A stretch of DNA of 64,000 bases from Pocillopora damicornis (GCF_003704095.1 NW_020843568.1:186001-250000); one strand, 5' to 3'. Positions 1 through 64,000 are shown, counted from the first letter of the stretch. Notes: generated from the letters alone by a model not told the origin. Numbers and translations: made by a program.

Positions 1-579
1 AAAAAATTGCCATCAAATTAAACATTCATAAAGGGCTTAAAAAATTAAAAGAATTGACGTTTTTGCGCACAGTACATGATCTCAAAACGGCTACCTCGTT
101 TATTAGCGTTTATTCTAATGAGTATCACGATTCCATGTTCTATCTTTCTCAGCCACTAGGCTGCGATTGAAACTGACGCCTAATATCGTTAACGATAAGA
201 CCCCCCTCGCCCCCACCTAGAGGGGAAAATTGTCAGAGAGGGGAGAGGGGCCTATTAACAATTTACTCAAAATGCGATTAATTATCGTTAGTTTGAGTTG
301 TCGCCTATAATCTCTCGTCGTCTAGATGTAGTAATTAATAAAACATACTCTCATACGAGCATATTTTTTAGTGAGACGCTACCGAGATCACTGATGAAGA
401 ACATTACAGCAATTACCTTCCGACTTTTTATGCTGGAAGGAGGTGGCTTATTAGAGAGGGATTAATCAAAGAGGGGTTTTTCACAGAGGGGGAGGGTATT
501 AGAGTGGAGGGGGGCTTATTAAAATGGTGACGGTAGTTTCAATTCTTAGTCAATCCTTGGTTTCATTTTTCTCTTACAG

Positions 580-1242
580 ATGACTATAAATATTGCCAAG
601 GGCGCTGTGGTCCTTTCGTGGGTCTTAGGGTTACTCACTAGTGTCTGGTTTGCCTTATCGATTGACACGAAAATAGATGATAAACGTAGTTGTGGTGTTG
701 TGGCTACAGATTTCTGGATAAAGGTAACGCTCCTGCTGCTTATCATAGGAACACAATGGCTTCCTGGGGTATTTTTCACGGTAGCGTACATAAAGATCAT
801 TCTGAAGTTGCGCAGAGACTCCGTAATAAACCCATCGGATGTTTCCCAAAGCTCGCAAAATCGCCATCGGAGGAATAAAAGAGCGGCTCGCATCTTAGTC
901 ATAGAGGTTCTATTATTCCTTTGTTTTCTGTTTCCTTTTTATCAGCACAGCTTGGCGTGGATTTTGGGATCTGATGATATCGTTAGTCCTTTGTCAGTAA
1001 AAGGGACGCTCATTTTTTGCATGATGATGTCATATTCTCTTATTAACCCCATTTGTCATATTGCGCTTAACAGCGAGTTTAGAGCTGAAATTTTTAGAAT
1101 GATCTGCCAGTTTAAAGGTTGTTGTTGCCGCGCGAAAACCCGGCCCAGCAGTTGTTCACAATGTCATGTAAGACCGTGGCATGAGAACCAACAAGGAACG
1201 CACCACGCCGCTGAAAGAACAAAAACAACCACGGGCATATGA
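580..1242 (+). CDS. Rhodopsin-like (class A) GPCR, terminal exon (about TM4-TM7 plus tail); upstream exons lie outside the window
   Basis: Polypyrimidine tract and acceptor TTACAG at 574-579 directly precede the ORF. Four hydrophobic segments, ECL2 Cys, TM5 LPxxxxxxxY, basic ICL3 (RRNKRAARIL), TM7 NPICH, helix-8 NSEFR and a Cys cluster. Confidence 0.85.
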   Translation: MTINIAKGAVVLSWVLGLLTSVWFALSIDTKIDDKRSCGVVATDFWIKVTLLLLIIGTQWLPGVFFTVAYIKIILKLRRDSVINPSDVSQSSQNRHRRNKRAARILVIEVLLFLCFLFPFYQHSLAWILGSDDIVSPLSVKGTLIFCMMMSYSLINPICHIALNSEFRAEIFRMICQFKGCCCRAKTRPSSCSQCHVRPWHENQQGTHHAAERTKTTTGI

Positions 1243-1762
1243 CATTTCGAGTTGTCTGAATTCTGAAAGAAAACGGACATCGAAGATAAGGAGATACTCG
1301 GAAGAATTTGTCTGAAGTAAGATGTGGGACCGGTCCATTTCAAGAGGAATATTTCTGAATAAATATCATTTTCCAAGTTTTAGTAAGCTCGCTGACTGAA
1401 CAAATAAAAGGGCAAAATTTGTTGGGTTCCTCTCTTCCACCCAGTATCAAAAATAATCCTTATTGATATTCCAAACTACAAAAATCAACATATGGTTTAT
1501 TCTGATATTCATATTCACAAATAATTGTCTTTGAATTTTTAAAAGGTTTTGCCGGTAACCTAAGAAACTGTAACAATTTCTTGTTATAATGATTTAACTT
1601 ACAATATTTACACCTGATATCAGTCTGGTAAACTATTCCAACTGTCTCATAAAAAATATTTCGAATTATCGATGCTTGTTCAATATCAAGCGAACTAACT
1701 GATGATTTCTAAAATACCTTTTTAAATCAAAAGTACACAACGAAAATAAGGACTCGTGAAAT

Positions 1763-4700
1763 TCACATTGTATGTGTCGTGAACGCATGTGGAGAAGCAT
1801 ACGTATTTCCTTGAAAGCCACTCGCCTGATGAGTAACAATTGGGCTAAGTGGGATGCCCGTATCTGATTGACTGACCACAGCATTGGGTTCGCGGGTGGA
1901 AAACGGTGACACCGCTGTGTGGAGCATGTGGCCGTACGTTTCTGTGGCGGAACAGTAGGGTGTCACATGATACTGAGTAGGTAACATGGCGCCGTGCGGT
2001 AAAGACGATAAGCAGGCATTGAAGGCAGAGAAAGCAGTATTTGAATGACATGTTGGTGTCTGAGGCGGCATCGTAGGACTTAGAGGAACACTCTGATAAG
2101 GAGATGGTACAGGGACTGATGCATGCGGGGAACAAGAACCTTGATCTGCCCAAAAGGAAAAATAATAAAAATGAAGAGATAAACATGACGAGATCATATC
2201 AATGCGGCTCTGAATGTGGTCGAAAGGGCAATCGGAAGACACACTCCTTGCCGTTGTCTCCTGATTGTAGTCGTGCCTTTAATGGAGGTAAAAGAAACAC
2301 CTTTTAAAGAGGCATTTTTTTCAATCGGGATCTGAGTTTTTTGTCATGGGAAGGAATAAACTGTGAATTGGTCAGTTTTAAAAACGCAACCACCAGATCG
2401 ATATAAGGAGAAGAGATCCAAATACTGTCGACTCACCGGAACTAAGCTGTTCATCTCTTCCCCTGAAGTTTGAATAATGTAAAGTTCTTCCTGCGGTTGG
2501 TCTAAAGTAAGAATAAGCTTGCATTATCTCTTCCATTGGATCCCTGTTTATATAAAAACACAATAAATAAAAACTTCTTTTTAATCGATTTTGCACAATA
2601 TCAAAGCATATCCAAGTTGGTAAATGGACCTTCAATTAAGTGGTCACCCAGCCTTTTTGCAATATTTTCCACCTGTATCCAACGGTCACTTATAGCGGAA
2701 CTATAAAAATAATTTCTAAAGTAATTTTAAATCCATGTTTCTTCCCCAAAATCAAAGTACGTAGTATTTTTAAGCGACATTCTATACATTGAGTAATCAA
2801 TTTTGACATGAAGGGGCGTTGTGTATCGTTTTTTTTATTAAGAGGTCATCCTGCTATTCCCCGTTGGAGACCGCTTCATACAGGTTTGTGGCTGATCTTG
2901 TCAACACGAAATTTTTAGGCAACCTATTCTTATACCCAACTGAAATATTTGTGGCAAATTTAAGTACAAGTCTTGTTACTCACCTGACTCGGCCCGAGTC
3001 TCTAAATCCTTTTGCAAAAGGATTACTGTCAATCTTCAATCGAGTTATCTGGAATAGAACGAAATCTCCAGTCAGATTTACGCACAAAGCAAACCCAAAA
3101 AAATGCAATATAATGTAATGTTATTTGTCACAAATCTCTTTAATTAATCCATTTACCGAAACAGTCTTACAGACAGACGAGGTAAAGTTTAGCAAATTTA
3201 GAGTTCTTCGGCTAAAAAGAAAATGAGAGAAATTCTAAGTCAAAGCCGTCATAACCCGTGTCTTGTTTCAGTTCATGGATGAAAAAAGTGATATATAAAT
3301 ATATATAATAAAATGGAAGTGAATTTTTGTAGAGCTGAAAGACTACTCATACTGTATCTTTCCCAATATGCTACCTGTGTTTTTCTGAGTAAAGGGTTCT
3401 TTCCGAGTTTTTTCCTTGTTTTTTTTCCTATTTTTATCCGCCAAGAAATATATATAAAAAAGGAAGCACCATGGGCCAATGAAAAATGTGAGAAATTAGT
3501 ATTTTTAATTCAAACGGCTTCTTCTTGATGCCTTCGAGAAAAAGACTGTTTTTAGGAAAATATCGAGTATAAAAATGATTGTCGTTTTAGGGTTCGTGAA
3601 TTAAGCAAATAACATGTCGTTTATTCACCAAACAACATCATAAAAATACTTCTATTGTCTCTTAAATACGGCGGCAAGAGGAAAAATAAGTCCTAATTGA
3701 GGCCATTAACAAAATTAATGTAAAATACTTCCCCAGATCAAAGGAGCCGTGCGCATTATCGTTACATCGATGGAGTAATCAACGCTTAAGCGACCGGACG
3801 AGAATTGAAATTACTCCAGCCGGGATATATTTACCGAAAGTGAATTATAAAAACATACTGTTAGCGCCTGATCAAAGGAAAACACCCTTTAAGTCTTTAC
3901 TGGAGTGTTGTTTTGATGCTTTCACCACGTTTAATACTATTGATAGTCGCCCCAAGAGCAACGGTTAATAATGCCACCACTCTAATATCGCAAAAAGACA
4001 TCATAACATATAGGAAAGCGATTGGCAACCAGAATCAAAGTTATGAATGAAATAACACGGTACGTCTCAAAGGCAAACGATGAAGGAGTCTTGTTCTTAG
4101 AACATCTGCCCACACACACGAATTAACCTTCTAATGGGAAAAACAGAAGTTTTGACGAGACGAAACCGATAGGGACAAATGCGGACTTTCAAGTCTTTGA
4201 CCTATCAAATCGCCTTTCCGATGAAACTGATTTTGTTTGTTCGTCAGGAGAATAAAAAGCAGGGCTTTTTAAGATAATCCTTCAGAAAATCATTAAAATC
4301 TTATTTTCAGACAATTTCTATTCAGTTCCAAATTGGTGGTGTACAAGGATATTTGATTAAAATGGGTCTCTTCGAGCTTGAAGCAAAAGCTAATGAGGAC
4401 TAACAAACTCAATACAGCCTACTTTGGGACGTCAGCCGTTGCTATTTTATTTTAGCCAATGTTGCCTTTGAAAATCGACCAAAACGATGAAGCGATAAAC
4501 ACGTTGTTGTTGTTGTAGATGTTAAATTTACACCCTGATGGATTTTGACACCTTTTTGGTGCTACCACCACAAAATACATCGTTCTAAAAACATTGTTTA
4601 ACTTTCCTAAACAATATGAAAATGCTTTCGCGAAAACGACATGACCGAAATAAATGATTAAAACAAGAATCAAATACACATTTATAAATTATAGCATTCT

Positions 4701-7700
4701 CGATTGCTTGCATTGCCTCAAAAAAAGAAAAAAAACTGGTAAATGATAGAATTTTGCCGAGAATGTTATCTGTCAATGCTGTATTTGTGCTGTTTGTATC
4801 TATCAGCTGTACGAAAAGTCCCATTTTAAGGTATAGCCACTGCCAAAGCCATCAGCGGGAATCAAACTACTTTCCAATTTGAAGACACTAATCATTGACT
4901 GGCGTAAAGCACGAAACCCACACTCGGTAAACTGCATAAGCTTTATACAAACTAATGGGTGTTGGGAACAATGCTTGATATACGGTACCTGTTGATTCTG
5001 ATACGCGGTAACCGTCGTAAAAACGGTATCAGGAAAGACGAACGTCTTCCTCAAGGAAGACGGCTTCTCTACGTCCACAGCAACCGTGTCTGAGGTATCT
5101 TTCTTCTTTATTATGTGAATTCTTGGTTGATATTTGTGCATGGAGTGAAGTATGATCTTAAAATAACGGGAGAAAGGCATTGTTAAGTTTAAACTCGAAC
5201 TTTAAGGGTCTTCTTTCCTCCTGATGAAAGCTAATACAATTATTGTTATGTGAGCACACAAACGGTTGTCCGCAGGCGGGAAGAGTTTCCGTTTTTAACC
5301 GTTCACCATTTTAACACTGATCCGAACAGTTTAATAAAGTATCATCAAATGATACAGCGACAGTACCGACAAACTGCATAAATCCACTCACATGTCCTTG
5401 TTGATCCAGCTCGTTATTAGTCAGTTTGACTTTATCAAATGACACTACTTGTCTCATCCACTCCTCGCCAAGCGCGGGAGAATCCGGGTGAATATACACC
5501 CGGCCTGGCATCGGCGCGTCCGCATTTCCCGCCACAACCCATTTGGAACTGTGGTATGCATACCTGTGAGTTAAATGAATCATATAACGTACCCCTCAAT
5601 GAAGGAACTCGCGACAAAATTACTGATAAATATTGTTTGTGTCATTCCTGTTGTAGTGTGCTTTGCTGTTAAGTTTGCTCACGGCTTATATCAGCGATAA
5701 ATGGTGCTTAGATCAATTTGTCTTTGAACAAATTAAAAAGGCTTCGTGAAGGTTACTGCGTCTCGAAAATTCAGCCTCAACTTTTCAAGTTGACAATTTT
5801 CTCCTCGTAAATGAAATTCATTCTACACCATCCTTTAGTGAGCTTTACCGCCATAATGTTTGCCCATTGTGGCGAATTATTGTCACACAGTTTCTTTGTA
5901 AGGTAATTTTCTATGTCGCAGAAAACCAACGGACCCAAAAGCAATGTCACGAGGGAAATCTTTGAACAATTGTAGCATAAAGAAAGAAGTTTTTTTCGTT
6001 TTTTCACGAGCGTGGGACAAAGAAAAAATTCTGAGTCCCCATGAGGAATCGAACCTCAAACCTTCGGATTCCGCGCTTCGATGCTCTACCACTGAGCCAC
6101 AGAGACTCCACGGTGAGCGTGGTTTATTACGAAGTTCATATGACACGCGTCCTGCTGCTAGGATCTTACCATCTCTCTTATTTCTAATTGTAGCATCGTT
6201 CAATCAAGGATCCTGTGAGTACTTTGTTAGATCATGTTCTTGGATTTGAGTCTTACGCTTATCATCGTCCTCACCTGTAACGTTTGTTGTCCAGCGGTAC
6301 TATGTCCATCATGAGCATGTAGTAGCTTTTGGGATCCAGTCCGGAAACTTTGACTCGGATGGCGGGAAACATGCGCCTTGCACAGAAAATTACAACAGCA
6401 ATTAACATTCATTTGAGCTAGATATATTAAGAGAAAATTCAGTAAGGTTTTTTTGGATGAATATCATATTAACTATTCAAGTCTAAAGGTCTTTTATTAT
6501 TTTCTCGGTCTTTATTTCTTCACTCATTCAATCATTTTCTCGTTCGTCATTCACTGATTCATTCAATCTCTTATCTATTCATTCATTTATTCGTTGAAAT
6601 GGGAACGTGTATACGTATACGATTTAATTCGCGACCGTGGAGAAAATCTGAAATCGGTGATGAAGCAAAGTATCAAAACTGACTTCATGCCCAAAACAGG
6701 TTCGACATCTAACATAGATATGACTCAAAACATTCCTCGTGCAGATGTTTCGCTCTACCTTCTCAAAACATCTAGGTAATCTTATTTGACGTGACGTTCC
6801 TTCCTTGGACAGCTAAACGACCCTTCAACCGAATTTAATTAGAACAGCTTTTTTCCTGTTTTGTAGGATGTTTAGTACTTCAATCATTCTGGATAACCTT
6901 CGCCGTGGCCACCCTTTTAATTAATTTGGATAATCCGTGCCAAGTGCCTTGAAAGCCAGATCGCATTTGATGCAAGACGGGTGCAAAAAAAAATTTCGGT
7001 AGGACGCTAAGGAACTTAGATGAGTGGCATTTCAAACATCGTAAGAGTTCATTCCACTGGATGAGAAATTTTCTACACCAGATCTGTTCTAATGAATTTG
7101 AGGTTATCATTCCTAAATTTGAGGTGTAACAGCTTCTTTGAAGAGTTAAGTACTCCAATCGTCAGAGCGATGTTTTCATCAAGTTAAATTGCCACTGATA
7201 AGGCTAAAAAAAGACCACAACAGATATTAGCGCGTCAGTTTTCAATCTGACAATTTAGGGAACAATTTTGACTGGACGCTTAAAATACGATACCTATTTG
7301 AAATTTAACAGACTTGATCAGAACACATCACAAGATTTTATTTTAGGAAACGAGCAAATATTAAAAAAAATGACACTAAACTGCAGAAAACGGCTAAAAG
7401 AAAGGAAAACTCGGGACAAAAAAACCCAAATATTTCGATTAAAGATGTTCGGTTTCACATTTCGCAATTATTCATTCCTTTCTCCTGGTAACACATTTGT
7501 TACATTTCGATGGATCTTTTGCTCAATCGGACACTGGGCGATACGTTCGTCTTGTGAGCAGAACTTCCCATAGTTTGGATAACATTTCAAAACCACGATC
7601 TCTGTTGATGACTTTCAATCAACTCGTAAGCCAGGGAATAATGGAAAATAATACATGCTCGCTGCATGCGTTTCATTTCAATCTCGTCTCTGCTTTGGCT

Positions 7701-8889
7701 ATCCGGCTTGATCACGCAAAGATACAGGCCAAGGCTCTATAGGGTGGAACTGACTTTTTATGGCAATTTTGTACCATTTAATTTTAAAAGCTTAATTTCA
7801 TAGCTCAAGTGACAGCGCAAAGATACAGAAACCAGAAGTGTGAACAACGGAAGAGCTTAGCTCACTTATCAGTTGTTTATAACCCTGAGAATTTTCCTCT
7901 GATTTTCGAGTCTTAAGCGATCAACAAATACTGATATCTTTAATTTTCTACCAACGGAGTTCCGGGCAGTGTCCATGTAGAATCCTGTCACTAGCTTTTC
8001 TATTATCATTTAGTGTGACAATGTAAATCATAGGTTTTTCTCAAAGAACGCCCACATTGGAATGCCAAGGGCATGGAATTTTACGCCCGGATTTCAGTGG
8101 TCTTCCTTGTCTCAGTCGTTTCCGTCAGTATCAAAAGCTGCTGCATGGTTGTTTATTTAAATGAATGAAGACAAAAAACGGTAAATTTTAGAGGAATCTG
8201 TACCTCCTTTAGGAGTTACTGTGAATCTTTCCTGTTCGCGACCTGGCGTTGCCAAAGCATTCGAAACTTTAGAACGGCAACGCGGAAAACGCACAACAGC
8301 AAGACATGAGAAATTCATTCACCGTTGAATCATTTCTTCTAGACGTATTGTCTGACTGAGGGACTTCATCACAAATACTGCACGATATTTGTAACGTAAA
8401 AGGAGCCTTGTGTCGATGCATTTTTAGGTTCACTTCATAGAGATAGAAGAGACTTAAATAGTGGTTATTATCCTACCTGCCTGCTTTGGTAATTATCATT
8501 TCGGTTCCCAACTCAAAGAAACGCTGCCATAAATCACGCATCTGGAGTTCAATAACGATATCTTCGCATTCCAGTGTTTCTGTAGAACCCACTCGGCTCT
8601 GCATGGCCTGCATTGATCCTAACGCTTCAGTCGCTGGATCTGAGAAAGGGAAGGTAAGAAATAAAGTGACGAAGGAGCAAATGGAAATGTGTGTGAGTTC
8701 GACCACCCGATTGCGGTGGAGAAACTCACCGTGCTCTCCGCTCTCGGGTGATCTGCGTCCTGTGGAAGCAGCCATTCTTGTAATCGATGTCTGTTGGTTT
8801 GTGTGTTCTGAGGATATCAACGATTCGACAGAGAAGGCGTTCGCTCGTGAGGAGAGATTTCCATTAGCGTGTGATACTGTTTGGTGCAT
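1763..8889 (-). CDS. TBX15/18/22: T-box transcription factor, Tbx1 subfamily, most like Tbx15/18/22. Exons: 8889-8730, 8639-8477, 6376-6275, 5563-5392, 5156-4989, 3048-2984, 2543-2437, 2145-1763
   Basis: All junctions are GT-AG with compatible phases. N-terminal eh1 motif [15 protein letters not shown]-box: [11 protein letters not shown]|[15 protein letters not shown]...[13 protein letters not shown]...[23 protein letters not shown]|[12 protein letters not shown]...[12 protein letters not shown]|[20 protein letters not shown]. Pro/Ser/His-rich C-terminus. Confidence 0.92.
5990..6156 (-). mobile_element. tRNA-derived SINE-like repeat in Tbx intron 3 (tRNA-like segment about 6032-6108)
   Basis: Minus strand has A-box TGGCTCAGTGG, B-box GGTTCGATTCC, D-stem GCTC/GAGC, T-stem TGAGG/CCTCA and an acceptor-like stem. 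The anticodon arm is aberrant (8-nt loop, no U33, a stem mismatch). Outer limits are approximate. Confidence 0.7.
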
Positions 8890-11800
8890 GACAGTTTAAA
8901 AATGTGATTTGTCTTGTAAAGCTGCACAGATAGTTGAGTCTGGAGTGAAAACGACTTTACAAGATGTGTAATTTATGATGGAGGCTATCTGTCGATTATA
9001 TCAATTAACAGTGATAATTAGATTTATTATATACCACAGTCATCACTCTCCTCGGAAATACCAGAGTATGCTCCTGTGACGAGCCACATAGCCGCCATCA
9101 AACGCGCCGACTTATCCACCACGGGAGCGTGGGAATATGAGCTTGTTATCGCACGGCTTTTATCCAATCATCGAGCAAGTCCTTCAGCGTGAAGTTTCCG
9201 GTGTTTAGTGTAATTAGCTAAAAAATATCGACTAACCAGAACCTTCCACGAAAATTGACGAAATACTGTCCCGCGATGTCAGACAGCCGGCTAAGCGATA
9301 ATTTGAAAACAACACTTGTGAACAAGCTGTTATCCCGCTAAAATAACCGCTGGAAACCCCAAATTTGTTATTCACCTACAGAGTCTTTTCCTGTAAGTAT
9401 TGGATTTTATTATTCTAGACGCTTATTGCAGCAAACAGAAATGAAATCATTTCTTTGCTATTCTAGTCATTTTTTCCTGATTACCCGCTAGGCTGCGCTA
9501 TTTAGCGGGTACAGTTTTTCTAAACGTTTTTCCATGTGATCTTTGGCGCGAAGGTACAGTCCCTTTACAGAAGATCCTTGATCAAACATCTCACTTGCTT
9601 AGACCTTTGTTCACGTTCAGAGCCACCTGTGATTATTTTTTAACAGGAAAATGAATCCAAAACATACCGATGTGGTTCAAATTTTGTGCTCAATTAGTCC
9701 TGGTCTGTCGTGATTGCCTCCGGCGGTACTGTTGTTGTCGGCGAAAGTAACGATTGAGGTTATTAATTTTGGGGTTATACGCTGTCCTTTCGAGTGATAA
9801 TAGACAATGTAATGGTCTGGCGCGTGTAAAATAAAGTGCCAAATTGTTGACGGGGTCGATTTACCCTTGCAAAAACCTCTTTTCAACACGCTCCATTTAG
9901 TCCGCTTTCAAAATATTATTGCAGAGCACAAGTGGCTTAGATAACATTGCGTGCTCCATGAGTAAACTTGTGCGGTTGGTCAGTACTGGTAAATACGATG
10001 AAACAAGCAGATGTTTCTTGTCATTTGTTTGAACAATGCAGAGAAAACAAAAACCCTTTTCTCACAGGTAAATGGGACCTTGATAAACGGAAAATTACAG
10101 ATTCTCAAAATTTTTAGTATCTCAGTATGTTGCAAGAGCACAATACCCTTCTTTGTGAATTGGTTGTAACCTACCGTTTTTCGATTCGTTCTTCGGCAAA
10201 CTCCTTCGCTTCGTAGACAGTCGATTAAATGTTTCCTGAAATAAATCTTATACAAAGTAAACATTTAGAAATAATCTGAATTTCCTAAGGGGTTGGATTA
10301 GGGTTAAAAGATTGCTTGAAAATGATACAGTGTGAGACTAATGCCCATCATGGCTTAAGTAGAATGTAACTTGTGATCGGCATAACGTCACAAGATTAGT
10401 TCTCGTAGGATAATATAGAGTTATAGAACTGATGCCGACCCCAAACTTGATGACAAAATCGTTCCCTTGATCTTAACTGTAACATAATTATGAAAGTGGC
10501 AAATTTACCTTCTGGGAGAAATCGTGTAAAGTAAAGTTTACTTTAGCCATAAGAATTATTACTTATTTTTAATTTACACCTTTTTATATCATTAACAACG
10601 CAGAAAATGTTGTTGACAATGGTCAGAAGTTATTGAATGAGTCTTTTATGCTCAAATGTTCCTTTTCTGAGAGTAATCATTTCCTTCGAGACATGGATTA
10701 GTCTGCGGCGAACAACACACTCGATTAATGGCTAAAGAACATTTTCCTTCGTTACTGTGAAAGCTCTTTTTCTACGTCAGATATCCTTGATTTCAGAGTT
10801 ACAATTCTTTGCATTACTCGGTGCCATGAAGGCTGGGTCTGCTTAGAAAGCTTTAGTCGAACAACTCGTTTAGCGAGCACTCCTTTGAGTACAGACCCGG
10901 TAAACATTACGGTTCTGTGAACTGAGATCGCAATCAAAATTTTTCGGCACAACAGTATTAAGATTTCGATGAATCCTCGATGAGCCTCGTTAAATCGCAC
11001 CTGCATTTGAATCTTTTGATTTGATCCCAAATTTTCCCTTAACTTATATCATTACAATGCTGTGTTAAGAATTTATATTTCAATCATCTTAGGCTAAACT
11101 CACTGACAATCTGTTCAGTAATTTATATTTATAAAAGCAACTGTAACTGTAATCTTAGCTTCCGGCTCATAAGGGCCTTAAGCTGACTTTAATCTGCACT
11201 ACGGTAATACCTTCCCCGAGCTTGCTTCATGCTGTCTTGTCCATTTTGTTTTCACCAAGCTTGTAAAACGGTCAACTGACGGATTATTTCAGCACAAAGA
11301 TAGCATTTTTTGTTCTAATTAGTCTATAAATACTTCTAATAGATTTTCCCGACGTCGTTAGACCTTTCGGCATTTTATGGTCTATTATTGATTACTTTCT
11401 TATTGACTGCGCAGAGGGGGCCAGAAGAAGATTTAAGAATCTCACAAGCTCACACTAATGGGTTAATCAACTTTTTTTAAAAATAAATCCGATCTTATTT
11501 GGAACGGAGTACATGCAAAAGCCAGGACGCGATATGAAGGAGCTGCCACCTAGAGCACAAATACTTTAGTTTTAACTCTGTTTTGGAAGGAGCCCCTGAA
11601 GTTGGTTATGATTGTTGCGTGTGTGTGAGTAGATCAATAGATGAAATTCCCCAAGAATGACCGTGTCAGTAGCTCATGGGATTTATCGTGATTCTTAGGT
11701 AAGGATTAAAAACAGCTTTACGTCGCAAGAAAGACAAATATTAATTACTCCATGGGACGTTGATGGGCTGGCATTTTCAAAGTTTTGTCCATCTTTCGTT

Positions 11801-14800
11801 TTCTTTTCGAATTCCGCTAACGCTAGCCCCTTCGTAGCCTAACATTTTATCAGTTTCATTGCCTCATTAAGAGGGATCGATTGAATATTCCTCGAGAGAT
11901 TCTTCCGTGATAGTTTTCCGACGCCATTTTGTGACATAAAAGTTGTTTTATTAGGGAAAATACCTGAGTTTTTCTTTTCCATTACAACGAGATGGGTTTC
12001 TTCCTCCTTTTTTAAACTCAGCGCGAATTGTATAACCTCGCTACTCTTTTGCCATCATTCATTTGGATTTGGAAAGACATTCTTTTACGCATTATTATCT
12101 TGTTCCCTTGAAACCACACCCCAATTAGCATCACACGACCATAAATGGTCAAAATTTACATCCATTTATAGACCCGTTAAAACCGCTCCCAGACCATACA
12201 CTTTGTAGTGAGATCTACCATTTTTTTTTCGTGCAGATACCTATACAGCTTAAAAAGGTGGAATATTCCCGCTCAGCAACCGCCATGCCCACTGTCTCGA
12301 GCTCTCTGTTGCTCTTTACCTACTCTTCCCGTCCGTGCTCCCCACGTGATGTTTTGTGCAGTTTTATGACGTCAATCAGGAGGTCGTGCACAAGTCATCA
12401 TGAGACCTTGTTTTCAACATTCTTCAGAGCTCTAATTCTGTCGTGACGAGTGACTGAGGAGGTCGGTGTTTATTGTATTGAAGTGGGATTATTGTATTAA
12501 TAAATTAAATTATGACTCAATGATTAATTGATTAATAATTGATTTAGTCGTTTGTTCAGTTCGTCTGATAACTTTTCTTCTTTTATTTTCCTGTTTTCAT
12601 CAATTTTTTGTTAATTTTCGCTCGGTTAGCCTCAGAGATTTATAATCCATTGGGGTCAAATTCTCGTGGGCTAAGAACAACAAGATAAAAATCCGGCCCA
12701 GTTTTTTTTTTATTTATTTTTTTTATTTTCACACCACTTGTCCACTAAGCCACTTTTCTTAAATCGTATTAAGAGGCTTTCTTGATTACGAAGGCTTTTT
12801 TGGGCTGTTCATGCAACCGTCTCAAAACTCCCATTGCATGGCGGCTATCGTATGGTATATATAGCCTGTCTCAAAAGCTCGTCATTAACTTCCTTATTTT
12901 TCCAAAATTTCACTAACTAATTTGAAAAGAGGAGTTTAGAGCCGAGAGGTAGGAGAGGCGAGTATATCACAACCAAAATAACGCGGGTAATAAAATGTTT
13001 GTCGCAAAGAACTTTGAATCATAAAAATCTTTGAGGGGGTAATTATACAAAGTATGGTTTTGAGTAATACTGTTAATACTTTCCTCCACTATATCTAGTT
13101 ATTAAATTTTCGCTAATCCAGGATATTGGCTTACGCCTTGCGCCCTGAATCTCGTGATTTCAGTTCCAAGAACCGTTATCAATAATAAAAACAAAAGCAG
13201 CTTAAAGGCCCCTTTCTCCTGCAGTGTAGTGACGGTTCAGAATGGTAAATTTAAAGGCTTGTTACACAAATCTCTGTTCGTATAGTTCGTTAAGCTAAAT
13301 TTCACACATTTAGAGGCAATCTAAAATGTCGTTAACTTTTATGTCAGTTAGCCTGTGCGTTCAGGTAACTCATAGACATTTAAATAATTTGATTTCGTAA
13401 TTTTCAAAACAAAATAAGAGAGGAAAAGAAAATGAAACCAACAATAAAATAAAAGAAGACAAACAAACTATTAGTCTGCTCAAGGCGTTTGCGCGCCTTC
13501 TTCTCCTCCCTCGCTTTTTTTCTCCTCCACTACTATCTCAGCCGTGTATTATTTCGCTCCGTTTTACCAAACAGGCTGAGAAATTAATGAGTTGCGAAAT
13601 TTCAATGTTACAAGATAGTTCTATCTCATTCCTATTCTCTGCTTTATCTATTCCTTCATCTAGCGAAACAAAAGCATGCGTAAACCGATGTAGGGGCGAA
13701 CGCAAATTAGAGCAAAGCATGTGCATCTCCGACGCTTACTCTTCCACTGACACATAAACATGATAGCCTTCATTTTACCTCCGGTCTCCCTTTGGCAGTT
13801 TCGATTCTCGTGGAAATTCGTCGTCGAACGAAACATATAACGAGATTCCATTTGAAATAGCTATAACTACTTCTTTGCATCAATTTTAGAAAAAGATATT
13901 CCTTCAATCTTTCGTTCAGTCTAAAATTACCCTGATAAAGTAAACTTTTAACTAATACACAACATGTATTATACATAACATGGCCTGAACCTGAAAAGTG
14001 GACTCTCCCTTCCATTTGCAAGGCACAGAGAAATATCCGAGAATCTATTAACTGATTAGACCATGAATAAATCCTGCACATCATTCAGCCGATAAGTTCG
14101 AACGGTAGAGTGCGTAACGAGGGTTATTTGGTGAAACGAAGCTAAAAACTTCTCTTGGAATTCCGGCGCTAAACCCGAATTTTTAGTTTCTTTCTGGTAT
14201 GTCTCTCAAAATAATTTAAAGTTGTCCTTCACCAGTCGAGCGCGACGACCGACCTAACATTTTCCGTATAAAAGCTTTGATAGCCAGAGGTCCTTTCAGC
14301 AGTTTCCATATCCGTGAATCTATGTACTGCTCGATTAACATCGACTGTACGTACCAAAGTACTCAGCCGGCAAAGCCAGCATGCGATGCTTTATAATTTG
14401 TTGAAGACAATAGGCAATTAAAGTCGCTCAATTATAGAAACTTAAATTATGAACTTGCTGTACATCTCAACAACGTCACCCAACCTCCTCTATCACGCAA
14501 TAACGTGTCATCTGAAAAACATGTGTGCAAAACTTAGTTCAAATCTTTCTCAAACTCAGCCGACAGAGATGGCTGGCTCAGTTTGCTGTTCGCTCGTGAC
14601 CGGCTCTCTTGCAAGTTCATTGTAACTGAATCTTTCTGTTATCCATAACAATGCAATGAAAAGATCAAAGTTCGAAAAGAACCACGAATAGATGGGATCA
14701 AAGTCCTAGCTAGGATGTGAATACTGGACAGAAAGAGTAGACTACAATAGCTTGAGCAGTAAAGAACTTTGTTTATGGAAGAATTAGCCATCATCCATGG

Positions 14801-15377
14801 TGGGTGTTGCCGTATTCGATATCTTAATTCAAGCAATAGTTTTATTGTTCATATCTAAAGACTAAAAAAGATGCCGCTAACTCGTTTGTTCAGATGTTTT
14901 TCTATTTCATGAAACACTAGAACTCCATTTCACCTGACCAAAAGCAACTGCACAAGTCATTAAGAATGAAACAAATGCTCTTAAAACACTTGTGTTCAAT
15001 AGATCTTCACGAAAAGTCATATTTGATTATTTGAACAAGTGAAAAGCAAAATGTACTCGATGTGGCAAATCAATTGTTTCTCGGCTTCGATTGAGACGCA
15101 GAAGTACAAAACGTCGTTTATGGAAGTGCTAAAATTTCTGATGACTTTTTGATGATAAAGGAAAGGGTGATCACGTTGGTTTCTATTATTGCACCCTTAA
15201 ACAAACAAAGTTTTATTTGTTAAGACCCTTGAGACAAGCGTAATATCCATTGAGGACAATTTCATCGATTTAAAGATTAACAAAGTTATGGATATAAGCT
15301 TCAGAAGCCGCTTTGTCACGATTTTAATTACTTTGTTTATCGTGTCCCGTTCAGAATCCTGAGGGAGAGTTAAGATC

Positions 15378-16964
15378 ATGAGTTATAACCGAAAGACATT
15401 TCGTTTTCTGAAGCTTGAAAAATCGTCAAATTTTGCCAGACGAAAGAACGACGTCGAAGACAAAATGTTGGGCACAAAATTAAAAGTTATGGAGAAAGAA
15501 GAGCGAATCATTCGCCAGAAACTGTACGAGATACGACGAGAGAAATATTCACGATCGTTTTACAAAAGCGAAGACAAGTCAAAGTTTGTAGATGTTAATG
15601 TTTGCGAGACCAACGAGGGAGAGAAAAACAAGATAACAGCATCTGGCGTGGAACGAACCATAACCGCTTTGAGACGAAAATCTATCGCAGTGGAAGAGTT
15701 CAACCCAGGACAAGTAGTTCGTGTTTGCGTCTCGTCAAAACTCGAAGACAAAGTTGCTAGAGATGAGAGCACTTCACTTAGTGCTTTACCAGCGATTCAG
15801 AAGGCGAGGAAGAGAAGACATTCTGTGGCAATTGTCACAAATATTGCCGAACACAAGGCAGCAGATCTTTTTACGTTAGGAGAAAATTATGTGCAGTCAG
15901 TTTCAGGGGCTGATGAAGGCATTTCTTTGGACTTTGCCCTGAGAAAGTGTCAGGAGAAAGATTCAGAGACGACCACTGACCAGTTACTCCAAAGGAAAGT
16001 GGACGCAAGTGGCCAAGAAAACGCCAAACTAACAACTTACTCAGAGAAATCTGCTACCTTAGACTTGCAAACTAAATCTACGGGTTTGTCCAGAAGACGA
16101 TATAGTTGCACTGACAATGACTTCCACCATAATGAAATAGGAAGGTGTTTTACTGACTCCCCTTTAAACGTTTCAAAACCAGAGCCTGGAGAATCTAGCG
16201 GTTTGGAATCCATCTTATCTGTGCCTGAATCGTCTGAAACGAAAACCACCACCACACACGGTGTCACGAGTCCTGTTCTTCTTCTTCCTCAGCGACCACA
16301 CAGTAGTAGAAGTTGTAGCGATAGCAGTATTCATGGACTTCAAATTGATTTAAGAAAGTGCAGAACGCCAGTGCTTGGCTCCTCGAGGAAGTATTTACAA
16401 GCGGACAGTCCTAGTGCTCTTCGACTTGATGCTGAGTCCAAGCCGAAGCGGAATGCATTCGAAAACGAAAGCACATCGAAAAGTGTCACGAGTTTCATAA
16501 GGAAAAATCGGAGTGCTTCTTTAACCACAGGCTTAACTTCGGGCAACGAAGATTCTACTCTCTCAGAGAAAGAAGAGAAAGTAGCCGAGCAAGTTATGAA
16601 AAGACAGCTTGAAATAAAAACTGCAGCTGACAAAATGAGGAGGCTCTCTTTGCAACACTTCGGTGATGCAAAGGACTCATTGAAAGTCCCGCGTCGACAG
16701 AGTTCTGGTGTCATTTCGCCATACCTGCAACGAGCTGGATCGGAGAGTTCACATAACGATGCGAATAACAATAGTGAAGGAAACCAAAGAGCAGGAATAG
16801 TGAGAAGGCACAAAGATAATCCACAATTGCTCGGGAAAACTGCGAAGGAGACTTCTAAAATCGACAAAGAAAAAGCCTTGAAAGAACAGGTTTTAAGCAA
16901 ATTAGCGTGGGACATATCTGACTGTAGATACTTGCGATGCGGCGGACGGGACGACGCTGTATGA
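15378..16964 (+). CDS. Intronless uncharacterised 528-aa protein: N-terminal coiled coil, Ser/Lys/Glu-rich disordered middle, C-terminal DCRYLR motif
   Basis: 1.6-kb ATG-initiated ORF in AT-rich DNA. Heptad-like KLKVMEKEERIIRQKLYEIRREK segment and several R-R/K-x-S sites. No domain I can name. Confidence 0.75.
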   Translation: MSYNRKTFRFLKLEKSSNFARRKNDVEDKMLGTKLKVMEKEERIIRQKLYEIRREKYSRSFYKSEDKSKFVDVNVCETNEGEKNKITASGVERTITALRRKSIAVEEFNPGQVVRVCVSSKLEDKVARDESTSLSALPAIQKARKRRHSVAIVTNIAEHKAADLFTLGENYVQSVSGADEGISLDFALRKCQEKDSETTTDQLLQRKVDASGQENAKLTTYSEKSATLDLQTKSTGLSRRRYSCTDNDFHHNEIGRCFTDSPLNVSKPEPGESSGLESILSVPESSETKTTTTHGVTSPVLLLPQRPHSSRSCSDSSIHGLQIDLRKCRTPVLGSSRKYLQADSPSALRLDAESKPKRNAFENESTSKSVTSFIRKNRSASLTTGLTSGNEDSTLSEKEEKVAEQVMKRQLEIKTAADKMRRLSLQHFGDAKDSLKVPRRQSSGVISPYLQRAGSESSHNDANNNSEGNQRAGIVRRHKDNPQLLGKTAKETSKIDKEKALKEQVLSKLAWDISDCRYLRCGGRDDAV

Positions 16965-18981
16965 CATTACTCTAAGTCATAGACTTGACTCCTAGATGTA
17001 CATCAGCTTTCAGTATGTGATAGATAAGTCAAATTAAGGCATATTAGCTAAAAGTAAAGCTATTGACATCTACCTATCTAGGCCAAAAATGCAATTTTCA
17101 ACTGTAGGCTTTGTAATCTCAAGTGCTACATCGGCATCATCAAATATATCAGGAGTAACTGTCGCAAATTTACATCAAAACTCAGCTTAATGAAGGACCT
17201 AGGGTTTATAAAAAACAGTTTGGGAGACACCATTTAATGTATTCCTCGTACTCATCTTACAAATAGCATCTTATAACTCTAATGTGCCGTGAACAGAGAC
17301 GGGAAACGATCATGGAGCTAAGGACATAACAAGTCAAGAAGTTCAATGAGCCAAGACTCCGCATTTTTACTCGAGTCTTGCCGCAAGCGGCGAGAGTCTT
17401 AAGCTGCAGGCTGTTTTTTTTTTCGTGTTTCGTCGCGAAAAGTGGGGTCATGGTCCCAGGCGTTCCTTGCGTAGACCGTGGAAACTGGGGACGAGATCAT
17501 ACCGTCGTCCTCGTTTCTCGAAGTAGAATCCTGTTTCCACGATGTCGAAAGGGAAGGCAAATTCTATTTTGCGAAACGAAAAGAAACCAAGCGAAATATG
17601 GCGAAACTAAAGGAATAATGCGGCATATTGTCTACTAAAGTAAAGATAACTTTCATAAGGATTTTGGAGTAAATCTTAATCGTTAAGGAGGATTTTAATT
17701 CGTTTCGCAAAGTAGTCATTTAAGAAGAGTTTTTATTCTGCGAAATCGACTATTTTCACCCTGCGGTGACAATGTGACCTTGTTCATGCCACAAAAATAA
17801 ATTTAAATATATCACATATATTACCAAAGCTATTGAGTGACACGAGAATGGCTTCATCGTTACCGCTGGGTGAGAAGCCGGAGTAATTGCTTTCAAATTA
17901 CTATTTTGCGAAATTGATTTGGATAGTGAAATAGGAGGTGAAACGTATTTTTGTGATCAGAACAAAAAAACATTATAACACAATATGAAAGAAATATTGA
18001 TTAATTTTGGTGACTTAAAACTAGTATTGCATACTGGAAATGAATTTTTGAGTAGTTTGTTACAACTAGCAAGACAATCTTCTTTACAGTGTACTCCTAA
18101 CTGAATTATCAGCAATGCTCACAATATCAAAACATAATGACCAGCTGGGATACAGTACAAGGTATAGTGGTAATTGTTCATGGTAAGCTCGAGGCTGCCA
18201 TCGAGAGATATGAATACTGTGTTGGCTTAAAAAAAGCTTTTGATTCATTGACATACTCAAGCGTACAGCACGTATAGAGGTTCCAAGCAATTAGCTCCTA
18301 ACAAGAAGCTCTCCTCAAAGTAAAGATACACATAATTTTTGCATTTATGTGAACTTATGATTATAAAACATATCAGGCTTTTTCTCAAATTGAGTACATT
18401 ATTATTTTTAGTTTTTTTAATTAGGTCCCATAATCCCTATCATTTGTCATTTCATCTACCAGTGCAAAGGCAGTCAGTAACTGGCACTCCCTTTACCTCC
18501 TCAAATGGCCCAAATACCTACGCGCACGCTCTCAAGCAAAGAACTAGCCTCCTCATTCCTTGTATACTCCTCAAGCGGGCTCGAGTTAATGCTTTCGACA
18601 GCGTCTTCTTATGGTAAAAACTGTTTTTGATTTAAATTTCTCGTTTCGTAGCAAAACTCAGCTCTTATCTTTTTCTTTTAGTCGTTTGTTTACAATTTCC
18701 TTTCTTATCATATTGAATATGATCATGATCGTCAAACTATGGACACTATAGGTTGCAGTTTAATTCAATGTTACAATGACCTCCGCGCGCAAAAGACTGT
18801 ATGCCAGTGGGTTCTTTCAGCACAGTTCATATCTTATCGTTTGTTAAATACTCCCCTACGTACTTGAGAGTTTTTTTAGGGAACGCACCTATTTTTTGTT
18901 CGTTTTATTGATTTTCCTCTATCTCTCTCCTCGGACGGTAGGGATTATTTTACTGCGTCCTTTCTCTGTTTCCCACAACTC

Positions 18982-20820
18982 TCATACGCAAGTTACAAGT
19001 TGTTTCTCAACTTCTTCATCCTCCTCTGTTTGTTTTCTTTTGTGAATATCTCGCCATTTCACGTGATCAGTGCGTGTGGTTGTTCCAACCAATCTCCTGG
19101 TGGCTATTGTACTGTCCAGCCGATACTCGTCATTCTCTTTTTGCCTCAAACATCTGAAAAACGCTTTGAATCCTTTGTTGAATTCTTGGTTCAGCGTTCC
19201 GTAAATGATTGGATGAGCGGCACTGGTTGCTATTACTAACAGAACGCAAAGTTTCTTTGCAACGGAGTTCGGATAACCAAACACACTTAACAGCCACGTT
19301 ACGTGATACGGCAAGGTGAAAAGAGCATACACAGCTGCTATTACGACCAACATTTTAATCACCTATAGAAAAAAAAATAGTGTTTAGTGTAATAGTTTTT
19401 CACGAGGTGATTTTTTTTATGGAAAATCTGTAGAATATTAGCTCTCAGTCCTAAATGTTCTGCGATTCGGGCACCGTGCTCTATCGGTTTGAGTGACTAT
19501 TAATAGTAACTCTCTTGATCCAGATGTCGGCTCATTAAAGCCTACTCTTTATTTCATGACGAGCTTTGCTCACCAAAAGAATTTATGCAAATGAGGCTGA
19601 GGCGNNNNNNNNNNNNNNNNNNNNNNNNNNNNNNNNNNNNNNNNNNNNNNNNNNNNNNNNNNNNNNNNNNNNNNNNNNNNNNNNNNNNNNNNNNNNNNNN
19701 NNNNTCATTTTACGCATCCCTGGTGAGAATTCTTTTCTTGAGCAAAGCTCGTCATGACACCAGTATTGGAGTAGACTTGCCAGCTTTATCAATAGAATAA
19801 CCAGTGCCTTTAAGGTAAAATAAGTCGAAAAACGAAACAATACATTTGCAGTCAATTAAGGGTTCGTATCACGGTTACTTCGACATCTTTGTTTGAAATG
19901 CTGGAAATAAAAGCTAACTTTGATGACCCATTTCTCATTCATAAGATAACTGGCTGAGAATGATCGAGATGGTGGTTAACAAAATTTTTTTACAAATCTC
20001 CTACAGTTGCAAAGATAAACCAGAATATTTTAAAAAGTCTTAGTTTCAAAATGGCTGGTCTTACCTTTTTGTTTCGATCTGAGCGTTGCCTAGTTGACGT
20101 GCATGTAAGGTGGTCTAGTCTCGTTTTCGAGTTAAGATGGCCGCATATGAGGGTATAGCAGCACACAATTATTGTCATGGGTATAACAAACTGCACCACA
20201 AATAGGCTCAGAAAGTAGAATTGCTCAAACTTGTCGCTGGGCCAGGTGTCTGTGCAAACCGGCTGACTGTCCCGTCGTTTCACCACCCTAAGCGCAAAAT
20301 TGAACGGAAGAGCAATGAGGACAGAAAAAGTCCAGATTAACATAATGGCAAATTTGGTGGTTTTTACGGTAAATCTTCTACCCAGAGGCTTGACTATAGC
20401 TCGATATTGGTCTATAGTCATGAGAACCAAAGTCATCGATGAAGCGGTAATAAAAACGTAAGCTAACGTCGGTATTGTCTTACATAACACGGCACCAAAA
20501 GGCCAAATGTAAGAATTTTCTTGATATGCCAAGCGAAATGGAAGATTCACAGTGAGGACAGCGATGTCGGCTGCGGCAAGATTACAAATGAAAAGGTTAC
20601 TAACAGTTCGCAGTTTTCTTCTTTTCATGACCATTCGGAAAACCAGAACATTTCCCAAGACGCCCAAGACAAAGACAAGCGAATAACAAAACAGTTTAAA
20701 AACTTTAAACGAGAAGCTCTCCGTTGAAAAGCTGCGGCTTTTTGTGACGTTGAAGGTGACAACCGCAGACTCATTTGCTATAGCGTGTTCCTGGAATGCC
20801 ATGGCAAATGGAATCAGCAT
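18982..20820 (-). CDS. Class A neuropeptide-receptor-like GPCR; coding exons 20820-20065 and 19362-18982
   Basis: TM1 GN, TM2 NLAAAD, ECL1 WPFGxxxC, TM3 DQY, TM5 FVIP, TM6 LPY, TM7 HPIIY. Phase-0 intron AAG|GTAAG...CTATAG|GTG in ICL3, which contains an N gap. Confidence 0.9.
19605..19704. other. Assembly gap (100 N); further gaps at 51710-51770 and 59431-59530
   Basis: N runs. Confidence 1.
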
Positions 20821-21690
20821 TGACAATTTCTAATCCTAATACTTAAAATGGAAATCCTCATTTGAGAAACTTTTGACTGGTGCCAACTCTGACCTGTAAA
20901 GTATGGTAAGTCACCCTTAGTCCCGCAGGCGGCTTTTACACCTATTTGTTTTTATAGCCATTTCTATATTCATGAGCTATTGAGCGCTCTAATGCAAATC
21001 CTACGTTGAAGATATCGGCGATAAGCAGATGTTCGACACTTGAATAAGTCTAGACAAAGTTGAACAGTAACTCAGCCGTTTTAGCGCTTTTCCAGAAAGC
21101 GGCTGCTTTATTCTAACCTGGAGGTGAGTCTTGAAGTAAACAGACGCACCTAAGGTATGAAATTATTCTCATATATATCAAATAAAGCCCTATTAAAAAT
21201 TGAGAACAAAGCAGACAAAACGACCAAGAAAAAGTTTTTGTCAGAACTCGTTGACTTTTGAAAGCGTTTATAAATAACACAAAAATAAGGTGATCTGCAC
21301 TTAAACCAAAAACAGAAAAGTAAAATGCATGTGGCTGAAAACATGTAGTCTTTGTGCGCAAGTATTCCCCATATTAACTGAGTACCACATGGGTACCTGC
21401 CAGCGCCGAAAAAGCATTAGGTAATTCAGAATTTTATTGTCATAACTATTCAAGTTAGTTAGTACCAAATAGAAAATGGCTTTATTGACACGAACGAACT
21501 ATATGTTAAGTAAAAAAAAAACACACCTTTTATACGCTATTACAAAGGAGACAGCAGTGACCGAGAAGAAGGTTATACGAAAAATGAGCCCAAGAGGAAC
21601 TAGTTTCATCTCTCGATTGATTTAATCAATAGTTGACCCCATTTGACAGCGACTCATTTCATTTGCAAGTAATATTTTTGTAAAGTATAC

Positions 21691-21868
21691 ACTAAAACAG
21701 TGAATAGTGGTAGATGCTCGCTCTGATTGGTTATTCAAGAACCGAATAACCTTTGCTATTCACCTCCGAGCCGCTCGCGCGGGATTTACGCCCGAAAATA
21801 TTATAATCTTTGCAGGAATAAATGAATTGAAATCATATTTTTGTGCTATATTATCTCACTGTTTTAGT
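21691..21868. mobile_element. MITE-like element with 13-bp terminal inverted repeats
   Basis: ACTAAAACAGTGA at 21691-21703 and its reverse complement TCACTGTTTTAGT at 21856-21868, with a non-coding interior. Confidence 0.55.
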
Positions 21869-23084
21869 AAATACTAAAACAACTTTTGAGTGATTCCTTG
21901 CCATGACCGCTGAACCTTCTCGATAATTATGAATTTTCAAAAAAGAATTTCGGTCATTTAAACACAAGTTGAGGACAATAGCTGTTGTAAAATTATACCC
22001 ACGTAGAGGACGATCCAGTTTATTCAGAAATGAAAACAAAATGGTTTAATTTAATCTGCTCAGGGTAGAAAAGAACTCATTAGCCAGTAGGTAAAAGTAA
22101 ACACAATCACCGGGGTCAGTGTAAACAACAAAATTTACTGCATGAAATAAATGAATAAATTACAAAGACAAAATTATGATGGAGGTCTAACTCATTCACC
22201 TTATTAAATTTTAACGCTGCAAAGACAACAAGCACAAGGCTGAGTCAGTGTCCGAGTTACCACTGCCCTTGAAGTGAATGTGTGTGTTCTCGCTAACACA
22301 CAAGCGCATGTATCGTAAAGTTAGTACTCCGGATAAACCCAATATTATGCAAAAAAGATTTGATTATGGTCGCAACATTCTACATTGTACGGTAATTGGA
22401 ATATTTCTAAACTAATCGTAATATCCGTGAGTGATGACAACAAAGAGTCTTTGTTCTTGGAAGAAATATGTCAGTTCTGTTTCGGCAGAATGAAATTAGC
22501 TAAGTAGCCTGTATATATGGTCTCTTAAAGTAAAATGACTTGGTAAAATTTCTCAGGTGAGACCACATCTTTAACAGGTTTGCTTCAAAGTCACCCAAGC
22601 CTTCTCCCAAATTTAAAATGCAGATAAAACGATTGAGTTTAGACTATCTTATCCTAGTCGTGAGATGAATTTGGTTAATTACGTGGCTACGTCAGGAACG
22701 TTCTTCAATATGTTAATATTTCATCATTGGTTTCTAGGGAAACTAAAATCATTATTAAGCATTTCAATGGCTTCATTAAAACTTAACAAGCAAAGTAAAG
22801 CTGTTAAATCTACTAAAGAAATAAACATCTCATCGAAAGAAGAAAAAACGTTGGCGTACGCACGTGCAACAATCGCTGTTAACATTAGCAGTCAAGATTT
22901 GATTCTTTGAAGCCCAAGAAAGTTCACAATTCAATTTTCATACACATAGTCAAGCAGGCAGGTGTTGAGAAATTTCCACCAAGAGATTCTGTTGGGAAGT
23001 AATGTCAAATTCTCAGCTCTGTTCAGCAATGTTTGCCTGTTAGGAGAATTACCTCTTAGATAATGGAAATTCGATTATAGGGAG

Positions 23085-23297
23085 TTAACCCTTTAACTCA
23101 CAGATCAAATTTGTAATTCTCCTTATTATCGACCATACAATTTTTTTTAATACTAGTTTAGAGAATTTAGTATTGGATCAACTAATTATCCCCAAATTGA
23201 TATTCTTTCCTTATTCTCCTCACTTATCTGGTTGATATTGTATTGATATTGTAAGGAGAAATTCTGTCTTGGTCAGTCATGGGAGTTAAAGGATTAA
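23085..23297. mobile_element. TTAA-flanked (piggyBac-type) MITE
   Basis: TTAA|CCCTTTAACTC ... GAGTTAAAGGA|TTAA: 11-bp TIR with one mismatch and a TTAA target duplication. Confidence 0.7.
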
Positions 23298-24273
23298 TAA
23301 ACCATTTGATAGGCTCATGTGTATTGTGACTTCAAAGGACTGCACGTATATGCATCATTATACCTCAGTGAACGTAAATTTGTTGTTCAAGAAATATTTT
23401 CGCAAAAAAACTTACCTTTCGTTTATCTCTCAGTTTAACTGTTTCTCTTCACTTATTTTTCAATTTCTTGTGACCTTTTCCCCCAATTATTTCTGAAGGT
23501 AATGCAGTGCCCTATCATCAAAGCCAAATTCTTTTTTCAATTTTTCTTCACCATCACTGTTGGGTATATGTACATCAGATTAGAGCTTTTCAATTGTTTA
23601 TTCCGATAAACACTACTAACTTGTGTAGAAAAATGTTTGGAAACTAGTCAACAGTTTTTGGAAATCTCCGAAAGATAAAAATGTGTAACAAGTAAACTAT
23701 TAGCACCATTAGAGCTGCTATAAATAGAGTTTTATGATACAACAATCTCATTTTTACCCAATATATTTTTTGGTGAACTATTAGGAACCTAAATTACGTT
23801 TTACAGAAGAAATAGATGGAAATAAAACATTTAGACTTTTTCCAAACATGCTATGTACGGCCGCTAGAAAAAAATGCTACCATACTTTGAAACCTGAACT
23901 CAAATAGCTTGAGATGAGATTTATCTTCTGCATCGTTTAACTGGGTATACTGATAATTTTTAAGTCACAACCATTTACGTCAAAACTAAAGCGTAAATCT
24001 GAAGTAAGCTTGCTACAATGTAAACTCCCCCGCTACCATTACGATTCGCCCATGATTTTAAGGCTTTCCACCGTTGTTATCAAGAGCGAGAGTTTCAAAA
24101 ACAGCCCATGGTTTCTTAGTGATGATTCACGTCATTGTTCTTGGCCTTTATATAATAAAACCCAGCACTTAATGGACGATTCGTTAAGTGGATTTATTAA
24201 CAGTTTTCAATCAAACAACCATTAGAAAACCAACTGGTAGCGCACCATCACTTTTAGCATAGAACTGTAAATC

Positions 24274-34384: not shown

Positions 34385-37300
34385 TCAGCCGTAACAAATT
34401 AGCTTTATAACATTTTTGAGCTCGTTACTAACACCACTGCTACACCCGCCATCATCTTCATCGCGACGTCGACGCCGACGGCGGTCATCACATTCGTCAT
34501 CACCATCATCATCACGACGACGACGACGACGACGTTTGCGGTCGTCGTCGTTATTGTCTTCGTCATCATCGTCGTCACAGCACTTGCCTCCTGAACTGGG
34601 CTCGAACGTCAGAATAAGAACGCGGTCATTTTGCCCGGCAAGTATTCGAAGCCCAGGGATGTTGATTGAGTTAGCTTCGCCTATTCCTAGGCCGATAACT
34701 CTTGCATTGAAAGTCTGGGAGGAATTAAACAGATATCATTTTAGAACTTAGACAGGTTAGAGTTGTTAATCTAATTCTCATTAGGACCAACAACAATTCA
34801 GAGAGTAGTATGTAAATTTCCTGAAGCACTAGGAGACGCGTTTTTTCAATTATCTCATTGTTTTGATTTTGCATTTGATAGGAGGTGTGCGGGTTTTTCC
34901 AGACCAATGTCATCACGCATTATTCTCGAGTTCGGTAGTCAGTTAAAAATTTCTCCTTATTATTAAGAGCAAATCGAGATATTGCAAACACTGACTGAAA
35001 GACTTGCAATGATTTGAATTTATCGTTCAACAGTGTTGAACGGCCGTGCAACAGTCGAAGCTTCGCGATTAACAACTGACAGCCACTATTACGCCATGAA
35101 AGGCAATCAGGAGTCCAATTTCTGAACACTTTTTTCGCTTAGAATCCGGAATCCATAGCTGTGATCCTTTTTTATAGTCATCCTTGCTCTTATTCTCTCT
35201 CCATATCTCCTCCATTGGGAACGAGTTTTTTGTTATAAATAAAGATTGAAATTTAAAGTTTATGTGAACTTAGATTGGAACTGAATTAATACGAAATCAA
35301 ATGAATTTGAAAGGTTGAAAGGAATGGAATGGAATCCGGAATCCGAACAAGTGGAATATGGAATTCAGTGCGATTTGCAATGTTACAACTGGGCTAGTAA
35401 ACACTACAACATTACTAATCATTTCCTCAACTATACTCACATCTCTCAATTCTTGAGCGGGGAGAACAAGTGAATCAGTTCCATTAAAATTAACACCATC
35501 AGTTACAAAAACGACTACTTTTTGTGCTGTATCACGGTTTGCGGAGCTAAGTAAATCCTTAGCTTCTTCTATTACTGTATCTATCACTGTAGAACCAGCC
35601 GTAAATTGTAAGCCGTTAATCTGTGTCTTAATCCCAGATCGAGATGTTGTTACTTTATCACTGAAGCTTGATGCCAGACTGTTAATCCGGTCATCAAAGG
35701 CTAAGACGATGACCCGCGCACCAGATGTTTTGGAGATTTTGATGTTATCCACTAACGTCGACAGAAATGTCTGTAGTTGTGTGAATTGATTGTCGTCCAT
35801 GCTGCCAGACACATCTGCTGCTATTATGATGTCTAACTTCTTACTGCATAAATTTGCTGGGAAAGGAAAGGAAAGGATGAATCAGTCATAGAGCATGGTT
35901 GACAGAGCTCAAAACATATAAAGTAAGCCCAGCCAAAACACATATCTCTCCACACTTTCTTGTTGTTAATCATTGCCGGTCCAAGAAGCAACATGCAGTA
36001 ACCTTTACTCTAAAGAGTTCACCGCATATAGAGCAGTTTTCAACTGATCAAGTTTCAAAAAACCAAGACCAAATTAGTCACAACTACCACTTAGAGCAAA
36101 GGTTTCCGTCATCATGAAACCAGTGAGAACTTAACGTAAAAACAGACAGCCTGGTTGAGACGCGAGAAAACGCGAGTGACCAAGTCGGGATTGGCTATAC
36201 TTTCCTTGGTTACAGTTTGATTGGTTGAGATTGTGGTGCAAGATCAAAGTAAAGCAAAACCAAAGCAATGCAGGATCATTTTCGATACTCAATTGAAAAG
36301 TGCTCTATCTATCTTTTCAGTTCAATCCGGTTTTAGTAGGTGGCCCAGGGAAAAAGGAATGTTTTGCCCCCGAACTGAAAATCATAAGTGGGTTATGTTA
36401 TGATTGAAGCAAGACAAGGGAATTGTTGTCATAAATTGAGACACTTCAGCCTTCAAATTTGCTATTTTCATTTCATGAAAAAATGAGATGGTTGAAATTG
36501 AACACGGACCAGAGTTCATGTATTCGTGACAAGAAGAAAGTCTTGGCTGTCTTCTACCATAACAACGCCAGCTATATCTGTTTCACTGACGTCTTGGAAG
36601 AGTGGCTAGCACTAAACTCTAGTATGTTTATCTTAATAAGAGTTATGACATCAAAGACGGCACAAAAATGTGCCAGGCTCGAGGAACTTGGCCAATATAA
36701 GGCAGTTCAAACGCCAAGGAGAGTGAGTAGCATATTTTTCATTATAATTTTCTCCAAAGTTCAACCTATTTTCAGATGGCGATAGTTGTCTATCGCCACA
36801 CCCAGACACATCCTTGAAAACTTCGAAAACCATTGACGCTGATTCAATGTTTCCAAGCGATATTTCGCTCATAGGAAGAAATTTTCACTGCTCATAAATT
36901 TTGCACGTGACAAGAACACGTTCACAATCAAATATTATTAATTACAACAATATGAGACCTTTTATGAAAAGAAAGCACGCTTGACCTGGTGACTTCACGA
37001 TGCCTTTTTCAAAAGAATACTTTTGTGAAGAAAAATATTCAAATTGATTTTAAAGGTGAAACATATTACCTGTAGTGTTCAAAATAATACGTAGCTTTAC
37101 CAATGTCTCGGAGTCTAGTAACATAGCATGCGTAGTATCTAGCTGTGTGCAGTTTGACACTCATCACAACAGCTCTAACGAAACAGAATGCATGACTTTT
37201 CATGACTGAGTTATTTCGTCTTCATACACTAAAAATGGATTGAAACATGAACTTATCGAACATACATCAAGTATATATACTGTCAATCCGCTGGTGATAA

Positions 37301-39137
37301 AAAAGGAAACTGTTTCGAAATAATTGTAGGATTTACTGCACCAGGACAGAACCGATCTAGCAGTTAAAAAAATTATTAATGTAACTTGGAAATTATTTTG
37401 ATCCCAGAATGACCTTATTAGCCTTCCAAGTTGTTGTTTGTTGTCATATTGTGCGGAATTTGGGTAAGCTAAATTATTTTAGTTTCCACTGATAAAACAT
37501 CAGATTATGTTCCCCTATCCTTCTATGAATAGCAACTTCCTTTATCAGTGATTGCACGTCATTCCATGCACTGTTAGACTTAAATTCCACCATATCTTTA
37601 AACTTACTAGTATTTAGTTGCATACCAAAGTGTACATCATCATTTATTTCTTTTCCTTGTCACGTGAAGCTTTGACTGGGCTTCAGGATAGCATTTCTGA
37701 CTAGTGACTGAGTCAAAATTGTGGTTTACCGCGGCACTTCTGTTAAAAATAAGCTTAACTTCTATTTCCGGCGGTGGTTCCAAATCGAGCAACAACAGTC
37801 AAAGGGATTTCCTCTCTCAGATATTGAAAGGAAACACCTGTGTAGTTTTTTTTAATCAATAAGAAGAAGTTATATGAGTTTAACGGAAGCGAAGTTCCAG
37901 AAGTTTCCAAAACCACTAACAAAAGAAAAGTTAATTTCACCTCTCAATGAGTTTCTAATTGTATACTCTTTCAACTTTTTAAACTTTTCAACCTGATCGA
38001 GGTAATGTTGCAAAAAAACCCCTCTAACATAATATCATAAATCGATTTAAAAACTTCAAAAACACACCAGAAACACACAGGCATTTTCTTATTCAAAGAG
38101 TATTTTTGGTATATATTTTCATAGGAAAGACACTTGATATTAGCACCCTTCATGGCTGAACAATACAAATACTAGAAGACTGTTTATTTCGTTGTTACTT
38201 TTTGGTTTATCATATCTTTCAAAGAAGGGATAAACAAGTTTGCCAAGCTTTTGTCGTATTTACCAAAGAGGGAGGCATCAAATTCAAGTTGCTAGATTCA
38301 CTTTCCCAAACTGGGCCGCGAAAGTCCATCGAAGTCCATTGGACAAAAATGACGATATCATAATAACCTTCATTAGTTGATCAATAAAAGACTGATTTCA
38401 TTCTAGGATTAAATATTTGCCTTATTGCAGGAACTGAACCAATTCGTTATTAGTTCTAATTTTATCTACAACCTGAAAACTATGATAGAAATCGGCACCT
38501 GAAGGTGGTTAATGGCTCCGGAGAAAAAACGTTTACATAACTTAAGAACGAACAAAGTTCCTGTCACGAGTGCAATGATCATGCGTCTTCAATTTGCGCC
38601 TTTACAAAAACACTTAAAGCTGAAAAAGACTTTTTATAAAGACTAATTATAATTAACTTATCTAAGAGGTCAATGATAAATCTGTTATTTTAGTTGCCCC
38701 GCCGACGCTATAAAACAGTCTCTTTAGAAACCCAATTCTCACCGCATATTTAGTTCCCTCTCAGGGAGGTAATATCCTTGAATAGATACGACTTTGAAAT
38801 TTAACTTTTTCGCCAAGCCAATTTTCAGGTAACTGGTACACGACAGCATCATACAAAGCCAAAAAACTTGCGAGTGAGTTAACAGACTAAATGAACCCAG
38901 AAATAGGATAAAACTATCACTTTTATAAAAGCATGTACTCACCTCCTACTTCTCCGCTAACACACAAAATCACAAGGATAAGAGCAGCGCCTACAACTAA
39001 GAAGTTAAAAAACACAGAAAGGCGTCAAAATCATTCCCTAAAAACCTGCACTTTACGCCTTGTATATGTGAAGCTTGTTTATAAATCCAGCCAAGTTATT
39101 CTGCGATAAATAAAAACATCTTACTTTTCCTCGCCAT
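34385..39137 (-). CDS. Secreted single-VWA protein (about 270 aa) with an alternating poly-Asp/poly-Arg insert. Exons: 39137-39125, 38996-38943, 35856-35441, 34714-34385
   Basis: Phases 1,1,0 join to give MARKIVGAALILVILCVSGEVGA-NLCSKKLDIIIAADVSGSM...GSTVID...VFVTDG...ELRD|TFNARVIGLGIG...VLILTFEPSSGGKCCDDDDDEDNNDDDRKRRRRRRRDDDGDDECDDRRRRRRRDEDDGGCSSGVSNELKNVIKLICYG*. The two 5' exons are less certain than the two VWA exons. Confidence 0.82.
36029..36307. mobile_element. TA-flanked MITE (Tc1/mariner-type ends) in an intron of the second VWA gene
   Basis: TAGAGCAGTTTTCAA ... TTGAAAAGTGCTCTA: 15-bp inverted ends with one mismatch. Confidence 0.6.
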
Positions 39138-39224
39138 GCTGAATTTCTGCCAAGACGGCAACTTTCGTCTAATATCTACAAGCTCTACTGCAGTAATAAA
39201 TGGGTCACATTTTATTCTAGTCTA

Positions 39225-39232
39225 CTTTTATA
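39225..39232 (-). promoter_or_regulatory. Candidate TATA box of the second VWA gene
   Basis: TATAAAAG about 90 bp upstream of the inferred ATG at 39137. Confidence 0.5.
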
Positions 39233-42200
39233 TTGAACCAACCCGCAAGCACTCAAAATCTGTCATTTACTCTTTCTGTCCAATAACCGGCCAGTATTGC
39301 TGCACTCGTCTTTTTATCTTCCTTTCCGCGAACGTACGCGTTTTAATAATAGATACAAGCGAATATTTCATGGGAATATCAATTTTTCTTAATGACCCAG
39401 TGTTGTTATGTTGCATAATTCTGTTTCCTGTAGATTTGAATGTTGTGGATTTCTTTCGTTCTTTTTTATTAAATTGTACTGGTGAAATTACTCAATATTA
39501 GCTAAATATTTGCAACTTAAGGAAAACGTCATCACCTTTCAAGATAGTGGCTCTTTCAAACAACTTTGAAGAGGACATCGTGATGTTCTCAAATTTTTTT
39601 CGTGGGAAAAATTATGTTCAATGATGACCATTCCTCTGGTAATTAAAGATATCAAAAATATATCTACTGTTTAAATAATGCAATTTCTAGTTCTCTGTGT
39701 TATTATGCTGTTGAAACTCTATTCAAAGAAAAGAAAGGGTTTTTTTTTAACTTTGGGTACAGAAGTACAGTTATATTGATTGTCCAAAACGCATGAGAGC
39801 AGAGCTCTCACGTTCTGTAGGTTTACCGGCGTTGGAACCCACGCCAGATGTTGTTACACGGAGCAAAATGCAAGGTTTGTAGAACAAGAGCCGAAATGTG
39901 GGTTATTCATATCGGAGTTAAGTGTCCGCCCAACTAGCCTAAGAGGGTTGTTCATGCTGGTAAACCGATAGAATAAGCATTCTTCTGCTTTTGAAACTTT
40001 TAGTTTTCTATGATCTCACCACTTTAAAAACGAGACACATTTTGACCAATAACTGCATGGAGTTGCTCAATTATTTCGTGATTTAAGACGGACTTTCTGA
40101 GAGGTTGTCCAAATTCAATTACTGCTGCTCAAATTATAAATAACAACGATATAAATAATTGCCTTTATTCTTTTCAAATCATAACAATTACCAATTGTTT
40201 AAGCCAACGTAACAATCGTCTTTCCTTATTCAATTTTCTCAGGTGTATTAAGACAATTATCGGCTAATCAGAAATACAAAAAGACCCCCCTGAATGATGC
40301 GTTCAACATATTTCTAACCAGGGGAGTTTTATCACTCTGGTCTTCAAGGTGTCTTACTCTGTTATGGCCTGTAAAGTTGGAAAAGTGATCTATGAATATT
40401 TAATTTTATTTTATGGTAGACACGAAGAGGTTCTTCACCAGACTTAATAACCGCTTAGGTGGAACACTTCAGTAACAATAGAAGTTATGTCTCATTCACT
40501 AATTAGCGTCAAGATCGGTGAGGGTGAATCGTTTAAGAAGTAACCTGAAAATTTGCTCTAACTCAGTTAAAGGTTGAAAACAACTGATCAATGGATCCTT
40601 TGCAGGAATGCTGTTTACATATGCAATTCTCTGGTCAAAGGCTGGTTATTTATTTTCTAACGGTATGCATTACTTTTAGTTCAAGGCAGACGTTTTCGTA
40701 AAACAATCATTCATTTTCAATGCAAGGTAGACATAACATTGCTCCTATTGTTCAGCTCTCATACTTTACGGTTGGTGCAGCGAAGTACATCACTCCATGA
40801 AAGACTATTCTCTGGAACATTTATTCACAATAATCACTTTTTCTTGACATTCGTTTGTTTAGACACTAGACACTCACGGCTCTGGTATTTCAGGTCGGTC
40901 CCTTTACGTAACACTACATATACTCAGCAATATCTTGGATGGTTTGTCCGGTAGATGCTAAGGAAATTAAACGCTTTGCCGCTCTATTCATCCGCTGGCT
41001 TTCTCAAGCTGAGTCAGCGAACACCCACTTCGATTACATAAGAGCAGCTACGGAAAATTTTGAAGGGTTTGTATTTGAGAGTGCCATAGGAAATTAACGG
41101 CCTTGGATAACTTGTTTTTTTCGAAATGCCTCTGCCTTTTATTACCGTCTATTCGTTTTTTACTTAACAGTTTTGTGGTGAACTTTCAGCCAATTCCCTT
41201 GGTTTTCAACTCTCTCCGAAATTCCTAACCCATAAAAGCGTGTAATCAATCATTTTTGATATTTTCGACGTGATCACTTTTACGCAACATAATCTTCACC
41301 TGCTCGTTGGGTCTTGAGCCATTTCCTTTCCTGAAGAAACGCCTATGTGAAGAACCTGTTGAATATCCAGCAGCACTGTTTATTAAAAAAATTATTCAAG
41401 GTGCCAGCTACAGTTACGAAACGCGCATAATTTTATGCCTCGCCGTGTTTCGAAATGATCCTGTTTCGATATCAAACATCAACAACATATTTGAAGAAAG
41501 AGTCCTACATCTACCGTAGGCATCCGAATATTTTCGCAAATTATGAAGCAACCTCGCCCCTTGATCAGCTTGAAAAAAAAACTGATCATTTGACCAACGA
41601 CATTGATCTGTCCTTGTCGTGCTTGTCCACACGAAAATACAGTGGAATCAGTTGTTTAGGGCCAATATAATTAATGATTGCCTCTTAACGGCTCACATAT
41701 GATCATAAATTAAATTGTCGATTGTTTGATAGTTGATTGAGTTTACAGAGTAAAGTTTGACATGATCTAAGCACGTCAAAACTTCGTTAGTGGACTGCAA
41801 TTTCTTCAATTCCATGTGACGAAAAAAATGCACGTGCATGTTGAACAGCAATGAGTGATTTCGTTCATTATAAAATTGAATTCTGCGATGCGTGATCGTT
41901 AATCAATGCTTTTTTCCGTTTTTAATTAGGCAAGGAAAATGACGTTGGCACGAAATGCTATAAAAATGGCGTTCCCTTCCGCTCTGCCCTCCAAATACTT
42001 TTTAAAGAGATTTTGGTAGGTCTTGAATGAATGTGAACGTGTTGGGAAATCATAAACCATGACTTTTTTTCCTTTCCGTCACGAGATATCTTAATGTCGT
42101 TAGTTTCCCTTTGGAATTTTTTAAGTCAATGATTGCGATCCTTAGAGTAAAGCTTTAAAACAGCATGTTACCTATTTTATGGTCAAAACCGCACTCCAGA

Positions 42201-43787
42201 TATTCTGGTCCCTAATTGGTCCTAATTAGCTCATTGGTTTGAACGACGGTCTCGATGAGGTCAACCGAGTGCATCAAAAGTCCAGAACGAACCCTTTCCC
42301 CCCCCCCCCCCCTTTTACTCCTGTGATACCTTACTCTTTTAAGAAAGAGCTTGAGCAATGCAGTGACAATGCAATAAAGCAATGTTTTCCGCAATTCATG
42401 AAAAAAGTTTTCGTTGATCATGCGTTTCTAATGACATTTGGGTGTGGTGGTTTTTTCTCGTTAGGCAGTCACTCTAAAAAAAACCATTTCATCGACAAAA
42501 TGTAAGTGGAAAAAACAGTATACGATACAGCTCTTGATATAGTTGAACTGTTAACCATAAGAACTCAGTAAGCCTTTATAAATTTCCGTGAGTGAACAAT
42601 TACTTCGTGAAATCAGCAGTTCCTGTTTTCACCGGATCGTTTGCAAGTTAAATTTTACAGGTTAGAGAAGGTCGAAGCCTCAAACCTCAGCAACCTTTCA
42701 CGATCAAATGGTCTGTATCGATACATTAGTCGGGGGCTTTAACCTCTCAGTTGAGTATAAAAGATGGTCAGCGAAAACCTTCTTCAGAAATTGCTGAACA
42801 AAGCTGACTTCGAAATTATTAGCCCCAGGTTTAATAACTGATATCAACTGCGGGAATGTTGACAATTTACAAAACAACTTAGACGTATTTACGATTCAAC
42901 TCTTGATCGGCGGCCTTTGAGCGGTAAAGTTATTTGAAGAAAAATATCAGAATTAAAAAAAACTGACGTAAAGTGGTTGCAAATGAGTCAAAAACGGAAG
43001 TCTGAAAAGGAGGGAAATATGTCTGAGAATTTTGGGTATTTGCGGTTGTGGTGAGATTGAATCTCTTGCGACTTGTCGGTTCCTCTCAATTCTGGCCAAG
43101 TCATTTGGTTACTGTCCTTCCCTATTCATGTTTTATTTTGAATTTTCTGAAATGCCTACGTGTACTTTTTAACGATGGAAAGTGATGTGCATTCTTTGTA
43201 GAACAAAAACAAAGCCATTTTATCAAACTCAATGATACAACAACGGTATTTGATGTCGTAGGAATGCATGACAGGGACAAGTAGTTTGACGTATATAGAC
43301 AGAAGAAGCGTATTGAATGTGTAGTTAATGTGTCTTCAAGCCAGTGAAATTGTTTCCTATCTCAATAAATGATTAGAAGAGTATTTAAGCTAAATTAACA
43401 AAACTTAACACAGCTAGCTTCATTACAGCCAAGCTCCAGTTCTTTTTCAAACTTATACTATTCCGTGACTTTCCGTTACCTTTTCCTATGACTCAGTCGA
43501 TGTTCATGACCTACGACCTAAAGATTGTTTCCAGAAAAAAAATGAAACTAAAAACCTTTCAATCAAAGTTATAGGTCTAAAATGAACATAATTATCAATA
43601 TTCTTCGTGGTCCATCACTTTTCAGGCAATTAACTCCACTCCCAATTTTTTGGTGTGCGGGCAATAAAAAATTTTTAAAAAAGTGTCTTTACTTCTATTA
43701 CATTGAAACACGTTAAATATATCATGTATATAAAATTTCATACATTAAATATCAACAAATAATTTCTTGGCTGCCAATGATCACGTT

Positions 43788-45064
43788 TTATACATTGTCA
43801 GTATCAACTTGACCAGTTTGTAATTCTTGACAACAACACGATGAAGAAGATGAATTGTCGTCTGTTTGCTGTGAGTCTTCTTCGAGTTGTCTGTAGGAGG
43901 GGAACTGGGTAAAAGTAGAGCTAGGATGACTGGGTGTGGGTTTAAGGTTGTAAACAATGACGCCCAATATTACTAATGCTAAAGATCCAAGGTACAGTGC
44001 TGAGAACTGAAACAAAGACAATATGATGAGAATTCTGTCACAAAATGTTTTCTAAAGAACTGCTATCAGCCATCCTTGACTTGTTTACATATTTCATCTC
44101 CTTAAAATATCCATACTTTATCCAGTAAACATGCGATGAGAATAAACAGTCCACAACAGGGGGTTAACCTTATATTATACCCTTGGATTTCCCCTGAGTA
44201 ATTTATAAGATAATGATCAAGAAGTAAGAAGAAAGTCTGTCTGAAATCCATCTTACTATTTTCACAGCTATGTCACTACCCAACAGTTAAGTATGAAGTG
44301 AGGGTGAAGCATGTAGTGAGTCTGGAGCATGGGAAACAATATGTTTTTGCTTCCTCTTCCCCCTTCGTTTATGCATTCAAGTTTGTCAAATCCCCTACAG
44401 CCCTTTCCTGGCTTATGCTCTGGAATTATTCATAAACGATGTGGAAGGTCAGTCAAGTGAATACTAAGAGATAAGTGACTCACCTTGTAATGGAACAGAA
44501 ATAATCCACAGAGTAAGCTGTAAAAGTCTGCTGTCAGTAGGGACAAGTTTACAACTGTGGCACTGCTGAACTTTATAGCAACAGGTACCAGGTTATACAG
44601 CAGAAACAAACAAAGTCCAAACCCAATGAAGTATAAAACTGAAAAGGAATTCAGGGCTTGATTAATTCACTAATGGCATTCAAATGCTAAATAATCTACA
44701 ATAAAATAATTATATATTATAACACAAAGGAAATATTTTAGAGGAATCAGTGTTTCATAACATTTCATCTTTTTAACCAATTTAATATAATCATTACAAA
44801 AGACAAGTAGTTAAAAAAAGCTCAATCAACCAACCAATTTTATAATCCCATTCAATGGCTGACAGTTGATTTCTTTCAAGAATCATCCTGATGAGAGAAA
44901 AATATATTAAGAAGAAATGTTACAATAAGCTGACCATATAAATAAATGCAAGTTTGGCAGAACAAAAATAATGGAGAGATTCCTTTTGAGGCCTTTGCCA
45001 CCACAAAATGAGGTTGGCCCCTTTACAATCCAGAACTAGTAACAAACATGTTCAAAAAAATAAT

Positions 45065-45105
<41 letters not shown>

Positions 45106-47727
45106 TAATTCATGGCATAAAACTCACATCTGAATTGCTGAGATAAAACTCCCAAAGAGTCCAATCATGCCAAGAAATTCAACTCTACTAAAGTTCTTTA
45201 CTACAAACTCCTCTGCAACATTCGAAATTCCATACATGATGGCTCCACACAACACCAGAACATCTCCTATGGCTTGATTTTTACCTGTAAAGGAGCAATA
45301 TCATAAGGGAAATTATCAATTAAAGAAAATCAGCCTCTTAATCATTTACATTTAGGCAGCTGATACAACTTGGAATCTAAATAATATTGATTAGAGACAT
45401 CAATATACAGTGTGTAATACAACATGACATCAAGAATTTTAGATCATTGGTTAATAGATTTGCTGAAATTTTTTACTACAAATCAAATGAAAATGTGTAA
45501 ACAGGAATTAAACTGAACCAAATAAATAATTTTGCCTTCTGCAAGAGAAGGAAAAACAAACCTTTGGAGAAAAATTTAAGGAAGGATGGAGAAGAAGAAT
45601 TAAAAAGAATTTAAAGAAATGGACAGCACTATAATCAGCATTGCAATTCAATAAATTACCTGCAAATTAGTGAGACACACACACCCAAACCTATTAAAAA
45701 AGCCTGCCCACAAATTCTTCTTTAGATCTTTTTTTTTTTCACACTTATTTACCCTAAAGATTGGAGAGCTTATTCTCCCAAATGATGACTTTCTCTAGTT
45801 GCCTATTTCTGACACTTTGGTGTTTCTTCAAGACAATATCTTTTTCGATAAGTGTCTACTTAATAATTTTTTTCTCACCTGTCTGATTAAAAGTATCAAT
45901 TACTAAAAGTGCAAAGTGAAGAGAATTCATTTGATGTTCACTCGTAGAATTGAAAGTATAATTTGACTGTATTTAGGCTGATAAACATAAATTTACAAAT
46001 TTTTTTATTTCTGAGTTTTACTCACCTGGACCATAATAGCGAGAACCAAAGTAATCTGCTATAACAAGACAAGCAATGCCAGCTAAACAGACGAGTACAC
46101 CAGAGTAATGGACAAACTGATAGCGTACTTTTAAGAATATCCAAGATAGAACTAAAACTGATACTAATGAGAAACAGTCCAAGACCTGTCAAAAATAGAA
46201 AGAGTCAATTGATCTACTTGAAAAAATGTCCTCAAATCATATGAATAAGCTGATTAAGCCATTGTTTATTACAAAGGAAGGAAATACAATGATATAGTGT
46301 TTAGCATGTTGTACTCCAGAGGAAGTTAGATCCAAGTTTGAGTTCTGACAGAGGTGTCATGTTCCTGGGAAAGACAATGAAATCTTGATGAACCTCATTC
46401 TAGCCTGGGTTATAGATGGATGTTGGTTAACTGTGAAATGGAGGGAGCAACTAGTAATGGACCAGCATAATCAAGTGAAGTGGGAGGAATAGCAAAACCC
46501 ATAAAAAAATTAATGCTGAGAAAATGCTATACCAGTGTAGGCCCTTTAGCACTTGATAGAGCTTTGCCCTTGACATAGAAGAGCAGGCACTTTGAAGTAA
46601 GATAAACTTGGTGTTTAGCAATAATATTAGCATCAATTTATCCCTGTAGAAGTATATGCCTTATTGGTGTATTCAACAATGATGCCTGAGTTAACAAGTT
46701 AGTTTCCTAGAAACTATCAAAACAATAATGTCCCTACACTTACTAATATTTATGTTTGTAATATTAAGTTTAATTTTCTTATTTTTGATGGTGACTCACC
46801 TGAATGCTGGTTAAATTTGTGTACTGATAAGCTTTAACAACCAAATAATTTGCCTCAACATCACAGAGTGAAATTAAAAAATATTTCCATCCTGTTTCAG
46901 TAAGTCTCTTTTTAAATTCCATAGGATGACAGGCCAGTGTGGTTGTGTGTATAAGTCCTAATAATAAATAGTTCAAGAAACTTTGTGTTGTTGGAATCTC
47001 AATGCCATAATCAGATGCCAAGAGCTGACTAAATACACCAGTACCACAAACGAGCCATGACAACAATTGACCAAGGGCAAGAATTCCAAGGAACCTCCTA
47101 AAGTGAAGCATACAATAGTCAAAATTCAAGAAGCATAAGTCCCTTGTGACAAGTAGGGTCCAGTTGTTAGTGTTCACTTTTTTACTCACACATCTGTTCT
47201 AAGAAGTCATATTGTATGCATGGTGTGGTGGCAATTTTCAATGACAGCTAATAGATCAAAACTGATCAACTATGACCATTTTATGCTACTTAGGTCTTAC
47301 AGCCAATGAGATCACAGCAAAACTGCCAATCAGTTTACATAAAGCAGACTTATAATATACCACTGATAGACAATTTTTGACTTAATTCTGATGATAGCTT
47401 TGGCTAAACACCCCGTTGGTTAAACCTCGGTGACCACAACAGTCCTTCTCATAACTACTCTCCCTCAGACAAAATGGCTAAAATTAAAACAATCTTAAGA
47501 GAGAGATGTCTTTCAAGATAGACTAAAACAACTTAAAAAGACAGAGTCGCTGAACAGGTCTCTCTCTGGCTCGATTAGCATATAATAGCGTTATTACAGA
47601 AAAATTATCGCTGACTTTTTTCACAAAATCAAGGGAATAATTCAAACATCATAAGTGTCACTTACCGCGTAAAAATGCGCTCAAAAAGTGGACGGATGTA
47701 ACTGCGTTCCACTTGTTCGTCCGCCAT
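43788..47727 (-). CDS. SLC35F2: Solute carrier family 35 member F1/F2. Exons: 47727-47666, 47097-46800, 46185-46026, 45284-45128, 44887-44835, 44638-44484, 44006-43788
   Basis: [51 protein letters not shown]|[35 protein letters not shown]; all phases are compatible. Confidence 0.93.
45067..45105. repeat. (AAT)n microsatellite in an SLC35F intron
   Basis: Read directly, about 13 units. Confidence 0.9.
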
Positions 47728-48216
47728 CTTGTCAAATTATATTTATGGGTATAATGACCATATTTGGAATGACTGCCTGCGGGGTTGTTATGATAAAGCG
47801 AACGCTGACGGTAAAGTTATTTTCGTGAAAGCGTAAAGATAGTTCGCAGGGTTTCACTTTCCAAGGTATTCAAAGTTACCCATACTTTTACTTAGGTAAG
47901 CAATTTATGAGAATGTTTTTACGTCCATGCCTTCTCGGTTGTCATAATAGATCCACGTTGAATATTTTACGACGTACTACTTCAACATTTGGTAGTACAG
48001 ATCTGTTTCCACCTTGTACATCTTGTTTTGTACTTGATTTTAGTCAAAGGAAGTTAGTTTGTGCTTAACGATAATGTAATTAATCGTTTTGGTTTATTTT
48101 CGTTGCAGAATTTTACAGATTTGAACTGAAAACAATTTCCCCACGGCCTGTTGAAATACACATGGCCACATAATAATAAAATTCTACAAAGTACTGAGGA
48201 TTTCACAAGTCTGAAG
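47728..48216. promoter_or_regulatory. Bidirectional promoter / 5'UTR region shared by SLC35F and RAB39
   Basis: Divergent ATGs are 490 bp apart. CpG is retained here relative to the gene bodies. Likely RAB39 5'UTR intron (AG|GTAAG at about 47896, TTGCAG acceptor at 48108). Confidence 0.6.
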
Positions 48217-50316
48217 ATGAGTCGTCAAAGATCTGCAGACGCTGCCCGCTTCAAACCAAAATATTTTTACCAGTTCAGAATTATTTTAATCGGCGACAGC
48301 ACTGTTGGAAAATCCTCGCTTTTGCGGCAGTTTACGGAAGGGCAATTTATCGAAAACTCCGACCCAACTGTCGGTGTGGATTTTCATGTCAGGGTTGTGA
48401 TGCTTACATGTGAGTTTTCAACCATTTTACTTAACGTTTGCCATGTTGCGTGTCAGCAATGCACATCGAATTTATCTTTGAGAAATATTAACTATCAATT
48501 GTTTTACCTATGATATAACCATTCCTAGAATGTCGTTGCGAATTCTTTTCCTGTTTTAGGAAGTGTTGCGTTGCTTTTAGCGCATCGTAGTAGAAAACAA
48601 ATTTTTTGCAAGTGATGTGGATTCGGTTAATTCTAAATTCACGATCGTTTGTCGTGGCTGCATTTTCAGCTTTAGTTGTACATCTTAAATCCTATTAGAA
48701 TATGAGGCCTTTATGCCTTGTTTAATTTTATCAACGTCCGAATATCCGTCTCAACCATTAGATTTGCACTGAACCGCTACAAAAAATGTGCCTTGGGTAG
48801 GTTTACGGAAGCTTTTGAATTAAGAAGTCTGCTTTTACATCTTTATGTAAAAAGATTAGCCGTCACCTGTTGGACTCTTGGAGAAAATGCATTCATTTAT
48901 ACTTGCTAATTTTGTAAGGGATATTTGAATTTCAATTAGGAAATATTTACAGTGGTAATGCCTATATCTACTGTTCTTGTGAAGTGGTTTAACTGAAATC
49001 GATCAGGTTTCTTGAAAAGTCATGTACTACGTAGGCCATATTCTTAAATATTGTCTCCAATTTAGCTTTATTTTGCTTGAAAATCTGAGATTAGGCAACG
49101 AAGTGTGAAACTGGTTAATCTGAATTAAAATGATGCTTGCATATTTTAGACGCCATGCCTGAGAAAATCGTTGAAATGTTTAAAAATTGTGAAATATTTT
49201 CCAGGTTTTCATGGTTAAAGTATTTTATTCTTGGTTAATTTACATTTTATTGCTGTTGCATTTTGAACACGATTATGAATAAGCACAACCTTTCATATGA
49301 TATTTATATCTCTTTGGAGGAGAGTCACTGGCAAGTCAGGGAGACAGCATTCTGAAATATAAATCTGACTCAAGCCAAATATTCTAAGTACATAAAATAG
49401 AGGACTCGTGTGGTCATGATTTAATGAAGTGTGGAAGTAGCTAAATAAGCCACCTCCTTTTGAGAGGTTTTGGGCTTTTCATTCAATACATGTATCTCTC
49501 TGTATTTGTCAATTTCCATATTAATAAGCTATAAGCTCTCCAAACTTTGCTCCTACAAGAATAAATGGGTACCAAAAGGGCTCTTAAATCAATCTGAGAT
49601 GCAAAGCTATTCAAAACTTTATGCACAGATTTTCAAGTTGCCAAAAAACAATAATTAGTTACCTATGGCAACTGCACTCTATTTTAAGAGTGTGAAAAAC
49701 AGATAGCAGGCTTGAGATATTAATCAGCTCAATATCACAGTATTTACTGTAATATATCAGGTGACACAATGAATTGATTTTCTCTGTTTTGTGTTCTTCA
49801 GCTGATGTCAGAATAAAGTTGCAGATCTGGGACACTGCAGGACAGGAAAGATTTCGTGCCATCACATACTCATACTATAGAAACACTGTTGGCTGCTTGA
49901 TTGTTTATGATATCACTAACAGGGAATCATTTCTTAATGTTAAAGACTGGTATACAGAGGCAAAGAACTGCGTAGAGGAAAGTGATGTTGTCTTCATGTT
50001 GATCGGTCATAAAATTGACAAAGAATCAATGAGGAAAGTTTCCACAGAGGAAGGAGAACGATTTGCAGAAGCAAACAATATGATGTTTATTGAAACATCA
50101 GCTAAGGTTTTATGCAATATCGAGGAAGCTTTTTTCAGAGTGACTGAGGAAGTACATAAACGTATGGAGAGAGGAGACCTGGGACTGAGAGATGGCTGGG
50201 ATGGAATTAAGGCACTGCCTATGCGGCCCACAGATGTGTTGGGTATTGGACATGCTATTTCAGCTGAAGACTTGCTGGAACATCATCAGGAGTCTAAAAA
50301 GTGCTGCATGGGTTGA
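48217..50316 (+). CDS. RAB39: Ras-related protein Rab-39; exons 48217-48409 and 49802-50316
   Basis: YQFRIILIGDSTVGKSSLL, SDPTVGVDF, IKLQIWDTAGQERF, YYRN, Rab39-type GHKxD, ETSAK, DGWDGIK and C-terminal CCMG; phase-1 intron. Confidence 0.95.
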
Positions 50317-52325
50317 TAAATTTTTTTTCAAATATGCACTAGTTAAAAAAAATTATCTTAATCCTCTACAAACTTGCTTCTAAACTAATCTAGATGTATC
50401 CCTTTAGCAAACATGTAGAATTTTTACTCTGGTAGAGGTGTAAAAATATTAACACTAACAATGTTCACTCCACAAACTAAATTTACTCAACTTAAAACCT
50501 TTCTTAGAAATCAGCTGAGGAATTTTCTCCCACTTTTTGTTTGGAATGAACGTAGGGTATGCCCAAGTGAAATAACAGGTTGACAGATAATTTCACTGTA
50601 CAGATTTCTCACCAAATGTAAATGCTTAAGCTTAAGTTCTGGAGCTATCAGACACTAACAGTTTAGCCATTCAATAGAAACTCCACTTGGAAAACATATA
50701 TGTGAAGGTTAGGAACTAGAATTTTGTCTCAAATCCTCAAGGCTGGATTGTTAATCATAAATTGGTATTTAATCATTCGTGGGACCTATACAGTAGATAG
50801 TTTAAAGCTAGGATAAAAGTTGATCATGCAGTTTTGTGAGTGAGAGAAGTCCTGAAAAGAACTATCATCCTATTTTGACATCATCAAATTGTTTTGATTC
50901 TCACTCTGATGATGACTTCCACCCAGGTTGTTGTAGTGTCATCAACAAACATCTTTGTCATTGTCACTCTCACTCTTTAGATGACATGATCAACAATTAC
51001 AGACTTCACATTTTTAGGAGGATGTTATGGGGTCTCATTTCACTCATTACTTTAAGAATTCAGCCTGAGTAGATTACGTTACTATGGACCAGAGCAAGAA
51101 GAATGACCTAACTTAAAAACTAGAGTGAGTGAAATGTAGCAATAGGGATAGTTTTTTTTTCTAAACTTCAGAAAGGTTAAGTTTTTGCCAATTTCTGTGG
51201 TTTTTAGTTGTAGTAAAAAGTTTAGAGTGTTTAGGAGAGGAATCTTAACTTCAGGTCATTAGCTAGAATGTGCAGATATTGTTTGCAATACTTTTAATTG
51301 TATCAGTCAAGAGGTTTTTATTTTGTTTAGTTAGGTGGTTTCATACTATTTTTTGTTACTTTTTATGAGTGGGTTTGGTTTTATTTATGATGATATGAAG
51401 TGTATAACTTATTATTTTTACTAATTTTAACCAAAAACAGGCAGATCTTCCAGTTATTGTCAGGTTTGGTTAAATCAAGAATAAAAAAAAAACCATACTT
51501 CACTCCTAGTGATTTACTCATCATTTTGTTCTTACATGAATTAAGAGGGACACCCATTTAAAGGGGTAGCTTCATTCAATGTAGCCCTGGCAGGGTTCTT
51601 GGATGAGATACCAAACCATGTCCCCCACCACTAAGTAAAATATGTTCTAGCAGATTGCTGATGTAAACAAGAGATGCTGGAGAGCTGGAGAAGTGAGCTG
51701 TTGTCTACCNNNNNNNNNNNNNNNNNNNNNNNNNNNNNNNNNNNNNNNNNNNNNNNNNNNNNNNNNNNNNAGTAAGTCTACAAAGAAGTTTTGACAGGGA
51801 AATACCATTGATATTCAGTATATACTTATTTTATTTATAAGCATTAAAGACAATCATTCTTAACACAAACATGATGTAGGATTTATGAACTAAAAAGTCT
51901 CATCTGAACCGTTTGTGATGACAAAACTCTGAGTGATAATTGAAGTAACATTGCTGTTTCAAAGGTGTTTGTTTTCTTAGCTGAACCTCACAAATAGATG
52001 GTGGACAAAGTTGACAACAAAGGCTTACAATTTTTAGTTTGGCAGAATTTGACCAAATAAAGTTTTGTTGAGGCTAACTGATTAACAGTGACAGTTCTAA
52101 GGAAAGTAACAAAGTTCAAGGCCATGGTTCTGATAGACAAAGGTGGAAAGGAAGAAACTAAGAAAGTTATTCTGTAAAAGTGATTTGACTGGTGGTGCAA
52201 CAGAGCACAGCTTTAGAACATCTACACATGGCACAGTCATGTTTAGAACAAAATGCAATCATCAAAAATCCTTTAGTGATAGATATCCACCCATCACCTC
52301 ATATATGTATATCAAAAAACCTGCA

Positions 52326-55300
52326 TTATACTGCAGATATTTCAGCATCTTCAGGAATGAGGCCAAGACCTTTCAGAGCAAAAATAGCTGCCTGTGCTTT
52401 AGCCTGTTTTTTGTTGCCACACACCACTGCAGGCTGGTACTCTACACTGTTCACTAAAACTTTAAACAGAAACTGTTTATGGTGTGCAGGGCCATGATCA
52501 AAGACTAAAGTGTAGTCGGGCAGTTGCCATTTTCTCTTACTGCAATACTCAGCCAGGGCAGACACAGGATGCTTTCCTGCAAAGTACGATTGAAAAAAAA
52601 GTTTATGAGAAAAAGACACGTCATGGAAACATGAACATCACTTTGATACAACTCTCTTAAAGATGGAGCTACACAAAATGTAAGACAAGCAATAGCGACA
52701 ATAACAGGCTAAACTGCAGTCTCCTCTGCCTCTGGCACAAATAATGAGCAGCCTCCCTGTTACTTTACAATTGCTCCATTCATGTCACAAGAGGGCCAAC
52801 TAACAGGCTAGGAAAAGTTTATAGTGTAACTTGCAAGACACTACATTCTTCAAAAGCAACATCTGAGGGAACAAAGAACACTGCAAAGGTTTAGCCTGCT
52901 TTTCAAGTATTGAAATTGGAATCTGTAGTTTTGTCCCCTGCTTACAATATTATTTTTGAAACATCCTCTTCAGTTTCTCTCTTGGCAGGAATTCCTGTGT
53001 TAGAAGTAGTGTTGAAGATACCAAGGAAAGAAAGATTTTTATCCACCAAAACAGCAACAGTGAAAGTTTCAATCCAATGAAGATAAACTTATGCTCCCAA
53101 AAGGCCTGTATTGACCCTGTACAATATAGGAGTAACAATGCCTTGAAGCTTTTAATTAATAACCTGTGCTTTATTGGTGGATAGTTACCTTCCATTACAG
53201 TCCATTTCAAAAATAAAGAGAGGACTGGAGAAAAAGTGGTCATCAACTGATTTTTGCGAAAGAAATATCAAATAATATTACCTCATTGAAGAGCAAGACA
53301 TTATCTTAGGACACAATTTCATGAGTATTCTAGTTTCTTCTGTTACAAAAAGCTCCTTTTAACTTGCCAAAAAAAATTTTAAAAAAATGAGAAAAAAAAT
53401 CATAAACTTGATGTATTAGGGACTTGATCCCTTGAACCTGTTTTTTAAGATCATAAGGATGAACTAACCCTGATCCCCATTTCTTAGACTGCATTTTTCC
53501 TTTGGATGACTAGGATCCCATTCCAATTATTGTCCTAAGATTACTTTGATCTTCATGCATCAAATGGGCTAGAAAATCAAATTTGAACAGATTCATCTTC
53601 TCCTTGTTCATCATGAAAACAGGTATCATCCCCAAGGAATAATTATCTGAAGGCAACTAATTTAAGTTTGTGCGAAAACCTTTCATCTGACAAGTGGATG
53701 TTCACAAAGATTTCTCCAGCACTCTCCCCATATTTGGAAAGAACTAATTGGGTGATTTTGTGTCAAGAATGTTCATTAATGAACCCTAAATTTTGAATTT
53801 CAGAACTAGCCTGCTTTATCTGAGAACTTTCTTAAACATCTTTTAAATAATTAATGGTGACAGAATGAGATATGAAGTTAATTTCATTCACTTCTCCTTT
53901 GATTTAAAGATCAACTGCCTTTTTCTCCCATCAAAAAAAAAATACACATATACCATAAAATGTGTTAAATTTTTAGGAGGACTATGCTGACTTCTCAGAA
54001 ATGCAGCTTTTGAATTGTGTAGTATTGCTTTTGAAATCAGGGAAAATCATTCAAAATTGCTTCATCTGCAAGTAAAACTGAGTAACTCATTTGTATTATA
54101 CTAGTGAGTCAACATAATTTTAGAACTCACAAAAGTTTCAAAAAAAGGGTTCTGAACTTCAGTCAGGACTTGTTCAAGAATGAAGGTATCCAGCCACAAA
54201 ACACACCCAGTAATATTTACCTGATGTCATCAAAAATAAGTCTTTGTGTGATCATCATTTGATGGTACAATCTCCTTGTGGTGCTAAAATTCTCAACATC
54301 GGATCAAGAGGCATTGCATATTGAATTGCTTGTATGTAGGCTTCATTTCAAAGGGGTCGATGCCTTTTACTGCTGGGAAAAATTTATTTGTTTCCATGCA
54401 TTAGCATAGAATGGCACAATTCACTGGGCCATTCTATGCTGTATGACAACACTCTGTGACCATTATTGGAATCTTCTAATATGTGTGAGCTGGATAAACA
54501 ATTTACTGCGAATAGTACAACAGTGACAAAATCAGAACTGAAGCAAAAGTTGCCATCACCAAATAACAAGCAAGAATATAATTACAGTCTGCAAAATGCC
54601 ATAGCCTTGGATGCAAAATCAAATCTCTGACTAGCATTTGATTGAATGACTCATTGATTACAGAAAGTGTAATTTTCTAAACAATACAATCTAATTGTGA
54701 GTTGTAAACCCCAATTCTCAATCTATCACTGTTGTGAAAACAAGAAGTTCCCACATTATTAATACAACCTTACACAAGAGACCCAAAGAGAGATGTCTAG
54801 AGTAAAGGAAAACATGTCAGAAATGTTTTTAAATTATAAGTGCCATGATATTTCTCAAAATGGGATACAAGATGACAACGGATAAAGGAAGATTATAAAA
54901 CCAACTAAAAGTAATAAAAGGCAGAACTACATGTAAGAAGTGTGCACCGACTGAGAAACAATGCTCAGAAATTTGGGTCACAATTTGGTTGGTCAACAAG
55001 CAATTCAAATTCCAATGCCTCTACAACAAAGTACTCAAACTCAAACAATATATAATATTGCTACCTAATAATTTTAATCAAAATAATTATTGCTTTAATA
55101 AAAGAGCCTTTCCCCCAATACCTCCCTCCCCCTCTGAAAAAAAAGAAAAAAAAATGCTGGACAGTAGGAAGATGCTTAAATATAAATTAATCTCAAGGGA
55201 TATACTGAACTAGACAAATCCACTTTTTACGAAGGTCAGCCATTTAACAGTCCTTCTACATAATATTATACATGTCTACTAATCATTTCCAAAACCTGTC

Positions 55301-58300
55301 AGACATACCCTAAAGATACAGGAAATACCTCACTTGAGTTATCTTCAGAGTCCATTTATATAACTTATGGATCCTTCATTTTTTTCTCCTTTCAATCTAA
55401 GGCCCACCTGCTTCAGTCTTTGGCCATAAATTGAGAGGGTAAAAACTTGGTCTGTCAGTTATGATATGGACAGAGACGACAGCCCAAGTCAGTGACAGCA
55501 ATTTGCCAGATGTCAGGATGTCAATGCCAAGCTGGGAGTGACAAATCATTATGAACTGCAAACAACTTTGAGAAAGTCTTTCCCTTTTACATACACCATT
55601 TCTATACTCTCCACTAAAACAAATTTAAAAAATTTCTTAATGATTATCATCAGATGATACTCAGACAATGATGGCGATGTCACTAGTTGGTGAAAAAACA
55701 GTCAGCACAAGTTACCTTGCAGGTCCAGAACAGTAGGAGCACCTTTCTTGGTAGCCTTTTCCTTTCCAGCACTGAGACCTTTCCTATCAATTTTGACAGT
55801 AAGAGCGATAGGTTCAGCGTAACCTTCTCCTCTTTTACCAATCACTTGTCCAGGTTTCCATCCCATTTTTTGGAGAAGCTTCATGCCGATACCACCAGAA
55901 ACTGGTGAGAGGTTGTGAAACATGTCCTGCAATCAAGATGACAATTCAATATCATTGCAACCAGAAACAACAGGCATACTATTTAAAATAGCATTTATTG
56001 GTAGACATGTGCATGTTCAACAAAAACAATAACTATTACTTAAAAGCATAAATCCCCCCTCTTGAATGCTTACAGGTTAGGATCTGCTTTTATAGGTAAG
56101 TCATAAGGATATTTTCTGTCCAATTCTGATTGAATCTAACACAAATTAGAAATGTTTGGGGTTTTAAAAAGATCAAGAATACATGCACACACAAAGAAAT
56201 CTACCTTTTTGGCCCATGCCTGGAAGCCTCCTTGCAAATCTTCCTTTGGCAAAAGATTCTTCACAAGCTCTCCAGTAAACTGGCCTGGCTTAACATTTGA
56301 TTGGCACCAATTCTGCATCTTCATTTGAATCTCCTGGAGAACCAACAGGGCCTCAATGTCATTAGGGTCAGTCTGCAGCCGCCTTTGTGCATCCATTCGC
56401 TTAGTAACAAGGTCACTGATGTCCAGTTTCTGAAAGAAGTGGAGAAGGGAATATTTCCCATACAGTTTGTACATACAACAGAATTATCAAAAATGAAAGT
56501 GATAATTGAACTAAAGGAAACAAAAACATCAGCTATATACCTCAGCAGAAGGTTGAGGAAATACTTCTACTTTTGGTTGCGTCTGAATTGCAGAGCCATC
56601 TATGTTGGCAACCATTTCAGCCCCATCATTGACACCCTCTTTTTCTCTGTGTTTACTTCCACAAGACACAGGAAACTGCTCCTGCAGAGGTTTGGATGAC
56701 CCTACTTGTGGGACCATAGGCTTGTTCACCTAGATAAGGAAGATTAGTAAGAAAGATTAAGTTCTCTCTCACAATGACCACAAATTTAAATTCAAACCTT
56801 AATCAGAGAACACATGCATAAATAGATACATCAAACTAGTTACCTTTCATATCTACACATCAAAATTTTAGTGCTTTCAATCTAGACCTGAGGTTCAGTT
56901 TTACATAAAACACATGCACACACTAAAAAAAATGGTGTACATGCACTACTTTTATTAACTTACTGGAAAGATAACAGGTGGTATTGTGATATCTGGCTTT
57001 TCTTTAATTAAAAATGGATGGTGTGCCACTGGCTGAGAATCTTCTTTCTTTTCTAAAGTTGTTACACTTGTGTTACCACTGTCTATACTCTCCTTTTCAT
57101 CCTGTAGCTTTTTACAGAAAGCAGTAAGCTCCGCAATAGTTTTCCCTCCAGCCCTCTGTGCAACTTTTGTCTGCTGTGCAGAAAGATCACTTGCGACTGG
57201 TTTGTCAATCAAAGTAGATATTTTATCTGTTACTGGCACATTGGGTACTGATGAAGGATTCCTTGGTTGTGTTTTTTCCTTTGATTTTGACCGAGATCTA
57301 CTACTCTTACTCCTCCTTCTTTCTCTAGATGCTGATCTTTGACCTCTTCCTCTTGAGTGTGACCTTGATCTGGATCTATGATGTCTCCTGTCCCTAGACA
57401 AGGATCGTGTCCTCTTCCTTGGGGTTCTAGTTCTTGATCTAGAGTGTGACCTTCTTCCTCTTGATCTTGAACGTGACTGTTTCCTTCTTGGAGAACTCCT
57501 TCTCCTTGGAGGTGACCTACCAGATCTAGAGTATGATCTTGACCTTTGTCTCCTGAGAGATCCTACATTTTTTTTCCAGGAAGGTGGAGAAACCCCTCTA
57601 AAGCTTTTAAATACAGGAGATTTATGGCGTGACCTGGAAAGTGATCTTTTACGTCTTGGTGACCTAGAGAATGATCTTTTTCTTCGTCTTGGGGACCTTG
57701 ATCTTGACCTACTGTTGTATGAATGGGAACGTGAACTTGACTTGGATTCAGTTCTTCTGTGGCGATTCCTTTTTGAGTGTGACCTTGACCTTGATCTCTT
57801 TTTGGATGTTCTGCTCCTTGAATGTGACCGTGACCTTGGCTTCTTCTTCTTTGCAGACTGCTTAGAACTTGATTGTGAGCCGGATTTCCTTTTAGTCTCT
57901 CTATCATTGGAATGGGATCTTGAGTCTCTCTCCTTGTTATTTCCAGACAATTTAGACTCTGGGGACTTTGACTTACTCCTAGAAGATGAAGTACTCTTTT
58001 TGTTCTCCAAATCTTCTGCATCACTCCCTGAACAATTACTGTTAAAATCTCTCTCCGGGCCTATTTTTGCAGCAACTGGAGTAGATATCAAGTCATTTTT
58101 ATCATTCTCTAACCTAATACTTTTAAAATAACTCTCTGACTTTTCTTCTTTGGAATCTGAAGGTTTAGATCCATGAACATCCTGGATAGGCTTTTCATCA
58201 CAGTTGGTCTGCGCTGGTTGAACAGCGTTACCATACCCAGCAGTGCCATTCTGTGAGGCCAGTTCTCTATCCTTTTCCTCGGTGTCAAGATTTTTGTCTT

Positions 58301-58589
58301 TCTTAAGAACAAAATCGGCCTCAATTTCATCTGGTGTCCGTGATTTCGATCGAGACTGTGAGCGTGATCTTGACTTATGTTTTCGTTTTTTGTGCTTTTT
58401 CTTGTCCTTTGACTTCGACTTTGAGTGTTTCTTGTGCTTATGTTTTCTAGAGCGTTTCTCTTTCGAAACCTCCTCACTCTTTTTGTCTACATTAGAAGAG
58501 GACTCTTCATCTCCGTTATTTTCACTACCCTCCTCCATCCTGTATACCGATTTTAAAACATTCGCAAGTTCGTCGGACACAAAACTCAT
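52326..58589 (-). CDS. SON: SON splicing cofactor (RS domain, G-patch, dsRBM). Exons: 58589-56964, 56729-56541, 56429-56205, 55926-55716, 52576-52326
   Basis: K/H-rich N-terminus, long RS region, IAELTAFCKKL, HHPF, QFPVSCGSKHR, PGQFTG, QAWAKKD, G-patch GIGMKLLQKMGWKPG and dsRBM GKHPVSALAEYCSKRKW. Confidence 0.95.
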
Positions 58590-58788
58590 CGTTTTCAGCA
58601 AAATAAAGAAATTATATAATCTGTGAACTATACTTGTATCCAGCGCATACCTCTTACGAGAAGCCGCTGGCGTAAACCGACGAGAAGTTCATCGAAGGTC
58701 AGAGACAAAACTTTTCAAGTTTTGATCCTTCAGTTCGGAGTTTATTTAATAAGCATTTTGCTTTACCATCAAGCTTTCTATAGCAGTC

Positions 58789-60064
58789 ATGGCTTCACGA
58801 GATGGGCCTAGGGCTTCTGGAACTGATGGCTCAGATTTTAGTCACAGACAGCGTGTGGCTTCACATTACAAAGAGAGCGTCCTTTGGAAGGGGAAATTAA
58901 AAGCTTGTCTTTGCCTCCATTTATTTCTGATCGTGGCTGCTGGAGGTTGGATTGCTGCTGCTTACAATGGGTAAGGAAAAAAATTATCATCTTAATCATA
59001 ATTGTGTAGCTAAAGGAAAATGTACTTCCATGAAAACAAGATTAGCTGATGGTGCTTCAAGAGATAACAGCAGGGTTAAAATTATTAGCCTCTGTAGTAA
59101 TAGAAGCAGCTATTTCAGTATATTTAATCAGTAATTTTTCTTTATTTTGGATCACAAAGTGGTTAAATCATCCACCCTGCTAGGGAAAGATTTCCGTATA
59201 ACTCTACATCTCATTACGCAGACAGAGCATGGATAACAGAAAACAATAGCAGTACAAAAGATTGCCTTTGAGACTACAGCTTTGTTTTGGAATATTAAGG
59301 GGTTTATACGGCAAACTCTCCAACCGATTAAAACTAAATGAGGCTCATCTTTTTAATTAATTGGTTCTAGTGTCATGCCCTCATGGGTGGTAAGCAGGGA
59401 TAATGTGAAATGCTTTGAAATCCACTAGATNNNNNNNNNNNNNNNNNNNNNNNNNNNNNNNNNNNNNNNNNNNNNNNNNNNNNNNNNNNNNNNNNNNNNN
59501 NNNNNNNNNNNNNNNNNNNNNNNNNNNNNNTTGTCTGTAATGAGGTAAAAGAACAAATTCTATGGCATATAAGTGGGTATTTAGTGATAGTAAAAAAGGT
59601 ATTGCAGCTAGAATCAAGAATTATGAAATAGACCAGGTTGGAATTTTTAGAGTTGAGAGGTTAAACACCTGCAAGATTTTAAACTGAACATTTGCATTTA
59701 TGTGATTCACAGAATGGTTAAAGATCAACCAAAACTTTGGCAGGCAGCCTGGTTATTGAGTGCTCTACCTACAATTGTAGGGCTTCTAAGCCTTCCAAAG
59801 AACAATACCAAACAACTTTACATTTATGCATTTGCAACATTATTTATTGGGGTTGGTCCTCTAGCATTTGGTGCTTGTGTAATGGTTCAAGAAATCTTCT
59901 ATAATGTTAGTCAAGGAAGAGCACCAGCTACCCAGGAACATCAGATGGCACCAATGAAAATGGCATTGTCAGCTTTCCTGATTCAATTTCATGGAATCAG
60001 TTTGTATTACGCAAACAAGCTCATTACTGCATGGAGTTCCAAGGGAGAGAAAAAGAACTCATAA
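58789..60064 (+). CDS. JAGN1: Protein jagunal homolog 1; exons 58789-58970 and 59713-60064
   Basis: [27 protein letters not shown] signature, 4 TM segments and a C-terminal di-lysine (EKKNS); phase-2 intron containing an N gap. Confidence 0.93.
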
Positions 60065-60892
60065 TGCATCACAAATCTGAACTTAGTTAGAAGGCTACAG
60101 AAGGATATCATCAGAGAGAATAGAACTATTCCTCCAAGAACTGGACAGTATGAATTAAGTCAAAAAGAAAAATGCTTATGGCTTCAATTAACAAAAGCAG
60201 TAAAATTTCCAGTCCAACGTTGGTATTCTAGAACCTATGAATTTTCATTGAATTCTAAGTGTAACAGGTATTTGGTGAAATACTTGTAACCATAGTTAGT
60301 CAATTATTCTGTTGTAACTAAGAACACTCTTGGATCAAACACCAAACTTGTTACCTGAAGACCTGTTTCAGGTCCATGCAAGTAGTGTAGAAACGGAGGA
60401 GATCTAACAAATGTAAGTTAGAAGAGAATCTTGTTTCCCTAGGCTTCAATTTATACCTTTTCCTCTCCAGTTTTGCAGGATTTTTAGGAAAAGGTTCTGC
60501 AAGCTGGTTGTGACAGAAAAACTGATTAGTTACTTGGGGTTAGGCATATGTACACCAACAACTTTGATCCACTTTCCCTTTATCAGTCAATTTGAGTGTC
60601 AGAAGCGAGCTAAGAAAGCTAGAAACCTTTAGTCAGTAGGAACTAGGTTGAAATTAGGTTGAAATTAGGTTTTCCTGTATGTAATAATTTATGCAATAAT
60701 ATTCTTTAAATACTAGTCAATTACTTCTGTTGTTCAGCTAAATATTTTATTTGAAATATTCTACTAAGACTATAATAAAAAATTAGATGTACTTCATTTC
60801 TAAAAAGTTTAAATTAGTAGGATGCTGAAAATACAGTCTTGATAATATATAAATACTACCATCCTTCAGTGTTCTGTCTGGCATTCAATGTT

Positions 60893-62734
60893 TCACTTCT
60901 GCTTGCGTGCTTTCATTTTTTCTCTTATCTCAAATATTGCAAAGATCTTGACAGTGACTGTAACTGTTGCTACAGCAACCTTTTCTTGAAAAGTCAGTTG
61001 TTCCATATCCTTGTTTTCAAGTGACATCTCTCTACTGTTTCCTACAAATTCTTCATAATGCTCCTCTCGTATCAGGATTGGTGGTCCAAGTGATTGGTTG
61101 AACATTTGAACAACTTCTAGAGCTTTGCTCTTTGCATTTCTGACTGCACAAACACAGGCTTGCCGTCTGAAGCAAAATGATAAATAAACTATGGAAAAAG
61201 TTTGCCTTTTCTGTTGGTTGGGGGTTAGGGGATTTCTGAATCTTCAGACTAAGTGCACACACTTTGACTGGAGAGGGACTAGCAAAGAAAGAGTTGAGGA
61301 GGGCAGCCTTCTCCTTCTAAGCAACATGACCTTCAAGTTGGTTTCTTATAATCCATAATTGAAAAGCACATGATCCATGATCTACCTATCCCTGGAAGCA
61401 CTACACTCAAAGAATCCCACAGCTTACTGATTTAGTTGACAATGACATCACTGTAAGCAGTTATCAACCTTTTTACTCCAAAGATCCTGATATAACTTCT
61501 CCTCTACAGTATGTATCCTATACAATTCTTGTGATTGTGGCTCTGAGAAGTTAGTGTTGAAAACCAAAAAGATCCCTTTTTCGTAATTTTTTTCTACCCG
61601 TTACTTTTATTTTGGGTTGATAATATATAATAATATTAGCCTTTTCCACCCCAAGGTCAGTATGCATATTCTCCATGCTGTCTATATTTTTCCTAAGGTG
61701 CTGTCAAGGAGATTTTGCTTAACAATCAAGAGCTCCTGTACTTTTTGATCGTTTCCAAAATTCTAATGACCTTAATGTTTGATTAAGAGGTGACACTTAA
61801 AGGAGAAATTAGATGCTGTAAGGAGAGAGACCTCGATTGTCACTTCTGTGAGTGCACTGCAGTATTACAGCCCTTGAGGTAGCTAAGGTGAATGGGGGTC
61901 CAAGGTAAGGCTTTCAAGAATATATTTAGTAAACATAAATAAGTTACTGTAGAGATTCCTGTTTTAATTTGGAAATAAGGTAGTCAGTATCAAGATTCTT
62001 CCAGTTTGAGCTTGCAAGCTTCAGTGCTTGGGTCGTGTTGCAAGTAGACTGCATCCTCTAGCTTACCTTAATGATTCAAGCTTGCTAGCTGTGTGATATA
62101 GCACAGGACTTGATACTTTCACTGTTTCATCGAGCTTTTCCACAAGCAGGTTACACACTTCTTCACACTTGGAGAAATCACTGAATTCTACAACTACTTC
62201 AATTTCCATTTGATATAGGTTATTGATTCTGTTTAAAATTTTGTGAACGATAAAGTCTTTGACATGGTGAGATTTCAGAGTCTGCAGAACGTAGTCGACT
62301 CTGCGATTTACACTTGTCTTCACCACCTCCACAGATTCCTATAGATAAAAAATTAAACAACTTCCAGTCACAGCAATAAGCTACTTGCAGGTAAAACCGT
62401 GTTCGTTTTCTCTGTGCATCAGGTTTTTCAGCTTTCGAATAAACACGCAGTTTTACTGAAAACTAGCTCTCAGTTAATCCCTCCATCAACATATTTATAC
62501 AAATTCGCCTTAGTCGCTTACCTTGGTATTGGAACAGACAATCGAAACCTTAGCTTTATCAGGAGGAAGAGTAACTTCTCCAGTCTCGAATATCTGAATT
62601 TCTCGTCTATTGTCAAACGCTCCTTCGAGTTTCGAGTCCATTTTTTCCGGATTTACACCCTCATTTTCGCTCATTGAAGTAAACTCAGCAAAAACTTTAG
62701 CTGGACTATGCTTTCTGGGTTCCAATCGACTCAT
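60893..62734 (-). CDS. IRAK1BP1: IRAK1-binding protein 1 (SIMPL family); exons 62734-62522, 62338-62067, 61166-60893
   Basis: PAKVFAE, REIQIFETGEVTLPPDKA, KTSVNRRVDYVLQTL, CNLLVEKLDETV, LESLRRQACVCAVRNAKSKA, LGPPILIREE; phases are compatible. Confidence 0.88.
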
Positions 62735-63188
62735 TTCGTAACAAAAATATCCCAAAAAAGCCGAAGATGCCGAAATATGTGCAGTGACTTCAAAAACCAC
62801 AACAAACAAAATCTTAACGGCGGTGACCAGTCTTAGAGCCCAGTTCTCCCCGAGTAAGATCGTGAGCGCTGCCATAGCCTAGCGCATTTTACCAAAACAA
62901 CTGAACAAGGAAATGATGGAAAGAGATTTATTGCGGGAGATGATAAAATATTTGGGACGAGACTGGTATATAGCTCGTTAGCTGACAAGCACTAACGCGG
63001 TGAAAAATTAGTATGGAGTACTTTGTGATGCTCCTCAAATTTCCGCGCTTATTTATTGCTATAATATGCCCACTGAACGTAACTCAGCTCTGGCTATGAC
63101 AATCTGAGTTGTTCTCATTCTTTTCCAACGAAACCATTATTTTACAGATAATTTCAAAATAATCTATTGACATTTGAAGACACAGACG

Positions 63189-64000
63189 TTAAATCAAATT
63201 TTTACCGGGCTTCGCTGCTTCATTCCAATTGTAAACAGAAACTTCTCTTAATACTATAGATCTTCTCTTTGTGACAAGTTTATTGATCCTTAGGCTAACT
63301 GCAGAGACAGTTTTATTTGCCAAGTCTTTTGGAAAAGGATGAATTCTTTTATGTCCTATGGTGCTTCCCAACTCTGGAGTCGAAATCCAACCGTCTTTAG
63401 TTTTCAGCTTTAGTTCATATTTCATGACTAATTGACCATATCTCTCAATATCTTCCATCAGGATAACAGAACCATTGAGACTTCTAAATGCTGTAAACTT
63501 CCAAATTTTCTTCTTTCCAATTTTTAATCTAGGCTTGAATGATTTTTTAACAGGATCTTTGTATAACAGTGCAATCGCCTTTCCCAGTTTCTCGTATGCC
63601 TTACGATCCTCCTCGGGTACCAGCCCGCGGGTATCGGGATTGAGGTTCAGAATCAATGTACATCCATGACCCACGCTTGTTAGATATTCACTCAAAAGTC
63701 TGCGGACACTTTTCACTGAGTACTCCGTGTCAGGTTGCCAGAACCAAAAGTGTTCACGAATAACGGTATCGCAGTTTGCGGGACAGAACAGCTGACCATA
63801 CGGGCTTCCTTGAATTATTTTACCTGTAACAGAAGGGAAAAATAAAAATGAAACCTTATGATTCCAAATAAGATTATGTTTTTTCAATGTTTAATTCTTT
63901 GAAGTTGCGATTCCAACCAGAAACAGCCAGTAAGCTGGAGTTTTTATATGGAAATGACCAGTTTGGTGACAAGACTTTTAACTCACCATCTGGTGTCTTC
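63189..64000 (-). CDS. Alpha-L-fucosidase GH29 (GH29-B / plant-bacterial type), 3' part: exon 63823-63189 plus partial exon 64000-63987
   Basis: PANCDTVIREHFWFW...KS...L...YLTSVGHGCTLILNLNPDTRGLV and a C-terminal beta-sandwich MEDIERYGQLV...W...GSTIGHKRI; phase-1 GT-AG intron. Confidence 0.85.

Follow-up and report, generated by a model that had tools for sequence, protein, structure and literature searches.

Alternating acidic and polyarginine blocks in the VWA-domain loop of a Pocillopora ortholog of the coral skeletal protein SpiUSOMP12

A four-exon gene and its predicted VWA fold

The window analyzed here (64,000 nucleotides of Pocillopora damicornis, GCF_003704095.1 NW_020843568.1:186001-250000) contains, on its minus strand, a gene of four exons with a 270 aa product (Table 1; positions count from the first letter of the window). 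The original prediction concerned the last exon, described as a hidden exon that lies outside the open reading frame (ORF) list and carries an alternating acidic/Arg cassette. Translation of 34385-34714 (minus strand) is stop-free, gives exactly the peptide described and ends in LICYG followed by the stop codon. The frame is indeed missing from the ORF list, for the sole reason that it contains no ATG, GTG or TTG. The exon is not hidden, however, as the spliced product is identical to RefSeq XP_027043919.1 (P0179; 270 aa, "uncharacterized protein LOC113671858", Pocillopora damicornis) and exon 4 is therefore already annotated. Exon 4 is single-copy in this genome, with no other copies and a nearest paralog that is at most 35% identical.

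Table 1. Positions of the gene's exons and of the parts of its charged loop
Feature	Position	Strand	Basis and remarks
Promoter-type box TATAAAAG	39232-39225		promoter role putative
Exon 1	39125..39180	-	RNA contigs to 39178/39180; joint 38996/39125; matches P0179 N-terminus
Exon 2, 54 nt	38943..38996	-	joints 38996/39125 and 35856/38943; signal-peptide hydrophobic core and cleavage region
Exon 3, 416 nt	35441..35856	-	N-terminal Cys and VWA betaA to alpha6, with MIDAS residues D37, S39, S41, T112 and D142; Pfam match, spliced joints
Exon 4 coding part, 109 codons	34388..34714	-	last VWA strands, charged loop, helix alpha7
Insert, 53 aa, GGK-CC ... GG-C-SSG	34433..34591	-	codon table; pLDDT below 50 at residues 203-254; period-3 and inverted repeats
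Cys-Cys pair opening loop	34577..34582	-	codon table
Acidic block 1, 12 codons, GAC/GAT-rich, length-polymorphic	34541..34576	-	codon table, RNA contigs
Basic block 1, R-K-R7 = CGC AAA (CGT)7, convertase-type motif	34514..34540	-	codon table
Acidic block 2 with central Cys (34490-34492) and DD	34484..34513	-	translation, codon table, alignment
Basic block 2, R7, CGC CGT CGG CGT CGA CGT CGC	34463..34483	-	codon table
Closing Cys of loop	34442-34444	-	codon table
Stop codon	34385-34387	-	end of exon 4 reading frame
3′ UTR, ~0.8 kb	33567..34384	-	AATAAA near 33581-33576; contigs 233-433 nt beyond 34000; end point putative

We examined transcription with Logan contigs from four poly(A)/cDNA RNA runs from four studies, mapped to 34000-39999. 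All three joints are GT..AG on the minus strand. The joint 34714/35441 (phase 0), through which exon 4 had been predicted to be spliced in frame, was present in contigs from three of the four runs, 35856/38943 in contigs from all four and 38996/39125 in two (X17 and X19). Depth was ~100-fold higher in exons than in introns. None of the contigs from the four runs contained a joint excising the charged insert of exon 4. We also considered an in-frame cryptic GT..AG pair, 34583/34440, which would remove 144 nt of the insert; it was used by no RNA contig, although contigs may miss rare forms.

Exon 1 supplies the 5′ UTR and, from the ATG at 39137-39135, the first 13 coding bases (MARK plus one nucleotide). 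The N-terminus encoded by exons 1 and 2 is identical in P0179, P0002 and P0170, and the two exons together encode a predicted signal peptide of the classic type. VWA (PF00092) is the sole Pfam match of P0179, covering residues 31-191 with 66.3 bits against a cut-off of 23.8; exon 3 alone matches with E 6.8e-13 and 49.6 bits. The secreted VWA context proposed for the exon thus agrees with both the signal peptide and the Pfam match.

In an AlphaFold2 model built with 17 relatives, the VWA core (residues 25-200, pLDDT above 90) adopts a Rossmann-like alpha/beta fold. The modeled chain forms a strand at 193-195, is unstructured over residues 203-254, where pLDDT falls below 50, and closes with a helix at 258-268. 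Since the insert falls between this strand and this helix, it corresponds to the betaF-alpha7 loop, the location originally proposed. As also claimed, the neighboring paralog (26844-28862, plus strand; terminal part 28653-28862) passes directly from the last strand to the helix and has no insert. The MIDAS motif is intact, with S39, S41, T112 and D142 invariant and D37 nearly invariant among the 17 relatives; metal binding is a prediction from this motif. Foldseek returned more than 500 PDB VWA matches at E <= 0.001, the best solved structures being mussel PTMP1, TRAP/MIC2, the CD11b (integrin alphaM) I domain and vWF A3.

Anatomy, distribution and constraint of the charged loop

The insert runs, in order, GGK-CC, a 12-residue acidic block, R-K-R7, DDDGDDE, C, DD, R7 and DEDD-GG-C-SSG. 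Its charges are extremely segregated: the kappa-like index is 0.56-0.64, a value reached by 0 of 2000 shuffles. A motif scan of the protein confirmed the reported R-X-K/R-R motifs and found them nowhere but in the loop, where nine overlap within the disordered segment. As these motifs lie in a region predicted to be disordered, and hence accessible, in a protein with a signal peptide, the protein has the makeup of a furin-type substrate (R-X-K/R-R, accessible region, secretory protein). In the genome, at least 15 matches to the convertase P-domain exceed the Pfam cut-off. The protein as a whole is 17.5% Asp plus Glu, with a pI of 4.75.

We compared the loop with those of other corals. All eight Pocillopora and Stylophora sequences share the order CC, acidic, RKRRRR, acidic, C, D-D/N, R7-8, acidic, C, and basic block 1 reads RKRRRR or longer in each of them. 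The Stylophora pistillata ortholog, XP_022783323.1, is 83% identical to P0179 over the full length and has the same length and architecture. Among the eight non-pocilloporid orthologs examined, seven have a Cys-bracketed loop rich in Asp, Glu and Ser at the same position, without an Arg block (P0182, Orbicella faveolata P0160, Desmophyllum pertusum P0023, Montipora foliosa P0189, L022, L024 and L026). The L022, L024 and L026 loci are syntenic, with the same MFS transporter gene downstream. The eighth relative, L025, has a short KDDDDDE before the helix and an acidic tail, and lacks both the Cys bracket and the Arg block. Pocilloporid loops (eight sequences) contain 22-28 acidic and 14-17 basic residues for a net charge of -6 to -13, while the five other orthologs' loops that we measured contain 15-22 acidic and 2-3 basic residues for a net charge of -13 to -19. 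Among the proteins compared, R-X-K/R-R motifs are limited to the pocilloporid loops, and the length and sequence of the loop vary freely from coral to coral.

Conservation of the blocks and Cys residues, which the original prediction proposed as a check, therefore held in part. The acidic, Cys-bracketed loop recurs in seven of the eight non-pocilloporids, but the cassette is not conserved as a unit, as the two Arg blocks were seen in Pocillopora and Stylophora only and are, on the sequences compared, a pocilloporid addition. Montipora is a complex coral, and the other named ortholog hosts are robust corals. The presence of a bracketed loop in both suggests that stony corals had the acidic loop before their basal split. 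By this comparison, the loop of alternating acidic and Arg blocks is a family-specific elaboration of a stony-coral acidic loop.

To measure constraint, we compared exon 4 codon by codon with the Stylophora-like transcript L023. The flanks of the insert differ at 0.164 positions per nucleotide. Within the insert, all 13 aligned Arg/Lys codons, including those of basic block 2, are identical at the nucleotide level; if rates are assumed to be equal, the chance of 39 unchanged nucleotides is roughly estimated at ~0.001. Of the four Cys codons, one has a synonymous change and the other three are unchanged. The insert has 12 amino-acid changes, each of them in an acidic block and each an exchange among Asp, Glu, Asn and Gly. 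As judged from these alignments, the Arg blocks are both lineage-specific and strongly conserved.

The blocks also vary within Pocillopora. The (CGT)7 run is shortened in frame by 6 nt at 34514 in contigs from three of the four RNA runs, and a minor form has 48 extra Asp-type nucleotides in acidic block 1. Two SNPs in that block also appear in the contigs, one changing Asn to Asp (34555) and the other Asp to Glu (34571); the length of the block ranges from 9 to 13 residues among Pocillopora database proteins. All block-length changes are multiples of 3. Because trinucleotide slippage keeps the frame anyway, this is weak evidence of selection. Basic block 2 mixes four different Arg codons and is therefore no pure repeat prone to slippage.

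At the DNA level the insert is made of period-3 tracts with inverted repeats (I1-I11), and a direct repeat (D2; 32 nt, 51-nt spacing, 81% identity) connects the two acidic-plus-basic units. Because (GAC)n and (CGT)n are reverse complements, the blocks probably stem from one trinucleotide-repeat class. In a pattern search of the 234-Mb genome, the (GAY)3-(CGT)4 junction occurs at this locus only. The present arrangement would likely have come about when a (GAC)n tract underwent local inversion or template switching and then a 51-nt duplication. This origin is only suggestive, as the Asp/Arg hairpin is no stronger than in shuffles and is absent in the Stylophora-like sequence. A functional RNA or DNA hairpin was considered and rejected on the same grounds (z = -1.7 and -1.6 against shuffles; no Asp/Arg pairing in the Stylophora-like sequence). 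In that sequence many Asp codons are replaced by Glu codons, so that charge is kept and DNA complementarity is gone, which argues that charge, rather than nucleic-acid structure, is under preservation.

Association with the skeleton and comparison with known proteins

The Stylophora ortholog XP_022783323.1 is among the proteins sequenced from cleaned Stylophora skeleton, where it was listed under a misleading automatic name. It was detected by LC-MS/MS in acid-insoluble skeleton fractions (3-4 peptides, 9-11% coverage), was later given the name SpiUSOMP12 and treated as an uncharacterized vWFA adhesion protein, and cross-links near CARPs and the carbonic anhydrase STPCA2; neither paper mentions its charged loop (Peled 2020, PMC7115838; Mummadisetti 2021, PMC8086859). 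Exon 4 is shown to end the P. damicornis ortholog of SpiUSOMP12, a protein predicted to be secreted and to have one MIDAS-bearing VWA domain. The P. damicornis protein belongs to the USOMP12 group by full-length orthology to XP_022783323.1, and skeletal presence is known from the Stylophora ortholog. The proposed link to the skeletal matrix stands at the level of the ortholog, through mass spectrometry of cleaned Stylophora skeleton; our literature search found no Pocillopora skeletal proteome entry for XP_027043919.1. The sparse skeletal peptides, which come from another genus, count against the mechanism that we propose below. Accessions of the Pocillopora, Orbicella and Desmophyllum proteins were not found in the papers searched, and the searched supplements of the Stylophora cell atlas and larval proteome yielded no cell-type or stage expression of the gene. 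The gene and its skeletal association are already known; what is new concerns the Asp/Arg loop, namely its anatomy, its distribution among corals by phylogeny and the pattern of its constraint.

SpiUSOMP12 and the P. damicornis protein are alike in having a signal peptide, a single VWA domain and six Cys. The SpiUSOMP12 loop, ordered CC, acidic, RKRRRR, acidic, C, R8, acidic, C, follows the same order as that of P. damicornis and differs in the lengths of the acidic blocks and the mix of Asp and Glu. CARPs and SAARPs are likewise secreted, have Asp/Glu runs and are associated with coral skeleton (for the P. damicornis protein, via the Stylophora ortholog). There is no sequence relationship to them, however, and here acidity is limited to one VWA loop, where it is interleaved with Arg. 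With its 17.5% Asp plus Glu and VWA as its only Pfam domain, the protein falls outside the CARP/SAARP class, which is defined by homology and more than 35% Asp plus Glu.

Pif/BMSP of molluscan nacre is a VWA-bearing biomineral matrix precursor with an acidic aragonite-binding part that is cut post-translationally (PMC5379566). It is much larger than the 270 aa, single-VWA coral protein and has a chitin-binding domain. The coral protein does not have the Pif/BMSP combination of VWA, chitin-binding domain and separate acidic product. The Pif cut falls at a Kex2-like dibasic site, and Asp and Lys/Arg are both abundant in Pif 80. As we found no homology to Pif beyond the VWA fold, any likeness would be convergence.

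The solved structures that match best, PTMP1, TRAP/MIC2, the integrin alphaM I domain and vWF A3, are MIDAS-type adhesion VWA domains like the one modeled here (Foldseek E 5e-12 to 2e-10); they differ in sequence (15-24% identity), and the matched chains are of standard VWA length. A further parallel lies in charge-neutralizing pro-pieces and synthetic activatable cell-penetrating peptides, which are hairpins of a polyanion, a linker and polyarginine in which the charges mask one another until a protease separates them. There the polycation does the work and the polyanion masks it. In the pocilloporid loop, by contrast, the presumed active part is the acidic one, which is ancestral.

Possible roles of the alternating blocks

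A model that combines these elements is that the acidic loop binds mineral while the Arg blocks serve both as its mask and as convertase sites. It is the reading we favor, tentatively, and we consider it slightly more apt to be wrong than right. In this model the VWA/MIDAS part would dock the protein to matrix partners and the acidic loop would bind Ca2+ or carbonate mineral. Two poly-Arg blocks and extra Cys would have been gained inside the loop in Pocilloporidae, with the Arg blocks acting as proprotein-convertase sites. Before cleavage, the Arg blocks would pair electrostatically with the Asp blocks and cancel a large share of the loop's charge while the protein is in the secretory pathway. 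Cutting after each Arg block would then yield acidic peptides, each tied to the domain by a disulfide and exposed at the calcifying front. Tethering would be possible because each would-be convertase fragment has at least one Cys. Both convertase cleavage and charge masking are plausible. Two points of biochemistry count against the mechanism: long L-polyarginines can inhibit furin rather than act as good substrates, and Asp at P1′ and P2′ may slow convertase cleavage.

The loop could instead remain uncleaved, as a blocky polyampholyte. The intact extracellular loop would then self-associate or coacervate through its Asp and Arg blocks, or bridge to CARPs, sulfated glycans or carbonate, organizing or stabilizing amorphous precursors. 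This alternative is credible but doubtful. Its appeal lies in the charge segregation, which no shuffle reached, in the predicted disorder of the loop and in the cross-linking of the ortholog near highly acidic CARPs; the pattern of constraint, in which the Arg blocks are strictly kept and the acidic blocks keep charge alone, also fits. Against it, a secretory protein would have difficulty in protecting an exposed RKRRRR or R7 from cutting, and the genome has many convertase genes; in addition, non-pocilloporid orthologs function without any basic block.

A more specific version of the cleavage model seems to us unlikely. Here poly-Arg would hold poly-Asp neutral in a disulfide-stapled hairpin throughout the Ca2+-rich secretory pathway, and a convertase at the calcifying front would release this charge zipper and unmask tethered polyaspartate. 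The Arg blocks themselves would have arisen by one-step (GAC)n inversion. If that were true, the mask would have come from the coding microsatellite itself.

We regard it as less likely still that the Arg blocks are a tolerated by-product, in which an (ACG/CGT)-class microsatellite was inverted and duplicated in a permissive loop where overall acidity alone matters and the Arg blocks have no role. Period-3 repeats with reverse-complementary GAC and CGT runs, block lengths that are polymorphic in Pocillopora (the 6-nt deletion, the 48-nt longer form and the range of 9-13 Asp) and the free variation of coral loops in length and sequence are all as such an origin would have it. What it does not account for is the persistence of the Arg blocks and all four Cys from Pocillopora to Stylophora, with 0 changes in 39 nt against 16% flank divergence. 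The four Arg codons of basic block 2, the retention of charge where Glu replaces many Asp codons in the Stylophora-like transcript, and the uniqueness of the (GAY)3-(CGT)4 junction in the 234-Mb genome also speak against it. Finally, by analogy with integrin I domains, which are among the best structural matches, the state of the loop (zipped or unzipped, cleaved or intact, Ca2+-loaded) might tune alpha7 and hence MIDAS affinity, but despite the betaF-alpha7 location in the model and the intact MIDAS motif we find this very improbable, since the bracketing Cys probably staple the base of the loop and decouple its excursion from alpha7, which the usual N- to C-terminal Cys pair would also fix.

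The favored reading, an acidic mineral-binding loop with Arg blocks as mask and convertase sites, touches the question of how corals keep Ca2+-binding acidic proteins inert before they reach the calcifying space. In a skeleton-associated protein family, one family of corals has set conserved polyarginine convertase motifs between the stretches of an ancestral polyaspartate loop, and the relatives without Arg blocks are natural controls. The locus further illustrates clearly how the two strands of a coding trinucleotide repeat can yield opposite charges. With 270 aa and one domain, the protein offers a compact, testable system for charge masking, proteolytic activation or polyampholyte behavior in biomineralization.

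Codon conservation and cryptic splice signals in the insert

Across two genera, the Arg/Lys codons of the Asp/Arg insert in exon 4 of the VWA gene (window 34463-34540) are identical to those of L023, a Stylophora-like transcript (719-777). As judged from these aligned codons, conservation between Pocillopora and L023 is greater than protein-level selection alone would predict. The identical codons include four-fold degenerate, CpG-containing third positions.

The 144 nt of the insert that lie between a cryptic GT..AG pair form a potentially excisable segment; use of this pair was not seen in contigs from four RNA runs.

Features in and around the VWA locus and in other assemblies
Feature	Location	Strand	Support
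Cryptic in-frame GT..AG pair flanking 144 nt of insert	window 34440-34583	-	
MFS_1_like transporter, single exon, 523 aa	window 30979-32550	-	Pfam E 9e-72
Paralogous secreted VWA gene	window 26844-28862	+	
Paralog exon with both signal peptide and Thr/Pro-rich mucin-like stretch	window 26844-27161	+	
VWA exons of paralog	window 27603-28037 and about 28704-28862	+	
Tandem array of 30 nt	L022:8223-8998	-	
Long (GAC/GAT)n tract	G000 C1708:151039-151129		
Long (GAC/GAT)n tract	G000 C1986:144364-144430		
Long (GAC/GAT)n tract	G000 C3388:214215-214278		

Gene order and neighboring repeats

The MFS_1_like transporter adjoins the VWA gene on its downstream side, and this VWA-to-MFS order is common to three further coral assemblies (L022, L024, and L026). 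In L022, the tandem array lies downstream of the VWA ortholog and codes for repeated PALPRFTPLY-like units. Numerous unrelated RNA contigs align only partially to window 36137-36430, within intron 2 of the VWA gene, leaving long unaligned ends at 36160-36307. The interval looks like a transcribed, dispersed repeat element.

Acidic sequences in relatives and elsewhere in the genome

The VWA paralog has no acidic loop. A more distant relative, L025 (5986-6201), carries only a short KDDDDDE stretch ahead of its last helix; its acidic run instead forms a C-terminal tail. The acidic module thus does not occupy a universal position. The (GAC/GAT)n tracts on three contigs of the 234-Mb assembly may be poly-Asp coding regions of further acidic proteins.
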